Shown: positions 1 through 64,000 of the stretch, piece after piece
Position numbering within the stretch: the stretch's first letter is position 1
Layout of the letters: each line of letters begins with the position of its first letter
From: an uncultured delta proteobacterium
GTDB lineage: Bacteria > Myxococcota_A > Polyangia > Haliangiales > Haliangiaceae
Assembly (NCBI GenBank): GCA_963848295.1
Contig: CAWKDB010000010.1
Span: 768,001 to 832,000 of the forward strand
Direction of reading: 5' to 3'
Length of the DNA: 64,000 nucleotides
The notes under the pieces: model-generated
Databases searched by the model: none
What the model was told of the DNA's origin: nothing
What the model saw: the letters and a program-made list of their open reading frames with translations, nothing else
Made by a program: the position numbers and the translations under genes

Positions 1-176
1 CGCAGCTTGGCCACGTCGATCGCCATGACCATGTCGGCGTCGCCTGGCAGGAACCCGAGCGCGTCGGCGGCGGTCCGGCTGTACGTCTTCGGCGGTGGCG
101 CGTGATTGCTCACCGGCCGCGGAGCCGAGCCGCACGCCGCGAGCGTCGCGACAACGAGCAGAGCCGGCCCGCGCAT
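1..176 (-). CDS. Putative lipoprotein (partial, runs off window start); paralog of 2290-3312 and 3315-4271
   Basis: Not in ORF track. Manual translation from ATG176: MRGPALLVVATLAAC-GSAPRP...ALGFLPGDADMVMAIDVAKL. Has lipobox LAAC and an 'LPxDxxxVxxID' motif shared with the two nearby lipoproteins. Confidence 0.75.
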   Translation of the reverse strand, partial: MRGPALLVVATLAACGSAPRPVSNHAPPPKTYSRTAADALGFLPGDADMVMAIDVAKL

Positions 177-199
177 CCAGCGTCCGTAACACGCCGCGG

Positions 200-1843
200 T
201 TACGGGTGCCACAGCGCGATCCGGGTGCAAGGCTCGAGCAACCGACCGTCGCGGAGCCGCGGACACGCTTCGAGCGCGTCGCGGGTGATCTCGAGCACGA
301 CGTAGTGATGCACGGACTTCACGGCCTGCATCCCGTCGGGCGGACACGCCGGCTTACCACTGACTCCGCAGCTGACTTGATAGAGCGACGCACCACCGCC
401 GCCGGTGACGATGTAGTGGATCCCGCCCGCGAACCCGCGCTGGTAGAGGTGATCGTGACCGGCGAGCAACAGGTCGACGTGGTAGCGCGCGAGGATCGGC
501 ACGTAGCGCTCGCGTGCGACCGCGTTGCCGCGATGGATCCCGCGCGCATACGGTCCGGCGTGGGTGAACGCGAGGATCGCGCGCACGTTGCGGCCGCGTG
601 CCGCCGCGAGATCGGTGTCGAGCCATTGCTCTTGTTCGGTGCGCTCGTACGCGTTCGAGTCGAGGAACACGAGATGGATGTCGGCGAGATCGATGCTGTA
701 CCAGTTCGCGTCGGCCGGGCGGCCGGGTGGCCCCGGCGGCAACGCGAACACGCTGCCGGTCCAGCCGAGATCGTGGTTGCCGATCGCCGGGTAGTACGGC
801 ACCGACGCGAGCAGGTCTCCCGCGATCGTGAAGAACCGCTGCCAGTCGCCTTCGTCGGTGCCGCGCACGACCATGTCGCCGGTCACCGCGACGAGATCGA
901 GGGCTTCGCCGAGCATCTGCTCGACCAGCTCGTGGTGGATCTCGTGGCCGCCGCGCGTGTCTCCGTAGACGCCGATCCGGATCACGTCACCGGCCGAGGG
1001 TGCGGTATGGAACGTGAACCGCGGCGTGCGCGTCGAGCCAGCGGTCACGCGGTAGCTTACTTGCTGCCTCGGCGGCAAGCCGGTGAGCTCGAACGAATGG
1101 CGCGCGCCCGGCGGGCTGTCGAGCCGATGGACCTGATCGCCGCGATCGATCCACTCGAGCTGAGCGCCCAAGCCCGGATCGGTCTCGACCGCGATCGTCG
1201 CGGTGGTAGCGCCGACGCGTGCGATCACCGGGCCGCGCACGATGCCGAGCTCGCTCCGGCCGACGACATCGACGGCGAGCTCGGGCGATGGGTGATGACC
1301 GCCGGCCGGGTGGACCTCGATCGCGAGCGCGTGGTCGCCGACCGCGAGCTGGCCCGCCGCGATCGGAGAGTAGAACGTCTCCCATTCGTTGCCGTGGCTA
1401 TGCTCGGCGAGCGCCGAGACCTTGCCGGCCGGCAGCGCCCGGCGGCCGACTTCCCGGCCGTCGAGCCAGATCGCACAGCCATCGCGATAGCGCAGCCGGA
1501 TCTCGAGCATCCGTACGGTCGCGGCATCGGTGCCGACCGCGAACGTCGTGACCGCGTAGAGCGCGGCGATCCGGTTACCGCGAGGCGGCTTCGGATACAA
1601 CGCGCCCTTGGCATGCGCGCTACCGTCGACGGCAATCGGCCAGTGCGCAGGTGGTAGCGGCTCGGGATCATGCGCCCCGACGCTGATCGCTTGGTAGCGC
1701 CAGGTCGCGCCCGGGCCCACCAACGCGAGGCCGTGCGGCAGCGGCGTTCCGGCCGTCTCGGTCTCGACCGGTTCGGTCGGATCCGCGAAGGCGATCGCGC
1801 GCGCTGTGATGACGAGCGCAGCGACAGCGATCGCGCGAAACAC
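200..1843 (-). CDS. Secreted purple acid phosphatase-like metallophosphoesterase
   Basis: Signal peptide; motifs GDTR, GDMV, GNHD, GHDHLY; FN3-like domain before the catalytic domain. Confidence 0.9.
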   Translation of the reverse strand: MFRAIAVAALVITARAIAFADPTEPVETETAGTPLPHGLALVGPGATWRYQAISVGAHDPEPLPPAHWPIAVDGSAHAKGALYPKPPRGNRIAALYAVTTFAVGTDAATVRMLEIRLRYRDGCAIWLDGREVGRRALPAGKVSALAEHSHGNEWETFYSPIAAGQLAVGDHALAIEVHPAGGHHPSPELAVDVVGRSELGIVRGPVIARVGATTATIAVETDPGLGAQLEWIDRGDQVHRLDSPPGARHSFELTGLPPRQQVSYRVTAGSTRTPRFTFHTAPSAGDVIRIGVYGDTRGGHEIHHELVEQMLGEALDLVAVTGDMVVRGTDEGDWQRFFTIAGDLLASVPYYPAIGNHDLGWTGSVFALPPGPPGRPADANWYSIDLADIHLVFLDSNAYERTEQEQWLDTDLAAARGRNVRAILAFTHAGPYARGIHRGNAVARERYVPILARYHVDLLLAGHDHLYQRGFAGGIHYIVTGGGGASLYQVSCGVSGKPACPPDGMQAVKSVHHYVVLEITRDALEACPRLRDGRLLEPCTRIALWHP

Positions 1844-1846
1844 GCG

Positions 1847-2278
1847 TTACGCGTGCTTGGCGGCCGACGTCGCGAGATCGAGCAATTGCGGGAGCGGGAG
1901 CGTCTCGAGCTTGGCAAGGTAATCCTTGTCCGTGCTCTTCTTGCCCGCGGTGCCGAGCGACGCGATCAACTTCTCGCGGCTGCCGAACTTCTCCTTGACG
2001 GTCGTGACCACGCGGCTCAAGCGGAGCAGCTGCTGGTTCGACGCCTTCTTGAGCTGACCGGCGAGCTGATCGGTGTCTTGATCGTGGCGCGCGAGCGACT
2101 CGGCGAGCGACTTCGCGAGCGCGTCCTTCGAGCCGTGGGCGGCATCGACGCGCGCTTTCGGGTGACGGGGCAGCTTCGCAGCGGGCGAAGCCGACTTCGC
2201 GGCCTTGGGCGCCTTCACGGTCTTAACGGGCTTGGCCTTCTCGGCCTTCGCGGACTTGTCGGTCTTCTTCGTCGCCAT
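1847..2278 (-). CDS. Small basic protein with Lys/Ala-rich histone-like N-terminal tail
   Basis: MATKKTDKSAKAEKAKPVK...; two internal helical repeats (HGSKDALAKSL / FGSREKLIASL); typical codon usage. Confidence 0.8.
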   Translation of the reverse strand: MATKKTDKSAKAEKAKPVKTVKAPKAAKSASPAAKLPRHPKARVDAAHGSKDALAKSLAESLARHDQDTDQLAGQLKKASNQQLLRLSRVVTTVKEKFGSREKLIASLGTAGKKSTDKDYLAKLETLPLPQLLDLATSAAKHA

Positions 2279-2289
2279 GGTGTGCTCTC

Positions 2290-3312
2290 TTATTGCGCAG
2301 AACCGGAGCCGGAGCCCGCGGGAGGCGAATCCTGCGCAGAGGACACCCCGCCGTCAAGGACGGAAATCAGCTGATTGATGTCGTCGAGGTCGAGCTCGAC
2401 CTTGAGGTGGACTCGGTCGTGCTCCGCCGAGATCGCGATCTTGTCGACGAGCTTGCCGAGGCGCTTGGCCTGAGCCGCCGCTCCCATCAGCGCGAGCTGG
2501 CTCTTGGCGAACGATTCCAGCGTCTTGGCGTCGGCGTCATTCGCCATGATCGCGGTGAGCTCGAGCGTGAACCCGCTGGTCGCGTCGGCGGTGAGCACGA
2601 GCGCGGCGGGCCCGGCCGACAGCGCGCCCGCGGTCGCCTTGACGAGGCCAACTCGGACCCGCTCGTCGGCGCGGCCGACCGCCCAGGCCGGGGCGTTCTG
2701 ATCGGCGAGCGAGAGCCACGTCTTCATCTCGGGGTTGTCGAGCAGCTTCTTGCCGGGGAGCAGCGCATCGGTCGTGTACTGCTCGTCGGCGCCGAGCACG
2801 ACGGTGTCGCTGCGGCCGAACCCGAACCACATCGAGCGATTGCCGTCGGTCGCGTGATAGAGCGTGCCCGACCCCACCGGCCTGCCGGTGACCGAGCTAT
2901 CACCCTTGCCGAGCATCGCGCGCACGCACGCCACGAGGTTCGCTTCGACAAACTGGCCGGTCGCGACGATCAGCACGGGGCCCGTGCCCGGCTTGGGCCC
3001 GGTGTGCGGCCCGATCGCGACCACGATGCGCTTCACCTGCTTGGCGAAGTCGATCTTGCAGCTGTCGTGGAGTTGCTGCCAGCGCGCCGCCAGATCGGGC
3101 GTGCCGAGCAGCAAGCGCTCGACCGCGCGTCGGACGAGCGGCGAATCGATCACTCGAGGAACGTCGACCGCGATCACGACCTCGGCATTCGCCGGAACCG
3201 CGGCGATGCCGGTGATCTCGGGCGGCGGACCGTTCGATCCCGCTGCTTTCTTGCGGCCGCAACCGCCGATCGCGACCGCGGCGACGACCAGGAGCGCCAG
3301 CGCGCGCTTCAC
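2290..3312 (-). CDS. Lipoprotein of unknown function (DUF3352-like)
   Basis: Signal peptide with lipobox IGGC; VPANAEVVIAVDV motif. Confidence 0.8.
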   Translation of the reverse strand: MKRALALLVVAAVAIGGCGRKKAAGSNGPPPEITGIAAVPANAEVVIAVDVPRVIDSPLVRRAVERLLLGTPDLAARWQQLHDSCKIDFAKQVKRIVVAIGPHTGPKPGTGPVLIVATGQFVEANLVACVRAMLGKGDSSVTGRPVGSGTLYHATDGNRSMWFGFGRSDTVVLGADEQYTTDALLPGKKLLDNPEMKTWLSLADQNAPAWAVGRADERVRVGLVKATAGALSAGPAALVLTADATSGFTLELTAIMANDADAKTLESFAKSQLALMGAAAQAKRLGKLVDKIAISAEHDRVHLKVELDLDDINQLISVLDGGVSSAQDSPPAGSGSGSAQ

Positions 3313-3314
3313 AT

Positions 3315-4271
3315 TCAGCCGCCGCCCATCAAGCCACCGAGCCCACCCTTCGCCATCGCCGCGACCGACTTGAGCTGCGCCTCGGTCATCGCGACATCGA
3401 GGTGAACCTCTGCGCCGTCTGACGTCACCTCGAGCTTGTCGAACATCGCCTTGATCATCGGGCTGCCGATCTGGCCCTTCGCCATCGTGGTCAGCTGCGT
3501 CGCTTCATCCGCCGAGCTCATCCGGACCCGCAGGTCGAGGCCGAGGCCGTCGGTGACGTTGAGCGAGCCGAAGATCCGCTTCGGGTGCATCCCCAGCTGG
3601 CCGAGCTGGCTGAACGCCGGCGCTTCGGCGTTGATCACGACCCACAGCGACTGGTCGGGCTTGATCTTGCCGAACACTTCGCTGAACGCCGGCGACGTCT
3701 TCAGCCCGCTGTTGGCCGACGCCACCTTCTTGATGCTGTCCTTGGTCACGTCCGGGCCGACCACGCCGACCATCGTCGTGTCGTTCGTGAAGCCGACCGC
3801 GACCGACGGCCCGTGACTCGGGTGTCCGATCATCACGTCGCCGTCGAGCGTCATCTTGGTGCCGTCCTTGCTCGACTCGTTGAGCTTGTCTTGGCACGGC
3901 TTCGCCAACAGCTTCGCCTTATCGATGCCATGGACCACGAACACGCCGCTGGTCTCATCGCCGCCGATGTTCTTCAGGCCGATCGAGATCGACTTGACCG
4001 ACTCGAACGGGTCGAAGCCGCAGGCCGCCTTGACGTCGCCGAGCTCCTTCGAGACCTTCTCCATGAGCTTCGGCGCGAACTGCTTGTACAGCGAGCTCGA
4101 CTGGACCTGAGCGAAGTTGATGCCCAAGACCACTTCAGAGTCGGCCGGCAGCAGCGCGAGATCCTCGCTCGACGTCGCGCCGCTGGAGGAGCCTCCGTGA
4201 TCCTTGCTGCAACCGCTAACGACGAGCCCGACAGAGAGCGCAGCGACGAACCAAGCATGACGAAAACGCAT
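3315..4271 (-). CDS. Lipoprotein of unknown function (DUF3352-like), paralog of previous gene
   Basis: Start revised to ATG4271 (AGGAG RBS upstream); MRFRHAW...VSGC lipobox; LPADSEVVLGINF motif. Confidence 0.8.
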   Translation of the reverse strand: MRFRHAWFVAALSVGLVVSGCSKDHGGSSSGATSSEDLALLPADSEVVLGINFAQVQSSSLYKQFAPKLMEKVSKELGDVKAACGFDPFESVKSISIGLKNIGGDETSGVFVVHGIDKAKLLAKPCQDKLNESSKDGTKMTLDGDVMIGHPSHGPSVAVGFTNDTTMVGVVGPDVTKDSIKKVASANSGLKTSPAFSEVFGKIKPDQSLWVVINAEAPAFSQLGQLGMHPKRIFGSLNVTDGLGLDLRVRMSSADEATQLTTMAKGQIGSPMIKAMFDKLEVTSDGAEVHLDVAMTEAQLKSVAAMAKGGLGGLMGGG

Positions 4272-4350
4272 TGAGAATCTCCTGAAGACGTCCGATTCCG
4301 GACGCTGGGGCTTATAACATGCGGTCGTGATAGCGTCGCGGCCGATCGTC

Positions 4351-5043
4351 ATGCCGTGGCTGCCCCACCGATTGCGCGATGCCGAAGTGTGGGCGAAGGT
4401 CGATGCGAACGGCGCACTTGTCGCCGATCGTGACGGTCGTGTCGAGATCGTTTACAAGCCGGCGGCGGGCGCAAAAGTTTATCGGGCGGGAGCGCGCAAC
4501 CTCGCTGCGACAGGGGGTGCGGCAGTCGAGTTTGACCCAGGCGAGCGCGCACTGGAAAAGCCGCAACCCGGAGCGCCGCCGAAGGTGGACAAGTCGGGCG
4601 AACGCCCGACGCGTAGCGCCGGCGCAGGCGGAGCGAAGGTAGACGATGATGCGATCCACGTGTGGACCGACGGCGCGTGCTCGGGCAACCCGGGCCCAGC
4701 CGGTGCGGGCGTCGTCGTGATCGATGGCAGCGAGCGCAAGGAGCTGTCCGAGTATCTCGGCGTGGGCACGAACAACATCGCGGAGCTCACCGCGATCCTG
4801 CTCGGCCTCGAGCTCGTCGCCGATCGCAAGCGGCCGGTCATCGTCTACTCCGACTCCTCGTACTCGATCGGCCTGCTCACGCAAAACTGGAAGGCGAAGA
4901 AGAACATCGAGCTCGTCGATCAGCTGCGCGCGGTCTGCCGCCAGTTCGCCGACCTCCGCTTCGTCAAGGTCGCCGGTCACGCGGGCATCCCGCTCAACGA
5001 GCGCACCGACGAGCTCGCACGCGAGGCCATCACCCGGCGCTAG
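4351..5043 (+). CDS. rnhA: Ribonuclease HI with N-terminal extension
   Basis: Motifs [43 protein letters not shown]. Confidence 0.92.
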
Positions 5044-5975
5044 AGGTCGCGCTGGATCTCGGTCGCCACGTCGGCGAGCGTCGCGAAGCTCCAGCGTTGG
5101 CCGATCGTGTCGAGCGTGCGCTCGAGGCGCTCGAGCTTGGCGGCGATCGGGACGCGCAGATCGGGCTGACGCTCGACGAGCTCGCCCGGGATGCCGTCTT
5201 GGTCGGCGTCGGCGAAGTCGATGCCGTGGAGCTCGAAGTTGAAGAACGACCGCCGCGCCATCGCGGTGATCACGCGCGCGCGCACCCAGCTCGGCGCGAC
5301 GAGCAGCAACGTCCCGATCGCGGGCACCCGCGCGAACGGCGTCACCGCGATCGGGAGCTCGACGATCGGCGCTTGACCGCGGCGCCACGGCGCGATCATC
5401 GACGGCCGATACGGATCGCCCGGCGCGACTTGCGAGCGCGGATCGATCATCACCGCGCCGCTCGGTCGCCCGGTCAGCGCGAGCGCGGTCATCACCGCGG
5501 CCTTCGCGGCGTAATAGCCGGGCGCCGGAAAGATCGAGGAGTCGTAGCGATAGCCGAGCCGCGCGAGCGTATCGAGCATCGCGGGCGAGACGTCGTAGCC
5601 CGGCGCGCGGAACCCGACGACCTTACCGAGCGCGCGCACGACGCGATCACCACCCGCGATCTCGGCGTCGACCTCGGCGGCGGACAACCGCGCGAGCTCG
5701 TAGGGGTGCGAGTAGGAGTGGTTGCCGAGCTCGTCGCCGGCCGCGGCCAAGGCGCGCAATCGATCGGCGGCTTCGGCATCGGCCTCGACGTCTTTGCCGA
5801 CCACGAACCAGGTGACGTGAACGCCTCGCTTCGCGAACAAGGCGGCGGCCCGCGGCAACGCGCGGTCGAGGATCACGCGCTCGAGCTCGGCCGGCGCCAG
5901 CCCGAGACCGTGGATTCTGTAGTAGCAAGCGACGCTGTCGAGGTCGATCGAGATCGAGCAGTGGCGCGCGGTCAC
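5040..5975 (-). CDS. Polysaccharide deacetylase (NodB/CE4 family)
   Basis: [25 protein letters not shown] motifs; start GTG5975 overlaps the upstream gene's stop. Confidence 0.88.
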
Positions 5976-6714
5976 GGCTTGCCGCCGAAGCGGATCACGT
6001 AGGTCAGCTTCGCGAGCCCACGCAGCACGTTCGGCACGCGCTTCGTCAAGTTGATCGCGGGTGGTCGCTTCTCGGCGAGCCGCACCGGAATCTCCATCAT
6101 CCGGACGCCTTCGCGATTCGCCCGGATCACCATCTCGCTCGCGAACAGATCCCGATCGATCACGCACGCCTCGACGATCGGCAGCACGGTCGCGCGGTGG
6201 AACGCCTTGAGCCCGTGCGTGTCGGTGCCGCGGAAATCGAGCGCGACTCGCAACATGCCGTTGATCACCCGCGTCGCGGTGCGGCGGAACAGCGGGCGCT
6301 GATCGTTCGAGCCCTTCATCGCCTTGCTGCCGACGACGAAGTCCGCGTCGCCGTGGCGCAGCACGTCGAGCGCGCGGCGATGGAAGTCCAGGTCGCACAG
6401 GTCGATCTCTTCGCAGATCACCCAGGTGCCCCGCGCTTCGATGATGCCGCGGCGCAGCGCCTTGCCGTAGTTCGGCTCGCCGAGCGAGAACGTGCGGACC
6501 TCGGTGCGCTCGCTCGCGAGATGCTCGGCGAGCTCGACCGTGCGGTCCTTCGAGCCATTCTCCGCGAGCACGATCTCGAAGCTGAGGTCGGGCGCATCGA
6601 GCGCGGCGCGGACCGTGTCGAGCCCCTCGAGCAGCTCGGTCACCGCTTCGCGCAGGATGCCCTCCTCGTTGTAGACCGGGATGACGATCGAGACGTCGGG
6701 CACGGGGATCCCTA

Positions 6715-6718
<4 letters not shown>
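5972..6718 (-). CDS. Glycosyltransferase family 2 (DPM1/ArnC-like)
   Basis: [26 protein letters not shown] motifs; true start 6718 or 6703. Confidence 0.9.
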
Positions 6719-7629
<911 letters not shown>

Positions 7630-7819
7630 CCGACCGGCGACACGAGCGCGAGAGCCTGCGCGCATCCGCCCGCTAGCATTTCGACAGGCTGCGCCACGGC
7701 GCGACGATATCACTTGCCCCTCGACGCCGGGGCGTGCCCCAGCCGGCATGAAACGATGCGGCACCGATCACGATTTCTCTGATCAAGAACCCCCAGCACA
7801 GCCGTGCTAGCTTCGCGGC

Positions 7820-10372
7820 GTGCGCCAGGTCCAGCGTTGGTGGATGCTGATCGCCGGCGTCGCGGTCGCGGCGCTCGCCATCGCCATCTTGCTGCCAGGG
7901 CTCGACGGCTTCGGGCTGTGGGAGCCGCAGGAGCGCCAGCTCGCCGACCGCGATGCGCCGCGCGACGGCTACCAGCCCAAGAATCATCCCGAAGCGTTCA
8001 GGCCCGCGCCGAAACCGCCCGAGCCGAAGCAAAGTAGCCGTGCGGCCGGCGTGCCCGGCGCTGCGGGCGTCCCCGGTGCCGTCACGCCGCCACCGGTGGT
8101 GACGCCGCCGGTGACGCCGATCGCCACGGGCAAGGAGACCTGCGATCACCAGGCGCCGAAAGATGCAGAGGCTCGCTCGCTGACCGCGCGCGCTGCGGCG
8201 TGGGGCCGCGACAACATCGGCGACTCGGACGGCGGCCGCCGCTCGCCGTTCGCGCTCCTCGGGATCATGACCGCACTGCTCATCGGGCTGATCGCGGCAC
8301 GCGGCGCCGGTCCACGCGCCGGCGTGCTCGCCGGATTGATCGCGCTGTCGATGCCGCTGCTCGTGTTGCAGAGCAGGCAGATCACGTCGGAGATCGGGAC
8401 GACAGCGGGCGCGGTCGCGATCATCTGGGGGCTGTACACGCTCGCGACGATCGGGCCGTGGCGCCGCGGCGTGCGGTTCAACGTGCTGCGGTTCCTTCAC
8501 GTCGACATCGCGATCGTCGCGATCGCGCTCGGCTCGTGGCTCGCGTTTTACGGCGGCGGCCTGCTCGTCGGCGTGATCCCGCCGTTCGTCGCGTTCGCGC
8601 TCGCCGGCTCGCTCGGCGCGCCGCTGTTCGTGCTGGCCGGGCAGGGGCTGTGGAATGCCAGCTTGCGCGGGCTCACGACGGTCGCGCCGCGCATGGCGGT
8701 CGGTCGCCGTCGCGCCACGCTGCGCGCCACCGATCTCGCGCTCGCGCTCGCGGGGCTGGCCGCGGCGATCATCGCGACCTACGCGATCTACTCGCTACTC
8801 CATCAAGTGTTCGAGCTGCGCACGCCGCAGCCCGGCACGACTCCGCTGCAACGCGAGATCTTCGGCAAAGCGATCGTGCCGACCGGCTGGCCGTCCACGT
8901 GCTGGTCATCGATGCTCGGCGGCACGTGGCGGGCCGACGACGACCTGCGCTACATCTACGACTCGACGTTCGAGCAGATCGCCTACGGCACATTCCCGTG
9001 GGGCGTGCTCGCGCCGATCGCGTTCGCGCAGCTGATCGCATCGCAAGAACCGCGCAAGCGACTGCTCGGATCGGTCACGCTCGCTTGGGCCGCCGCCGCG
9101 TGGGTGGCGAACGAGGTGTTCCAGCGCAAGGTCGGATTCGCGCTCTACACCGGGTTTCCCGCGATCGCGATCGCGGTCGGGGTTTGGGTCGACGGCCTGC
9201 TCGCCGCTCGTCATCGCGGCGATGTCGATCGGACCGGGCCGCCCGTCGGCGACCAGCCACCCGGCGCGAAGCTGATCGGCCTGTTCTTCGTCTTGGCCGT
9301 GCTCGATCTCGCGAAGGACCAGCAGTCGTTCACCGACAAGGTGACGTCGCTGCTCGTCGGTGGCGAATCGATTCCTTATCCGACCAGCACGCACGTGCTG
9401 TTTCTGCCGACCAAGCTGTGGATCTTGATCCTCGGCATGGTCATCGCGATCGGGTTCGCGCTCGCGCTGATCGCCTGGCGGCCGCGCGGCAAATGGCTGC
9501 AACGCGGCCCGGTGATCGCCGCGCTCGGCGGCACGCTCGCGCTCGCGCTGTTTTGGTCCAACGTATGGCAGCCCCTGTTGTCGCGCCACTTGTCTTCGAA
9601 GGAGATGTTCGACCAGGTCGTCGATCTCTACAAGCCGGGCGACGCGCTCGTCCTGATGGGGGACCTCGGCGACGCCCCGCACGACTACGCGCCCGACATC
9701 AAGCCCGAGGTCGTGCAGACCCGCGAGCAGATCACCGCGGCCCTCGGCCGCGAGCAGCGCGTGTTCGCGATCGCGCCCCAAGGCGAGCTGTGCACGCTGC
9801 ATCACGACATGACGTCGAAGCCGTACTTCGTGCTCGACGCGCACAATCAGCGCTCGTACTTGCTGTCGAACCGCGTCGATGGCGGGGTCGACGAAAACCC
9901 GCTGCGCGATGTGATCTTACACACCGAGCCGAAGAAGATCCCCAACCGGCCGAAGGCACGCATCGTGTTCGACAACCGGATCGAGCTGTTGGGCTGGAAG
10001 ATCGATCGCGAGATCTCGCGAGCGAGCACGTTCGAAGTCACGACCTATTACAAAGTCCTCTCGAACATCGGCGGCTCGTGGCAGGCGCTCTACCACTTCG
10101 ACATGCCCAAAGGCCCGCGCGGCTTTAACGGCGATCACAAGCCGATCGACGACCGCTGCTCGATGGCGAGCTGGCAAAAGGGTGACTACATCGTCGATAC
10201 GTTCAGCGTGACCGCCGGGAGCACCGCGACCCTGAAGGGCCAGTACGACGTGTGGACCGGGTTCTTTACCGGCTCGTTCCCGAACTGGCGCAACATGCCG
10301 ATCAGCGAGGCTCCGGGCGATATGCGCGACAACACGGATCGCGTGAAGATCACCCAGATCACGATCGATTGA
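7820..10372 (+). CDS. Multi-pass membrane ArnT/PMT-like (GT-C) glycosyltransferase with C-terminal extracytoplasmic domain
   Basis: GLWEPQE motif after first TM; many TM segments; QIAYGTFPW; C-terminal DH.P...W.KGD.IVD domain. Confidence 0.75.
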   Translation: MRQVQRWWMLIAGVAVAALAIAILLPGLDGFGLWEPQERQLADRDAPRDGYQPKNHPEAFRPAPKPPEPKQSSRAAGVPGAAGVPGAVTPPPVVTPPVTPIATGKETCDHQAPKDAEARSLTARAAAWGRDNIGDSDGGRRSPFALLGIMTALLIGLIAARGAGPRAGVLAGLIALSMPLLVLQSRQITSEIGTTAGAVAIIWGLYTLATIGPWRRGVRFNVLRFLHVDIAIVAIALGSWLAFYGGGLLVGVIPPFVAFALAGSLGAPLFVLAGQGLWNASLRGLTTVAPRMAVGRRRATLRATDLALALAGLAAAIIATYAIYSLLHQVFELRTPQPGTTPLQREIFGKAIVPTGWPSTCWSSMLGGTWRADDDLRYIYDSTFEQIAYGTFPWGVLAPIAFAQLIASQEPRKRLLGSVTLAWAAAAWVANEVFQRKVGFALYTGFPAIAIAVGVWVDGLLAARHRGDVDRTGPPVGDQPPGAKLIGLFFVLAVLDLAKDQQSFTDKVTSLLVGGESIPYPTSTHVLFLPTKLWILILGMVIAIGFALALIAWRPRGKWLQRGPVIAALGGTLALALFWSNVWQPLLSRHLSSKEMFDQVVDLYKPGDALVLMGDLGDAPHDYAPDIKPEVVQTREQITAALGREQRVFAIAPQGELCTLHHDMTSKPYFVLDAHNQRSYLLSNRVDGGVDENPLRDVILHTEPKKIPNRPKARIVFDNRIELLGWKIDREISRASTFEVTTYYKVLSNIGGSWQALYHFDMPKGPRGFNGDHKPIDDRCSMASWQKGDYIVDTFSVTAGSTATLKGQYDVWTGFFTGSFPNWRNMPISEAPGDMRDNTDRVKITQITID

Positions 10373-10392
10373 CGCGAGGGGGGCTCGGGGTT

Positions 10393-10788
10393 ATGACGCG
10401 ACGGATGGTCAAGGTCCGCGAGGGAACAGCGCCGACGGTCAGCGACGCCGAGCGTCGTCGCGCACCGCGTGTGCTCGTCGATCTCGAGGTCGACTACGCG
10501 AGCGAAGAGAACTACCTGTTCGCGTACATCACCGACATCAGCGAGACCGGCATCTTCGTCCGCACGACGACGCCGGAGCCGCCGGGCACGAACTTGAACT
10601 TGCGGTTCAAGCCGGATGACGAGGGGCCGTCGATCGAGATCGAAGGCAAGGTGATCTGGGTCAACCCGTATCGCCCGGGCACGCCGGACAACCTGCACCC
10701 CGGGATGGGCATTCGCTTCGTCGATCTCGATGACGAGCTACGCGATCGCCTGCTCGAGCTCGTCCGCCGGTTCGCGTACCTGTCGTAG
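10393..10788 (+). CDS. PilZ domain protein (myxobacterial TIGR02266 type)
   Basis: RRRAPR, DISETGIF, GKVIW, PGMGIRF motifs. Confidence 0.9.
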   Translation: MTRRMVKVREGTAPTVSDAERRRAPRVLVDLEVDYASEENYLFAYITDISETGIFVRTTTPEPPGTNLNLRFKPDDEGPSIEIEGKVIWVNPYRPGTPDNLHPGMGIRFVDLDDELRDRLLELVRRFAYLS

Positions 10789-10793
10789 CTGTG

Positions 10794-11309
10794 TCACTCG
10801 AGCGGCGTGACGTCGAACGAAAACGATCCGTCGGCGCTGCACGGGGTCGCGCAGTCACCGTTGTCGACCTCGACCGTCTCGGCGTAGTGGTACGTCAGCG
10901 TGAGCTGGCACGTCGCCTCGGCGAGCGTGCCGGTCAGGGTCTCGGTGGCGCGCCATTCGCAGCCGTCGGTGAAGTCGTGCAGCGCGTAGTACGACAGCGA
11001 GACCGCGCCGGCGTCGACCGTGCCCGTGTAGACGAGCGAGCCCGCATCGAACGCGATCGACAGCATCGTTTGATCGCGCGACACGGTGACCTGGCCGGTC
11101 ATCCGAGCCAGATTGTTCCAGATCGCACAATCCTCGATCGTCGATGTGCCGGGCATCACTTCACCGGTTGTCGACGGCGCGTAGCACAGCGGGGCGATCG
11201 CCGAATCGGCAGTCGCGATCGGCATCGCCGCGTCGGTCGAGGTGCCCGGGCGCGCGGCGGGCGCGCAAGCGGCGGTGGCGGCGATCGCGAATAACCAGGC
11301 GGCGCGCAT
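10794..11309 (-). CDS. Hypothetical lipoprotein
   Basis: MRAAWLFAIAATAAC lipobox; Cys pairs; the N-terminal part of track ORF 10794-11861 is spurious. Confidence 0.7.
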   Translation of the reverse strand: MRAAWLFAIAATAACAPAARPGTSTDAAMPIATADSAIAPLCYAPSTTGEVMPGTSTIEDCAIWNNLARMTGQVTVSRDQTMLSIAFDAGSLVYTGTVDAGAVSLSYYALHDFTDGCEWRATETLTGTLAEATCQLTLTYHYAETVEVDNGDCATPCSADGSFSFDVTPLE

Positions 11310-11362
11310 CGAGGTCGGGTTAGCAAACCGAACACTTCTGCGCAACGCTAAAGATGTTGCAG

Positions 11363-11542
11363 CTATTCGTCGTCGCTTCCGGTCGGCGGCGTCGCGGGCT
11401 CGGCGGGGACGCGAAACTCTTCGCCGAACCAGCGGCCGAGATCGACGAGCTGACAGCGCTCGCTGCAGAACGGATAGAACCTGTTCGCGTCGCGCGCGGC
11501 CGCCGCCTTGCACGTCGGGCACGCGGTGGGCCGGCGGGTCAC
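11363..11542 (-). CDS. yacG: DNA gyrase inhibitor YacG (zinc finger)
   Basis: Not in ORF track (59 aa). MTRRPTACPTCK...FYPFCSERCQLVDLGRWFGEEFRVP carries the CxxC...PFCSxRC...DLGRW signature. Confidence 0.92.
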   Translation of the reverse strand: MTRRPTACPTCKAAAARDANRFYPFCSERCQLVDLGRWFGEEFRVPAEPATPPTGSDDE

Positions 11543-13002
11543 GCGCTCGCTCCAGTGCCCAACCCGAGCGCGAGCGCACGTGCGTCGAGATACGCGCGAC
11601 TGACTTCGAGCGCCGCGGCGGCGAGATCTCGATCACCGGCGGCGTTGCCGAGCGCCGCGACGATCGCGCTCGCTTCGGCTTCGGCGGTGACATCGCGCAG
11701 CGGACGAGCCAGCGCGGTCGCGCCACCGGCGACGCGCGCCGACACCATCGCCCCGGTGAGCTCGGTCGCATCGCCCGCGAGCACGAGCATGCGCTCGATC
11801 TCGTTCTCGAGCTCGCGGATGTTGCCGGGCCATGGATACGCGACGAGCCGCGCGAGCGCACTCGGAGCGAGCCGCGCCGTCGTGCCGCCGCGCGTGTGAT
11901 GCTTCGCGACGAAGTGGTTCGCGAGCCGCGGAATGTCGGCGACGCGCTCGCGCAGCGGCGGCACGGTGATCTTCAAGACGTTGACGCGATAGAACAGGTC
12001 CTCGCGGAACTGCTTGTTCGCGACCATCGTCGCGAGGTCCTTGTGCGACGCCGCGACGATCCGGACGTCGACCTTGACGCCCTTGGTGCCGCCGACCGGC
12101 ATCAGCGTGCCCTCTTGCAGCACGCGCAGCAGCTTCACTTGCAGCGCGGCGGACATGTCGCCGATCTCGTCGAGGAAGAACGTGCCGCCATCGGCGACGG
12201 TGAACAGCCCGGGCTGGTCTTTGACCGCGCCGGTGAACGCGCCGCGAACGTGACCGAACAGCGCACTCTCCAACAGGTTGTCGTTGAACGCGGAGCAGTT
12301 CTGCACGACGAATGGCTTCTTCGCGCGCGGCCCGTGATAGTGGATCGCGCGCGCGATCAGCTCCTTGCCGGTGCCGCTCTCGCCATGGACGAGCACGGTC
12401 GCCTCGCTCTTGACGACCTTGGTCAGCAGCTTGACGACCTCGCGAATCGCCGGCGCGTCACCGACGATCTCGGTGAACGGGTGCGCGAACGTGGTCGGCG
12501 GAATCGTGATCGGCAGGATGCGTTCGACCGCCGCGGCCGCCCCGGCGACGAGGTCCTTCACGCGCGCGAGGTCGACGTCCGACAGCTCGGGCGCGAGCTG
12601 GGCGAGCCGCTCGGCTTCGTCGCCGGCGACCCCGAGTTGGTTCACGATCGTTGCACCGAGTTGCGCACCGCTGGTGTCCACCGGGCGCGCGCCAGTCGCA
12701 TACACGACGCCGACCAAGCCGCTGCTGCCGCGCACCGGTGCCGCGATGATCGCGAGCCCGGCGTGACAGCGCACGATCGTCGGGCCGGCGGAGCGCTTCG
12801 CGGCGAAGCCCGCCGCGATCTGGGTCAGCGCCGCGGCACACCCGCCCGACGGCTGCGCCCCGAGCGTCGCGCACGCGTCATGCGATTGCCGAACGTAGCC
12901 CGCGCCCGTCGCCTCGGTCAGACCGAGCTCGAGCCCATACCAGCGCCGAAGCACATCGCGCGCGAGCGCGACCTCGGGGAGCGTGTCGAAACTAGCCTCC
13001 AC
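11539..13002 (-). CDS. Sigma-54 enhancer-binding activator with N-terminal PocR-like sensor
   Basis: GESGTGKE, GAFTGA, FFLDEIG, FREDLFYR, WPGNIREL; N-terminal CHAGL motif. Confidence 0.88.
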   Translation of the reverse strand: MEASFDTLPEVALARDVLRRWYGLELGLTEATGAGYVRQSHDACATLGAQPSGGCAAALTQIAAGFAAKRSAGPTIVRCHAGLAIIAAPVRGSSGLVGVVYATGARPVDTSGAQLGATIVNQLGVAGDEAERLAQLAPELSDVDLARVKDLVAGAAAAVERILPITIPPTTFAHPFTEIVGDAPAIREVVKLLTKVVKSEATVLVHGESGTGKELIARAIHYHGPRAKKPFVVQNCSAFNDNLLESALFGHVRGAFTGAVKDQPGLFTVADGGTFFLDEIGDMSAALQVKLLRVLQEGTLMPVGGTKGVKVDVRIVAASHKDLATMVANKQFREDLFYRVNVLKITVPPLRERVADIPRLANHFVAKHHTRGGTTARLAPSALARLVAYPWPGNIRELENEIERMLVLAGDATELTGAMVSARVAGGATALARPLRDVTAEAEASAIVAALGNAAGDRDLAAAALEVSRAYLDARALALGLGTGASA

Positions 13003-13021
13003 CCGCGACCACTATAGCGAG

Positions 13022-13927
13022 TTACCCACGAGAAACCCATCGCTCGGGACCTACCTCTTCTGCGGATCCGTCACGCGCGAGCTTGCCGAGGTGTGACCGC
13101 AGCGATCGAGCGGCGAGTGGCCACAAGATTCGCGGCGTATCGCTGTAGACCTCGGCGACGAGCTCGTCGACGGTGCGCGCTTGCCGGGCGAGCGCCGCCT
13201 TGATCTTCGCCTCCCGCATCAAGCGGTGTGCGAGGTACTCGCGCAGCTTGGCGTGACCATCCGAGATCGCCGGTCCGTGCGCGGGCAATAGCGCAGCCTG
13301 TGGTCTCGCGAGCAACGCGCGGAGCGACGCGAGATAGAGCGCCATGTCGCCTTCGCTCGGATCGATCAGAATTGTTCCGATGCCCGCGACCATATCGCCG
13401 GCGATCGTCGCTGCATCCGTCGCGAAGCACAGATGGCCCTCCGCGTGACCGGGGGTGAACACGCAGGACACCGCGACGTTGCCGAGCTCGATCACCTCGT
13501 CGGGCTCGAGCACGCGGCCGACATCGAGCCGCCCGGCGAGTCGGCGCGCGGTCGCGGCGTGAGCGGCGATGCCGACATTGCGACGCCGCGCGAGCTCCGC
13601 GGCACCGCCGACGTGATCGCCGTGGTGATGAGTCAACGCGATCAGCGCGAGCGGGCGACCCGCGTCGGTTTCGGCGTCGAGGATCTGTTCGAGCGCGACT
13701 TGCTGATCGGGGTACGGACTGCCGGGATCGACCAGCAACTGAGGTCCGTGTGACGGGCCGACGAGGTACGCATTGGTGTGTGCGGCGGGCGGGAGCGTCG
13801 GTGTCCGTAGCGCAACCACGCGAATCCCCGGCGCTACTGGCGCCAGCGTGGGCGCGACATCCCCGATGGTCGCAGGGGCGACTCTGCGCACCTGTTCATA
13901 CAGGTCATCGATCGTGGTTTCGGCCAT
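13022..13927 (-). CDS. MBL-fold hydrolase (LACTB2-like) with C-terminal winged helix
   Basis: TPTLPPAAHTN, THHHGDH, TPGHAEGH, GD, PAHG. Confidence 0.88.
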   Translation of the reverse strand: MAETTIDDLYEQVRRVAPATIGDVAPTLAPVAPGIRVVALRTPTLPPAAHTNAYLVGPSHGPQLLVDPGSPYPDQQVALEQILDAETDAGRPLALIALTHHHGDHVGGAAELARRRNVGIAAHAATARRLAGRLDVGRVLEPDEVIELGNVAVSCVFTPGHAEGHLCFATDAATIAGDMVAGIGTILIDPSEGDMALYLASLRALLARPQAALLPAHGPAISDGHAKLREYLAHRLMREAKIKAALARQARTVDELVAEVYSDTPRILWPLAARSLRSHLGKLARDGSAEEVGPERWVSRG

Positions 13928-13996
13928 GAAAATGCCGGGACGCCAAAGAGGATGACGTCGTGTCGGGCATCTCGTAGACTATTAGACAGCGCTTCC

Positions 13997-14278
13997 ATGG
14001 TCAGCGTCACCGCACGGAAGATTCGCGAGCTCGGTACCGAGCGCCCTGGCGGGGCAAGCGGGCGTCTCTACACGGGCTATTTGATCTCGTATCCGTTCAT
14101 CGGACGCGGCATGGTGATCTTTCGCGACCCGCACGGCCACCGCATGATCACGACGCCGGTCCGCCGGGTGCTCGGCGAGCCCGGCGGGAAGATGATCTAC
14201 GTCGAGACCGAGAACAGTGTCTATCGCCTCGAGATCCACGGCGAGCCGCTGTTCCCGATGCGCGCCGCCGGCGAGTAA
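13997..14278 (+). CDS. Small hypothetical protein
   Basis: 93 aa, typical codon usage, ETENSVYRL motif; divergent from the previous gene. Confidence 0.65.
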   Translation: MVSVTARKIRELGTERPGGASGRLYTGYLISYPFIGRGMVIFRDPHGHRMITTPVRRVLGEPGGKMIYVETENSVYRLEIHGEPLFPMRAAGE

Positions 14279-14293
14279 CCAGCTCGCGAGCAG

Positions 14294-15217
14294 CTACGTG
14301 TCGAGCGCTTGGCCGAGCGCGGCCACGTCGGCCGGTGCGAGCGTCGTCGCGAACACGAGCGGCAGCTCGTGCACCGGTGCGGTCGCGCGTTGTCGCAGCT
14401 CGGCCAAGTAGCGCGCGTTGAGGGCATGGCGATCGAGCGCGAGCTTGCCGTGCGCGGCGAGCTCGGCGAGCGGCGAGCCGAGCGCCGGTTCTGCGACGAG
14501 AGTCTCGACCACCCGGTTGACCGGTGAGCCCGCCGGGAAGTGATCCGGATAGACCTGGTTGCAGACGATGCGCTCGGCGGCGATGCCGAGCTTGGCGAGT
14601 GAGTGCTCGAGCTGGATCGCTTCGTTGACCGGCATCTCTTCAGCGAGCGTGACGAGCACCGTCGCGGTGCGCGCCGGATCCGAGAGCAGCGCCTTCATCG
14701 TCCGAGCATCGCGGGTCAACGGTCCATCGGGCACGGTCTCGTCGATCACCCACGGCACGTGCAGCATCGCGAGCGCGTGACCGGACGCCGGCATGTCGAA
14801 CACCACGGTGTCCCAGACCGGCTTGCCGCGCTTCTCTTCCGCCGTGTGAAACCAGGCCTTGCCGAGCAGCGAGTAGTCGTCGAGACCCGGAATCGCCCGC
14901 AAGAACGCGCGGGTGACGCGGTTCTCGAACACCATCTCGTAGACCGACTTGAACTTGAGGATCATCATCCCGTACTCGGCGAGCGCGGCCGCGGGCGTGG
15001 TGTTGACCGCCGACAGATTCGGCGCGAGCGACACGACCTCGGTGCCGACCGCGGGCTTATCGAAGTAGCTACCGAAGCGATCGTTCGCGTTGGTCTCGAA
15101 CAGCAGGGTCTTGCGGCCGCGCTTCGCGCACGCCCCGGCGATCGCGGCAGCCACCGTGCTACGGCCGACGCCGCCCTTGCCTACGACCAGAATCAGCCGA
15201 CGCTCGAACAACTCCAC
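14294..15217 (-). CDS. ArsA/GET3-family ATPase (single domain)
   Basis: [38 protein letters not shown]. Confidence 0.88.
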
Positions 15218-15226
15218 TTCACGGCC

Positions 15227-15634
15227 TCAGTTTTGGGGGGAGGGCCCGGCCGGTGCAGTAACCGCCGCCGGCTCGCCGTCGACGATCACCGCGACGCCGC
15301 TCGCTTCGGCCGACCGCCAGCCGATCAGCTTGCGCAGCACCCAGATGCCGTCGTCGGGGGTGATGTCGACGTGGATGTCGATGACCTTGTCGGCGCCGAG
15401 CGTCTTGGCCGACGCGATCAACATGCGGTTGACCACGTGGTCCAAGTCGACGTGACCCGGGATCGGGATGAAGAGAAAGTAGGCGCTGGTGATCGATGCG
15501 TGGACGACCGCGATCGCCCGCAGGTGCGGACCTACATACATGTTCTCGGGCTGGACCCGCACCGTCGAGATCGACGAGCACGCGGTCACACAGGCGAGAA
15601 CGCCCGCTCGTGTCAACCCGCGAAGCCCGGCCAT
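15227..15634 (-). CDS. Small hypothetical lipoprotein
   Basis: Signal peptide with VTAC lipobox; plausible codon usage. Confidence 0.65.
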   Translation of the reverse strand: MAGLRGLTRAGVLACVTACSSISTVRVQPENMYVGPHLRAIAVVHASITSAYFLFIPIPGHVDLDHVVNRMLIASAKTLGADKVIDIHVDITPDDGIWVLRKLIGWRSAEASGVAVIVDGEPAAVTAPAGPSPQN

Positions 15635-15711
15635 GATGTGTGCAGGCTAACACGGCGGATCGGGCCTCGAGGCCGTTTAGGGGCCCGAGCGATGATAGGA
15701 TCGTAGGCATC

Positions 15712-16599
15712 GTGGTGCGGAGGCTCGTGCTCGCGCTCGTCGTGGCCATCGTCGCGCAAGCGACGCTCGCGCCATCGCTGACCCGCGCCGATGTCGGCGG
15801 CCCCGAAGAGGCGCTCGACAAGAAGATCGCGGTGTGGCGGTTCGACGCGCTCGGCATCGATCCAGAGCTGGTCGCGCGGCTGGAGATCTTGTTCCGCATG
15901 GAGCTCGGTCGGCTCGACAAGCAACCATTGCCGAGCCGGCGCGACATCGAGCGCACGCTCACCGCCGCGGATCGCGAGTGCACCGGCGAAGAGAAGTGTC
16001 TCGCCGCGATCGGCAAGCGGCTCGGCGTCGACGTCGTGATCACGGGCACGGTCGGCGCGCTCGGCACGAACTACGTGCTCAACATCAAGGCGGTCGAGGT
16101 CGCGACCGGCAAGTCGCAGCGGATCGCGAGCGACCCGTTGAAGGGTAGCCCCGACGAGCTGATCGAAAGTGTGCGGGTCGCCGCCTACAAGCTGCTCGCG
16201 CCCGACCAGCTGCACGGCGCGGTGCAGATCCAGACCGATCTGATCGGTGCGGCAGTCTCGCTCGACGGCCAGTCGCTGGGCAAGACGCCGCTGCCGAACC
16301 AAGGCGTGATCGGCAAGCTCGCGATCGGCCCGCACAAGCTGATCGTGTCGGCGAAGGACTACGCGCCGTTCGACGAGGACGTCGAGGTCCACTTCCAGAA
16401 GGTGAGCCCGGTCGTCGTCCGCTTGCTGCAGTCCAACGAGGTGATCGGCACGGGCAAGACGGTCACGGTCGAGCGCCATCCGTTCTACACGCGGACGTGG
16501 TTTATCGTCGGCGTCAGCGTGTTGGCGATCGCCGCTGGCGTGGTCATCGGCCACCACGAGCGCTGCTTTCCAGTCTCCGGCATGAGCCCAGAATGCTGA
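15712..16599 (+). CDS. PEGA-domain membrane-anchored protein
   Basis: Signal peptide; C..E..CLAAIG..LGVD domain; GAAVSLDG..LGKTPL PEGA motif; C-terminal TM preceded by PFYTRTW. Confidence 0.8.
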   Translation: MVRRLVLALVVAIVAQATLAPSLTRADVGGPEEALDKKIAVWRFDALGIDPELVARLEILFRMELGRLDKQPLPSRRDIERTLTAADRECTGEEKCLAAIGKRLGVDVVITGTVGALGTNYVLNIKAVEVATGKSQRIASDPLKGSPDELIESVRVAAYKLLAPDQLHGAVQIQTDLIGAAVSLDGQSLGKTPLPNQGVIGKLAIGPHKLIVSAKDYAPFDEDVEVHFQKVSPVVVRLLQSNEVIGTGKTVTVERHPFYTRTWFIVGVSVLAIAAGVVIGHHERCFPVSGMSPEC

Positions 16600-17489
16600 T
16601 CGGCCGGGTGGCCGCGCTCGCGCTCGCGTTCGCCGTGATCGTCGTCGGCCTGCGCAGCGCACGCGCCGAGCGAGTCGTCGCGGTCGCGCCGCTATCGACG
16701 TTCGGCAACGAGGACAGGAGCGCCGCGACGAAGAGGCTGCTCGCCGAGGTCGAGGCCGCGATCGCCGCGCTCCCCGACACGAAGATCGTGACCGCCGCGC
16801 AAGTCGCCGAGGCGATCAAGAAGGCGAACAAGCCGCTGCTCAAGACGTGCGAGGGCGATGGCGCGTGTATCGCCGAGATCGGCAAGCTCGTCGGTGCGCA
16901 GCTCGTCGTGACCGGCGAAGTCGGTGGCCTCGGCGATGCGAAGGTCATGTATCTCGGCGCCACCGACGTCGCGACCGCCAAGGAGTTGCGCTCGACGACG
17001 TTAGGCGTGGGCGCGGCCGACACCGGTGGCGGCGCGGCGGGGGCTGCGGTGCGGCTGCTCGATCCCGGTCGCTACACCGCGAACGTCAAGTTCTCGATCG
17101 ACGTCACCGGCGCGACGGTCTACGTCAACGGCAGCAAGATGACGCTAGGCGCCGGCGGCGTGGTCAGCCTCCCGGTCGGGACCCAGGCCGTGCGCGTGAC
17201 CCAGCCCGAATATCACGACTTCGTGCGGTTCGTGGACGTGGTCTACGGCAAGACCACCGATGTCGCGGTCGGCATGCAGCAGTATCCGATCATCGAGCAC
17301 GACGTCCACGCGCGGCCGACGAACATCGACAAGGTCAGGTACCTCGATCCGCCGATCTGGCGCCGGTGGTACGTGTGGGGCGCGGTCGCCCTGGCCACCG
17401 CGATCGCCGTCGGCTTCGTCGCTGATCATACCGGCGGGTCTCACCCGTGCATCGTGGTCGGCTCCGACTCGCCGTGCCCGCAGCGCTAG
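16593..17489 (+). CDS. PEGA-domain membrane-anchored protein, paralog of previous gene
   Basis: Same architecture (CEGDGACIAEIG, GATVYVNG, PIWRRWYVW plus TM). Confidence 0.8.
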   Translation: MLIGRVAALALAFAVIVVGLRSARAERVVAVAPLSTFGNEDRSAATKRLLAEVEAAIAALPDTKIVTAAQVAEAIKKANKPLLKTCEGDGACIAEIGKLVGAQLVVTGEVGGLGDAKVMYLGATDVATAKELRSTTLGVGAADTGGGAAGAAVRLLDPGRYTANVKFSIDVTGATVYVNGSKMTLGAGGVVSLPVGTQAVRVTQPEYHDFVRFVDVVYGKTTDVAVGMQQYPIIEHDVHARPTNIDKVRYLDPPIWRRWYVWGAVALATAIAVGFVADHTGGSHPCIVVGSDSPCPQR

Positions 17490-18406
17490 CGGACCAAGCC
17501 CCACAGCTGGTTCAGCTTGCGGTTCGCCGCACCGAAATCGCCGTCGCCGTACTTCTGCAGCACGTCCTTCATGCCTTCGGTCAGCTGCCCCGACTTCGCT
17601 TCGTCCGGTTTCGAGCTCGACACGTGGCTCTGCAACCGCGCGTACTTCGCGGTGATGAACGCGCGGTCGACCTTGACCGCGTCCACCGTCGCCGACAACT
17701 GAGCCGCCGCGAGGTAGGCTCGGCCCCAGTCGCCCTCGCCCATCGCCTTGGTTGCTTCGCCTTCGAGACCTTGCGCGGTGCTCGGGAGGTCGCTGCCGAG
17801 CATGCCCTTCCTGGCCATGCCCGCGCGCGCTCTGCTCAATAGCGGCTCGACGTCCCGGCGTGTGTAGTTCGCGCCCTTCGCGGCTGGCGCTTGGATGATC
17901 ACCGGCGGTGCCGAGCTCGCGCACGAGTCCTTCCAGCGCTGCGCCGATTCGTAGTCGCGCTGAGCGAGCTGCTTCTCGCGCTCGGCGACTCGCGCCTCGC
18001 GGTCGGCGACGGTGCGCTCCCGGGACCCGATCTCGGCCTCGCGAGACGCGACCTGCGCGGTCTTATCACCCGTGGCTTGGAGCGCGTCGATCTTGCTCGA
18101 CAGCGTGTTGATCAAGTCCGAGGTCTGAGTCTCGAGCTGGCTGTCGAGCTCCGCCTTCTTCTTGTCGAGATCCTTCGTGTCGTCGCCGGCTTGCTGTTTG
18201 ATCTTGATCTCGTCGATCACTTTGTCGCGCTGATCTTGCAACTGCTTGCGCGCGGCGAGCAGCGCGTCGCGCCGAGCCTTGAGCTCCTGCTGCGCTTTGA
18301 TCGCGGCGGGATCCGGCACGGTCGCCGCATCGCCATCCTTGCTCTTACACCCGGAGAGCACGACGCCCACCACCAGCATTAGGACGACGAGCCCCGGCGC
18401 ACGCAT
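17486..18406 (-). CDS. Coiled-coil lipoprotein
   Basis: MRAPGLVVLML...LSGC lipobox; long heptad-rich region; start revised to 18406. Confidence 0.75.
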   Translation of the reverse strand: MRAPGLVVLMLVVGVVLSGCKSKDGDAATVPDPAAIKAQQELKARRDALLAARKQLQDQRDKVIDEIKIKQQAGDDTKDLDKKKAELDSQLETQTSDLINTLSSKIDALQATGDKTAQVASREAEIGSRERTVADREARVAEREKQLAQRDYESAQRWKDSCASSAPPVIIQAPAAKGANYTRRDVEPLLSRARAGMARKGMLGSDLPSTAQGLEGEATKAMGEGDWGRAYLAAAQLSATVDAVKVDRAFITAKYARLQSHVSSSKPDEAKSGQLTEGMKDVLQKYGDGDFGAANRKLNQLWGLVR

Positions 18407-18466
18407 AGCTGGAATTGTACGAGATCCGCCGCGGCGATGCCGAGTTTTGGTCGTACAGTCGCGAGC

Positions 18467-19078
18467 ATGCTCCTGTACCACGACCCCCGCGCACCGAATC
18501 CGCGCCGGGTCCGCATCTTCCTGGCCGAGAAGAACGTGGCGTACGACACGATCGAGGTCTCGATCGCGAATGCCGCGAACCAGACCCCCGAGTTCCGTCG
18601 CAAGAACCCGCTGGCGTTGTTGCCGGTCCTGGAGTTCCCGGACGGCAGGATCCTGCGTGAATCGGTGGCGATCTGCCGCTACATCGAAGAGCTCCACCCC
18701 GAGCCGAACCTGTTCGGCAGCGATCCATGGGAGCGCGCGGTGTTCGAGCAATGGAACCGCCATGCCGAGCTCGAGCTCCTCGTGCCGATCCAGCTGCTGT
18801 TCCGTAACACGAGCACGTTCTGGGCCGGCAGGATCAAACAAGTCCCGGAGCTCGGCGACGCGGTCCGCGAGGTCATTGGCGAGCGCCTCGCCTGGCTCAA
18901 CGGCGAGCTTGCCAACCGGCCGTACCTCGCGGGTCAGCGGTTCTCGATCGCCGACATCACGGCACTCTGTGCGATCGACTTCGCGAAGGCTTCGAAGTTA
19001 CGGCTCGATCCCGCGGTTCATCCGCATCTTGTTGCGTGGCACGAACGCGTCGCCGCGCGTCCGAGCACGAAAGCCTGA
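18467..19078 (+). CDS. Glutathione S-transferase family protein
   Basis: APNPRRVRIFLAEK, NPL..LPVL, ESVAICRY, FSIADI. Confidence 0.92.
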   Translation: MLLYHDPRAPNPRRVRIFLAEKNVAYDTIEVSIANAANQTPEFRRKNPLALLPVLEFPDGRILRESVAICRYIEELHPEPNLFGSDPWERAVFEQWNRHAELELLVPIQLLFRNTSTFWAGRIKQVPELGDAVREVIGERLAWLNGELANRPYLAGQRFSIADITALCAIDFAKASKLRLDPAVHPHLVAWHERVAARPSTKA

Positions 19079-19081
19079 CGC

Positions 19082-19609
19082 TCAACGCTCGCCGCGATCG
19101 TACGCGGCGCGGGACTCGGCGATGATGTCGAGCGCTTTGTCGCGGCCGTAGAAGTCGGACACGTCGGACTTCTTGCCTTCGAGCGACTTGTAGTCGCGGA
19201 AGAACCGATCGAGCTCGAGCTTCACGTGGCTCGGGATCTGGGCGAGGGTCTCGTAGTGCGCGTACGCCGGATCGTCGATGCACACCGCGATGATCTTGTC
19301 GTCGCCGCCCATGTCGTCGACCATCCGCAGCCCGCCGAGCGCGCGGGCGCGGACGATCGTGAGCGGCGCCACCGGCTCCTGCATGAGCACGAGGATGTCG
19401 AGCGGATCGCCGTCGTCGCCGTGCGTGCGAGGGATGAAGCCATAATTCGCCGGATAGTGCACGGCGGAGTACAGCACGCGGTCGAGCTTGAGCAGCCCGG
19501 TTGGTTTGTCGACTTCGTACTTGAGATGAGAGCCGCGCGGGATCTCGATCACGGTCGGCAAGTACGCGCGAAAGTCCGCGGGGACCTCGATGTCGTGGAC
19601 CGGATGCAT
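19082..19609 (-). CDS. ppa: Inorganic pyrophosphatase (family I)
   Basis: EIPRGS..KYE, YPANYGFIP, DGDPLD, D.KII, FF..YK.LE. Confidence 0.95.
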   Translation of the reverse strand: MHPVHDIEVPADFRAYLPTVIEIPRGSHLKYEVDKPTGLLKLDRVLYSAVHYPANYGFIPRTHGDDGDPLDILVLMQEPVAPLTIVRARALGGLRMVDDMGGDDKIIAVCIDDPAYAHYETLAQIPSHVKLELDRFFRDYKSLEGKKSDVSDFYGRDKALDIIAESRAAYDRGER

Positions 19610-19622
19610 TGGCGCGACGGTA

Positions 19623-20657
19623 TCAGAGACGCGCCGCGAGCTGGCCACACGCCGCCGCGACATCGCCGCCACCCGAGTAGCGGCGGTGACTCGGCAGGCC
19701 GGCCGCGGATAGCACGGCGCGAAACGCCGGCTCGCGATCACTGTGACCGAACGGATCGCCGTCGCTCGAGATCGAGTTGTAGCGGAGGATCGACAGCCGC
19801 GGCCGCACGCCGGTGTCGGCGGCGAACGCACGGGCGCGCGTGACGAGCGCGGCGGCGTCGGCGTCGCTATCGTTGACGCCGGCGAGCAGCGTCACCGCCC
19901 ACATCGGCGCGAGCCGGGTTGCGCGGGCGTGGTCGGCGGCGGCGGCGAGCACGTCGTCGAGGGAGTGCGCGCGCGTGATCGGCATGACGCGCAGCCGATG
20001 CTCCGCGATCGCGCTCGAGATCGAGATCGCCAACCTCACGTTCGGCGCCGCGGCGGCGAGCTTGCGGATCCCGCCCGGCAAGCCCGCGGTGCACACCGTG
20101 ATCCGGCGCGCATCGATGCCGAGCGCGCACGGCTCGCACATCACCGCGATCGCCGCGACCACCGCGTCGAGGTTCGCGAGCGGCTCGCCCATACCTTGGA
20201 ACACGACGCCGTGAATGCGTCCGCCGGCCGGCACCCGCAGCCGGACCTCGCGCACCTGCTCGACGATCTCCCACGCATCGAGGTTGCGGCTGAGGCCCAG
20301 CCGGCCCGTCGCACAGAATTCACAGGCGAGCGCGCACCCGACCTGCGAGCTGACGCACACCGTGAACCGACCGGGGTGCTCGAGCGGAATGCGCACGGCC
20401 TCGAAGCGATCGCCGGAGCTCGCCAGCACGTACTTGACGAACGGATCGATCGCGCTCGCGACCTCGGCGACGACGTCGAGTCGCGGTACTCCGCCCGCTG
20501 CGCGCACCGCATCGGCCGCGACCCGGCGCACCGCGGACGTCGCGTTGATCGGGTCGCCGCGGTGGACTTGCGCGATCAGCTTGCGCGCTTCGGCGAGCGA
20601 AACCTCGGGAACGGCGTCCGCGAGCGCGCGCGGCGTGAGGGCTTGCAGCGCCAACAT
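19623..20657 (-). CDS. rlmN: RlmN-like radical SAM RNA methyltransferase
   Basis: CVSSQVGCALACEFC, GMGEPL, AACGQL; may be a paralog rather than the main rlmN. Confidence 0.8.
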   Translation of the reverse strand: MLALQALTPRALADAVPEVSLAEARKLIAQVHRGDPINATSAVRRVAADAVRAAGGVPRLDVVAEVASAIDPFVKYVLASSGDRFEAVRIPLEHPGRFTVCVSSQVGCALACEFCATGRLGLSRNLDAWEIVEQVREVRLRVPAGGRIHGVVFQGMGEPLANLDAVVAAIAVMCEPCALGIDARRITVCTAGLPGGIRKLAAAAPNVRLAISISSAIAEHRLRVMPITRAHSLDDVLAAAADHARATRLAPMWAVTLLAGVNDSDADAAALVTRARAFAADTGVRPRLSILRYNSISSDGDPFGHSDREPAFRAVLSAAGLPSHRRYSGGGDVAAACGQLAARL

Positions 20658-20733
20658 CGCGATAACCGGCGCTCAAGTTACACCAACGTGGCGGATACTT
20701 TGCGACAACGACTCGCCACGGTACGATCAATCA

Positions 20734-22149
20734 GTGGCGTACCCCGAGGTGATCCGAGTCTTCGCGACCTCTCAGGATCCCGACTTCGACGGCCCCTGGC
20801 AGGCGAGAACTCCGTCGAACAGCACCGGTTCTGCGGTCGTCATCGGCCCCGGCCTGTTGCTCACCGGTGCCCATGTCGTCGCGAACGCGACGTTTCTCCA
20901 GGTCCAGAAGCAGTCGCACCCCGACAAGGCGATCGCGCGGGTCAAGGCGGTGTCGCACGACTGCGACCTGGCGCTGCTCGAGGTCGTGGAACCAGCTGAT
21001 TTCCTTTCAGATATCGAGCCGGCCGACGTCGGCGACATGCCGGTCTTGCGCGACGAGGTCGCGGTCGTCGGCTACCCGATCGGCGGCGAAGAGATCTCGA
21101 TCACCGAAGGCGTGGTCTCGCGCATCGAGGTCCAACGCTACAGCCATTCGCAGCGCCACTTGCTCGCGGTCACGGTCGACGCTGCGATCAACGCGGGCAA
21201 CAGCGGCGGCCCGGTGTTCGGCGACGGCAAGGTTGTCGGCATCGCGTTCCAGAAGCTGACCGGCGTCGACAACATCGGCGAGATGGTCCCTCCGCCGATC
21301 ATCCGCGCGTTCCTCGCGGGCGTCGGCAAGCACAAGCGGCCGGAGATCCCCGCGCTCGGCATCACGACGCAGAACCTCGAGAACCCGTTGATGCGCAAGC
21401 AGCTCGCGCTGACCGACAGCGAGCACGGCGTCGTCGTGCTCCACGTCGATCACGGCGGGTCGTCCGAAGGCGTGCTCGAGCCGCGCGACGTGATCACCTC
21501 GATCGACGGCCAGCAGATCGCGAACAACGGCACGATCCAGTTCATGGGCCGCCACCGCACGCGCTACGATGTCGTGCTCGGCTATCGCTACATCGGCGAC
21601 AAGGTCAAGCTCGACATCAAGCGCGCCGGTAAGGCCAAGGCGGTCGAGGTCGTGCTCGACAAGTGGCTGCCGCTCGTCGCGCGCTCGCGCTACGACGAGC
21701 CGCCGCAGTACTTCGTCTACGGCGGGCTCGTGTTCCAGACCTTGACCCGCGACTTCCTCACGACGTGGGACAAGTGGTGGAACAAGGCGCCGAAGGAGTT
21801 CCTCAACTACTACTACCTGGGCTACCGCACGCCCGAGCAGAGCGAGATCGTGATCCTGACCCAGATCCTCGCCGACGAGATCAACGTCGGCTACTCGCAC
21901 CTCTACAACGAAGCGATCGCGACGCTCGACGGCAAGGTGCCGTATGACATGGTCGACTTCGTCCAGCGCTTGTCATCGGCGCACGGCGTCGTCGAGATCA
22001 CGACGACCTCCGGTGGCATCATCGTGCTCGATGCCGACGAGGTTCGCCGCGCGTCGGCTCGCATCCTCGCGCGTTATCACATCCCGCGCGATCGCACGAT
22101 CGGCCTGCCCGGCGCGATCGCCGCGCCGATTCGCGCGACCGCGCCTTAG
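20734..22149 (+). CDS. HtrA/Deg-like serine protease with PDZ domains
   Basis: TGAHVV, DCDLAL, AINAGNSGGP; no signal peptide; start GTG20734 preceded by TACGAT. Confidence 0.9.
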   Translation: MAYPEVIRVFATSQDPDFDGPWQARTPSNSTGSAVVIGPGLLLTGAHVVANATFLQVQKQSHPDKAIARVKAVSHDCDLALLEVVEPADFLSDIEPADVGDMPVLRDEVAVVGYPIGGEEISITEGVVSRIEVQRYSHSQRHLLAVTVDAAINAGNSGGPVFGDGKVVGIAFQKLTGVDNIGEMVPPPIIRAFLAGVGKHKRPEIPALGITTQNLENPLMRKQLALTDSEHGVVVLHVDHGGSSEGVLEPRDVITSIDGQQIANNGTIQFMGRHRTRYDVVLGYRYIGDKVKLDIKRAGKAKAVEVVLDKWLPLVARSRYDEPPQYFVYGGLVFQTLTRDFLTTWDKWWNKAPKEFLNYYYLGYRTPEQSEIVILTQILADEINVGYSHLYNEAIATLDGKVPYDMVDFVQRLSSAHGVVEITTTSGGIIVLDADEVRRASARILARYHIPRDRTIGLPGAIAAPIRATAP

Positions 22150-22152
22150 CGA
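22123..22152 (+). repeat. Imperfect direct repeat, copy 1 (encodes APIRATAP-stop)
   Basis: gcgccgattcgcgcgaccgcgccttagcga; 26/30 identical to 23728-23757. Confidence 0.85.
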
Positions 22153-22757
22153 GCCCGAGCCTTCAGATCCAATCCCTGCAACACGCGGTCGAGCACCACC
22201 CGCAGCAGCGGCTCGCGCTTCTCGTGCATGTGCTGAGCGACGAGCTTCGGATGATGAAACGCCATCATCGACTCGTGTAGCACGAGCGCGATCGCGTCCG
22301 GATCCGCATCTCGCAACCGCCGCTTGGCGATGGCCTCTTTGGCGAGATCCACGAGCTGGGCGCGCATCGTCTCCAGATGCCGCCGCACGTACGGCTTGTC
22401 CATGCTCGACGACAGATCGAACGACTTGTAGAGCTCCGGGTCATGCTGGATCTTGGCGAGCTTCGCGCGGTGCAGCGTGAGCATCCATGCCAGGATCTTC
22501 TCCGACGGATCCTTGCCGGGTTTCCGGCAAACGGCGGCGAGGCTCTCGTCGATCTGGAGTAGCCACCGTTCCGAGACCGCATCGAACAGCGCCGACTTGT
22601 CCGTGAAATGCGAGTACAGCGCTGCGTGACTCACGCCGAGCTTTTTCGCGACGTCGGTCAGCCGGACCTTATCGAAGCCGACCTGGCGCATCTTCACCAT
22701 CGTCGCTTCGACGGCCTTGTTCTTGATCTCGAGGGCGCTGAGTCCCGTTCTCGGCAT
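22146..22757 (-). CDS. TetR/AcrR family transcriptional regulator
   Basis: GFDKVRLTDVAKKLGVSHAALYSHF helix-turn-helix. Confidence 0.93.
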   Translation of the reverse strand: MPRTGLSALEIKNKAVEATMVKMRQVGFDKVRLTDVAKKLGVSHAALYSHFTDKSALFDAVSERWLLQIDESLAAVCRKPGKDPSEKILAWMLTLHRAKLAKIQHDPELYKSFDLSSSMDKPYVRRHLETMRAQLVDLAKEAIAKRRLRDADPDAIALVLHESMMAFHHPKLVAQHMHEKREPLLRVVLDRVLQGLDLKARAR

Positions 22758-22805
22758 TTTGGCTCGCCCTCGCGAGTGTAGAAGCGAATCCGCCGCGGTT
22801 CAACC

Positions 22806-22857
22806 TAAGTTACATCATTGACTCTTTGTAACTTACAACGTATCAACTTTGAAAGTT
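22806..22857. promoter_or_regulatory. Candidate TetR operator(s) in AT-rich divergent promoter
   Basis: Perfect inverted repeat TAAGTTACA-N12-TGTAACTTA (22806-22835) and AACTTT-g-AAAGTT (22845-22857). Confidence 0.65.
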
Positions 22858-22866
22858 AGGAGTCAC

Positions 22867-23754
22867 ATGACGAACGAACCGCAGCCCTTCACGCTCCCAG
22901 GCACCTCGATGCAGCTGAATCGCATGGGCTACGGTGCGATGCAGCTCGCCGGTCCTCACGTCTTCGGGCCGCCGAAAGACGAAGCCGCCGCCATTGCCGT
23001 TCTTCGCGCCGCCGTCGAGCTCGGCGTGAACCATATCGACACCAGCGATTTCTACGGCCCGTTCGTCACCAACCAGATCATCAAGAAAGCGCTACATCCC
23101 TACCCGCGCGGGCTCACGCTCGTCACCAAGGTCGGCGCAAGGCGCGGCTCGGACGGGTCGTGGAATCCGGCGATCGGCAAGCAGGACCTGATCGATGCGG
23201 TTCATTCGAATCTCCGCCATCTCGGTCTCGACGCGATCGACGTCGTTAACTTGCGCATCGGCCCTCCAATCATTCCGGAAGGCGGCTCGCTCGCCGAGCC
23301 TTTCTCGGTCTTGGCCGAGCTCAAGCGCGAGGGGTTGATTCGCCACCTCGGCGTCAGCACCGTGACCGCAGCGCAGGTCGCCGAAGCCCAGAACATCGCA
23401 CCGGTTGTCTGCGTGCAGAACCTCTACAACGTCGCCAATCGCAAGGACGACGCCTTGGTCCGGGATCTCGCGGCCCAAGGCATCGGTTATGTTCCGTACT
23501 TCCCGCTCGGCGGTTTCACGCCGCTGCAATCATCGACGCTCGACACCATCGCCGCGTCGATCGGCAAGAGCCCGATGCAAGTTGCACTGGCCTGGTTGCT
23601 TCAACGGTCGCCCAACATGCTCCTCATCCCCGGTACGTCGTCGCTGAAACATCTGCGCGAGAACCTCGACGCGACCGACGTGAAGCTGACGCCCGAGATG
23701 GTGGTCCAGCTCGACGCGATCGGGCGGGCGCCGATTCGGGCGACGGCCCCGTAG
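22867..23754 (+). CDS. Aldo/keto reductase (YdbC-like)
   Basis: RMGYGAMQL, HIDTSDFYG, TKVG, CVQNLYN, LIPGTSS..HLREN; AGGAG RBS. Confidence 0.93.
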   Translation: MTNEPQPFTLPGTSMQLNRMGYGAMQLAGPHVFGPPKDEAAAIAVLRAAVELGVNHIDTSDFYGPFVTNQIIKKALHPYPRGLTLVTKVGARRGSDGSWNPAIGKQDLIDAVHSNLRHLGLDAIDVVNLRIGPPIIPEGGSLAEPFSVLAELKREGLIRHLGVSTVTAAQVAEAQNIAPVVCVQNLYNVANRKDDALVRDLAAQGIGYVPYFPLGGFTPLQSSTLDTIAASIGKSPMQVALAWLLQRSPNMLLIPGTSSLKHLRENLDATDVKLTPEMVVQLDAIGRAPIRATAP

Positions 23755-23757
23755 CGA
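23728..23757 (+). repeat. Imperfect direct repeat, copy 2 (encodes APIRATAP-stop)
   Basis: gcgccgattcgggcgacggccccgtagcga. Confidence 0.85.
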
Positions 23758-23787
23758 CCCGGTCGAACCCGGTCGTAGGATGGCGAG

Positions 23788-26139
23788 ATGTCGCCCCGCA
23801 TCTTGACCGCACTCACAGCGCTCGTCGCCACCACCGCGATCACCCAGGCCTCGCCGGACCGGCTCGTCCATGTTCAGGTCTCGTTCAAGCGCACGATCGT
23901 AGAGCACGACAAGACGTCGTTTGCCCACGCGTGCGGCGGCACGGCCGAGACCCAGCTCGAGCTGATCGAGAGCGGTACGTTCGGCTCCCATCAGTACCCG
24001 ATGTCCGACGACACCGACCAGATCATCGTGCAATGGCCGCTCGACCAACTGCCGCCCGGCGCCAAGCCGCTGACCGGCAAGGCGAGCTACGACTTCACAA
24101 CCTCGGGCAAGTCGCACGACTGCAAAGACAGCGGCAAGTTCTCCGGGACCGCGCACGCCGACGCCAACCTCGCGGACATGTACTTCCAGCTCGCGTTCTC
24201 GCAGAACACCAGCCAAGGCACGCTCGCGTTGACGCCGGGGTTCGGCGAGGGCACAGCGACCGGTTCGGGGACCGAAGTGTCTTCGAACCAGACAGTGACG
24301 ATGAGCTACGCGCCGATCGCCAAGTCGGGCGCGCGGCTGCTCGTGTCGGGACTCGGCAACGTGAACCTCAACACCGCGGCGCAATGGACGTCGTACGGCG
24401 CGGCCGGCGCTCAGCTGCGGAAGGGGGCCGAGCAAGCGGCTCAAGACGGCGACCTCACCGTCGCGAAAACCGGTAGCGGGTTCAACATCTCGTATCACGC
24501 GTCGCACTCGTTCCCGGACCCGCAGTCCACGTCGGGCGGGGGAGACAAACACGAGAGCACGCGGACGGTCACGACCGACATCACGGTCTCGATCGGCGGC
24601 CCGCCCCTCGACATCGACGCGATCCTCGAGCCGCTGCCCGGTCCGATCCCGGGCCTGGCGATCGCGAGCTACGACAAGTTCGTTCCGATCGGGCCGAAGC
24701 CGGGGCCCGACGAGAAGCTCGACGCGGTCGCGTTCCGCGTCTACCTCGTGAAGAAGACCAAGCCAAGCGAGCGCGTCGGCGACGTGCCGTTTCAGGTGAC
24801 GTATCTGCTCGACAGCTCGCACGAACGCGGCGATTCGATCAACAGCCCGATCGACGGCAAGGCCGACAACGATCTCGCGTGGCACCCGATGGTCGCGAAG
24901 ATCGGCAACGTCGCGAGCCAAACCGACACGACGTTAGCATCGACGCCGGATCACGGCGGCGACGTGATGGCGATCGTGCAAAGTCATGATTTCGGCGCAT
25001 ATGGTGCGCTGCACGCGAAGGTCCACCTCAAGACCGGCGAGGACATCGAAGCGCATCTCGCCGGCAAGACCGCGACCGACGTCAAGATCCCGAAGGACGA
25101 CGACGGCAATCACATCGCCGACGCATGGGATCAGAGGCTCAGCGACAAGGGCGCGACGAGCGACAAGGAGCATGTCGACGGCAACCACTTCGACGGCGAC
25201 GGGCTAACGCTATACGAGGAGTACCGAGGGGCGCTGTGCAACGGCAAGCACATCCGGCTCGACCCGAAGAAGAAGGATCTGTTCATCATCAACAAGGTCA
25301 CCGGCAAGAACGCGGCGAACGTCGAGGCCGGGGCCAAGCGACTCGAGACCGCGGCCGCCGGCTCGGTCGCGGTCCACGTGTGTAAGCCCGGCGAGCTGTC
25401 CGAGCAGACCAAGATCGTCAACGCGAACTCGGGGTTCGCCAAAGGCGGCGACCAGCACGCGATCCTCATCCACGAGGGAACCGTCGGCAAGGGCGCGGTC
25501 GCGGAGACCAACCCCGACGGTCCGAGCCAGAGCGATGGCAGCTCTGCCGCCCGCGAGGCGTTGCACGAGAATTTTGCGATCTCGCCCGGTCACGTGATCG
25601 ATCTCGTCATCGATCCGAAGGCGGTGTTTAACGACGCGAACTACGCATATGCAGTGGCGCACGAGCTCGGCCACGGCGTCGGCATCCATCACCACGGCGC
25701 GCACCTGTCGGAGTCGACAGATATCTATGTGCCGCGGATCAAGTCGGCGACTGCCTACCTCGTCGATGTCAACGGCAAGCCCATCGCGCTGCCGCCGATC
25801 TCGCCCGACGATCTGGTCGCGCGCGACGGCTCGATGGCGTCGGGCGATCTGTCGTGCATCATGGCCTACAACAACAACTACGCGTACGCGTACACCGGCC
25901 ACCATCTCCCGGAATTCCCGCTGCTCGTCGCCGAGCTCAAGGCGAAGAATGCATATCCGTCGGATCCGCAGGGAAAGCTGGTCGTGGTCCACATCGGCGA
26001 TCGGCCCGACGGCACGACGCTGTGCCGGTCGAAAGCGGGCACCGACATCAACGCGGCGAAACCGGGCGTGCGCCCTTCGGTGTTCGGCGACGCGACGACC
26101 GATGGCTGCTGGGGCCAGCTCCACGTCAAAGATTGGTAG
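23788..26139 (+). CDS. Secreted metzincin-like zinc metalloprotease
   Basis: Signal peptide; HELGHGVGIHH (HExxHxxGxxH); downstream CIM Met-turn; DGDGLTLYEEYRG motif. Confidence 0.75.
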   Translation: MSPRILTALTALVATTAITQASPDRLVHVQVSFKRTIVEHDKTSFAHACGGTAETQLELIESGTFGSHQYPMSDDTDQIIVQWPLDQLPPGAKPLTGKASYDFTTSGKSHDCKDSGKFSGTAHADANLADMYFQLAFSQNTSQGTLALTPGFGEGTATGSGTEVSSNQTVTMSYAPIAKSGARLLVSGLGNVNLNTAAQWTSYGAAGAQLRKGAEQAAQDGDLTVAKTGSGFNISYHASHSFPDPQSTSGGGDKHESTRTVTTDITVSIGGPPLDIDAILEPLPGPIPGLAIASYDKFVPIGPKPGPDEKLDAVAFRVYLVKKTKPSERVGDVPFQVTYLLDSSHERGDSINSPIDGKADNDLAWHPMVAKIGNVASQTDTTLASTPDHGGDVMAIVQSHDFGAYGALHAKVHLKTGEDIEAHLAGKTATDVKIPKDDDGNHIADAWDQRLSDKGATSDKEHVDGNHFDGDGLTLYEEYRGALCNGKHIRLDPKKKDLFIINKVTGKNAANVEAGAKRLETAAAGSVAVHVCKPGELSEQTKIVNANSGFAKGGDQHAILIHEGTVGKGAVAETNPDGPSQSDGSSAAREALHENFAISPGHVIDLVIDPKAVFNDANYAYAVAHELGHGVGIHHHGAHLSESTDIYVPRIKSATAYLVDVNGKPIALPPISPDDLVARDGSMASGDLSCIMAYNNNYAYAYTGHHLPEFPLLVAELKAKNAYPSDPQGKLVVVHIGDRPDGTTLCRSKAGTDINAAKPGVRPSVFGDATTDGCWGQLHVKDW

Positions 26140-26661
26140 TCAGGTCAGCTCGACGAGCAGCTCGCCCGATACCGCCGCTTGTCCCGCCTGCTTGTGCACC
26201 GCGGCGACCGTGCCGCCGCGCTCCGCGATCAGCTCGTTCTCCATCTTCATCGCCTCGAGCACGAGCACCGCGGCGCCGGCCGCGACGCTATCGCCGACCG
26301 CGACGAGCAGCTTGACGACCTTGCCGGCGATGGGGGCGCGGATCGCCTCGCCGCGAGCCTTCGGAGCCCGTGCGCCGGCGGCCTGGGCGAGCCGGCGCTG
26401 CATCGCATCCTCGACCGTCAACATCGCCTCGCTCGCGCCGACCGACGCGCCGATCGCGCCGGGCTGGCGATCGCGGTCGAGGTCGACCAGGAACTGCCGG
26501 CCGTCGATGACGAGCGACCAGGTCCCCGGCCGGAGCTCGCGGGCGTCGACCTCGCGCGCCTGACCGTCGATCGACACCCGCAGGGTTCCGGGCTCGCCCG
26601 GCTCGATCACGACGGTGCGATCGGTGCCATCGGCGGTGACGATCAGCTCGCGCTTGCTCAT
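26140..26661 (-). CDS. Biotin carboxyl carrier protein (acyl-CoA carboxylase subunit)
   Basis: APIAGKVV and LEAMKMENE biotinylation motif. Confidence 0.92.
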   Translation of the reverse strand: MSKRELIVTADGTDRTVVIEPGEPGTLRVSIDGQAREVDARELRPGTWSLVIDGRQFLVDLDRDRQPGAIGASVGASEAMLTVEDAMQRRLAQAAGARAPKARGEAIRAPIAGKVVKLLVAVGDSVAAGAAVLVLEAMKMENELIAERGGTVAAVHKQAGQAAVSGELLVELT

Positions 26662-26693
26662 TGCTTGCCGCAACGGGTTATACACTACGTCCC

Positions 26694-27851
26694 GTGCCCG
26701 CTCCGCGTCTGGTCGATGTCCTGCTGGAGCGGAAGATCATCGTGTGCGTGGGCTCCGGCGGCGTCGGAAAGACCACGACCGCAGCTGCTCTCGCGCTCGC
26801 CGCAGCGCGCCGCGGCAAGCGCACGCTGGTCTTGACGATCGATCCGGCCAAGCGGCTCGCGAACTCGCTCGGCCTGGCCGAGCTCGGCCACCGCGTGCAG
26901 GAAGTCGATCGCGCGCTCGTGCGCCAAGGCGCTCCGAGCGCCAAGGGCGAGCTCCACGCGATGATGCTCGACCAGAAACAGGCGTTCGACGAGGTCGTCC
27001 AGCGCCACGCGAAGGACCCGGCGGCGGTCAAGCGCATCCTCGCGAACCCGGTGTACTCGCAGATCTCGAGCTCGCTCGCCGGCGCACAGGAGTACGCGGC
27101 GATGGCGAAGCTCCACGACTTCGATCGCGAAGGCGGCTGGGACACGATCGTCGTCGACACGCCGCCGACCGCGAACGCGCTCGATTTTCTCGATGCGCCG
27201 CGCAAGTTGAGCGAGGCGATCGACTCGCCCGCGATCGAGTGGTTTCGCAAGCTGCAAGGCGGCTCTGGCTCGGGCTGGTCGCTGGTCGGCAAGACCGGCT
27301 CGTTCATCCTGAAGCGGCTCGCGAAGTTCGTCGGCACGAAGTTCCTCGACGACATCAGCGTGTTCTTCACCGAGTTCAACGACATCCTCGGCGGGTTTCG
27401 TACGCGCGCCGAGGAGACGTTCGCGCTGCTGCGCCAGCCGCGCGTCGGGTTCTTGCTGGTCGCGAGCCCCGAGCCGATGGCGGTGCGCGAGGCGCGGTTC
27501 TTCCACGAGCGGCTGATCGCCGCGGCGATGCCATTCGTGGGCTTCGTCGTCAACAAGGTGCATCCGTCGCGTCCGGTCAACGCGGACGTTCGCGCGATCG
27601 CGGCGGCCCTCGCCGGCAATGCGGCCATCGCCGCGCTCGGCGTCTCCGGCACGACGCGCACGATGGCGGCGCAGGCGCTCGGCGACGCGCATCGCGAGCT
27701 CGAGCTCCTCGCGGCGGCTGATCGCGCCGCGGTCGGCGAGCTGCGCAAAGCCGGCGGCGATCGCTCGTTGCTCGTGGAAGTACCGCTGCTCCCCGACGAC
27801 GTGCACGACGTCGATCGCCTGGTCGGGCTCGAGCGCTACTTGTTCGCGTGA
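26694..27851 (+). CDS. ArsA/GET3-family ATPase (second subfamily)
   Basis: GSGGVGKTT, TIDPAKRLA, QEYAAM.KL, DTPPT.NALDFLDAP. Confidence 0.9.
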   Translation: MPAPRLVDVLLERKIIVCVGSGGVGKTTTAAALALAAARRGKRTLVLTIDPAKRLANSLGLAELGHRVQEVDRALVRQGAPSAKGELHAMMLDQKQAFDEVVQRHAKDPAAVKRILANPVYSQISSSLAGAQEYAAMAKLHDFDREGGWDTIVVDTPPTANALDFLDAPRKLSEAIDSPAIEWFRKLQGGSGSGWSLVGKTGSFILKRLAKFVGTKFLDDISVFFTEFNDILGGFRTRAEETFALLRQPRVGFLLVASPEPMAVREARFFHERLIAAAMPFVGFVVNKVHPSRPVNADVRAIAAALAGNAAIAALGVSGTTRTMAAQALGDAHRELELLAAADRAAVGELRKAGGDRSLLVEVPLLPDDVHDVDRLVGLERYLFA

Positions 27852-27905
27852 GCTGCACGCCCATCGCGTGGCGATGTCGATCGCGTAACGGCGAGTTGAG
27901 ATCCT

Positions 27906-29540
27906 CTACTGCGGCTCGACGCTTCCCGACGTGCACGCAGTGGTCGGCCGCGGCATGCCGCGCTGATCGCTGCCCGGGCAGCTGACGCCGGCGCCGATCG
28001 CGGGGCTGCCCGCCGCAGGCAAGAACGTCTGCGACGCGCCGCCGTTGTCGCCGAGCATGCCCAGGGTCGGGTCGGCGAAGGTCGTGGTCGGCGTGCACTT
28101 CGCGTCGGGGCCGCCGCCGACCGCATGGGTCGACGGCCACTGCAGATCGCCATCGCCGGTGCCATCGACCTGGCACTGCATCGGCGCACCCGGGTTCTGC
28201 GCCGTGTTGTACGCGAACAGATCGCTGGTCAGCGTCAGCGTCGGGTTGCCACCGATCGCGGCGCCGAAGTACGGATCGCCGCCGTCGGCCTGGTTGCCGC
28301 CGAACGTCGTGAACGCGATCGAGCCACCGCCGCCGAACAGTGACAGCGCGCCGCCGAGCCCGGCCATCGCGTTGTTGTTCGCGAACGTATCGTTGAGGAG
28401 GGCCAGCTGGGTGCCGTCGGCTTGTAACGCGCCGCTGCCATGGAGCGCGACGTTGTTCGAGAACGTCGTCGCGGTGATCGGCAGCATGCTGTTGTGGAAG
28501 TACACCGCCGCGGCGCTATCGCCATGGTTGTTGTCGAACGTGCAGCGATCGATCACCGTGGTCTGCATCGCGTCGTCGGGCGTGCGGGCGAGCGCGCCGC
28601 CGAGCGCGCCCGTGCCGCTCGTGTTGTTCGTGAACTTGACGCCGCAGAACGTGTGGGTGCCGTCGGAGCCGCCGTCGATGCCGACCGCGCCCGCGTTACC
28701 ACCCGAGCCGACCTGGTGCTGGCCGTTCGTCGCGACGACCGAGCACATCGACGAGTCATCGCTGTTCGCGCCGTTGCCTTCGGCGGTGTTGCTGTCGAAC
28801 ACCGAGTCGTAGACGTCGAGCTCGGAGTTGAGGCTGATGATCGCGCCGCCGTTCGACGCGCGATTCGATTGGAACACGCTGTTCGCGACGACCGCGTGGA
28901 GCGAGCCGAGCACCGCGATCGCTCCGCCGCCGACGTCGGGACCGAGCGACTCGGCCTGGTTGCTCAAGAACTGCGAGTCGATCACGACGAGCTCGCCATC
29001 GGACACGTAGAGCGCGCCCGCGTAGCCGTCGTAGTAGCCCTGCGAGCACGGCGCCGGCGCCGGCGCGTAGGTCTTCGTGCCGTGTGCATGACCGTGCGCG
29101 AGGATCAGGTGCTGGAGCGTGAGCGTCACGGTGTTGACGCGATAGTCCTGGTGATCGAACGACATGATCTGCACGGCGTCGCCACCGTCGATCGTGATGA
29201 GGTTGCCGCCGTCGATCGTGGTCGGCACGTCGGTCCGCAACTGCAGCGTGCTGGTCACGGTGATCGAGACCGGGCTCGTGCCGCACGAGAACGTGATGAT
29301 GCCGCCGGCGGCGATCGCGGTGTCGAGGGCGGTCTCGGTGCACGAGTCTGCGGTGCCGCTGCCGACGACCTGATCCGGGGTCGACGTGTCGACCGGGCTG
29401 ACCGGCGACCCGCACGTCGTCCCCGGCGGGGTCACAGGCGCGGCATCGACGTTCGAGCCACCATCCCCGCCCTCGTGATGGCCGCCGCTGCACGCGGCCG
29501 CGATCGATGTAAGTGCGAGCACCACAAATCGCGAGCGCAT
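27906..29540 (-). CDS. Lipoprotein with right-handed beta-helix (polymorphic membrane protein-like) repeats and choice-of-anchor Q-like C-terminus
   Basis: IAAAC lipobox; GGAI / FxxN repeats; DNGG...GSPAIGAG...DQRG..R...SGSVE tail. Confidence 0.8.
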   Translation of the reverse strand: MRSRFVVLALTSIAAACSGGHHEGGDGGSNVDAAPVTPPGTTCGSPVSPVDTSTPDQVVGSGTADSCTETALDTAIAAGGIITFSCGTSPVSITVTSTLQLRTDVPTTIDGGNLITIDGGDAVQIMSFDHQDYRVNTVTLTLQHLILAHGHAHGTKTYAPAPAPCSQGYYDGYAGALYVSDGELVVIDSQFLSNQAESLGPDVGGGAIAVLGSLHAVVANSVFQSNRASNGGAIISLNSELDVYDSVFDSNTAEGNGANSDDSSMCSVVATNGQHQVGSGGNAGAVGIDGGSDGTHTFCGVKFTNNTSGTGALGGALARTPDDAMQTTVIDRCTFDNNHGDSAAAVYFHNSMLPITATTFSNNVALHGSGALQADGTQLALLNDTFANNNAMAGLGGALSLFGGGGSIAFTTFGGNQADGGDPYFGAAIGGNPTLTLTSDLFAYNTAQNPGAPMQCQVDGTGDGDLQWPSTHAVGGGPDAKCTPTTTFADPTLGMLGDNGGASQTFLPAAGSPAIGAGVSCPGSDQRGMPRPTTACTSGSVEPQ

Positions 29541-29587
29541 GCTTCCACGATACGCCGATGGGTTGTGGTTAGCATAGCCCGCCGTCC

Positions 29588-30874
29588 ATGGCCGACCCCA
29601 CCGAGCGGATCACGCTGCGTTACGTGCCTCAGTTCGTCTGCCTCGCCGGCGAATGCAAGGAGAACTGCTGCTCGGGTCTGCGCGTCGAGCTCAGCGCGAG
29701 CAACCACGACCACCTCGTCGCACGCGCGGCCGGAACATCGCTACAAGAAGACGTCGAGCGGTTGATCAAGCTCGAGCCGCCGAAGACGCGCACCGCGCGG
29801 TTGCACTCGTATGTCGATGCCGATGGCAACGCGTGCCCGTTCCTCGATGTCGACTGGCTGTGCAAGATCCATCGCGAGCTCGGCGAGGGAGCGCTCGCCG
29901 ATCCGTGCTCGCTATTTCCGCGCGTGCTGACCGAAATCCGCGGCCGGCTCGAGCTGTCGGCGACGCTCGCGTGCCCGGAGACAGCGCGGCTGTGCTTGAC
30001 AGGCGATCGCGCCGTCGACCTCGTGCCGCTGCCGGTCGGTGCGATCGCGCGCGAGATCGTCGTGCGCCGGTTCGAGGCCGCCAGCGCCGACCCGTACATC
30101 GCCTTGCTCGACGAGATCCGCCAGGTCTGCCTCGCGATCATGAACCTCGACGGCATCGCACCCCCGGTGCGCTTGCTCGTGCTCGTGGACTTCGCGGAGC
30201 GCATCGAGCCGTTCTTTCACGCGGGAACGACGACCTTCACGCGCGACGCGTTGAGCACGGCGATCGATCACATTCCCGAGCGAATCGCCGAGCTCGCCGT
30301 GCTCCATGCGCGGACGCCCGTCGCAGAGCTCCGCGCGGTGCGCGCGTTGAAGGAGATCATCGTCGCGCGCCTGCCCGGCTGCGACAACGCGCGGTTCAAC
30401 GCGCTGGTTCGGCCGCTGGTGCTGCGCGATCGCGACGCGACCAAGGCGGAGCTCGCCGACTATTTTCAGAGCGACAAGACCGCGACGGTCGACGACACGA
30501 CGCTGCGCGAGCGCGCCGCGCTGGCGCGCGACCGGATGTCGGCACAGGCCGTGGCCCGGCATGACGAGCACCTGCGCCGCTACGTGATCAACGCGATCGT
30601 CAAAGACTGGTACACGCGCTACCCGACGCTCGCCTCGTCGCTGCGGCAGCTCGCGGTCCGGCTCGCGCTCGGCCGGTGGGCGACGCTCTCGCACCCCAGC
30701 CTGCGCGCCGGCGCGATCGACGTGTCCGCGATCGACGCCGCCGCGATCGACGCGTTTCAGATCATCGCGAAGAACATCGAGCACAACCCCGGGTTCATGG
30801 AGCTGAGCGAGCGCTACCTACACGAGGCCGGGCTCGCGAACCTCGCTGGCCTCGCCCTGCTGCTCGCCATCTAG
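29588..30874 (+). CDS. FliB-family (flagellin lysine-N-methylase-like) Cys-cluster protein
   Basis: F.C.AGECKENCC, CPFL...LCKIH..LGE, CSLFPR, LACPE match the FliB-like pattern. Confidence 0.8.
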   Translation: MADPTERITLRYVPQFVCLAGECKENCCSGLRVELSASNHDHLVARAAGTSLQEDVERLIKLEPPKTRTARLHSYVDADGNACPFLDVDWLCKIHRELGEGALADPCSLFPRVLTEIRGRLELSATLACPETARLCLTGDRAVDLVPLPVGAIAREIVVRRFEAASADPYIALLDEIRQVCLAIMNLDGIAPPVRLLVLVDFAERIEPFFHAGTTTFTRDALSTAIDHIPERIAELAVLHARTPVAELRAVRALKEIIVARLPGCDNARFNALVRPLVLRDRDATKAELADYFQSDKTATVDDTTLRERAALARDRMSAQAVARHDEHLRRYVINAIVKDWYTRYPTLASSLRQLAVRLALGRWATLSHPSLRAGAIDVSAIDAAAIDAFQIIAKNIEHNPGFMELSERYLHEAGLANLAGLALLLAI

Positions 30875-31070
30875 GTTCCATTCGCGCGGGATCGGCGCGC
30901 GGGCCAACGTTTTAAGCCGCCACATTTCAACGAGTTGACGAAACAGGCAGAAGAACCGTTGGACATCCGCTCGGTTCGCGGCCATCTTCCGCGCCTGATC
31001 GAGCAAACGGAGTGGGCCGACTTCTTTGGCCCCATTGCAAAGATCGCTTTGTTACTCAGGAGTGCGAACG

Positions 31071-31268
31071 ATGGCTGAAGGTACGATCAAGCGTCTCACC
31101 GATAAGGGTTTTGGATTCATCGAGAACGGTACGGGAACGGACCTGTTCTTCCACATGTCGGCCGTCGAAGGCGTCCGGTTTGAGGAGCTTCGTGAGGGAC
31201 AGAAGGTGTCCTACAACGAGGGTCGTGGACCGAAGGGTGCTCGCGCCGAGAACGTTCGCGCGCTCTAA
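31071..31268 (+). CDS. csp: Cold-shock protein
   Basis: KGFGFI, DLFFHMS, GPKG.RAENV; AGGAG RBS; long 5' region. Confidence 0.96.
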   Translation: MAEGTIKRLTDKGFGFIENGTGTDLFFHMSAVEGVRFEELREGQKVSYNEGRGPKGARAENVRAL

Positions 31269-31289
31269 GCTGATCCCTTAACAAGAGAG

Positions 31290-31321
31290 AGAGCCGGCAT
31301 CGTGCCGGCTCTTTTTCGTTT
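31290..31321 (+). terminator. Rho-independent terminator after csp
   Basis: AGAGCCGGCA-tcg-TGCCGGCTCT followed by TTTTCGTTT. Confidence 0.9.
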
Positions 31322-31345
31322 CGGCGCTTGACGTAAACTAGCGAC

Positions 31346-33262
31346 ATGGGCGCTCGACTGCACGCGGCCGTCGCGGCGCTCGTCGTCGCGTGCGGGCCGC
31401 CGCCGGGCGCGACGCTGCGACTGTCCGAGCTCGAGCTCGCGGTAGAGCGGCGCGATGTCACCGCGGTGCGGGCGATGCTCGATCGCGGCGTTGCGGTCGA
31501 TGCCGCGGACGCCAACGGCGACACCGCGTTGATCCGCGCGGCGATCACCGGCGACGCCGAGCTCGTGTCGCTGCTGCTCGCGCACCACGCCGATGCGAAG
31601 CACGCCGACCGGAACGGCGCGACCGCGTTGCACTTCGCGATCGACGATCGCGCGAAGACCGAGGCGCTGCTCGCCGCCGGCGCCGACCCGAACGCGACCG
31701 ACAACACCGGCTACACGCCGCTGATGACCGCTGCGAATCGCGGCGACGGCGGCGACGTCGTCGAGTTATTGCTAGACCACGGAGCCGATCCGAACCATCG
31801 GGCCGACGACGAGATGACACCGCTGATCCTGGCCGGCGGAGGCGATCTGCGCTCGGTCAAAGCATTGCTCTCGCACGGAGCGGATCCGCGGGCGCACACG
31901 AGCGCCGGGTTCGACGCGCTGCACGCAGCGGTCGTGATCGGCAACACCGAAGCAGCACGCCTCCTTGTCGCTCGCGGCGCCGATGTCAATGCGAAGGCGG
32001 GCCACGGACGGACGCCGCTGATCGAAGCCGCGGAGCAAGGTCGGCCCGATCTCGTCCAGCTGCTGATCGCTCACGGTGCCGATGTCAACGCCCGCGAGAC
32101 GTTCAGCGCGACGACGGCGCTGATGGAAGCGGCGGCCTCCGACCGCGCCGCGCCGTCGGTGATCGACGCGCTGCTCGCGGCCGGTGCGAAGGTCGCCGTG
32201 CGCGATGACGAAGACGCGAGCGCGATCACGTGGGCGTTGCGCCGCGGCGAGCTCGGGCTCGCGACCGCGATCAAGGTGCACGATCCGGCGCACGGCCCCG
32301 ATCGCAACCCGGTGTCTCGCGCGGAGGGTGCGCTCGTCGGCGCGGGCAACACGACGCGAGCCGCGCTCGATCGCGCGATCCGGTTGCTCGAGCGCAGCCA
32401 GCCGGCCTTCCGCGAGCGCGCTGGATGTCCGTCGTGTCATCACGACGCGCTGCCCGCGATGGCGATCGCTCGTGCCGGCGCACGCGGCATCGCGATCGAT
32501 CGCGACGCGCAGTTGACCGAGATGCGCGCGACCGCGGCGGCCCTCCGGCCGCACCGCGACGAGTACGTCGAGGGCGAGGGCTTCGCCGATATCCTCGAGC
32601 CGGCGTACTTGCTCGTCGGGCTCGACGCGAGCGGTTATCCGCGCGACGACCTCACCGACGCGATGACGCGCTACCTCGAGCTCCAGCAACGCGATGACGG
32701 CGGCTGGCGGACGTGGATGCAACGCATCCCGATCGATGGCAGCGACGTCACGCTCACCGCGCTCGCGATCCGCGCGATCACGCGTTACGCCCTGCCCGGC
32801 CGCACCGCCGACACCACGGCGCGAGTCCTGCGCGCGCGCGACTCGCTCGTGCACTCGGTCGCGACCACGACCGAAGACCTGACGTTCAAGGCGCTCGGCC
32901 TGCGCTGGACCGGCGCGATCGGCGACGACCTCGCGACCACGCTCGCGACGCTGGCCGCGACTCAGCGCGACGACGGCGGGTTCGCGCAGCGCAGCGGGCT
33001 CGCGAGCGATGCCTACGCGACCGGCGAAGCGATCATCGCGCTGCGCGACGCCGGCGGCGTTGCCGCGAACGACCCCGCGATCGTTCGCGCGGTGCGATTT
33101 TTGCTCGCGACGCAGCGAACCGACGGCAGCTGGTTCGTCGCGACGCGCGCGCTGCGGTTTCAGCCGTTCCTCGACAGCGGCTTCCCTCAGGGTCGATCGC
33201 AGTACAGCTCTGCGGCGGGCACCGCGTGGGCCGCGATGGCGCTCGCCGCCACGACCGAATAG
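31346..33262 (+). CDS. Ankyrin-repeat protein fused to prenyltransferase/squalene-cyclase-like domain
   Basis: About 8 G.TPL..A ankyrin repeats; CPSCHH; QRDDGGW / QRTDGSW QW-motifs; possible lipobox VVAC. Confidence 0.85.
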   Translation: MGARLHAAVAALVVACGPPPGATLRLSELELAVERRDVTAVRAMLDRGVAVDAADANGDTALIRAAITGDAELVSLLLAHHADAKHADRNGATALHFAIDDRAKTEALLAAGADPNATDNTGYTPLMTAANRGDGGDVVELLLDHGADPNHRADDEMTPLILAGGGDLRSVKALLSHGADPRAHTSAGFDALHAAVVIGNTEAARLLVARGADVNAKAGHGRTPLIEAAEQGRPDLVQLLIAHGADVNARETFSATTALMEAAASDRAAPSVIDALLAAGAKVAVRDDEDASAITWALRRGELGLATAIKVHDPAHGPDRNPVSRAEGALVGAGNTTRAALDRAIRLLERSQPAFRERAGCPSCHHDALPAMAIARAGARGIAIDRDAQLTEMRATAAALRPHRDEYVEGEGFADILEPAYLLVGLDASGYPRDDLTDAMTRYLELQQRDDGGWRTWMQRIPIDGSDVTLTALAIRAITRYALPGRTADTTARVLRARDSLVHSVATTTEDLTFKALGLRWTGAIGDDLATTLATLAATQRDDGGFAQRSGLASDAYATGEAIIALRDAGGVAANDPAIVRAVRFLLATQRTDGSWFVATRALRFQPFLDSGFPQGRSQYSSAAGTAWAAMALAATTE

Positions 33263-33269
33263 CCGGATC

Positions 33270-34421
33270 CTAGTGATGCTCTCTTGCCGGCGAGTTGTGT
33301 TGCGGCGCCGCGTGGCTCTCGCTGTGTGCGGGCGGCGGCGCGTGCGGCGGCGGTGCCGCTTGGTGCATCGGCTGTGCGTGCGACGGCGCCGCTTGATGCA
33401 TCGGTTGCGCGCGCGGCGGCGGTGCCGCTTGGTGCATCGGTGGTGCGTGCGGCGGCGGTGCCGCTTGGTGCATCGGCGGCGCGTGCTCGCCGTGCGCAGG
33501 CGGCGGCGTGTGGGTCTCGGCATGGGCTCCGACCGTCACGCGCGCATCGACCCTCGCGCGGATCTCGGGATGGGTCTGGACCACCTTGGTCTGCATCGTG
33601 TTGATCCTGACGTTCGCCTGCACGCGGTGCTGGTTCTCGACCTCGAACGTCGCCTTGTGCTCCTGGGCATGCGCGACCTGGGCGTGGACCTCGGTCGGCG
33701 TCCACCGGCCGACGACGTGCACATCCGCGCGGACCGGCCGCACGTTGATCTGGTGCGCGACCAGCATCGAGTGCGGCGGACCGACGACGACGCGCGCGTT
33801 GCTCACGGTCGAGTAGTGCTCGATCGGCCGCGCCTCGCGATGGATCGCGATGACGCGCTCGCGTGGCTCGTAGTAGCGGTTGACGTTGACGTCGAGGATG
33901 TGGCCGGCGCCGCAGTAGTGCCACGACTCGATCGGCGGTTGATAGCCGACGCGAACGAAGCCCTCGGGCGCGAGCGGCGCCCAGCCGAAGTGCGTGCCGG
34001 TCTGCCGCCACTCGACCCACGCCGGGCCCCACTGCGTGTCCGGCGCCCACACCCAGCGATTGTACGAATTCGAGTACGCCCAGCGACCGTAGTGCGACGT
34101 CGCCCAACCGAACGGCGAGGCCGACACCCACACGAACCCGAGGCTCGTGTATTGCCAGTGACCGTTGGTGTACGGCACGAAGCCGTCTTGTTGCGGGATG
34201 AACACGCGCCCGGCGTCGGGCTCGTCGACCCACATGCCGTACGGCGAGAGCTGGTCGTAGAACACGTCGACCGAGTCGACCGGATCGCCAGGCGCGGTCG
34301 CGTCATACGCGTCATCGCCGCCGTCGGCGACTCCAACGTTGACGTCGATCCCGGGTTGCGCGACTGCCACGGCGGGCAACGCGGTGAACAACACTCCCAA
34401 CAACAGCTTGCCAATTCGCAT
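33270..34421 (-). CDS. Secreted DUF6600-like protein with His/Pro-rich repeat tail
   Basis: FYDQLSPYG.W, PYTNGHW, FGWATSHYGRW, WGPAWV.W, GWAPLAP; signal peptide from ATG34421. Confidence 0.85.
   Translation of the reverse strand: MRIGKLLLGVLFTALPAVAVAQPGIDVNVGVADGGDDAYDATAPGDPVDSVDVFYDQLSPYGMWVDEPDAGRVFIPQQDGFVPYTNGHWQYTSLGFVWVSASPFGWATSHYGRWAYSNSYNRWVWAPDTQWGPAWVEWRQTGTHFGWAPLAPEGFVRVGYQPPIESWHYCGAGHILDVNVNRYYEPRERVIAIHREARPIEHYSTVSNARVVVGPPHSMLVAHQINVRPVRADVHVVGRWTPTEVHAQVAHAQEHKATFEVENQHRVQANVRINTMQTKVVQTHPEIRARVDARVTVGAHAETHTPPPAHGEHAPPMHQAAPPPHAPPMHQAAPPPRAQPMHQAAPSHAQPMHQAAPPPHAPPPAHSESHAAPQHNSPAREHH
33330..33510 (-). repeat. Coding tandem repeat (about 33-36 bp; PPMHQAAPPPHA-like, about 4 copies)
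   Basis: Recurrent ggcggtgccgcttggtgcatcgg units on the + strand. Confidence 0.85.
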
Positions 34422-34433
34422 GGCCGGATCATC

Positions 34434-34449
34434 AGCAAGTGCCACGCCA
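34434..34449 (-). promoter_or_regulatory. Sigma-54 (-24/-12) promoter candidate
   Basis: TGGCGTGGCACTTGCT (GG-N10-GC); 13 nt between GC and ATG34421. Confidence 0.6.
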
Positions 34450-34516
34450 CTGCAAGCCGCAGCGCGCGCAGATCGCTAACCGTGCGAACTGACTACGCCG
34501 GCCCGGTCGCGGAGAT

Positions 34517-36598
34517 CTACGGTCTGCCAACCGACGCGAAGTAGTTGCGCAGGATCGTCGTCTCGGTGTTCACGGCCGCGAGCGAGCTCTTGCCCTCGCC
34601 CGCGTTGATCGCGACGTCGAGCTTCGTGATGCACTGCGGGCAAGGCAGCTTCGCGATGTGCGGCAGCGCGAGCAGGATGCTCTGGCGAGTGGTCGGATCC
34701 GTGGTCGCGGCCGCGTCGAGCAGCGCGTCGGTATACGAGCTCGCGCTCGCGCCTTGCTTGCCGAGCTCGAGCATCGCGCGCTCGATCGCAGCGGCGACGA
34801 GGCCGCGCTTGTCGTCGTCGGACCAGGTCGCCGCGTCGGGGATGTACTTCGCGACGTTCGCGATCTCCTCGTCGGGCTGGAGCGCGAGGCTCGCCGCGTA
34901 GCACGCGCCATCGTCCTTGCAGCGCAGCGCGATCTCGATGCGCGCGATGTGGCTCTCCAGCATCCGGGCGTACGACAGGTACGCCTTGGCCGCGTCATCG
35001 GCACGCTTGAACGGTGCAACCAGGACCTGTTGCTGCTTCCTCGCCGCTTTGAAATCGTCCTGGAGCTTCTCGAGCGTCGCGTGGTCCGGGCTCTTGGCCT
35101 TCGCCGCGTCGAAGGCCGCTCGCTTAGCGGCGAACGTAGCGTCCGCGGCGTCGGCCGCGTGCTTCGCGGCGGCCGCTCGAGTCGCTTGCTTTGCCGATGC
35201 GTCGAGCTGGGGCTGCGCGAGCTTGTGAAACGTCGCGATGTCTTTCGCATCGCGCGAGATCCGCGCGAGCGCGGTCGCCGCTTCCATCCGGAGGTCATCA
35301 TCGCCGGCGCTGCCGAGCGCGAGCGCGGCGAGCTTGTCGGTGCCGGTGGCGTCACGCGTCACGAACGGGTAGACACTGAGCGCCAGGATCGTATCCGGAT
35401 CGGCCGGCTTGCCCTTGACCCAGTGCTCGCGCACCGGCACCGCAGCCAAGGGCGAGCCGATCTTGCGAAGCGCATCGAACAGCGCGGTGTGCTGGGTCGT
35501 GCCACTCGGCTGATCATCAGCGTAGTACTGCGGCTCGGCCGGACGCTTCAGCGCAGCGAGCAGATCCGGCACGCTCGCCGGGTCGCGAAGATCGCCGAGC
35601 ACGACCGCGGGGTAGAAGTCCTTGGCCGAGACCGGCAGGCAGCTCGCCCCGGTATACTCGCCGTGGTCGCCGCAATATCGGTCGAGGTGCTGGGTCGCAA
35701 ACAGCGCGTTGACGTCGGCGTCGGTGCCGCGCAGCGCCGCGACTAGCACGGCTTGCGCAGCCGGCCCGATCGCGACCAGTGCGCGCCGGCTCATCATCAT
35801 CAGCTCCGGCGACCGATACATCGCGAGCACGAGCGGCTTCGCGGCGCTCGCGGCACGCAGCTCACCCAGCGCGTTGATCGCGGCGCCCGTCGTCTGCAGG
35901 AACATCATGTAACCGTCGACGGAGCCGCGGGCCATCGCCGGGTCCTTCACGGTCCTCGGATCGGGCGGCGGCTCGCGCGAGATCACTCCGACCAGCGCCG
36001 CCGTCGCCCGATCCGCGCCGTCGGCGGAGAACTTGCCGAGCGCACGCAGCGCGGTGACGTGAAGCGCGATCAGGTGCTTGGTCGGAGCCTTGCCGACGAC
36101 GGCGAGCAACGCATCGAGCCCGGCGGGCAGCCTCGCCTCGCCGAGCGCTTTGGCCGCTTCCGTCGCGCTGTCGATCGAGCGCGGGTTCCCGTCGTCGGCG
36201 TCGGCGATCACCTTGGCAAGGAACGGCACTGCCTGGTCCCAGCTCGCCGGCCGGCCCTCGGTCTCGTAGGTGACGAAGTAGCCCTGCTTCGCCTGCTCGG
36301 GCGTCAGCGGGCGCGCCAGCGCGGTGACGAGCTCGACGACCCGCGCCGGCCTGCCGAGCTCGACCCAGGCATCGGCGAGCGGCTGGATCGCCGCCGGATC
36401 GCCGATCTGTTCGAGCACGGAGACCGCGCGCTCCGACATCCGCGGATCCTTGAGCTTCGGAATCCAGGTCTTCGCGGCGAACGGGTCCTCGCCGCCCGAG
36501 CCAGAGCCACGAGCCGCGCTCCCGGTCGTGGCCGGCGCCGCCGACTCCTTCGTTCCACAAGACGCAATGACGAGAGCGAGAGCGAGCACGTCGCGCAT
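34517..36598 (-). CDS. HEAT/armadillo-repeat lipoprotein
   Basis: IASC lipobox; repeated A..ALG.L....A...L HEAT-like units. Confidence 0.78.
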   Translation of the reverse strand: MRDVLALALVIASCGTKESAAPATTGSAARGSGSGGEDPFAAKTWIPKLKDPRMSERAVSVLEQIGDPAAIQPLADAWVELGRPARVVELVTALARPLTPEQAKQGYFVTYETEGRPASWDQAVPFLAKVIADADDGNPRSIDSATEAAKALGEARLPAGLDALLAVVGKAPTKHLIALHVTALRALGKFSADGADRATAALVGVISREPPPDPRTVKDPAMARGSVDGYMMFLQTTGAAINALGELRAASAAKPLVLAMYRSPELMMMSRRALVAIGPAAQAVLVAALRGTDADVNALFATQHLDRYCGDHGEYTGASCLPVSAKDFYPAVVLGDLRDPASVPDLLAALKRPAEPQYYADDQPSGTTQHTALFDALRKIGSPLAAVPVREHWVKGKPADPDTILALSVYPFVTRDATGTDKLAALALGSAGDDDLRMEAATALARISRDAKDIATFHKLAQPQLDASAKQATRAAAAKHAADAADATFAAKRAAFDAAKAKSPDHATLEKLQDDFKAARKQQQVLVAPFKRADDAAKAYLSYARMLESHIARIEIALRCKDDGACYAASLALQPDEEIANVAKYIPDAATWSDDDKRGLVAAAIERAMLELGKQGASASSYTDALLDAAATTDPTTRQSILLALPHIAKLPCPQCITKLDVAINAGEGKSSLAAVNTETTILRNYFASVGRP

Positions 36599-36645
36599 CG
36601 CGCGAAGCTACTACGTGTTACGACACGCGGGATGAGCTGGTCGCG

Positions 36646-37308
36646 ATGAAGAAGCTCGCGTTCCATCCCCTCGATCCGCGCAGCGCGCGCGCCCGCCTCG
36701 TGCTCGCGGCGGCGCTCGGCGTCGTGGCGTGGTTCGTCGAGCCGGCGCGGTTCGCCGCATCGACGCGCGCGGTGATGGCGTGGGACGCCTCGGGCCTGAC
36801 GCTGCTCGTGCTCGGCGTCTTGATCTCGCGGACGACGCCGGAAGGCACGCGCCGCCGCGCCGCCGCACGCGATCCTGGCCGCACGGTCGTCTGGCTCGTC
36901 GTACTCGCGGCGAGCGTGGTCAGCTTGTTCGCCGCCACCGTCGTCGTGCGCGGGTCGAACGACCTGCCTGCTGCCGAGGGACGCCTCGTGCTCGTGCTGA
37001 GCGTCGCGACCGTGTTGATCTCGTGGCTGCTCACCCACACCGCGTTCACGCTGCGCTACGCCCACTTGTACTACCGCGGCGGTCTCGACGACGAAGGCGG
37101 GCTCGATTTCCCCGGCGGTGCCAAGCCGGACGACTACGACTTCGCGTACTTCGCGTTCACGATCGGCATGTGCTTCCAGGTCTCGGACATCACGATCTCG
37201 AATCGCATCGTGCGCCGCACCGTGCTCGCCCACGCGTTCCTGTCGTTCCTCTACAATACGGTCGTGCTCGCGCTCGTCGTCAACCTGATCGTCGGCCACG
37301 CGAGCTAG
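36646..37308 (+). CDS. DUF1345 family membrane protein
   Basis: SWLLTHT.F.L.YAH.YY, PDDYDFAYFAFTIGMCFQVSD, H..LSF.YN. Confidence 0.9.
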   Translation: MKKLAFHPLDPRSARARLVLAAALGVVAWFVEPARFAASTRAVMAWDASGLTLLVLGVLISRTTPEGTRRRAAARDPGRTVVWLVVLAASVVSLFAATVVVRGSNDLPAAEGRLVLVLSVATVLISWLLTHTAFTLRYAHLYYRGGLDDEGGLDFPGGAKPDDYDFAYFAFTIGMCFQVSDITISNRIVRRTVLAHAFLSFLYNTVVLALVVNLIVGHAS

Positions 37309-37316
37309 GCAACTCG

Positions 37317-38372
37317 ATGATCTTTCGCCAGCTCTTCGATCAGGGTTCGAGCACGTACACGTACCTGCTCGCCGACGAGCAGACCCGCGACGCGGTGCTG
37401 ATCGATCCGGTGTTCGAACAGCACCTGCGCGACGCGGCGTTGCTGCGCGAGCTCGGGCTCGCCCTGCGCTACACGCTCGATACGCACTGCCATGCCGATC
37501 ATGTCACCGGTGCGTGGCTGATGAAGGCGGCGATGGGTAGCGAGATCGCGCTGTCGGCGGTGTACGCCGCCGAGCACGTCGACCGCCCGCTCGGCCACGG
37601 CGACACGATCCGCTTCGGCGACTGTTCGCTCGAGGTTCGCGCGACGCCGGGCCACACCGCCGGATGCCTGACGTTCGTCACCGCCGATCACACGACCGCG
37701 TTCACCGGCGATGCGCTGCTCGTGCGCGGTGCCGGCCGCACCGATTTCCAGCAGGGCGACGCCCGCACGTTGTTCCGCTCGATTCACGACCAGCTGTTCA
37801 CGCTCGATGACACTTGCGCGGTCTATCCAGGTCACGATTACGAAGGCCGCACCGCGACGACGATCGGCGAGGAGCGCCGCCACAATCCGCGGATCGGCGG
37901 CGGCGCGCGCGAAGAGGACTTCGTCGGCTACATGACGAACCTCGGCCTGCCTCATCCGAAGCAACTCGCGATCGCGTTGCCGGCGAACCTGCGCGCCGGA
38001 CAGCCCGAGGGCGGCGGCGGCCCGCTGGTCGCGAGCTGGGGCCCGGTGGTCGTGACGTACGCCGGGATGCGAGACATCGCGGCGGAGTGGGTCGCGACCC
38101 ATCGCGACGAGGTGCACGTCCTCGATGTCCGCAGCGGTCCGGAATTCTCCGGCGACCTCGGTCACGTCCATGGCTCGCAATTGATCCCGCTCGACGAGCT
38201 GCGCACGCGCCTCGCCGAGGTCCCGACTGATCGGCCGGTCGTCGTCGTGTGCCAGACCGGCGCGCGCTCGGCGATGGGCGCGACGATCCTCGCGAAGGCC
38301 GGAGTGGACCGCGTCGCGAGCCTCGCCGGCGGGATGATCCGGTGGCGCGAGCTCGGGCTGCCTCGCGAGTAG
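37317..38372 (+). CDS. Persulfide dioxygenase (ETHE1-like)-rhodanese fusion
   Basis: SSTYTYLL, DTHCHADHVTG, TPGHT.GC, GRTDFQ, PGHDY; C-terminal DVR..E...GH..GS and CQTGARS rhodanese loop. Confidence 0.92.
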   Translation: MIFRQLFDQGSSTYTYLLADEQTRDAVLIDPVFEQHLRDAALLRELGLALRYTLDTHCHADHVTGAWLMKAAMGSEIALSAVYAAEHVDRPLGHGDTIRFGDCSLEVRATPGHTAGCLTFVTADHTTAFTGDALLVRGAGRTDFQQGDARTLFRSIHDQLFTLDDTCAVYPGHDYEGRTATTIGEERRHNPRIGGGAREEDFVGYMTNLGLPHPKQLAIALPANLRAGQPEGGGGPLVASWGPVVVTYAGMRDIAAEWVATHRDEVHVLDVRSGPEFSGDLGHVHGSQLIPLDELRTRLAEVPTDRPVVVVCQTGARSAMGATILAKAGVDRVASLAGGMIRWRELGLPRE

Positions 38373-39356
38373 TCAGCGCAGTCGGATCAAGCGCGCGACG
38401 CCGAGCGTCGCCGATAGCTCGAGCCGCGAGTCCGAGTCGCCGAGGCGATGCTCGCCGGCCGCGAGGTCGAACGTGAACGCCCAGCGCGGGCTCATCGCGA
38501 ACCAGATCCCGGCGCGCCCCGTCGCGGTCCAGCCGGTCGCGTCCCACGGCGTGTAGCCCGCGAGCGCGGTCAGCTGCACTGCGGCGAGGCCACCCGCGAA
38601 CGGCTGTCGCAACACGACCGCGGCGTCGAGATCGAGCGGTGCCTGCCGCGGCTCGAAGCCGAGCCACGGTCCGACGAGGACGTGGTCGCCGAGCGGAAAC
38701 AACGCGCCGAGCGCCGCGATGCCGGTGCCGTGGCTCACGCCGCTTTCGCGGATCGCGCCGCCGCCGAGCTCGAGCCGGATCTGCGCGCGATCGACGGCCG
38801 CGAACCCGGGCGCTGCGGCGGCCTCGCCCGCGGTGCCGAGGGTGCGATCGAGGATCGCGAGCAGCTCGGGCGCGCCGACGCGATCATCTTTGACCGACGC
38901 GATCTTGCGATAGGCGATCCGACCGTCGCGGCCGATCACGGTGACACCGGGCAGCGCCGCCGAATCCGACGACATCCCGGCGTACGCTCGCGACACCGCG
39001 CCATCGGCGTCCGATAGCAGCGGAAACCAGATCCCGAGGTCGGCCGCGAACGCGCGCGAATCCTCGGGAGCGTCGAGGCTGATCGCGAGCAGCGTCACGC
39101 CGCGCGTGCGGAACGCCGCTTGGTTACGAGCCAGCTCGCCGAGCTGGTACTTGCACCACGGTCACCAATAGCCGCGATAGAACACGAGCGCGACCGGACC
39201 GTGCGCGAGCTCGTCGCCGAGCGTCACCGTGTGGCCATCCTGCGCCGGCAGGGCGAACGGCGGCGCGACCGAGCCGACCGTGACGGTCGCGGTCGACACG
39301 ACGTGCAAGGACGTCACACAACCGGAGGCGGCAAGAGCGTAAAGGGCGGTGCGCAC
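38373..39356 (-). CDS. Putative selenoprotein: lipoprotein signal + AhpC/TSA (peroxiredoxin-like) UxxC domain + beta-barrel-like C-terminal domain (327 aa, Sec at codon 65)
   Basis: Track ORFs 39162-39356 and 38373-39098 are in one frame, separated only by TGA at 39162-39164. Read-through gives VFYRGYW-U-PWCKYQLGEL...LLAISLD. Confidence 0.88.
39131..39147 (-). promoter_or_regulatory. Candidate bacterial SECIS hairpin
   Basis: CCAGCTC-GGC-GAGCTGG; stem starts 14 nt after the UGA; loop starts with G, 21 nt from the UGA. Confidence 0.7.
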
Positions 39357-39386
39357 GCGATCAGTGTCTCACGTGATCGACGCCGG

Positions 39387-41279
39387 CTAACGCGCGAGCG
39401 CGGTGCGGATCAGATCCTTCGGTACGGTCGTCGCCGGCGCGCCTTGCGGGAACCAGCTCGCGAGATCGGCGTCGAGCCCGAGGCCGTGCATGTAGTTGTA
39501 GAGCGCCTTGCGCAGGCCCTCGCCGAGCTGCTCGTGGTTCGTGCCGGTCGGGTCGTCGAACGCGAGGTCGTTGCGCGCGAACGTGATCGCGGGCTCGCGA
39601 TGCAAGCGGATGCCATAGAGCTCGGGCTGCTTGCCGATCGGGCTGTGCGCGGTCGCGGCGAAGCGATGCCAGAACGCCGATTGCACGCAGCCGGCTTCGA
39701 ACAGCTGGCGGACGCGTTCGAGCGAGTCGATCGTCTCCTGCGTGGTCTCGGTCGGAAAGCCGTACATCAAGTACGCGTGGACCATCACGCCGGCGTCGCT
39801 GAACGCGCGCGTGACCCGCGCGACCTGTTCGACCGTGACGCCCTTATCGATCAGGGCGAGCAGGCGATCCGAGGCGACCTCGAGGCCGCCGCTCACCGCG
39901 ACGCAGCCGGAGCGCGCGAGCAACGCCGCGAGCTCGGGCGTGAACGTCTTCTCGAACCGGATGTTGCCCCACCACGTGATCACGACGCCGCGCGCGATCA
40001 GCCGCTCGGCGAGCGAGCGCAACCCGGCGGGCGGCGCCGCTTCGTCGACGAAGTGAAACCCGGTCTGCCCGGTCTCCGCGACGATCGCCTCGATCCGATC
40101 GACGAGCAGGTCGGCGTGCACCGGATCGTAGCGCGCGATGTAATCGAGCGTGACGTCGCAGAACGTGCACTTCTTCCAGTAACAGCCGTGCGCGATCGTG
40201 AGCTTGTTCCACCGGCCGTCGGACCACAGCCGATGCATCGGGTTCAGCATCTCGAATAAGTTCAGGTAGCGGTCAAGCTGTAGCCCAGCGTAGGTCGGCG
40301 TTCCGGCGTCGCGCAGCGGCACGTCGTGAGCGGCGTCGTCGGTGCGTAGCTCGACGCGATCGCCGGCGCGCACGAACGTGCGAAACAACGGCTTGGCTGG
40401 ATCGCGCAGGTGATCGATCAACGCGAGCAGCGGCCGCTCCCCGTCGTCGAGCGTGATGTAGTCGACGTAGTCGAACACGCGCGGATCGGAGAGCTCGCGT
40501 AGCTCGGTGTTCACGAACCCGCCGCCGATCGCGATCCGGACGTGCGACGCCACCGCCTTGATCGCGCGCGCGATGCGGAACGCTCCGTAGACGTTGCCGG
40601 GAAACGGCACGGTCAGGCCGACGAGCTCCGGCTCGTGCTCGGCGTAGAGCTCGCGCGCGATCTCGTCGAGCGTTCCGTCGACGATCGTCGGCTCGCCTTC
40701 GAGCTCGTCGTGCAGCGCGTCGAACGTCGGCGCGCTCGCGGCCAGGTGCTCGCCGTAACGCGACAGCTCGAAGTGCGGCTGGATCCCTTCGCGCACGACG
40801 TCGGCGAGATCGTCGATGTACAGGCTCGCGAGGTGCTTCGCGCGGTCCGCGACGCCGAGCGCGCCGAACGCCCAGCCGAGCGGATCCGCGGCGCCGCGCG
40901 CGATCGCCGCGAACCGCGGGCCTTCGGGCAAGAACGCTCGCGTCGCGATCCGCATCGCGATCGCCGGGTCGCGCCCCTGCAAGAACGCGACGACCGCGTC
41001 GATCGTCTCGACGTAGCGCGCGGCATTCGGCAAGAAGCTCGCGATCGATTGCGGCGGCGCTTCGTCGACGTCGTCGGCGCGCTCCGCGAGCTCGGCCGCG
41101 ATCGCTTCGATCCCTTCGCGCGAGAACACGCGCAGGAACAGCTCGATCGCCGGATCGGCCTGGCGGACGTCGAGCCCGCGCGCCTCGGCGTGCTGGCGCA
41201 GGAACCCGGTCAAGTACGCCGTCGCGGGATACGGCGTGTTGAGCTGCGTCATCGGCGGCGTGAGGAGAAGGATGCGCAA
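39387..41279 (-). CDS. B12-binding domain radical SAM protein
   Basis: PPMTQLNTPYPATAYL, GCYWKKCTFC (CxxxCxxC), FHFVDEAAPP, HAYLMYGFP. Confidence 0.9.
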   Translation of the reverse strand: MRILLLTPPMTQLNTPYPATAYLTGFLRQHAEARGLDVRQADPAIELFLRVFSREGIEAIAAELAERADDVDEAPPQSIASFLPNAARYVETIDAVVAFLQGRDPAIAMRIATRAFLPEGPRFAAIARGAADPLGWAFGALGVADRAKHLASLYIDDLADVVREGIQPHFELSRYGEHLAASAPTFDALHDELEGEPTIVDGTLDEIARELYAEHEPELVGLTVPFPGNVYGAFRIARAIKAVASHVRIAIGGGFVNTELRELSDPRVFDYVDYITLDDGERPLLALIDHLRDPAKPLFRTFVRAGDRVELRTDDAAHDVPLRDAGTPTYAGLQLDRYLNLFEMLNPMHRLWSDGRWNKLTIAHGCYWKKCTFCDVTLDYIARYDPVHADLLVDRIEAIVAETGQTGFHFVDEAAPPAGLRSLAERLIARGVVITWWGNIRFEKTFTPELAALLARSGCVAVSGGLEVASDRLLALIDKGVTVEQVARVTRAFSDAGVMVHAYLMYGFPTETTQETIDSLERVRQLFEAGCVQSAFWHRFAATAHSPIGKQPELYGIRLHREPAITFARNDLAFDDPTGTNHEQLGEGLRKALYNYMHGLGLDADLASWFPQGAPATTVPKDLIRTALAR

Positions 41280-41319
41280 CGCGGGTCCATCGTAGCTGGC
41301 TGAGGTACGGTCGGCCACG

Positions 41320-42153
41320 ATGCGGCTCAACAAGTACCTCGGCGAGAGCGGCCGATGGTCGCGGCGCGAGGCCGACACCCTGATCGAACAAGGCCGGGTC
41401 ACGCTCAACGGTGCACCGGCCCCGCTCGGCGCTCAGGTCAACCCCGGTGACGAGGTCAAGGTCGACGGCGACCTCGTCGGCGGCGCGCGCAAGCTCGAGC
41501 GCCCGGTCTACATCGTGCTCAACAAACCGGTCGGCGTGACCTGCACGACCGAGCGTCACGTCGAAGGCAACATCATCGACTTCGTCGACCACCCCGAGCG
41601 GATCTTCCCGATCGGCCGGCTCGACAAGGACTCCGAAGGCCTGATCCTGCTGACGAACGACGGCGACATCGTCAACGAGGTCCTGCGGTCCGAGCACGAC
41701 CACGACAAGGAGTACGTCGTCGCGGTCGATCGCGGACTCGACGCAGACTTTGCCTCGAAGATGGCCAACGGCGTGCGGCTGTCGGAGGGCACGACGAAGC
41801 GCTGCAAGGTCGTGGTCCACGGCCCCAAGACGTTCACGATCGTGCTGACCCAAGGATGGAATCGTCAGATCCGCCGGATGTGCGAAGCGTTCGGCTATCA
41901 GGTCGTGGCGCTCGAGCGCGTGCGGTTCATGAACGTCGTGCTCGGCAACCTCGCGATCGGCCGATGGCGCAACCTCACGCCGCAAGAGCTCGCAGGGCTG
42001 AAATCCGCGGCGCCGCCTCGCAAGCCCGGAGCACAGCCTCCGAATCCCGGACACGCTCGTCCGAATCCCGGACACGCTCGTCCGAATCCCGGACACGCTC
42101 GTCCGAGTCCCGGCAGTCATCGCGGTCGCAGCGGGCGGCGCGGCGGGCGCTGA
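41320..42153 (+). CDS. rluF: 23S rRNA pseudouridine synthase (RluF/RsuA family) with S4 domain
   Basis: MRLNKYL...SRREAD, LNKPVGV, IGRLDKDSEGL, QGWNRQIRRM. Confidence 0.85.
   Translation: MRLNKYLGESGRWSRREADTLIEQGRVTLNGAPAPLGAQVNPGDEVKVDGDLVGGARKLERPVYIVLNKPVGVTCTTERHVEGNIIDFVDHPERIFPIGRLDKDSEGLILLTNDGDIVNEVLRSEHDHDKEYVVAVDRGLDADFASKMANGVRLSEGTTKRCKVVVHGPKTFTIVLTQGWNRQIRRMCEAFGYQVVALERVRFMNVVLGNLAIGRWRNLTPQELAGLKSAAPPRKPGAQPPNPGHARPNPGHARPNPGHARPSPGSHRGRSGRRGGR
42040..42113 (+). repeat. 21-bp coding tandem repeat (3 perfect copies + 1 partial; PNPGHAR)
   Basis: ccgaatcccggacacgctcgt at 42040, 42061 and 42082. Confidence 0.95.
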
Positions 42154-42372
42154 GTACGCGTTCGCGGCAAGCCTACACCGGCCGACACGACAGGCCGGCG
42201 GTTACGATCGGGGTAACCAGTTTCTGCGATTCTTTACCCCGCTTCGGATAGCGATCGGGTGTTCTCGACGAGGAATCGCGGATGGTCATCGACGTTCATC
42301 GTTCGCGATGTGCGACGTGCGCCGCTCGTGGCGCACCTAGCTTCGCCGTCCCAGATCAGTACATTGGATCCA

Positions 42373-44172
42373 GTGAAGCTTCACGCTGTAATCGTTGTCG
42401 CTGCGTCGTGCATCCTCGGCTGTGGCAGTCACCAAGCCGACAATTCTTCTCCGGATGCCGGCATCGTGCTCGACGACGCCGCGGTCGATGCGCCCGGTGG
42501 CCCGACGTGCGGCAACGGCAAGCTCGATCCGGGCGAGACCTGCGACGACGGCAACACCACGTCGGGCGACGGCTGCTCGTCCAATTGCTCGATCGAGACC
42601 GGCTTCGCATGCGGTGAGCCCGGCACGTTGTGCTTGTCGACCCACACCTGCGGCAACGGCATCGTCGAGGATCTCGAGGGCTGCGACGATCACAACACGA
42701 CGAGCGGTGACGGCTGCAGCTCGAGCTGCCAGCTCGAAGCCGGTTGGACGTGTCCGGTCCCCGGCATTCGGTGCTCGGCCGCGAGCTGCGGCGATGGCAT
42801 CGTCGCCGGGTTCGAAGAGTGCGACTTGGGCGCGGCCAACGGCACGGGCGCCGGCTGCACCGCCGACTGCAAGATCCAACAAGGCTGGGACTGCCCGCCG
42901 ATGACGACGTGCTCGCAGACCACGTGCGGCGACGGGGTGGTGCAGGGCTTCCCGTACGGCACCGAAGAGTGCGACGACGGCAACGACGACCTCGGCGACG
43001 GCTGCGACCCGCTGTGTCAGCGCGAGCCGATCTGCGCGACCGACGGCACGTGCACCGCGGTGTGCGGCGACGGCGTGCTGCAAGCCGGCGAGCTGTGCGA
43101 CGACGGCAACCTCGAAAACTTCGACGGCTGCTCGAGCACGTGCATGCCGGAGACCGGCTTCACGTGCACGCCGGTCACCGATGGCGAGCCGGCGACGTTG
43201 GCGGTCACGATCGTCTACCGCGACTTCATCGGCGACGACATCGCAGGTGGCTTTGTCGACTTCGAGAACAAGAACGGCGCGGAGAGCGGCCTGCTCGGCC
43301 CGCTGTACACGTCGACGCTGGATAGCGATGGCAAGCCGGTCCTGACGAAGGCGAACCCGAGCACGGTGAGCAGCTCCGCGACGTTCGCCGAATGGTATCG
43401 CGACGAGCCGGGCACGAACCTCACGATCCCGTCGACCCTCACGCTGACCGATCAGGGCTCGAACACGTACCTGTTCGATAGCCAGGCGTTCTTCCCGCTC
43501 GACAACCTCGGCTGGGTCGCGCTCGGCGACGAGCCCGCGCGCGACGGCGGCCACAACTTCAGCTTCACCTCGGAGCTCGCGTACTGGTTCACCTGGAGCG
43601 GCACGGCGAACGAGAAGCTGACGTTCCGCGGCGACGACGACGTCTTCGTGTTCATCAACGGCCGGCTCGCCGTCGACCTCGGCGGCGTGCACAGCGCGGA
43701 GACCGGCTCGGTCACGCTCGACGCCGCGACCGGCGCGAAGCTCGGGATGGTCGCGGGCGGCACCTACCAGGTCGATGTGTTCCAGGCCGAGCGCCACACG
43801 AGCGGGTCGTCGTATCAGCTCACGCTGGAGGGCTTCAACGCGCCACATAGCCAGTGCGTGTCGACGTGCGGCGATGGCATCACCTCGTCGCAAGAGGCGT
43901 GCGACGACGGCACGAACGACGGTAGCTACGGCTCGTGCACGCCGGATTGCCTCGGCTTCGGCCCGCGTTGCGGCGACGGCATCGTGCAGCCCGATCACGA
44001 ACAATGCGACGACGGCACGAACACCGGCGGTTACAACCACTGCAATCCGAACTGCACGCTCGGCCCGCGCTGTGGCGACGGCATCGTCCAGACCGCCGAT
44101 GGCGAGGCCTGCGACGACGGCAACGACGATCCGAACGACGGCTGCGACAACTGCCAGGTCGTGATCCAGTAG
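42373..44172 (+). CDS. Lipoprotein with Myxococcus Cys-rich repeats (DUF4215-like) and fibro-slime/PA14-like domain
   Basis: ILGC lipobox; many CGNG...E.CDDGN...GDGC repeats; HNFSFTSE, F.GDDDVFVFING.L.VDLGGVH, QAERH. Confidence 0.92.
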   Translation: MKLHAVIVVAASCILGCGSHQADNSSPDAGIVLDDAAVDAPGGPTCGNGKLDPGETCDDGNTTSGDGCSSNCSIETGFACGEPGTLCLSTHTCGNGIVEDLEGCDDHNTTSGDGCSSSCQLEAGWTCPVPGIRCSAASCGDGIVAGFEECDLGAANGTGAGCTADCKIQQGWDCPPMTTCSQTTCGDGVVQGFPYGTEECDDGNDDLGDGCDPLCQREPICATDGTCTAVCGDGVLQAGELCDDGNLENFDGCSSTCMPETGFTCTPVTDGEPATLAVTIVYRDFIGDDIAGGFVDFENKNGAESGLLGPLYTSTLDSDGKPVLTKANPSTVSSSATFAEWYRDEPGTNLTIPSTLTLTDQGSNTYLFDSQAFFPLDNLGWVALGDEPARDGGHNFSFTSELAYWFTWSGTANEKLTFRGDDDVFVFINGRLAVDLGGVHSAETGSVTLDAATGAKLGMVAGGTYQVDVFQAERHTSGSSYQLTLEGFNAPHSQCVSTCGDGITSSQEACDDGTNDGSYGSCTPDCLGFGPRCGDGIVQPDHEQCDDGTNTGGYNHCNPNCTLGPRCGDGIVQTADGEACDDGNDDPNDGCDNCQVVIQ

Positions 44173-44207
44173 CTCGCCAGATCCCCGCTTCTCGGCGGTG
44201 TGCGGTC

Positions 44208-44486
44208 CTACACCGCCGGGCGCCCACGCCCCGGTCCGTACGAGCGGTGCAGGAGGTGGATCACGACGAGCAAGATCACCGCGCCGATGAAGGCGACGAA
44301 GATCGTCCCGCCCAAACCACCGAACGGCACGCTCCAGCCGGCGCGCTGGAACACATACCCGCCGATAAACGCCCCGGCGACGCCTACGACGAGGTCACCG
44401 AGTAGCCCGTAGCCGGCTCCTCCGACGACGAGCGACGCGAGAACTCCCGATACTAATCCGACGACGAGCCATGTGATGAGGTCCAT
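44208..44486 (-). CDS. GlsB/YeaQ/YmgE family (transglycosylase-associated) membrane protein
   Basis: WLVVGLVSG.LAS, LVVGVAGAFIGG, AFIGAVILL. Confidence 0.92.
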   Translation of the reverse strand: MDLITWLVVGLVSGVLASLVVGGAGYGLLGDLVVGVAGAFIGGYVFQRAGWSVPFGGLGGTIFVAFIGAVILLVVIHLLHRSYGPGRGRPAV

Positions 44487-44498
44487 GACCCGTTCAAA

Positions 44499-44514
44499 AG
44501 CACGTCACGTGCCA
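44499..44514 (-). promoter_or_regulatory. Sigma-54 promoter candidate
   Basis: TGGCACGTGACGTGCT; 13 nt from GC to ATG44486. Confidence 0.65.
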
Positions 44515-44521
44515 GGTCTTG

Positions 44522-45913
44522 CTAGTGCTTGACGGGAACGCGCGCCGCGCCGAGGTGCTGCCACGTATCGCGGCTTGGCAGCTTGCGCGAGATGACCGAC
44601 AGGGTCGGTGGCGCGACCGCGATGCCACCGACGTGCGACTGCTCGGCGATCTGCGCCGGCAGCTCGAACAGCGGCGAGACGATCGGGTCGCCGGCCGGGT
44701 CGATCAACGCGAGTTGCTCGCCGACGAGGCCGTCGGCGTTGATTTCACCGTACGTGCCGTTGTCGACGACGGCGAGCAGGTTCGTACCGAAGTACGCCAT
44801 CGACTCGACCGGTGCGCCAATCGGCCAGTCGAGCGTGGCGACCGAGGTGAGCGCGCCGGTGCCGGTGTCGACGCTGTCGAGCGCGCCCGTTGTGGTGAAT
44901 ACCGAGTCCGTATCTGCACCCGCGCCATTCGCCGCGACGAACACGTTGCCGCCGCCGTCGACTGCGAGGGCGCCCCAAGGGAACGCATCCGTTTGCGCCG
45001 TACCCGCCAGCGTGAGTGCGCCGCTGCCCTGGTCGATCGTGACGAGTGATTGCTTCGTCAAGGTCGTGGTCTGTGCCCAGCCGTAGAGCGTCGTGCCGCT
45101 GAACGACAGACCGCTCACGACATAGTTCGTCGCGCCGTGCTTGGTGTTACCGAGGACCGTGACCGAGCCGTCGACCAAGCTGATCGTGACGAGCTGCGAT
45201 ACTCCCGTCTCGGGGTCGTCGGCGGGCGAAGTGCCGGTCGTGACCGCGAACAACGTGCCGTCCGCCGCGAACGCGAGGCCGGCGATGCCGTAGCCGGTCA
45301 TGCCGTCATCCTCGAGCAGCGGGCCGAGATCGAGCGAGAGCTCGGCGAGCGGGTCGATGACATAGAGATCGCCGCCGGCGCCGAACGAGCCGCCGCCATC
45401 GCCATCGGCCGCGAAGATCGCGTCGTACACGAACGGTGTGCTCGCGGAGCCGAGGTTCGTGGTGACCGTGACGTCGACGCCGACGCTCAGCGAGCAGTCG
45501 GGCGGAATCTCGCCCGCGATCGTCGTGGCCGTCGCCGCGCCCACGGTCGCTTGGCAGTCCATGTCCGTGGTGTCGCCGAAGTAGACGGTGAGGCCCGTGA
45601 CGTCGGCGCCCGCGAACCCGGTCCCGGTGATCGTGAACAGATCGAACCCGGTGAAGCCGGCGTCCGTCGGGTCCATCATCGTGATCGTCGGCGCGGCCGA
45701 AGCCGCCGGTCCGTCCGGCACGCAGGTCATCCCGTCGGTGTCGAGGTGCGTGCCGGTGCCGCAGACATCGCCGCTGCCGCCGCTGCCGCTGCCGGCTTCG
45801 CAGGTGTCGCCGACGAGCGTCGTGCCGGTACCGCAGGTGACGTCAGAGCCATTGCCGCTACTTCCGCAGCCGGTGGCCGCGACGATTCCAGTGAGGACGA
45901 GCCAATTGCGCAT
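44522..45913 (-). CDS. Lipoprotein with IPT/TIG domain and beta-propeller-like C-terminus
   Basis: ATGC lipobox; CGTGT repeats; PTIT...P...G....TITGTGF; GLAF..DGTL repeats. Confidence 0.8.
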   Translation of the reverse strand: MRNWLVLTGIVAATGCGSSGNGSDVTCGTGTTLVGDTCEAGSGSGGSGDVCGTGTHLDTDGMTCVPDGPAASAAPTITMMDPTDAGFTGFDLFTITGTGFAGADVTGLTVYFGDTTDMDCQATVGAATATTIAGEIPPDCSLSVGVDVTVTTNLGSASTPFVYDAIFAADGDGGGSFGAGGDLYVIDPLAELSLDLGPLLEDDGMTGYGIAGLAFAADGTLFAVTTGTSPADDPETGVSQLVTISLVDGSVTVLGNTKHGATNYVVSGLSFSGTTLYGWAQTTTLTKQSLVTIDQGSGALTLAGTAQTDAFPWGALAVDGGGNVFVAANGAGADTDSVFTTTGALDSVDTGTGALTSVATLDWPIGAPVESMAYFGTNLLAVVDNGTYGEINADGLVGEQLALIDPAGDPIVSPLFELPAQIAEQSHVGGIAVAPPTLSVISRKLPSRDTWQHLGAARVPVKH

Positions 45914-46044
45914 TTGCGCGATGTGTTGCACGAATGGCCGGTGGACTGCAAGAGGACATCTTGTCCTCCGCCGTCGACGAATCACGACCCGCCCGAAGTG
46001 GCGCCGGCTCGTCGTCTGGCCGGCAGGCGCGCTAAGGTCCGCGC

Positions 46045-46749
46045 ATGACGAAACGACCGGTTTGTGTCGTAGTAGGCGTCGGCCCCGGCAACGGCGCGGC
46101 GTTCGCGCGGCGGTTCGACCGCGACGGCTATGCGGTAGCCCTGCTCGCCCGCAACGATGCGTTCGGCAAAGAGCTCGCGGCCAGCCTCACCCAGGGGAAG
46201 GCGTGGGCGTGCGATGTCGGCGACGCCGCCGCGGTGGAGCGCGTGTTCGGCGCGATCCGCGGCGAGCTCGGCGATCCGGCGGTCGTCGTCTACAACGCCG
46301 GCTCGGGCACGTTCGGCACGTTCGACGACGTCTCGGCCGCCGATCTCGAGGCGAGCTGGCGGGTCAACACGCTCGGCGCGTTCCTCGTCGCGAAGCAAGT
46401 GACGCCGGCGATGAAGCGCGCCGGCACCGGGAGCTTCCTCATCATCGGGGCGACCGCATCGCGGCGCGGCGGCGCGAAGACCGCGGCGTTCGCTCAGGCG
46501 AAGGCGGCGCAACGCTCGCTCGCGGAGTCGCTCGCGCGCCATCTCTGGCCCGCCGGCGTGCACGTCGCGGTGATCGTGATCGACGGCGTCGTCGATCTAC
46601 CGCGGACGCGCGCTCGCATGCCGGATAAGCCGGCGACGTTCTTCGTCGAGCCCGAAGCGGTCGCCGCGACGGCGGCGTTTCTCGCGGCACAACCGCGGTC
46701 GGCGTGGACGTTCGAGCTCGAAGCGCGCCCGTTCGGCGAGACCTGGTAG
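46045..46749 (+). CDS. Short-chain dehydrogenase/reductase
   Basis: GVGPGNG, YNAG, GATASRRG, FAQAKAAQR, IDGVV. Confidence 0.92.
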   Translation: MTKRPVCVVVGVGPGNGAAFARRFDRDGYAVALLARNDAFGKELAASLTQGKAWACDVGDAAAVERVFGAIRGELGDPAVVVYNAGSGTFGTFDDVSAADLEASWRVNTLGAFLVAKQVTPAMKRAGTGSFLIIGATASRRGGAKTAAFAQAKAAQRSLAESLARHLWPAGVHVAVIVIDGVVDLPRTRARMPDKPATFFVEPEAVAATAAFLAAQPRSAWTFELEARPFGETW

Positions 46750-46824
46750 GCAGCGGCGCACCACCGAGCGCGAGCGCGCAGGCGCGAGGCTGCGATCTGC
46801 GCGAATTGCCCCCGTCCATCCGCA

Positions 46825-46840
46825 TGGTCCGGTGCTTGCT
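46825..46840 (+). promoter_or_regulatory. Sigma-54 promoter candidate
   Basis: TGGTCCGGTGCTTGCT (GG-N10-GC); 14 nt from GC to ATG46854. Confidence 0.5.
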
Positions 46841-46853
46841 GATGGATCGCGGC

Positions 46854-47604
46854 ATGAAGAGCTTAGCCTTGTTAGGTCTGTCTCTCGTCCCGTCGGTCGC
46901 GTGCTCGACTACCGGCGATCACACCGCGACCCAAGCCGAGTACGACGACGTCGCACAGCAGCTAGCTAGCGAGCACGACGGCACCGGGCGCCGGCGGCGG
47001 CGAGATCGGATCGATGTCCGACGCGATGACGCTCGCGCTCGGTGGCTCGCTCCCGGGCTTCACGCTCGACGGCAGCGGCATGCTCACCGGCATGCACGGC
47101 GGCTTGACGTACAGCTACGGCATCACGTGCAAGGACGCGAGCGGCGCGATGCTCCCGGCGTGCACCTCGCTGACCGACTCCGCGGATCTCGACCTGATGT
47201 GGTCCGGCACGCTCGCGCTGCCGAACTTCACCGCGTCGGTCGCGCGCGGCGGCGACTGGTCGCTCACCGGGTTGCAGACGAGCCAGGCCAGGATCGCGGG
47301 GAGCGGTAACTTCACGTTCGACGCGAGCGTGACCTCGATCTTCCGCGCGAGCACGTCGAGCTATCACCTCAGCTACGACGCGATGTACGACGCCGTGCTG
47401 ATCGACACCGCGACCAAGCTCGCGGTCGGCGGCGACGTGATGTACGCGATCGATGGCCAGCACACGAGCGGGGGCTCGAGCTCGCAGCTCTCGATCGATG
47501 CCGAGCTCGCGTTCCACGCCGACGGCACGGCGACGCTGACCCTCGACGGCAGCCACGAGTACGCGCTCGATCTCGCGACCGGCGTGGTCGTCAAAGTGAA
47601 GTAG
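46854..47604 (+). pseudogene. Lipoprotein gene frameshifted by a 4-bp CTAG duplication at 46962-46969
   Basis: Removing one CTAG joins MKSLALLGLSLVPSVAC...QQLA to STTAPGAGGGEIGSMSDAMTL..., a single 248-aa ORF. Confidence 0.82.
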
Positions 47605-47757
47605 CGGTACGGGTCAGAGGTCCGCTGGATCATTTCTTTTTTCGCCGGGATCGCAGGGTCGGCAGACCCCCAGGACCGGGGTGAGTTGTCTCAGGTATCT
47701 GGATCCAGTTCCCCCTGATCTCGGGTGGTTGCGCACATGGTGGGGAGGCGTGGGCGG

Positions 47758-47773
47758 CGGCACACCCGTTGCT
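47758..47773 (+). promoter_or_regulatory. Sigma-54 promoter candidate
   Basis: CGGCACACCCGTTGCT; 13 nt from GC to ATG47786. Confidence 0.65.
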
Positions 47774-47785
47774 TTACTCCAGGCC

Positions 47786-48994
47786 ATGGCTCGCCACGTT
47801 ACCCCGATGCTGTTGTCGCTAGGGTTCGCGATCGCCTGCGCCGGTTGCACCGGGTTCATCACGGGCGAGTCGTTCGGCAGCGGTAGTGGCAGCGGCAGCG
47901 ACGACCCGGTCCAAGAGGCCGCCGATCAGTGGAACAACAACGCGTACCCGCTGTTCAACAGCCTGTGCGTGGGTTGCCATAACAACGCGGCGATGATGGC
48001 AACGACCCCGCAGTTCCTCGCCGGGACCGACGCCGCCAGCATGCGCACGACGTTGCTGGGCTTCCCCGGGGGATTCGTCAACCTCACCTCGCCGGCCGAC
48101 AGCTTGGTCGTGACCGAGGGCCCGGCGCACCCCGGCACCACGTGGCCGACCGGCGATCCCGCGATCATCCAGACGTGGGTCGAGGCCGAGCAGGCCGCGG
48201 CGGCGACGACGATGCCCGGCGACGGCACGCTCGAGACCGATCCGATGCCGCTGCAGCTCTGCGTGGTGCCGAGCGGCGGTGACGACTCGGCCTGCCCCAA
48301 GACGACGTTCGACCTGAGCGGGCTCGGTCTGCCGGGCGCGTCGATCACGCTCGTCGCGCAGCAGCTGACACCGACGAGCGGCATCTACATCGACTTCCTC
48401 AGCCTCAACGGCGCCGCGGCAGGCGCGTACATCGAGCATCCGCTGTTCATCGACTCGCCCACCGGCGAGCAAGCCCTCGAGGACGAGTTCGATCAGTTCG
48501 AGACCGTGAAGACCGACGTCGCGCCGTCGACCGCGGCCGCGATCGGGGCCGGTGCGGCCGCGTTCACCGAGTTCGTCCCGACCGACCCGATCGTCATCTC
48601 GTTCAAGGTCGTCATGCCGTACCAGCCTGCGGTGGACATGCCCCCGACCGGCGGCTGCAACGACGTCGCGGACTTCATCACCGACGCGCAGCCGCTGATG
48701 AACTCGGATTGCGCGAGCTGCCATGCCGGCAGCAATGCGAGCGCGACGAACGCCATGAACCTGACCGGGATCAACACCCCGAACAACGCGACCGCGATCG
48801 CGGCGGCGTGTGCACAAGCGCTCAACCACGCGAGCATCACGGCGGGCTCGATCCCCACGAGCCTGATCCTCGTCGAGCCCGATCCGGCGCAGGCCGCGGG
48901 TCACCCGTTCAAGATCACGAACGCCGGCAACCTCACCACGTTCAAGACCGACCTAACGAACTGGCTGACCAAAGAAGCTGCCGCGGCGCCGTGA
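47786..48994 (+). CDS. Lipoprotein with two CxxCH (c-type heme) motifs
   Basis: CAGC lipobox; CVGCH and CASCH, each followed distally by a His (GPAHP, AGHP). Confidence 0.75.
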   Translation: MARHVTPMLLSLGFAIACAGCTGFITGESFGSGSGSGSDDPVQEAADQWNNNAYPLFNSLCVGCHNNAAMMATTPQFLAGTDAASMRTTLLGFPGGFVNLTSPADSLVVTEGPAHPGTTWPTGDPAIIQTWVEAEQAAAATTMPGDGTLETDPMPLQLCVVPSGGDDSACPKTTFDLSGLGLPGASITLVAQQLTPTSGIYIDFLSLNGAAAGAYIEHPLFIDSPTGEQALEDEFDQFETVKTDVAPSTAAAIGAGAAAFTEFVPTDPIVISFKVVMPYQPAVDMPPTGGCNDVADFITDAQPLMNSDCASCHAGSNASATNAMNLTGINTPNNATAIAAACAQALNHASITAGSIPTSLILVEPDPAQAAGHPFKITNAGNLTTFKTDLTNWLTKEAAAAP

Positions 48995-49149
48995 TCACCG
49001 CCGCGGGGCGTGGTTGCGAGTCTCCGCGCCCAAAGGCCGCGACTGGCGCGATCGTGCGTTCGCGGTGCACATCCTGCGACGGCTCCGCTCGATGCGGCGA
49101 ATGCCGGGGCTGTGAAGCGCGAGCCGGCTCGCTGGAGTAGGCTGCGCCC

Positions 49150-50088
49150 ATGATCTACGACAACATCACCGAAACGATCGGACGCACTCCGATCGTGCGC
49201 ATCCACAAGCTCGCGCCGGCGAACATCGCGATGTACGTCAAGGTCGAGTCGTTCAATCCCGGCGGTTCGGTCAAGGACCGGCTCGCGCTCGGCATCATCG
49301 AGGACGCCGAACGCCGCGGCACGCTCAAGCCCGGCCAGACCGTGGTCGAGTCGACCTCCGGCAACACCGGCATCGCGCTCGCCATGGTGTGCGCGCAGCG
49401 TGGCTATCCGTTCGTCGCGGTGATGGCGGAGCCGTTCTCGGTCGAGCGTCGCCAGATCATGCGCGCGTACGGCGCGAAGGTCGTGCTCACACCCGCGGCG
49501 TTGCGTGGCACCGGCATGGTCAAGAAGGCCGAGGAGCTCGCCCGCGAGCACGGCTGGTTCCTCGCACGCCAGTTCGAGAACGAAGCAAATCCGGCGTACC
49601 ACCGGCAGACGACCGGACCGGAGATCTTGCAGGACTTCGCCGGCAAACGACTCGACTACTTCGTCACCGGCTGGGGCACCGGCGGCACGATGACCGGCGC
49701 GGGCCAGATCCTCAAGGCCGCGCGACCCGATCTCAAGGTCGTCGCCGCGGAGCCGTCGGACGCGCAGCTGCTCGGCAACGAAGAGTGGAAGCCGCACAAG
49801 ATCCAAGGCTGGGTGCCCGACTTCGTGCCGGCGGTGCTCGATCGCACGGTGTTCGACCAACGCGTGGCGGTCACCGATGCCGACGCCGTGAAGACCGCGC
49901 GCGCCCTCGCGCGGGACGAAGGCATCTTCGTCGGGATCTCGGCCGGCGCGACGTTCAGCGCCGCACTTCACGTCGCCGCGACCGCGCCCGGTGGCAGCGC
50001 GATCCTCGCGATGTTGCCGGACACCGGCGAGCGCTATCTCTCGACCGTGTTGTTCGAAGGGATCAACACCGGCTCCGACGACGTGTGA
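49150..50088 (+). CDS. cysK: Cysteine synthase (O-acetylserine sulfhydrylase)
   Basis: NPGGSVKDR, TSGNTG, GTGGT, HKIQG, PDTGERYLST. Confidence 0.95.
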   Translation: MIYDNITETIGRTPIVRIHKLAPANIAMYVKVESFNPGGSVKDRLALGIIEDAERRGTLKPGQTVVESTSGNTGIALAMVCAQRGYPFVAVMAEPFSVERRQIMRAYGAKVVLTPAALRGTGMVKKAEELAREHGWFLARQFENEANPAYHRQTTGPEILQDFAGKRLDYFVTGWGTGGTMTGAGQILKAARPDLKVVAAEPSDAQLLGNEEWKPHKIQGWVPDFVPAVLDRTVFDQRVAVTDADAVKTARALARDEGIFVGISAGATFSAALHVAATAPGGSAILAMLPDTGERYLSTVLFEGINTGSDDV

Positions 50089-50095
50089 AACCGCT

Positions 50096-50653
50096 CTACT
50101 TCTTCTTCGCGTACATCCCGGTGAGCGTCGCTTTGCCGAGCATGTTGGCGTTCGCGTTGAAGCCGACGAACGACGCGGTCGCTCCGGCGGGAAGCTCGAG
50201 CTTGTCGGTCTTCAGCGCGTAGAGCGTGAAGTTGTAGTGATGGTTGCCGCTCGGCGGGCACGGACCGCCGTAGCCGGGGCTACCGAAGTCGGTCGTGGCC
50301 TGCGTCGCGCCCTTCGGGATCGCGCTGTTGTCGGCCTTGCCGGCGCCTTGCGGCAGGCTCTTCGTGTCGGCCGGGATGTTGTAGACGACCCAGTGCCAGA
50401 AGCCGGCGCCGCCTGTCGGTGCGTCGGGGTCGTGGACCATCAGCACGAAGCTCTTCGTTCCGGCCGGCGGGTTCGACCACTCGAGCTCGGGCGACACGTT
50501 GTCGCCGGTGCAGCCGAAGCTGTTGAACGCGAACTTGTCGGGGATCGCGCCGCGGGACTTGAAATCGGTGCTCTTGAGCGTGAACGGAGCGGCCGCGGCG
50601 GTGGCCGCAAACGCGATCATGGACCAGCAAGCTGCGAGAGACATCTTCGACAT
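50096..50653 (-). CDS. YbhB/YbcL family (PEBP/Raf kinase inhibitor-like) exported protein
   Basis: SPEL.W, DPDAP, FWHW, YGGPCPP, HHY.F..YAL. Confidence 0.93.
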   Translation of the reverse strand: MSKMSLAACWSMIAFAATAAAAPFTLKSTDFKSRGAIPDKFAFNSFGCTGDNVSPELEWSNPPAGTKSFVLMVHDPDAPTGGAGFWHWVVYNIPADTKSLPQGAGKADNSAIPKGATQATTDFGSPGYGGPCPPSGNHHYNFTLYALKTDKLELPAGATASFVGFNANANMLGKATLTGMYAKKK

Positions 50654-50714
50654 GAGCTAGCTCCTCGGTTGATGGCCCGCACGATAGACCAGATCGCGCG
50701 GCGACGGCTCGTCG

Positions 50715-53516
50715 TTAACGCGAACCGTGCGTGCGCTCGGCGAGCCAGGTCGTCGCATCGCCGCGCCGGCCCGCGTCGACGTACCCATCGCGCGCCTGCG
50801 CGACGAGGGCGAGCGCACGGTCGCGGTCGCGGCCGGAGTCCCACAGCGCCACTCCGAGCGCGAAGCGCGACTCCGCGAGCGCATCGGGATCGGCATCGGC
50901 CGGACGCGCGCTCGCGACCGAGACCGCGCGCTCCGCGAGTGGCAGCGCGACCGCCGGCTCGTGCGCGTCGATGTGAAGGTCCGCGAGCTCGGCGAGCACG
51001 CCGGCGAGCCGCGATTCGGCGCCCGAGCCGAGCCGCTCGATCGTCGCGAGCGCGCGCTCGTCTTCGGCGATCGCATCCGGGAGATGGCCTGACTGCGCGA
51101 GCACGCGGGCGATGTCGCGGTCCGCACCCGCTTGGCCGCCGAGGTCACCGATGTGCTCGAGCACCTTGGCCGCGCCGCGATAATCGGCGAGCGCCGCGTC
51201 GAAGTGCTCCTGCGCCTGCTCGACCTCGCCGAGGTTGCCGTAGATCGCGGCGCGCGGCGCGGAGTCCGGGCCATACACCGCCAGCAACACCGCGTCGGCG
51301 CGCTGCAACAGTGGCCGAGCCTCGTCGTAGCGATGGAGCACGATCAACGCGCTCGCGAGGTTCAGCTCCGAGCCCGCGACGTCCGGGTGGCCTTCACCGA
51401 GCGTGCGCTCGAAGATCGCGAGCGTCCGCTGCGAGGTCTCGAGCGCCTTGTCGAGCTTGCCCTCGGCGCGCTCGATCTGACTCTGCGTGCCGAGCGCGGC
51501 GGCGACGCGCGGGTGGTCCGGGCCGAACACCTGCTCGAGCGCGGCGACCGCACCGACGATCGCGGTCTCGGCTTCGCCGGCGCGATTCTCGTCCATCAAG
51601 AGCTGCGCGTTCGTCGCGAGCAGCGAAGCGCGCAGCAGCGAGTTGTGGCCACCGAGCCGGTCGAGCTTCGCGAACGCGAGGTCGAGGTCGCGATGCGCAC
51701 TCGCGTGATCGTGCTGCGTGACACCGACGACGCTCGCGAGCCCGCCGAGCAGCAGCGCCGCGTCGAGGTCGCGACCGTGCGTTTCGGCGAGCGCGAGTGC
51801 GCGATCGAACGTCGCCGCCGCCTTCGCCGGAGGATCGACCTCGGCCTGGAGCTGGCCGAGCGTGTCGAGCACCGCGAGCTCGGCGTCGGCATCGCCCTGA
51901 GCGTGCGCGAGCTCCGCGAGCGGCTCGGCGACGGCGATCGCCTCGCGATAACGGCCGGCGTCGAAGAGCGCGCGGACCTTACCGAGCTCGGCCGAGTGCA
52001 CGGAGCGCGGGGCGGTCGCGAGCAACGTGCTCGGATCGTCGCACGGCGCGGGATCGAACATCGCCCACGCGGCGTCGCCGGCGCCCTCGACGGTCTGCAC
52101 GTCCGCGTGCTCGAACACGTCGACGAGCGACGCGAGCTCGTTGCGGCGATCGGTGAGACAGCTGCGGCGCAGCACCGCGAGATGGTCGTCACTCGCTTCC
52201 TGGCACGTCGCGGTCGTGCGCACCGCGAGCAACTCGCGATAGAGATCGAGCGCCTGCGTCGCGTGATCGAACGCGCTCGCCGCATACGGCGCACCACTCG
52301 CCGCAAACGCCTGCGCCGCGGCCGCGCGCTGCAAGCCGCCGAAGCTCTCGCGCACGTCGTCGCCCGCCGCCTCGCACTCCGCCGCGTGCCGGTGCGTGCG
52401 GATCGCCGACGCCGCAGCGAGCCCGCCACCGGCGAGGACCACGATCGCCGCCGCTGCGAACGCGGACCGCCGGCGGGTGCGCGGTCTCGCCGCCGCGCGC
52501 AACGCCGCGAGCAAGGCGTCGAGGTCGGCGAACCGCTCCGCCGGCTCGGCCGCGAGCCCGCGCTCGATCACGCGGCGCACGCGGTCCGGAACGACGGTGC
52601 GACCCGGTGGCGTCAGCTCGTGCGCCTCGATCGCGAGCTGGATCGCGGTGAGCGTCGTGCCGGCGAACGGCCGGCGACCGTAGAGGCTCTCCCACGCGAC
52701 GACGCAGAACGAGAATTGATCGCTGCGCACGTCGACCGCGTCCCCCGCGAGTTGCTCCGGCGCCATGTACGCCGGCGTGCCGAGCAGAGAGCCGGTGATC
52801 GTCAACGGCGTGTCGAGCGATTGCGACACCGCGGTTGGCTTCGTCGTCGCTCGCGGCGGGGGTGACGGCGTGGCATGCGCGCCGACGCGTGCGAGCCCGA
52901 AGTCGCTCACCCGCGGCCGACCGTCGTCGCCGACCAGCACGTTCTCGGGCTTGAAGTCGCGATGGACGAGCCCCGCGGCGTGGGCGGCCGCGAGCCCGGT
53001 GCCGGCGTCGATCAGCATCGCGACGATGTCGCGCCAGCCGCGCTTGGTCTTCGCGAGCCAGCCGCGCAGCGTATCGCCGCGCACGTACTCCATCGCGACA
53101 CACAACTGGTCGTCGATGCTCGTCACCTCGAACACCGTGACGACGTTCGGGTGCGCGAGCTTCGCCATCGCGATCGCTTCGCGCTGGAGTCGGTCGTCGC
53201 CCGAGCCGACGCGATGCAGCTTGAGCGCGACTTCGCGGCCGAGCTGTAGGTCGCGCGCGAGATACACGCTGCCCATGCCGCCGCGGCCGAGCAGCGCGTC
53301 GATCACGTAGCGGTCGCCGATCTCGACATCGACCATCGGCTCGCCGAGCGAGCTCGGCTGCGGCGTGCCCATCGCGAACGTATCGGCGCGAGCGGCGGCG
53401 GCGACCACCTGGCGACAGCTCTCGCACGAGCCGAGGTGGTCTTCGAGATCCGCGAACCCGCCGGGCTCGGCGCGCTCGAGCATCGCGACCAACACGTTCT
53501 CGTCCGGGCACGCCAC
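50715..53516 (-). CDS. Ser/Thr protein kinase with N-terminal zf-HC2-like motif, TM segment and TPR repeats
   Basis: HLGSCESC; GRGGMG, VALK, HRDFKPEN, DFG, GTPAYMAPE; G.DHP TPR repeats. Confidence 0.93.
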   Translation of the reverse strand: MACPDENVLVAMLERAEPGGFADLEDHLGSCESCRQVVAAAARADTFAMGTPQPSSLGEPMVDVEIGDRYVIDALLGRGGMGSVYLARDLQLGREVALKLHRVGSGDDRLQREAIAMAKLAHPNVVTVFEVTSIDDQLCVAMEYVRGDTLRGWLAKTKRGWRDIVAMLIDAGTGLAAAHAAGLVHRDFKPENVLVGDDGRPRVSDFGLARVGAHATPSPPPRATTKPTAVSQSLDTPLTITGSLLGTPAYMAPEQLAGDAVDVRSDQFSFCVVAWESLYGRRPFAGTTLTAIQLAIEAHELTPPGRTVVPDRVRRVIERGLAAEPAERFADLDALLAALRAAARPRTRRRSAFAAAAIVVLAGGGLAAASAIRTHRHAAECEAAGDDVRESFGGLQRAAAAQAFAASGAPYAASAFDHATQALDLYRELLAVRTTATCQEASDDHLAVLRRSCLTDRRNELASLVDVFEHADVQTVEGAGDAAWAMFDPAPCDDPSTLLATAPRSVHSAELGKVRALFDAGRYREAIAVAEPLAELAHAQGDADAELAVLDTLGQLQAEVDPPAKAAATFDRALALAETHGRDLDAALLLGGLASVVGVTQHDHASAHRDLDLAFAKLDRLGGHNSLLRASLLATNAQLLMDENRAGEAETAIVGAVAALEQVFGPDHPRVAAALGTQSQIERAEGKLDKALETSQRTLAIFERTLGEGHPDVAGSELNLASALIVLHRYDEARPLLQRADAVLLAVYGPDSAPRAAIYGNLGEVEQAQEHFDAALADYRGAAKVLEHIGDLGGQAGADRDIARVLAQSGHLPDAIAEDERALATIERLGSGAESRLAGVLAELADLHIDAHEPAVALPLAERAVSVASARPADADPDALAESRFALGVALWDSGRDRDRALALVAQARDGYVDAGRRGDATTWLAERTHGSR

Positions 53517-53593
53517 GGCAGGGGGTTACACCAACCCGGAGCGCGGTTCACGTGAAAATCGGAGGACCTGATTAACGTTGTAGGGCCGGCGAG

Positions 53594-55333
53594 TTACATC
53601 GCGGTGCACGCGCCAGAGGTGTCGACCTTGCAGCGCGGATCCGGGCCCGCGAACAACCCGGTCATCGCGCAGCCGGTGATCGTCAGCGGCACCGAAGTGG
53701 CCGACGCCCAGCACACCGGCGAGGTCGATTCTTGATCGGCGAGCCACATCTGGGGCCCGGTCGCGTCGTGCTGCGCCTCGTCGTCGCCGCTCGAGCTGCC
53801 GGTGCACGCGACGCCTTCGACCGTCGTGGCGCCGAACGAGCCGGGCGGCAGCCGATCGTCGGCCGTGCCATCGCCGGTCTCGATCGCGGTGTCACAGTTG
53901 GTCGAGCTCACGTGCTGGACGTCGACCGTCTCGTTGACTTGATTGTGCGGCACGAACGACACCGCCGAGTGACCGGCGACGCAGCTGATCGTGTCGGCGT
54001 GCGCATCCGCGATCTCGGAGTAATAGAGCAGTGGGCACGGCGCGGCGGCGGAGCACTGGCAGTCGGTTCCACCGCCGCCCTGCGCGAGGCTGTTGCAGCC
54101 GTTCTGGTGCAGCGTGTAGTCGCCGACGCGATCGGTCTCGAACCGCAGCGCGATGCCACCGCTGCTGAAGATCTGCGTGAACGCGAGCGTGCGGCCGGCT
54201 TGGACCTGGACCGCGCCGCCACCGAGGCAGCCATGCACGTGATAGTGGTTCGTGTACGTGATCTGGCTCGGGCCGTAGAAGTGGTCGGCGTCCGGCGAGT
54301 CGTCGTGGCCGTACAGCTTCGTGACCGGGTTGAGGAACGTCGGCGGCGTCGCGTCCGCGTTCGTGTCGTTCGCGATCGAGAACAGGTTCTGCACGAGCAC
54401 GCCTTGCGCGTATTCGATCAGCAACGGCTCGAGGTCGGGATCGGCGCCGGTCGTCGCCGGATCGACGTCGACGGTAAAGCTGTGGCTGACATCCCAGCCG
54501 GCGACGATGCCTTGCTTGAGCGAGGTGTCGGCGCCGGTGCCGACGCCGATCAGCGTGACGTTCTGGACCGGCCCGGCCCCGCTCGGCGAGTCGATCGCGA
54601 ACAGCGAGCTCGCCATCGCGGCGCTCGTGGTGGATTCTCGAAACACCGCATCGGCGGAGATCTCGATCCGGACGTCGCCGTACGTGCCGAGCGCGTCGCT
54701 GGTCGTCACGCCCTTGACCTGGTACGTGCCGGCCGGCACGTAGACGATTGCCTGCGGCGTGGCGAGCGGACCGCTGGGAAAATCGCGCGGCAACGTCGTC
54801 GATGCGTAGACGATCGCGGCATCGAGGCTCGCGGTGTCGTCCGCGATGCCGTCGCCGATCGCCTGCGGGACGCTCGCGAGCTGGGTCGTCCGGATGTTGA
54901 TCGCGTTGTAGACCATCAAGCCGAGCCGCGTGACCGCGACCTGATCGGAGTAGGCCGCGACGTTCGTCGCCCCGGGTGCGCTCGCGATCAGATAGAACAT
55001 CGCGGTCGTCGTCATCTGCCCCGCGGGCAGCGTGAGGTGGGTCAGCCGCGTCGTGCAGGTCGCATCGGCGAACACCTCGAGCGGAGCGCCACCTGCGTCC
55101 AGGCCGGCGATCGCGATCGTGGTGTCGTTAGCGCTCGGGGCGACGTTGTCGCCGAGTGCTACGGTCGCGACGAACGGGTCGTAGCTGCACGCGGTCTGGG
55201 TCAGCGCGACCGGTCCGGTGATCGTCGCGACAATCGAGAACGGCTCGGTGTTGCCATCCGGGCTCGGCGCGTCGTGCGAGCCCGAGCAGGCGACGAGCAT
55301 GCAGCTCGCCGCGATCGCGTGACACCAGCGCAT
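53594..55333 (-). CDS. Lipoprotein with pectin-lyase-fold (GH55-like) beta-helix
   Basis: LVAC lipobox; AIGDGIADDTASL..AI and VYVPAGTY motifs. Confidence 0.75.
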   Translation of the reverse strand: MRWCHAIAASCMLVACSGSHDAPSPDGNTEPFSIVATITGPVALTQTACSYDPFVATVALGDNVAPSANDTTIAIAGLDAGGAPLEVFADATCTTRLTHLTLPAGQMTTTAMFYLIASAPGATNVAAYSDQVAVTRLGLMVYNAINIRTTQLASVPQAIGDGIADDTASLDAAIVYASTTLPRDFPSGPLATPQAIVYVPAGTYQVKGVTTSDALGTYGDVRIEISADAVFRESTTSAAMASSLFAIDSPSGAGPVQNVTLIGVGTGADTSLKQGIVAGWDVSHSFTVDVDPATTGADPDLEPLLIEYAQGVLVQNLFSIANDTNADATPPTFLNPVTKLYGHDDSPDADHFYGPSQITYTNHYHVHGCLGGGAVQVQAGRTLAFTQIFSSGGIALRFETDRVGDYTLHQNGCNSLAQGGGGTDCQCSAAAPCPLLYYSEIADAHADTISCVAGHSAVSFVPHNQVNETVDVQHVSSTNCDTAIETGDGTADDRLPPGSFGATTVEGVACTGSSSGDDEAQHDATGPQMWLADQESTSPVCWASATSVPLTITGCAMTGLFAGPDPRCKVDTSGACTAM

Positions 55334-55344
55334 CGTGGCCACCA

Positions 55345-57264
55345 TCACAACGGCAGCGGACAGGTGCGCGCGCCGAGGTACGTCAGCGTGTCTTGTGGAT
55401 AGCCCGCCCATTGCGCGGCGGGATCGAACGCGTCGGAGCCGTCCGGATCGCCGGCGAACACGTCGCAGTCGCGGAGCAGCGTGTGACCGACCGACGACGT
55501 CGCGCCCGTGCCCCACCCTCCGGCCCCCGGATCGGTGCCGATCTGACCGAACACGTCGTAGACCGTCGAGCCGCAAACGAGCTCGACCGCGTCGTTGCCG
55601 TTCCACAAGCCGGAGCCGGTCGTCTGATCGCAGGTCGGGCCGACGATGCCGGTCTTGCAGAACGTGTAGACGCCGCCCGGGTCGATCGACGCCGTGGTCG
55701 TCAACGCGGTCGTCGTGCCCGTCGCGCTGCCGTTCGAGAACACCTTCACGCCGCAGCCGTTCAGCGAGAACGGCAGCGAGCCCGGGTTGTAGATCTCGAC
55801 CGCCTTGTTGTCGGTGACATCGGTGCTCTCGACGTATTCGGTGAAGTACGGCCCCGCGATCTCGACGACGCCCGGCGTCGTGAAGCCGTCGCTCGAGCCC
55901 GCGTCGCCGGTGTCGCCGTAGACCCACGTCGCGCCGCCGTCGTCCGACAAGCGAAACGCATAGCTCTGGGTCGTGCCGACCGTGCCGGCGATCGTGAACA
56001 TCCCGAGGTACTCGTCGTTGTTCGGTTCGTAGTCGGCGCTCGTCGGCCCGTACGCGGCGTTCGGGTTCGCGGCGGTGTACGTGTACGTCGTGGGATCGGT
56101 GCCGGTGCCGAGGCCGAGCTCGACGAGCACGTTCGCCGGCAGCGGATCGTCGACGCCGCTCTGATCGGTCACGCCCTGCACGTAGATCCGGCCGTACACC
56201 GTCTGCGTCGTCCCCGGTACGTCGATGATCGTCGCCGGGAACTGGACGCGCGCGAACACCGCGGTGCCGATGCACGTCGCGGCGCTGCACGTCTGGCCAG
56301 TCCACGCGCAATCGACGTCGGTCTCGGCATAGCTGCATGCGGGCACACCCGCGGTCGCCGAGCACGTGCCCGCGGCGGCAAAGCTCGCGATCACCGTGCC
56401 GACGCACGTCGTCGCCGGTGGCGTATCGCACGTGAAGCCGACGCACGGATCGACGCACGCGCCGGCCGAGCACGCTTGGTCCGACGCGCTGCAATCGACA
56501 TCGGTGACCGGGTAATCACAAGACACGACGCCGCCCGGCGACGTGCACGTGCCGGGGTTCGCGTGCTGCGCTCGGGTCTCGCCGTCGACGCACGTGTCTG
56601 CCGGAGGCGCATCGCACGGGTTCGGCATGCATGGATCGACGCACGCGCCGCCGGAGCAGATCTGGTCGGTCGCGGTGCAGTCGGTCTGCGTCGGCGTATA
56701 GCTGCACACCGGATCGCCCGTGCTGCCATCGCACGTGCCGGCCGTCGCGTACGTGGTCAGCGTATTGTCCGCGCACGTCGCATCCGGTGGCGTGTCGCAC
56801 GTCGCGCCTGCGCACGCGTCGTAGCACGCGCCGTTCTGGCAGACCTGTCCCGCGTCGGCGCAGTCATTCGTCGTCGGCGCGTAGCTGCACACCGCGGTCC
56901 CCGAGCTGCCATCGCACGTGCCGGTAGATGCGTAGGTCGTGAGCACGGTGTCGGCGCACGACGGATCGGGCGGCGTGTTGCACGTCGCGGTCGCACACGG
57001 ATCGTCGGGCGCGACGCACGCACCCATCGCACACACCATGCCGGTCGCCGAGCAATCGGTCATCTCGGTCGGGTAATCGCAGCTCGCCGCGCCGTTGTCG
57101 TCGGTGCACGTCGCCGTGTCGGTGACGACGAGCGTCGTGCCGTTGCACGTCGGTGCGACCGGCGCGGGACACGCGTTGTCGGTGCACACGGTGTCCATCG
57201 CGGTTGGACCGCAAGCGGCAAACGCCAACACCACCATCGAGACCACGAACCGTTGACCCGTCAT
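55345..57264 (-). CDS. Lipoprotein with about 6 Cys-rich repeats, a central beta domain and C-terminal lamin-tail domain
   Basis: FAAC lipobox; repeats DPC...C..PP...C...GTC...CSY...DC...C..GAC; FTEYVE...NKAVEIYN, WNGNDAV.L, DVFG.IG.DPG. Confidence 0.82.
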   Translation of the reverse strand: MTGQRFVVSMVVLAFAACGPTAMDTVCTDNACPAPVAPTCNGTTLVVTDTATCTDDNGAASCDYPTEMTDCSATGMVCAMGACVAPDDPCATATCNTPPDPSCADTVLTTYASTGTCDGSSGTAVCSYAPTTNDCADAGQVCQNGACYDACAGATCDTPPDATCADNTLTTYATAGTCDGSTGDPVCSYTPTQTDCTATDQICSGGACVDPCMPNPCDAPPADTCVDGETRAQHANPGTCTSPGGVVSCDYPVTDVDCSASDQACSAGACVDPCVGFTCDTPPATTCVGTVIASFAAAGTCSATAGVPACSYAETDVDCAWTGQTCSAATCIGTAVFARVQFPATIIDVPGTTQTVYGRIYVQGVTDQSGVDDPLPANVLVELGLGTGTDPTTYTYTAANPNAAYGPTSADYEPNNDEYLGMFTIAGTVGTTQSYAFRLSDDGGATWVYGDTGDAGSSDGFTTPGVVEIAGPYFTEYVESTDVTDNKAVEIYNPGSLPFSLNGCGVKVFSNGSATGTTTALTTTASIDPGGVYTFCKTGIVGPTCDQTTGSGLWNGNDAVELVCGSTVYDVFGQIGTDPGAGGWGTGATSSVGHTLLRDCDVFAGDPDGSDAFDPAAQWAGYPQDTLTYLGARTCPLPL

Positions 57265-57340
57265 CCGGCGGAGACTAACGAAACCCGAGCGCGAGCGCAC
57301 GTCTGTTCTCACGGTTCCGGCGTACGTGTGCGCGTCGGGA

Positions 57341-58024
57341 TCACGCGAGCTGCGGCGTCGCTCGCGCGAGCCGGTTGATCTCGCGCGTGCTGACCACCGA
57401 GCTCGGCGCGCCCGAGCGCACGAGGTTGAGCATCGCCAAGCCCACGCGCTCGGTCGTCGTCATCGCGCTCGGCAGCATCACCCGGAGCAGCGGCAGCACC
57501 GGCCACAACGCGTAGTAGAAGATGCGATAGCTGCGGGTCTTCGACTTGATGCCGTGCAGCGGCTGGATCCCGGCGGGCCGGAACATGTACGCCGCCTTGA
57601 ACGGCATCGCGAGCAGCGCGTTCTCGGTCTTGCCTTTGACCCGCGCCCACATCCCGCGCGCCTTCTCGCCGGTATCGGTGCCGGCGCCCGAGACGTAGCT
57701 GAACACCGACGCCGGCGACACCGACAACAACGTCTTCGCCGCGGCGATCGTCATGTCGTACGTGATCCGCGTGTACGCCGCCTCCGACATCCCCGCGGAC
57801 GACACCCCGAGGCAGAACAAGCACGCGTCGAGACCGGCGAGCCGCGGCGCGATCGCCGTGAAGTCGGTAAAGTCCGGGTGCACGACCTCGGTGACCTTCG
57901 AGTCGAGGTTTCCCAGCGCGGTGCGACCGACGACGATGACGCTCTCGACGTCGCGCGCGAGCACGCACTCGCGCAGCACGCCCTGCCCGACCATGCCGCT
58001 CGCCCCGAAGATCACGACCTTCAT
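57341..58024 (-). CDS. NAD(P)-binding epimerase-like protein
   Basis: MKVVIFGASGMVGQG, CLFCLG, MWARVKGKTEN, FRP. Confidence 0.9.
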   Translation of the reverse strand: MKVVIFGASGMVGQGVLRECVLARDVESVIVVGRTALGNLDSKVTEVVHPDFTDFTAIAPRLAGLDACLFCLGVSSAGMSEAAYTRITYDMTIAAAKTLLSVSPASVFSYVSGAGTDTGEKARGMWARVKGKTENALLAMPFKAAYMFRPAGIQPLHGIKSKTRSYRIFYYALWPVLPLLRVMLPSAMTTTERVGLAMLNLVRSGAPSSVVSTREINRLARATPQLA

Positions 58025-58053
58025 CGTGCGCAGTGTATGCGGTATCCGCGGCG

Positions 58054-58782
58054 CTACGGCGACAGCACGGCCGTGAACCGCACCATCACGGTCGGCGAGC
58101 CGAACTCGCCTTCGCGATGGCGCACCGCGAGCTCGACCGCGCCCCACCGGAACGTCTGGTAGCGCACACCCCAGTCGAACACGTACTCGGTCGTCGGCTT
58201 GCCGAGCTCGAGCTCGGGCATCCACGCGAAGTCCGCGATCAGCGACGACTTCGGATACGGCGGCGGCACGACCTCGAGGCCAAGGCTCGGCCGCACGACC
58301 GGCGCAGACTTGATCCCCTCGTCGAGCGCGCGCAGCTCGCCGACCCCGGCGTGCAGCGTCGCCGGTCCGATTCGCCGGCTCGCGACGACGTACGCGTCGG
58401 CCGCGCGCAGCTCGCTGCCGATCGTCGCGCGCACGCCGAGCACGAGCGCCGGCTGGCCTGCGAACCAAGCATCTTGCCGCGCGCCGACCCGAAACTGCGC
58501 ACGCGCGAGGTAGATCTCCGGCGCCGGTGAGCCCGAGCACGAAGCCAGGCTGCACCGGCGGACGTCGCTATCGGTGCCGACCTCGACCTCCGCGATCCCG
58601 CCGAGACCATAGGCGAGCTCGGCGAGCGCCTTCGCGTGGCTGTCGACGCCGGCGGTCGCGACGATCGTCCCCGCCGCCGGCAACCACGCGGTCGGCGCGG
58701 CGACGACGCGATCGGTCGCCGGGTCCGCCGCCGCGATGCGCGCGACGAGCCCGACGCTCGCTATGATCGCGAACCGGAGCAC
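58054..58782 (-). CDS. Secreted beta-barrel-like protein (YjbH-like), paralog 3
   Basis: Signal peptide; APTAWLP; alternating hydrophobic strands; WGVRY. Confidence 0.7.
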   Translation of the reverse strand: MLRFAIIASVGLVARIAAADPATDRVVAAPTAWLPAAGTIVATAGVDSHAKALAELAYGLGGIAEVEVGTDSDVRRCSLASCSGSPAPEIYLARAQFRVGARQDAWFAGQPALVLGVRATIGSELRAADAYVVASRRIGPATLHAGVGELRALDEGIKSAPVVRPSLGLEVVPPPYPKSSLIADFAWMPELELGKPTTEYVFDWGVRYQTFRWGAVELAVRHREGEFGSPTVMVRFTAVLSP

Positions 58783-58784
58783 GT

Positions 58785-59850
58785 TCAGTCGCCGTGGACC
58801 GCGCGGGCGAGCGCGAACGACGTGAACGTGATCTGCCCGTAGATCTGCGCGTCGAGCAGGTTCGCGGAGCCGATGTCCGGAACCCGGACACCCGACTCGA
58901 GCCGCATCCACGGCGCGACCTCGTAGCGCACGCCCCACGACAGCTGAGGTCGCAGCTCGATCCGCTGGTCGTTCGTGCACTGGTAACAGAACAGCGGTGC
59001 CCAGCTGACGTCGACGAGGATCTCGGCTTTATCGAGAGGGCGGACCTGGATGCCGCCGAACGGCCGGATCTGCTCGCCGACGCCGCTCGCTTCGCCGTGA
59101 AGGTCGAACGTCGTACCGCCCCGCTCGAGCGACGCATCCCAGAACGAGCCACCGAGGTGGAGCGCGACGCGATCGCCGAGGCGCTCGCTGGCGACTAACG
59201 TCAGCTCTGCGACCTTCGTCGTCGCGTCGTTTTGACTGCGATCGAACGACTTGAAGAACCCGAGCACGAGCCCGGGCTGATGGTCGAACAGCCGGTTCTC
59301 ACCGACACCCATCCGAAACGTCGCGCCGACGTACGGCTGGATCGCGGACGGCGAGTCGGTCGACAGCGCCTTCGCGCGAATCTGATCGGTGCTCGACACG
59401 CCGAACTCTGCGACGTCACCGAGACCGACGCGGTTGTCACTGATGAAGCCGCCGCCGGTGTCGACGCCGGTGCGCGAATACAACACTCCGGCCGGCAGCA
59501 ACCATCCGGTCGGCGCCGCGATCACGGTCGGCATCGACACCGCTGGATCCGGCTGGCGCGGCTTCGCGGGCGGCTTCGGCTTGCGCTCCGGCTCGCCCAT
59601 CGGGTTGTCGGGGATCACCTCGTCGCGGATCGGCATCGGAGTCGGCGGCACTCCCCGCGCTGCCACTCCCCGCGCTCGCGCTGCCGCTTCCCGCGCTCGC
59701 CGTGCCGCTCCCCGCGCCCGCACTGCCGCTCCCCGCGGCCGAGCCCGGGTTCGGAATGGGTGGCGCCGGATCCGGCCCGGGTTGCGCGTTCGCGACCGCC
59801 GCCGCAACGCAGATCGTCAGAGTCACTCGGGTCCACTGGTGCTTCGTCAT
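58785..59850 (-). pseudogene. Secreted beta-barrel-like protein, paralog 2, apparently frameshifted in its Gly/Ser linker (about 59650)
   Basis: Signal peptide and GSGSA linker are in the frame of 59437-59850; APTGWLLP...WGVRY domain is in the frame of 58785-59807; span is 3n+1. Confidence 0.7.
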
Positions 59851-59867
59851 AGGGCTCCTGGTTGCGG

Positions 59868-60809
59868 CTAGTCACAAAACGCGTGCACGGTGCGGCAAGC
59901 CAGCGCACCCCACGGCACGAACACCTCGGCACCGAGCCGGATGTCCCACTGCGAAACGAGATCGCTCAGGCCATCGCTGGCCATCGGATCGGAAGACTCG
60001 AGCTGGTAGCCGAGGCTCGCATCGAACACGACGCTCGGCGCGAGTCGCCAACGCAGCCCGAGCCGCGCTTGCAACCCGTACGTGATCTTCGGCGGATCGG
60101 CGGTGTTGACCGTCCAGCGGAACTGCGGGACCTCCGCCACTTCGCCGACGATCATCGCGTCGCGATTCATCACGAGCTCGATGCCGGCAGTCGGCAGCGC
60201 CAGCGTGCGGTGCAGCGTCGCGTCGGGCAGCGCCGAGTCGCCGGTGATCGCGAGCGTCGCGGGCGACACGCGGACCCCGCCGTGCAACACGAGCCACGGC
60301 GTGATCCGCTCGCGCGCGACGACATAGAAGTCCGTGACCTTCTCGCCGACCTTCGTCGTCCCGAACGTCTCGTCACGCTCGACGCCGACGCGCACCGCGA
60401 CTCCGATCGCGGGCATGTAGTGCCAACGCGGCAGCGGCAGCTTGAGCTGAACACCGAGCGCGGGCAGCGGCGCATCGACGCCTGTGACGCTGATCGCACC
60501 GGTCTCGCGATATTCGAGCTGCGCGAGATCGCCAAAGCCGATCGCGACCACCGCCGCCGAGGTCAGCCGCCCGGGATCTTGGAGCAAGCTGCCGTCGCCC
60601 GAGAGGCTCAGCATGTACGCGCCGATGACGTCGGCGGTCGGCATCGTGAATAGCCGCGACGACGGGAACGGTCCGGCAAACATCTGCCCGAAGCTCGCGT
60701 CGGGATCGCGCTTCGCCGTCGGCGCCGTCGGATCGTCTGCGGTCGCGGTGCCGGCGACGCACGCGAGCGCGAGCCCGACGAGCGCAGATGGGTGACCGAG
60801 GAACCGCAT
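59868..60809 (-). CDS. Secreted beta-barrel-like protein (YjbH-like), paralog 1
   Basis: Signal peptide; MPTADVIG, GFGDLAQL, LGLRW; amphipathic strands. Confidence 0.72.
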   Translation of the reverse strand: MRFLGHPSALVGLALACVAGTATADDPTAPTAKRDPDASFGQMFAGPFPSSRLFTMPTADVIGAYMLSLSGDGSLLQDPGRLTSAAVVAIGFGDLAQLEYRETGAISVTGVDAPLPALGVQLKLPLPRWHYMPAIGVAVRVGVERDETFGTTKVGEKVTDFYVVARERITPWLVLHGGVRVSPATLAITGDSALPDATLHRTLALPTAGIELVMNRDAMIVGEVAEVPQFRWTVNTADPPKITYGLQARLGLRWRLAPSVVFDASLGYQLESSDPMASDGLSDLVSQWDIRLGAEVFVPWGALACRTVHAFCD

Positions 60810-60901
60810 GCTCTGTTGTTGCGGTTTGTCGCGTGAAGCCACCATCGCGAACGCGTGAGATCCGCGTGATCGGGCGGAAGGTCTGGCAGACTCGAGCGAA
60901 C

Positions 60902-62515
60902 GTGACCGACGTGGAACCCGCTGCGAGCTCTCGCCGCACCGTGAGAGCGCTCCTCGGCGGCGCGACGAGCGAGGCCGAAGCGCGCGCGTATCTACAGTCG
61001 CGGCTCGGCGTGTTGCTGCGCTACATGTTCTGGGCGTTCATCGCGCTGCTGCTGTTCCTGCAGCTGTTGTATCGCCGCTATCCCGAGATCGAGCCGCGCC
61101 ACGACGGCTGGGTCGTTTCGATCGCGACCGCAGCGCTGATGCTCGCCGCGTTGCTGTGGCGCGGCTTGCTCGCGCGCAAGCCTCTCGAGCTGCGCGCGCT
61201 GCACGCGATCGATCTGACGTTCACGATCGGCTCCGGCGTCGTGTTCGCGCTCGCCGCGGGCATCGCCTACGATCGGCGACCGTCGGCGTACACGTGCCTG
61301 ATCTACCAGTGCTTCACGTTGCTGACGCGCGCGTTGATCGTGCCGAGCACCGGCCGACGCACCGCGGTCGTCAGCGCGCTCGCATTTCTGCCGATGACGG
61401 TCGCCGCGCTCGCGCTCGCGTTCGAGACCGAGCAAGAGCTCGCCGGCCCCGCGTACTTCGCCGGCTACTCGGTCGCGGTGGCGGTCACCGTGCTGCTCGC
61501 GGCTTCGGGCTCGCGCATCATCTACGGTCTGCGCCGGCAAGTCAGCGCGGCACGCCAACTCGGTCAGTACACGCTCGAGCGCAAGATCGGCGAAGGCGGC
61601 CTCGGCGCGGTCTACCTCGCGCACCACGTGATGTTGCGCCGCCCCACCGCGATCAAGCTACTGCTCCCCGATCGCGTCGGCGCCGACAACCTCGCGCGGT
61701 TCGAGCGCGAGGTGCAGCACATGGCCGAGCTCACGCATCCGAATACGGTCGCGGTGTTCGACTACGGGCGCAGCCCGGACGGAGTCTTCTACTACGCGAT
61801 GGAGTACCTCGGCGGCGGCATCGATCTCGAGCAACTCGTGCGAGCGCATGGCCAGCAGCCCGCGGGCCGCGTCGTGCCGATCCTCGTCCAAGTGTGCGGC
61901 GCCCTGCAGGAAGCGCACGACAACGGCATCATCCATCGCGACATCAAGCCCGCGAACATCATGCTGTGCGAACGCGGCGGCATGCCCGACGTCGCGAAGG
62001 TCGTCGACTTCGGGCTCGTGAAGGAGATGACGGCGGACACCGGCGCGTCGACTCAGATGATCTTCGGCACGCCGGCGTATCTCGCACCGGAGGCGATCAA
62101 CGAGCCCGCGACGGTCGGGCCACCGGCTGATCTCTATGCGCTCGGCTGCGTCGGCTATTTCTTGCTGACCGGGCGCCGCGTGTTCGAAGGCAAGACCTCG
62201 GTCGACGTCTGCATCCAGCATGTCACGCAACCGGCGAAGCCGCTGTCGCAGCTCCTCCCCGGCGGCGTAGCGCCAGATCTCGAGGCCGTGGTGATGCGAT
62301 GCCTCGCGAAGGCGCCTGACGATCGGTTCGCGAGCGCCGCCGCTCTCGCCGAAGCGTTGCTCGCGCTGGCACCAACGGCCGACTGGACCGATGCCGACGC
62401 CGCCGCCTGGTGGCGCTCGTTCCGGCCGGTCACGGCCGCTCAGACCGAGCGCGAGTCGACGCTCTCGGTCACGATGACCGTCGACTTCGTCCGCCGGGAG
62501 ATCGCACCGCAGTGA
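60902..62515 (+). CDS. Membrane-integral Ser/Thr protein kinase (about 6 N-terminal TMs)
   Basis: GEGGLG, TAIK, HRDIKPAN, DFG, GTPAYLAPE; exact start uncertain. Confidence 0.92.
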   Translation: MTDVEPAASSRRTVRALLGGATSEAEARAYLQSRLGVLLRYMFWAFIALLLFLQLLYRRYPEIEPRHDGWVVSIATAALMLAALLWRGLLARKPLELRALHAIDLTFTIGSGVVFALAAGIAYDRRPSAYTCLIYQCFTLLTRALIVPSTGRRTAVVSALAFLPMTVAALALAFETEQELAGPAYFAGYSVAVAVTVLLAASGSRIIYGLRRQVSAARQLGQYTLERKIGEGGLGAVYLAHHVMLRRPTAIKLLLPDRVGADNLARFEREVQHMAELTHPNTVAVFDYGRSPDGVFYYAMEYLGGGIDLEQLVRAHGQQPAGRVVPILVQVCGALQEAHDNGIIHRDIKPANIMLCERGGMPDVAKVVDFGLVKEMTADTGASTQMIFGTPAYLAPEAINEPATVGPPADLYALGCVGYFLLTGRRVFEGKTSVDVCIQHVTQPAKPLSQLLPGGVAPDLEAVVMRCLAKAPDDRFASAAALAEALLALAPTADWTDADAAAWWRSFRPVTAAQTERESTLSVTMTVDFVRREIAPQ

Positions 62516-64000
62516 CCGAAGCGCGCGAGTACCTCCAGGAACGGCTCGCGCTGCTGTTCCAGCTGATGTTCTGGAGCTTGGTCGCGCTCGTCGCGTACGT
62601 CTGGGTGCAATACGTCGCGTACTCCGAGCACGCGCCGGTCCATCGCAACATCGTCTATGCGGGCTCGTTCGTCGGGCTCGCCACGATGGCGTTCGTGTGG
62701 CGCGGGCTGCTCGTACGGCGCGAGCTGTCGGTCGCGGCGCTGTACCGGATCGACGCGACCTATTCGCTCGGCGTCGGCGCCGCGTTCGGTGCGAGTGCCG
62801 CGTTGCAATCCGACCTGCGGCCGGCCGGTTACATGGCGCTCGTGTACAGCGCGTTCACCGTGTTCGCACGCGCGCTGATCGTACCGAGCAGCGCCCGGCG
62901 CACCGCGGTCGCGAGCTCGCTGACGTTCTTGCCGATGACCGGCGCCGCGCTCCTGCTCGCGACCACGACGACCCAGGAGATGCCGGGCCCGGCGTACTTC
63001 ACCGGTTACCTGATGCTCGGCGTCGTCGCGATCGCGCTGTCGACCGCAGGCTCGCACATCATCTACGGCTTGCGCCGAGAGGTCAGCGCGGCGCAGCAGC
63101 TCGGTCAGTACACGCTCGATCGCAAGATCGGCGAGGGCGGGATGGGGGCGGTCTATCGCGCGCATCACATCATGTTGCGCCGGCCGACCGCGGTGAAGCT
63201 CCTGCTGCCCGATCGGATCGGCACCGACCACCTCGCGCGGTTCGAACGCGAGGTGCAGCACATGAGCCAGTTGACGCATCCGAACACCGTCGCGGTGTTC
63301 GACTACGGCCGCAGCCCGGACGGCGTCTTCTACTACGCGATGGAATATCTGGGAGGCGGCGTCGATCTCCAGAAGCTCGTCCAGCGCCACGGCCCGCAAC
63401 CGTACGGGCGCGTCGCGCGCATCCTCGCGCAGGTGTGCGGTGCGCTCCAAGAGGCGCACGATCGCCAGATCATCCATCGCGACATCAAGCCCGCGAACAT
63501 CATCTTGTGCGAGCGCGGTGGCATGCCCGACGTCGCGAAGGTCGTCGACTTCGGCCTGGTCAAAGAGATCACCGCGGATCCGACGACGTCGCACAGTCAA
63601 GTCGTGCTCGGAACGCCGGCGTACGTCGCGCCCGAGGCCTTCACCGATCCGGACCGCGTCGGACCCGCGGCCGATCTCTACGCGCTCGGCTGCGTCGGCT
63701 ACTTCCTGCTCACCGGCCGGCTCGTGTTCGAAGGCGCGACCGCGGTCGAGCTATGCACCAAGCACGTCATCCAGGCGCCGACCCCACCGTCGCGCGTTGT
63801 CGCGAGCATCCCGGCCGAGCTCGACGCGATCATCTTGCGCTGCCTCGCCAAACAGCCCGCCGACCGCTTCGAGTCGGCGTCCGCGCTCGCGACCGCGTTG
63901 CGGGCGCTGCCTCGAGACCCCAGCTGGAGCGACGCGCGCGCACGCGAGTGGTGGCGCGCGCTCGAGCGCAGCGAGCTGCATGCGGCGACCGAGAGCGTGC
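62512..64000 (+). CDS. Membrane-integral Ser/Thr protein kinase, tandem paralog (runs off window end)
   Basis: Not in ORF track (no stop in window). GTG62512 overlaps the upstream TGA; MTEAREYLQERL...GEGGMG...HRDIKPAN...DFG...GTPAYVAPE. Confidence 0.92.
   Translation, partial: MTEAREYLQERLALLFQLMFWSLVALVAYVWVQYVAYSEHAPVHRNIVYAGSFVGLATMAFVWRGLLVRRELSVAALYRIDATYSLGVGAAFGASAALQSDLRPAGYMALVYSAFTVFARALIVPSSARRTAVASSLTFLPMTGAALLLATTTTQEMPGPAYFTGYLMLGVVAIALSTAGSHIIYGLRREVSAAQQLGQYTLDRKIGEGGMGAVYRAHHIMLRRPTAVKLLLPDRIGTDHLARFEREVQHMSQLTHPNTVAVFDYGRSPDGVFYYAMEYLGGGVDLQKLVQRHGPQPYGRVARILAQVCGALQEAHDRQIIHRDIKPANIILCERGGMPDVAKVVDFGLVKEITADPTTSHSQVVLGTPAYVAPEAFTDPDRVGPAADLYALGCVGYFLLTGRLVFEGATAVELCTKHVIQAPTPPSRVVASIPAELDAIILRCLAKQPADRFESASALATALRALPRDPSWSDARAREWWRALERSELHAATESV

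Follow-up and report, generated by a model that had tools for sequence, protein, structure and literature searches.

A predicted lipidated UxxC selenoprotein with a C-terminal outer-membrane-type β-barrel in soil-type Myxococcota

Selenoproteins of the Prx-like UxxC and UxxU type belong to the AhpC/TSA family (PF00578) and, in the passages of PMC1088965 and PMC13188914 that deal with them, are classed as thioredoxin-like thiol:disulfide oxidoreductases; Table 1 of PMC13188914 includes them among its 119 families (representative WP_010940744.1). Likened by these family descriptions (PMC13188914, PMC1088965), the protein reported here has in common with them PF00578, the UxxC motif, a UGA with a downstream SECIS element, and Cys homologues, and differs in the predicted eight-stranded barrel of outer-membrane type at its C terminus. 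Outer-membrane selenoproteins already figure in Table 1 of PMC13188914, namely the GSU2204 family (MtrB/PioB barrel) and the FCYXU TonB-dependent receptor, both with large barrels; that 119-family inventory has no entry in which a small barrel is joined to a thioredoxin-fold domain. Fusions of Prx-like domains with DsbC, with a distant Secretin_N domain and with unknown Cys-bearing domains are mentioned in main-text passages of PMC2398784 and PMC9402790, and passages of PMC5029168 and PMC5877670 supply context only. A literature search of mostly open-access papers returned no paper on a barrel fusion.

TlpA/ResA/DsbE proteins and lipoprotein thioredoxins (ResA, pneumococcal Etrx2) have a WCxxC-type motif and a cis-Pro that align with the present protein (Z 14.6–16.4), and extracytoplasmic membrane tethering is common to both, the location here being predicted. 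They have Cys at the first motif position, where the present protein has Sec, and their anchor is an inner-membrane helix or lipid alone, in contrast to the outer-membrane barrel predicted here. As modeled, this barrel has the fold of NspA, OmpA/OprF, OmpW, PagL, and OmpX/Ail (Z 15.0–16.9, RMSD 2.0–2.6, 121–136 aligned residues), at sequence identities of 9–14%. Barrels of the NspA/OmpA type stand alone or precede a peptidoglycan-binding domain, whereas here a redox domain, predicted to be lipidated, comes first.

The window, a stretch of DNA of 64,000 nucleotides, contains on its minus strand a frame of 327 codons (39356–38373) with exactly one in-frame TGA, running from a GTG start (39356–39354) to the true stop TGA (38375–38373). 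An earlier note on this DNA had described two ORFs in one frame split by a single TGA at 39162–39164, and this is indeed the arrangement, the TGA being codon 65 in the context VFYRGYW-U-PWCKYQLGELAR. Its coordinates, TGA and hairpin are correct, and the strand, which it left unstated, is minus. The 21 codons from the TGA to the GTG of the 241-aa ORF (39098), said there to continue the fold, translate as described, to PWCKYQLGELARNQAAFRTRG. Reading the same coordinates on the plus strand gave no relevant frame. The gene has the following features:

38373..39356, minus strand: entire reading frame of 327 aa, residue 65 being Sec, based on full-length orthologues
39318..39356, minus strand: short lipoprotein-type signal peptide (residues 1–12) and lipobox Cys13, predicted; R2 and C13 invariant
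38838..39278, minus strand: AhpC/TSA (Prx-like, thioredoxin-fold) redox domain, residues 27–173, from PF00578 and the model
39162..39164, minus strand: in-frame TGA for selenocysteine, U65 in the U-P-W-C motif; TGA in orthologues, Cys in homologues
39153..39155, minus strand: Cys68, presumed resolving cysteine, kept in 19/19 orthologues and in four Cys/Ser homologues
39131..39147, minus strand: bacterial SECIS hairpin with 7-bp stem and GGC loop (39140–39138), encoding QLGEL, from conservation and consensus fit
38949..38951, minus strand: Pro136, at the thioredoxin cis-Pro/peroxiredoxin catalytic-Arg position, invariant
38385..38786, minus strand: eight-stranded outer-membrane-type β-barrel, residues 191–324, predicted from models, fold matches, and loop and turn lengths
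38373..39098, minus strand: truncated 241-aa ORF of standard gene calling, without signal peptide or active site (P0002)

A search of sequencing runs listed no RNA run containing the locus. One DNA run yields a 151-nt contig identical over 39016–39166; because it barely passes the TGA and may derive from the source sample, it was left out of the evidence.

Of 36 genomes from the same genus, 17 have a full-length copy of the gene, and every copy has a single TGA, at codon 65. With L049, which nests among the same-genus copies in the tree, and L197, these form a set of 19 orthologues from other genomes, with identities from 65% down to 38%. The residue-65 codon is TGA in 19/19 and never TAA or TAG; TGC or TGT, whose presence in all close relatives would according to the earlier note have refuted the proposal, is likewise absent from these full-length orthologues. 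Screening 300 other genomes from the phylum turned up the fusion in just one more, again of the same genus. Of 326 relatives confirmed by a scan of metagenomes, the best 80, which are kin and not independent trials, comprise 72 loci with TGA and eight with TGC or TGT. The C-terminal domain is reached by 61/72 TGA loci and by none of the eight Cys loci, which encode short proteins; three of the 61 (L145, L153, and L179) have another break downstream. Selection was estimated in eight pairs. The five closest give dN/dS of 0.08–0.28 in the redox part after U and 0.12–0.43 in the C-terminal part, which argues against a lack of purifying selection downstream, an outcome that had been named beforehand as refuting the proposal; the three most distant give 0.23–0.51 and 0.59–0.91, respectively, with dS probably underestimated there.

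These comparisons bear directly on whether the TGA is a real stop, as it would be in a pseudogene, after a sequencing error, or between two separate genes for a lipoprotein of 64 aa and a protein of 241 aa. In this genome TGA ends more long ORFs than any other stop (1905/3622), and the three barrel-reaching metagenome loci that are broken again would also fit such a reading. Frameshifted genes are present elsewhere in the assembly (C2:655900–659200), and a sequencing error therefore had to be excluded by comparison. Against a stop, the TGA recurs in 19/19 independent assemblies even at the lowest identity, and purifying selection is seen on both sides of it. Termination at this point would sever the thioredoxin fold at the active site and deprive the barrel of its signal peptide, and the downstream start sites called in databases vary. 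We consider a real stop extremely improbable.

A perfect 7-bp hairpin, CCAGCTC-GGC-GAGCTGG, lies at 39147–39131 after a 14-nt spacer, with the sequence and spacing first reported in the earlier note; its loop begins 21 nt after the TGA. The section of PMC13188914 on bacterial SECIS elements sets limits of 3–9 nt for the loop, 4–16 bp for the stem, G in the first two loop positions, 16–37 nt from the UGA, and an MFE of at most −7.5 kcal/mol, and the hairpin lies within them (3-nt GGC loop, 7 bp, 21 nt, −10.0 kcal/mol). By itself it is modest to weak evidence for recoding. The folding z score is −2.0 for the 42 nt past the TGA (7/200 shuffles equally good) and +0.45 for 70 nt, and in the same genome a stem of at least 7 bp with a GG loop 18–24 nt downstream accompanies 5/1370 TGA, 4/2383 TAG, and 1/389 TAA codons with coding-like flanks. 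The hairpin stands far above chance because codon and stem are conserved together.

In an alignment of 23 Sec genes (19 fused, four single-domain), 160 of 161 stem cells pair, compared with 15–46% in slid controls, and the stem is intact in every TGA-bearing fused form. In L035 and L036, which are non-sister lineages in the tree, one G–C pair is replaced by A–U via two synonymous substitutions (CAG to CAA and CTG to TTG), a compensatory change. Leu72 is encoded by CTC in 19/19 orthologues, the sole one of 15 conserved Leu columns without synonymous variation; Glu74 is GAG in 19/19, whereas the third loop base varies. The identical 7-bp stem is present in 72/72 TGA metagenome loci and in L197, again with a variable third loop base (37 GGC, 36 GGT), the scan pattern having fixed the residues QLGE and left their codons free. 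The eight Cys loci pair at 3–5 of the seven stem positions, where their amino acids differ too. The unpublished genome G010 supplies the single-domain row L040 of the stem alignment and tree, the further rows L068 and L093, and a single line of each genus tally; no main claim depends on it. An Rfam scan of 36000–42500 at E up to 5 gave no match; between 38000 and 41700 no promoter-like site was found, and the one terminator-like site is at chance level.

The genome (7.78 Mb, 85% complete) was searched for the selenocysteine machinery, as had been advised, and all four components are present above their family cut-offs: selB (293.7 bits), selA (528.2 bits), selD (326.5 bits, of the Cys type), and tRNA-Sec (67 bits), the last found by ARAGORN as well. 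Across the 36 same-genus genomes, selA occurs in 34 and tRNA-Sec in 30; within the 17 that have a full-length copy, the counts are 16 and 15, and each genome has at least one of the two. Reading of the UGA as Trp, Cys, or another residue, by reassignment or a leaky stop, has negligible probability. TGA ends most genes, so there is no general reassignment, and the sole tRNA of the genome with a TCA anticodon is tRNA-Sec. Homologues have Cys at the aligned position, and conservation of the SECIS-type hairpin is confined to the TGA forms. Among the other AhpC/TSA domains of the genome, 17/18 matches are free of an internal stop. Judged from sequence comparison, the UGA at codon 65 is almost certainly a conserved codon for Sec that works with the GG-loop hairpin 21 nt further on and with a full set of Sec machinery. 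The earlier proposal of one 327-aa selenoprotein thus draws support from the machinery, the codon, the stem, purifying selection, and a hairpin spacing that recurs in two other selenoprotein genes of the genome, and the recoding is of the textbook kind.

Residues 27–173 match PF00578 at 98.9 bits against a cut-off of 26, and the family is matched by 19/19 orthologues. The AlphaFold2 model of this domain has pLDDT values of 77–97 in blocks of 10 residues. Its closest folds are AhpE (Z 22.2, RMSD 1.7, 150 aligned residues) and BcpB (Z 21.5), with ResA (Z 16.4) and the CxxC Prx-like endoperoxide reductase PGFS (Z 15.2) further down. Although the nearest folds are those of peroxidases, the catalytic residues of this domain, called peroxiredoxin-like in the earlier note, are thioredoxin-like and not those of a peroxiredoxin. 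The PxxxT/S motif is absent: FYRGYWUPWC aligns to FFPAAFSPVC of 2cx3, which puts Sec65 at the Prx Thr position and not the peroxidatic one, and W-U-P-W-C forms a thioredoxin-like UxxC in place of TxxU. Pro136, invariant in 19/19 orthologues and in the Cys/Ser homologues, takes in the alignment the place of the Pro of ResA and of the Arg site in BCP 2cx3 and AhpE 4xih R116A. AhpE, BCP (PrxQ), and Sec-Prx (PxxxTxxU) proteins are thus nearest in fold (Z 21–22), but their motif and catalytic Arg are missing here. Since it has no PxxxT/S and has Pro136 at the catalytic Arg site, the domain is by its sequence motifs a Prx-like UxxC protein in the sense defined in the relevant part of PMC1088965, and not a true peroxiredoxin; this is a known, predicted family. 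In NCBIfam it falls below all cut-offs, the best match being the SelL-related NF040769 at 52 bits against 120.

The same recoding and anchoring could instead serve an outer-membrane selenium peroxidase with H2O2 or lipid hydroperoxides as its substrates. The redox folds AhpE, BcpB, and Bcp1 (Z 21–22) rank ahead of ResA, PGFS is itself among the matches, and a membrane tether would suit lipid substrates. Sec can also sustain peroxidase chemistry without the Prx Arg, as in GPx, and the same might hold here. The missing PxxxT/S, the Pro at the catalytic Arg site, and scores well under the NCBIfam Prx/BCP cut-offs all weigh against a peroxidase, as does the classing of UxxC Prx-like proteins as thiol:disulfide oxidoreductases in the corresponding passages of PMC1088965 and PMC13188914. 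Such an activity is possible, though not likely.

The barrel is present in 58 of the best 150 representatives retrieved from 1.84 billion proteins. Full-length CxxC forms among the 58 are P0037, P0047, and P0048, the last annotated as a ‘peroxiredoxin family protein’ of a Myxococcales bacterium, and P0034 is a full-length SxxC form. U65 aligns with Cys in P0037, P0047, P0048, and in single-domain homologues, which places the TGA at the first motif Cys, as the earlier note had it. P0034 has Ser at the Sec position, and the Sec residue is therefore not indispensable in every lineage; the natural Sec, Cys, and Ser versions allow direct comparison. The remaining 54/58 barrel-bearing representatives (within the best 150) begin after the active-site position, so that the gene is hidden in databases, although, with only proteins compared, some may be contig-edge fragments. 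Searching with the C-terminal part gave 25 matches, all of them 233–247 aa long and likewise beginning after the motif, which agrees with the expectation that standard annotation splits the gene.

The redox-domain tree, built with 13 of the 19 Sec rows and without one candidate row that lacked the motif, groups 17 fused forms in a single branch (100/99) and separates them from 20 single-domain relatives. This branch has two parts, Sec forms (91/88) and Cys/Ser forms (98/94); the root of the tree is not fixed, and change in either direction would fit it. Single-domain UxxC and UxxU relatives (L037–L041 and L043) are found in related genomes.

While the earlier note correctly recognized a selenoprotein, it overlooked both the lipoprotein signal peptide and the C-terminal barrel. 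Arg2 and Cys13 are invariant in 19/19 orthologues, the Cys following a short hydrophobic stretch, and the lipobox Cys is kept in the Cys/Ser homologues too. Upstream DNA was sufficient in 68 further loci, of which 65 match a relaxed form of the lipobox pattern; visual inspection shows a Cys at the corresponding position in the other three. The sequence of the lipobox is A-S-G-C, with 12 residues ahead of the Cys, which is short by textbook rules; a Cys at position 13–14 is common in this genome (76/339 lipobox-like ORFs). The basic N-terminus, hydrophobic stretch, and conserved lipobox Cys agree with the sequence criteria for bacterial lipoproteins.

The whole protein was modeled with AlphaFold2 from a 19-row alignment (pLDDT 86.9, pTM 0.74), giving low confidence for residues 1–15 and eight long strands in residues 191–324; the barrel domain modeled alone reaches pLDDT 91.9 and pTM 0.84. 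In a fold search of 48,161 chains, the eight best matches of the barrel are all transmembrane barrels, namely Legionella porin III (Z 18.0), NspA (Z 16.9, RMSD 2.0, 134 aligned residues), a designed transmembrane barrel (16.5), OprF (15.7), PagL (15.4), OmpA (15.2), OmpW (15.0), and a Thermus outer-membrane protein (14.1). Foldseek agrees, its top ten rows being all transmembrane barrels. Three turns on one face of the barrel are fixed in length in 19/19 orthologues and the four opposite hairpin loops vary, a pattern of periplasmic turns and outer loops that is usual in outer-membrane barrels. The barrel columns alternate between hydrophobic and polar. There is no Cys in the barrel, and each protein has three Cys/Sec residues in 19/19.

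Sequence searches place the barrel less readily. The C-terminal 140 residues have no Pfam or NCBIfam family above cut-off; PF13505 (OMP_b-brl) gives a weak match in the Cys homologue P0037 only (16.9 bits vs. a cut-off of 28.7), and MipA a weak one in 1/19 orthologues (E 0.029). A PDB sequence search with the barrel profile had a best E of 0.1, to an unrelated protein. Mean column identity is 43% in the barrel versus 54% in the whole protein, the invariant barrel residues being R190, Q192, P221, G229, R250, P252, A287, P290, and G319. A soluble ligand-binding barrel of the avidin or lipocalin type, on an otherwise ordinary lipoprotein, would account for the ending of the window copy, RLIRLR, which is not a terminal aromatic, and soluble barrels do occur in the same fold search, at Z 9–12.7. 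The best matches of both fold searches are nonetheless exclusively transmembrane, and both the alternating columns and the contrast of fixed turns with variable loops speak against a soluble domain, which we regard as very unlikely.

From these sequence features and models, the protein is with good confidence predicted to be exported by the lipoprotein signal, acylated at Cys13, and inserted by its barrel in the outer membrane; the genome encodes BamA, two LspA, and two DsbD-type membrane domains. Both ends of an outer-membrane barrel are periplasmic, and the UxxC domain would therefore sit in the periplasm, close against the outer membrane and tethered at either end. The best explanation of the locus, and a probable one, is one gene for a 327-residue lipidated, barrel-anchored, periplasm-facing Sec/Cys thiol-disulfide reductase. 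Its function, in a mildly favored reading, would be reduction of disulfides or sulfenic acids on envelope proteins. The Sec65 selenolate would attack the oxidized sulfur bond (disulfide or sulfenic acid) of an envelope protein, Cys68 would resolve the mixed Se–S bond, and a DsbD/CcdA-type membrane protein, of which two are encoded, would restore the reduced form as with TlpA/ResA-type reductases. In this scheme the barrel would most simply be an anchor. The lipoprotein-plus-barrel layout appears new, and it would add to the bacterial selenoproteome an architecture in which a lipidated UxxC thioredoxin-fold domain is joined to a small outer-membrane-type barrel, both lipidation and barrel being predicted.

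A lipid anchor would suffice for tethering, however, and the barrel then looks redundant in that role. It could instead be a pore or binding site that feeds an outside substrate (polysulfide, selenite, metal thiolate, or lipid peroxide) to Sec, or the redox domain could be displayed on the surface. The invariant barrel residues lie at or near the turn side facing the redox domain, the whole-model pTM suggests a defined domain arrangement, and OmpW and PagL, among the matches, are functional eight-stranded barrels. Yet the loops vary and are short, divergence is faster in the barrel than in the redox domain, folding explains the invariant turn residues equally well, and the neighborhood shows no conserved gene for transport or metals, so that we think this unlikely. 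It is tempting to extend the idea to a single-chain redox station of the outer membrane, whose barrel would admit or present lipid peroxide, polysulfide, selenite, or a prey-derived oxidant to Sec; this carries a similarly low probability. If true, it would be a new type of selenoenzyme–channel fusion in soil Myxococcota, seen in the setting of a small selenoproteome (the fused protein, a rhodanese lipoprotein, and a DG-like zinc-ribbon protein) with no Sec-containing formate dehydrogenase among four PF00384 matches in the 85% complete genome.

Returning to the favored barrel-anchored reductase, its surroundings indicate no partner or substrate: at most 7/84 loci have any gene neighbor in common. 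The neighbors at the window locus (MBL-rhodanese, B12 radical SAM, RluF-like, DUF1345, and HEAT-like) were not found within 1.5–3 kb of 18 orthologues.

Two further genes with a conserved TGA were found in the genome. One encodes a rhodanese lipoprotein, with TGA in 23/26 loci and a hairpin in all 23; the three Cys loci are without a hairpin at the 20–21 nt spacing. The other encodes a protein resembling the zinc-ribbon selenoprotein DG, for which 28/31 loci have TGA by direct scoring, two by eye after an alignment shift, and one is unaligned. A widespread soil-type group of Myxococcota thus keeps Sec machinery and would use it for predicted envelope redox proteins. The rhodanese and DG-like families are unrelated, and in both the hairpin loop lies 20–21 nt past the TGA, a tight, genus-wide SECIS geometry that is usable to find more selenoproteins.

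Two further selenoprotein candidates are encoded in the genome of the window (G000), on contigs C2 and C4, respectively.

C2 near 299280 (locus L052, 1665-2066), minus strand: rhodanese-domain lipoprotein, second selenoprotein candidate, with the motif FYCHNES-U-HAC and a hairpin
C4 near 233830 (locus L054, 878-1231), plus strand: 117-aa protein, third selenoprotein candidate, carrying the motif CPPGAGKG-U-G plus a zinc ribbon at its C terminus

The hairpin of the rhodanese candidate (CCGCCGC-GGTC-GCGGCGG) lies 20 nt 3' of the TGA, and a comparison of 26 loci found the TGA kept in 23 and the stems covarying. Its CxxxxUxxC/S arrangement is absent from the five rhodanese forms of PMC13188914, as these are written there; TsoB UxxxxU comes closest (41.5 bits vs. 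805). The 117-aa zinc-ribbon protein matches selenoprotein DG (NF049953) weakly, at 45.4 bits vs. 130. It was found in 33 of the 36 genomes of the genus, 31 of these having one TGA, and its hairpin, CCTCCT(G/C), covaries. Retention of the Sec trait in the genus may depend on this protein.

Two genes flank that of the main selenoprotein, a UxxC redox domain fused to a predicted C-terminal barrel.

37308-38372, plus strand: fusion of metallo-beta-lactamase and rhodanese domains, a content resembling that of persulfide dioxygenases
39387-41408, minus strand: B12-binding radical SAM gene, ending 30 nt upstream of the selenoprotein gene

The former is arranged tail to tail with the selenoprotein gene, the stop codons abutting at 38372/38373. 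Co-transcription with the latter is possible, given the shared strand and the 30-nt gap. Neither the fusion nor the radical SAM linkage is conserved in the neighborhoods (1.5-3 kb) of 18 selenoprotein orthologues.

Among the relatives and homologues are a single-domain relative from a same-class genome (L041, G052:C154), which has two Sec codons in a UxxU motif (FYRGFW-U-PF-U), and a full-length fused homologue, P0034, with Ser in place of Sec (SPWC), whose source is one short contig. In the fragmented genome G021, C262:4079-4381 matches the barrel part alone (residues 216-326); this is probably a contig-edge piece and was left out of the 17 genomes with a full-length copy.

Many frameshifts interrupt a molybdopterin oxidoreductase (nitrate-reductase-like) gene at G000:C2:655900-659200, suggesting local assembly errors. 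Two other genes were recorded in the window.

31346-33262, plus strand: protein in which ankyrin repeats are joined to segments resembling squalene-hopene cyclase (prenyltransferase barrel)
41320-42153: RluF-like pseudouridine synthase ORF, with near-identical PNPGHAR peptide repeats at its end (42065-42127)

Follow-up and report, generated by a model that had tools for sequence, protein, structure and literature searches.

Gene and features at the locus

The gene described here occupies positions 38373–39356 on the minus strand of the window (the entire 64,000-nt stretch of DNA that was analysed) and specifies a product of 327 aa when its internal TGA is read as selenocysteine (Sec). From the N-terminus, this product comprises a 12-residue lipoprotein-type signal with Cys13, an AhpC/TSA-fold redoxin bearing the site U65-P-W-C68, a linker and an 8-stranded β-barrel. 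An earlier note on this DNA had described such a Sec redoxin–barrel gene, an observation that is confirmed: all strings quoted there are present in a single minus-strand frame with TGA as Sec, MRTALYALAASG-C corresponding to residues 1–13 of the 327-aa product, QIRLELGGG to 192–200, VLVGPWLGF to 226–234, VQLTALAGY to 260–268, GRAGIWFAM to 280–288, WAFTFDLAAG to 292–301 and LELSATLGVA to 312–321. The interval 38373–38830 to which it had been assigned lies within the gene but covers the linker, barrel and stop alone, the internal TGA being at 39162–39164. Third-position GC content (GC3) is 0.85–0.91 on either side of that codon. The features are as follows.

39363–39371, minus strand: extended −10-like element (TG at −15/−14, A at −11, T at −7), inferred, from its placement, to serve a leaderless mRNA that begins with the GTG
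38373–39356, minus strand: whole gene, 327 aa, with GTG start, Sec at codon 65 and TGA stop at 38373–38375
39318–39356, minus strand: short lipoprotein-type signal (residues 1–12) and putative lipidated Cys13 (A-S-G-C), from the conserved Cys
39279–39317, minus strand: short tether (residues 14–26) from lipid anchor to redoxin, with a V-T-x-L-H-V pattern kept in a 51-sequence alignment
38844–39278, minus strand: AhpC/TSA (Prx-like) thioredoxin-fold redoxin (residues ~27–171), active site F-Y-R-G-Y-W-U-P-W-C
39162–39164, minus strand: in-frame TGA read as Sec (U65), the same codon in 68/68 covering loci
39131–39147, minus strand: bacterial SECIS hairpin with a 7-bp stem and a 3-nt loop (GGC), the loop lying 21 nt after the UGA
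38787–38843, minus strand: linker (residues 172–190, about 18) of near-fixed length, with a short helix at its end, just ahead of strand 1
38385–38786, minus strand: predicted 8-stranded OmpA/NspA-type β-barrel (residues 191–324), from structure models, fold searches and composition
38376–38426, minus strand: last strand with degenerate β-signal (T-L-G-V-A-R-L-I) and a 3-residue tail, from the alignment of 51

Among 54 distinct regions upstream of the homologues' starts, 24 combine A-11 with T-7 (0–6 at the other 12 offsets), and only 4 contain SD-like words. This pattern of a −10-like element and rare SD-like words is that of a leaderless mRNA, and the start codon is thus independently supported. 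A consensus scan found neither a sigma-70 consensus promoter nor an intrinsic terminator at the gene. Neighbourhood analysis of the homologue loci revealed no conserved neighbour genes that would tie the gene to an electron donor or a substrate; because no neighbour recurs in more than four loci, we regard the gene as stand-alone. The earlier suggestion of an envelope redox system is supported for a conserved redoxin(Sec)–barrel protein, but as a single gene without conserved neighbours and not as a multi-gene system.

Decoding of the internal TGA

Seventy loci match the protein, and TGA is present in every one of the 68 that cover codon 65 (60 distinct sequences after removal of duplicates). 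The residue at this site is Cys in the homologues P0140, P0155 and P0158, Ser in P0142 and Cys in a barrel-less relative (L107). The SECIS hairpin is located 15–31 nt downstream of the UGA, within 44 nt that fold at −16.3 kcal/mol. In the accessible part of PMC13188914, the bacterial SECIS model is given as a loop of 3–9 nt, a stem of 4–16 bp and a G in the first two loop positions, at 16–37 nt from the UGA and with a minimum free energy of at most −7.5; the hairpin falls within every limit of that model as described there (loop, stem, G position, spacing and energy). Its fold alone stands just modestly above shuffled sequences (z = −1.71; 8/200 shuffles as good). Across 64 distinct sequences, pairing is kept in 98.7% of 448 cells, and a compensatory G-C to A-U change in the stem is seen in 4/64; related sequences in this set are not independent of one another. 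Synonymous sites in the SECIS are held far beyond codon usage: two Leu codons of the stem are CTC in 60/60 and CTG in 59/60 sequences (58% and 32%, respectively, elsewhere in these genes), and the Gly codon of the loop is GGT in 31/60, compared to 13% elsewhere in these genes. The host genome also encodes tRNA-Sec together with SelA, SelB and SelD (the three proteins above family cut-off), and a rough selenoprotein scan of the whole genome returned 26 candidates, among which this gene is the sole real-looking one.

On this comparative sequence evidence, we conclude that the internal TGA is read as Sec. The opposing reading takes the TGA for a genuine stop or a pseudogene lesion, with the annotated downstream ORF of 241 aa as the gene product; it draws on the fact that databases hold the family almost solely as pieces of 185–261 aa (76 strong matches, each covering at most 76% of the query). 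The family is hidden there as truncated hypothetical proteins, its Sec codon having been taken for a stop. The 241-aa ORF, moreover, has neither the signal nor the active-site strand, and a stop is hard to reconcile with the full Sec machinery and the full-length Cys forms; conservation of TGA at the same codon in 68/68 loci and of the SECIS rules it out, and we consider it barely conceivable.

N-terminal signal and putative lipidation

A Cys lies 40–64 residues ahead of the Sec in 65/68 loci, the remaining three being cut by contig starts, such that the signal with conserved Cys proposed in the earlier note is found family-wide (65/65 loci with an intact N-terminus). Conservation of this Cys in the 51-sequence alignment is partly a matter of selection, since the alignment was built from full-length genes having it. 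Signals are 11–13 residues long in 41/51 aligned sequences, and the usual lipoprotein features are present: a basic n-region, an uncharged h-region, the conserved Cys and, in 51/51 aligned rows, G or A at −1. The −3 position, at which Leu (or V/I) is expected according to the portion of PMC3222651 consulted, is a non-canonical Ala in the window protein and mostly S, G or A in close homologues; 10/56 homologues fit a strict lipobox and 20/56 a relaxed one. Residue +2 is never D or K (56/56) and +7 Ala occurs in 1/56, features that, under the rules for E. coli and M. xanthus set out in that portion of PMC3222651, point to the outer membrane. The tether that follows (residues 14–26) has low pLDDT in a model without alignment depth at the tether.

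The brevity of the signal had been raised as a caveat. That concern is weakened, as very short lipoprotein-like signals are common in the genome (238 in total, mode 12 residues, 132/238 of ≤13 residues, by a crude pattern that requires R/K at position 2 and is biased to short matches) and distant homologues have long ones; the −3 residue stays non-canonical. Long signals are seen in other genera and in distant Sec, Cys and Ser forms, several of the distant forms having L or V at −3. Taken as a sequence pattern, the short signal is probably real.

Redoxin domain and enzyme type

PF00578 (AhpC-TSA) matches residues 27–149 with 98.9 bits against a cut-off of 26 (E = 2.6e-28). By fold, it matches AhpE/Bcp (Z 20–21), PGFS/PRXL2B (Z 17.2) and ResA (Z 17.1). 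The protein has both U65-P-W-C68 and the PF00578 domain, the two features that define a Prx-like thiol:disulfide oxidoreductase (UxxC). It scores below every NCBIfam cut-off, the best being NF040769 (52 bits versus 120; E = 6e-14), to which the full-length Cys and Ser forms score 33–53 bits (cut-off 120); the ResA NCBIfam score is 46.5 versus a cut-off of 170. In alignment to ApPrxQ, the motif Pro corresponds to R61, the motif Ser to U65 and the catalytic-Arg region to L-P-G (P136), which is ResA-like. A canonical peroxiredoxin (AhpC, Bcp/PrxQ or AhpE) was considered and rejected, with both the P-x-x-x-T/S-x-x-C motif and the catalytic Arg missing.

Overall, the redoxin resembles ResA/TlpA or PRXL2-type enzymes. 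With ResA/TlpA/DsbE it shares a W-C-x-x-C-type site, a Pro at the cis-Pro position and a membrane-tethered, extracytoplasmic setting, but it has Sec for the first Cys and a predicted outer- rather than inner-membrane anchor, and its locus is not one of cytochrome c maturation. With PRXL2B/prostamide-PGF synthase and the SelL-related NF040769 it shares the Prx-like fold, a CxxC-type site and an Arg four residues ahead, whereas the barrel is absent from those families. Human PGFS/PRXL2B, in the available excerpt of PMC12938796, reduces an endoperoxide via its CxxC, with Arg40/Arg41 just upstream; the invariant R61 sits at the same −4 offset, a likeness suggested by spacing. The nearest listed relatives are the Prx-like UxxC/UxxU selenoproteins (PF00578; Table 1 of PMC13188914), which have in common with it the domain above cut-off, the UxxC site and UGA plus SECIS decoding. 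Compared with these and with the Redoxin-family UxxC selenoproteins (PF08534), the window protein alone has a C-terminal 8-stranded barrel.

Linker and C-terminal barrel

The linker spans 16–19 residues in 51/51 sequences, and its helix appears in both AlphaFold2 models. Beyond it, the ~140 C-terminal residues that had been read as an 8-stranded barrel bear out that reading: AlphaFold2 predicted eight strands both for the whole protein and for the barrel modelled alone (51 sequences; mean pLDDT 94.1, pTM 0.86), and a structural search of the barrel model against 48,161 solved chains returned transmembrane 8-stranded barrels as all of the best 11 matches. The best was Legionella porin III (9nh2; Z 18.7, rmsd 2.2, 141 aligned), and others included NspA (Z 16.9, rmsd 2.3, 134 aligned), a designed transmembrane barrel (Z 16.4), OprF (Z 16.0, rmsd 2.2, 124 aligned), OmpA (Z 15.6, rmsd 2.0, 121 aligned), OmpW (Z 15.3) and PagL (Z 15.2). 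Soluble lipoprotein barrels ranked lower (NHBA, Z 10.0; HpuA, 9.0; fHbp, 8.9; 3hoe, 8.1). Foldseek likewise gave outer-membrane-type barrels in 12/13 matches at E ≤ 0.001, the remaining one being a lyase.

Strand composition is amphipathic, with one face 63% L/I/V/F/M/W/Y and 2% charged and the opposite face 21% Gly, 21% charged and 24.5% polar; together with the fold ranking, this suggests that the hydrophobic face is turned toward lipid. Turns T1–T3 are of fixed length in 51/51 sequences, and loops L1–L4 vary in length with 19–38% pair identity. Invariant barrel residues (R190, Q192, P221, R250, P252 and P290) cluster at the turn side, and conserved charged or polar residues (R194, D/E196, D244, R250, E261, R281, Q295 and D297) lie on the putative lumen side. 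The barrel diverges faster than the redoxin (mean identity 41% versus 62%). The OmpA/OprF N-terminal domain, NspA, OmpW and PagL thus share its fold (Z 15–17, 121–138 aligned) and amphipathic strands, and short fixed turns with variable loops are those of the OmpA/NspA group; the window barrel differs from all of these in sequence (9–15% identity), in its position C-terminal to an enzyme domain predicted to be lipidated and in its degenerate β-signal. A PagL-like enzyme barrel can be ruled out: the PagL-type dyad involves a conserved Ser after the His, and no conserved Ser follows His303.

Sequence profiles are less informative. PF13505 matched 0/51 close members at E ≤ 0.1, no Pfam barrel family matched the window protein, and 3/9 distant homologues matched PF13505 weakly (E 0.0075–0.075), below cut-off. 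Comparison of the barrel with Pfam, NCBIfam and PDB sequences gave nothing meaningful (chance matches to SPW, MipA and TRPM4), and no standalone barrel paralogue was found in the host genome. Against the β-signal consensus Hy-G-Hy-G-Y-(+)-F, as stated in the part of 10.1101/2022.04.13.488089 consulted, the window protein ends in L-G-V-A-R-L-I plus its tail. The Tyr position is Arg in 40/51 and Y, W or F in 7/51 sequences, the latter fixing the register, and the end position is Phe in 15/51. Distant members terminate in GGVGFLF, GVAWRF or GTTWAF. The earlier caveat that the protein lacks a terminal aromatic residue is therefore true of the window protein itself but weakened by its distant Sec, Cys and Ser forms, which end in Phe. 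A predicted complex of the redoxin and barrel of the Cys form P0140 scored 0.01 and carries no weight either way.

Distribution and origin of the fusion

Within the host order, 53/147 genomes match at E ≤ 1e-25. In 48/147 (host included), one match spans redoxin and barrel, reaching at least query residue 290, and contains an in-frame TGA; one of these genomes also has a TAG. Homologues carry the same fusion. Because the gene was not found in about two-thirds of the order's genomes, many of them incomplete, it is dispensable or patchy. In a class-wide sample, 26/67 genomes of the host family match (partly incomplete genomes), and among the 333 genomes outside that family none gave a barrel-spanning match and one matched in the redoxin alone. 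A barrel profile found one match, from the same genus, in 400 other genomes of the phylum, and 65 matches among 1.84 billion representatives. Of these 65, 53 have redoxin sequence upstream, 7 are of insufficient length for a decision, and the remaining 5 give no redoxin score (2 being repeat proteins and 3 partial or garbled sequences). Four of the matches are full-length, namely the three Cys forms P0140, P0155 and P0158, one of them from a Myxococcales bacterium (database label), and the Ser form P0142. With P0140 as query for further Cys forms, P0140 itself and P0142 were recovered and nothing else.

For a redoxin tree, 47 domains were used (25 from the close set, 11 from further fused loci, 4 from full-length forms and 7 from barrel-less relatives). 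A branch with support of 99/95 separates the 40 fused redoxins from the 7 barrel-less relatives, in a tree that is midpoint-rooted only. These relatives, from the same class, are exported lipoprotein-like UxxC or CxxC proteins. The tree fits a single fusion event, in which a barrel would have been added to an already exported Prx-like lipoprotein.

Proposed model and alternatives

In sum, the C-terminal region models as a barrel of the transmembrane kind rather than as a soluble non-barrel domain, a signal is present and homologues carry the fusion; the interpretation put forward in the earlier note, an exported lipoprotein selenoenzyme fused to an outer-membrane barrel, is supported. We favour, with moderate confidence, a model in which the protein is a doubly anchored selenol/thiol oxidoreductase on the periplasmic side of the outer membrane, its barrel serving for anchorage and carriers of the DsbD type for recharging. 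The precursor would be exported via its short signal and lipidated at Cys13, and the outer membrane would take up the predicted 8-stranded barrel. Barrels of the OmpA type have their short turns, like their two termini, on the periplasmic side. Since the redoxin is connected to strand 1, at the end of the barrel that has the short conserved turns, it too would be periplasmic. Given the short lipid tether and the 16–19-residue linker, the U-P-W-C site is expected to be near the membrane's inner face. The barrel is most likely a closed anchor or scaffold: conserved positions gather at the turns while the outer loops drift, which suits such a role better than that of a receptor. What counts against an anchor is that the barrel-less relatives already possess one, in the form of a lipid.

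As for its task, the Sec/Cys pair most likely acts as a reductant, either of oxidised thiols in outer-membrane proteins and lipoproteins or of membrane-side peroxides in a PRXL2-type manner. Recharging could come from the genome's DsbD βγ proteins via a periplasmic thioredoxin, the donor candidates being two genes that combine DsbD_TM with thioredoxin. In Caulobacter, according to the part of PMC3322552 available, a DsbD-class carrier maintains the reduced state of Prx and Prx-like proteins in the periplasm, and the Prx-like protein PrxL has no detectable peroxidase activity, so that a peroxide role for the window protein is not assured. In evolutionary terms, the barrel would have been acquired once, by a Prx-like lipoprotein that was already exported.

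Two alternatives bear on how the protein is held. A Cys at position 13 comes earlier than classical lipoprotein patterns permit, most close homologues have S, G or A at −3, and a Pfam lipoprotein-signal match is absent at E ≤ 1, all of which would suit an unlipidated Cys13 behind an ordinary cleaved or uncleaved signal, with the barrel as sole anchor. We consider this improbable given the Cys at 65/65 intact N-termini, Gly/Ala at −1 in 51/51 rows, the distant forms with long signals and L/V at −3 and the many signals of ≤13 residues in the genome (132/238 by the crude pattern). A lipoprotein with a C-terminal 8-stranded barrel is also the hallmark of TbpB/fHbp/NHBA-type proteins, and the appearance of NHBA, HpuA, fHbp and 3hoe in the fold search adds to the likeness; the C-terminus might then be a soluble barrel of that type and the protein a Slam-type surface lipoprotein. 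Such barrels, however, score 5–10 Z units under the transmembrane ones, and the Gly-rich second strand face, the terminal-Phe β-signals of distant forms and their weak PF13505 matches speak against a soluble barrel as well, leaving this reading very improbable.

The other two concern what the barrel does. It could be a working conduit, its polar lumen passing a small oxidant, a thiol or a metalloid oxyanion to the Sec site or relaying reducing power outward. Conserved charges on the lumen-side face, a nearly fixed linker length and the near-constant pairing with this redoxin (53/65 matches, most of the others being fragments) are consistent with such a role, and a lipid anchor alone tethers the barrel-less relatives, from which it may be argued that the barrel must add something. 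Barrels of OmpA/NspA size nevertheless have interrupted lumens, and the lumen here is polar, unlike the hydrophobic channels of OmpW/AlkL; outer loops are short and poorly conserved, and divergence is faster in the barrel than in the redoxin (mean identity 41% versus 62%). That a minimal barrel serves the Sec site as a coupled redox conduit, giving a periplasmic selenoenzyme access to molecules within the outer membrane or outside it, is unlikely in our judgement, as is the conduit role in general. If true, the protein would be the smallest example of repeatedly invented thioredoxin–barrel fusions, bringing heme-free thiol/selenol power to the outer membrane. Display of the redoxin on the cell surface, where it would reduce extracellular disulfides or prey-derived oxidants, is suggested by lipoprotein autotransporters such as NalP, in which an N-terminal lipid, a passenger and a C-terminal barrel follow the same layout. 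The 12-stranded autotransporters thread a helix, for which an 8-stranded lumen is too narrow, and in the window protein the linker helix lies before strand 1 on the turn side, with no obvious electron donor at a surface site. Myxobacteria do secrete lipoproteins (PMC3222651, in the part consulted), but Ala at +7, described there as an export signal in M. xanthus, occurs in 1/56 homologues, and surface display appears distinctly unlikely. Against these alternatives, the periplasm-facing, barrel-anchored oxidoreductase remains our preferred reading.

Relation to known systems

The architecture is real, conserved and apparently undescribed, and its catalytic domain is of a listed kind (PF00578 UxxC Prx-like selenoproteins). 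A redoxin–barrel fusion is absent from the 119-family selenoprotein table of PMC13188914 (2026), which includes two outer-membrane selenoproteins (the GSU2204 family and an FCYXU TonB-dependent receptor), and the accessible part of PMC9312934 has one outer-membrane selenoprotein and no redoxin–barrel fusion. The earlier remark that no described redoxin(Sec)–barrel fusion was known agrees with the selenoprotein lists checked and with the open-access literature searched, in which no description was found. Members of the GSU2204 family (MtrB/PioB barrel) and the FCYXU-type TonB-dependent receptor share with the window protein a Sec in an outer-membrane barrel protein, but are large barrels with no thioredoxin-fold domain listed, whereas here the Sec lies in a separate redoxin attached to a minimal barrel. 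The DsbD-DUF3570-thioredoxin-DUF4266-ApbE clusters, as far as the consulted part of PMC8238504 describes them, share envelope electron transfer with coupling of DsbD to a thioredoxin-like protein; they are multi-gene and flavin-based, in contrast to the stand-alone window gene. Parts of the DsbD-DUF3570-thioredoxin-ApbE type are present in the host genome away from this gene, DUF3570 has no match in the protein or its scanned window neighbours, and ApbE/DUF4266 clustering is absent (no recurrent neighbour).

Known envelope reductases are, to our knowledge, soluble or inner-membrane-bound, and we know little of redox upkeep at the outer membrane itself; a single 327-aa protein is predicted here to put a selenium active site at that membrane. 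Natural Sec, Cys and Ser versions, together with barrel-less relatives, offer built-in controls, and the need for both lipoprotein sorting and barrel assembly behind a 12-residue signal makes the protein a compact test case for outer-membrane biogenesis.

No thioredoxin–barrel fusion was seen in the part of PMC12419801 consulted or emerged from a DUF3187 literature search. Judging from candidate clusters taken as leads, other proteins too may combine a thioredoxin fold and a barrel. Two such clusters in the ESM Atlas, each a lead only, combine Thioredoxin_2 (97%) with OMP_b-brl_2 (78%) in Bacteroidota (score 0.81) and DUF3187 with thioredoxin in Acidobacteriota (score 0.76).

Relatives and variants of the fused selenoprotein

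Seven loci (L101 and L104-L109) encode exported Prx-like proteins that have no barrel and share a QLGEL-type helix with the fused family; TGA is the codon used in 6 of these 7 loci, and a hairpin similar to that of the fused gene occurs in most of them. A one-cysteine form is represented by a single record, P0142, a full-length fused homologue in which Ser replaces Sec (S-P-W-C) and the barrel is retained, and this Ser could be just a sequencing variant. A frame break or additional stop, which may reflect either assembly error or decay, was observed in the copies L099/L113 (genome G126), L100 (genome G112) and G066:C141:18233-19192. Beyond this family, possible independent thioredoxin-barrel fusions are represented by two ESM Atlas clusters (score <0.9 for each), one combining Thioredoxin_2 with OMP_b-brl_2 (423 aa, 300 members, Bacteroidota) and the other DUF3187 with thioredoxin (505 aa, 95 members, Acidobacteriota).

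Genomic surroundings

Domain searches identified the following genes flanking the selenoprotein gene in the window:

37317-38372 (+), metallo-beta-lactamase-fold and rhodanese fusion
39387-41408 (-), B12-binding radical SAM gene
41320-42153 (+), S4-domain RNA pseudouridine synthase gene, divergent from the B12-binding radical SAM gene

The stop codon of the first, which we take to be persulfide-dioxygenase-like, directly abuts that of the selenoprotein gene (zero gap), and this gene is not conserved as a neighbour across the homologue loci.

Elsewhere, the genome containing the window (G000) carries two DsbD beta-gamma genes, both devoid of the alpha domain. It also has four genes for DUF3570 proteins, one of which precedes a DsbD gene by ~2 kb. 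DsbD beta-gamma/DUF3570 genes lie at:

G000:C10:429409-430371
G000:C10:432543-433178
G000:C11:626650-627288

Genome-wide, a crude pattern indicated that lipoprotein-like signals in G000 are unusually short (mode 12 residues), with 132 of 238 spanning <=13 residues and a -10-like box positioned for leaderless translation at 50 of the 238. One example among the genome's disulfide-rich exported proteins also lies in the window, presumably resembling myxobacterial Cys-rich-repeat proteins:

42259-44172 (+), cysteine-rich repeat protein, 637 aa
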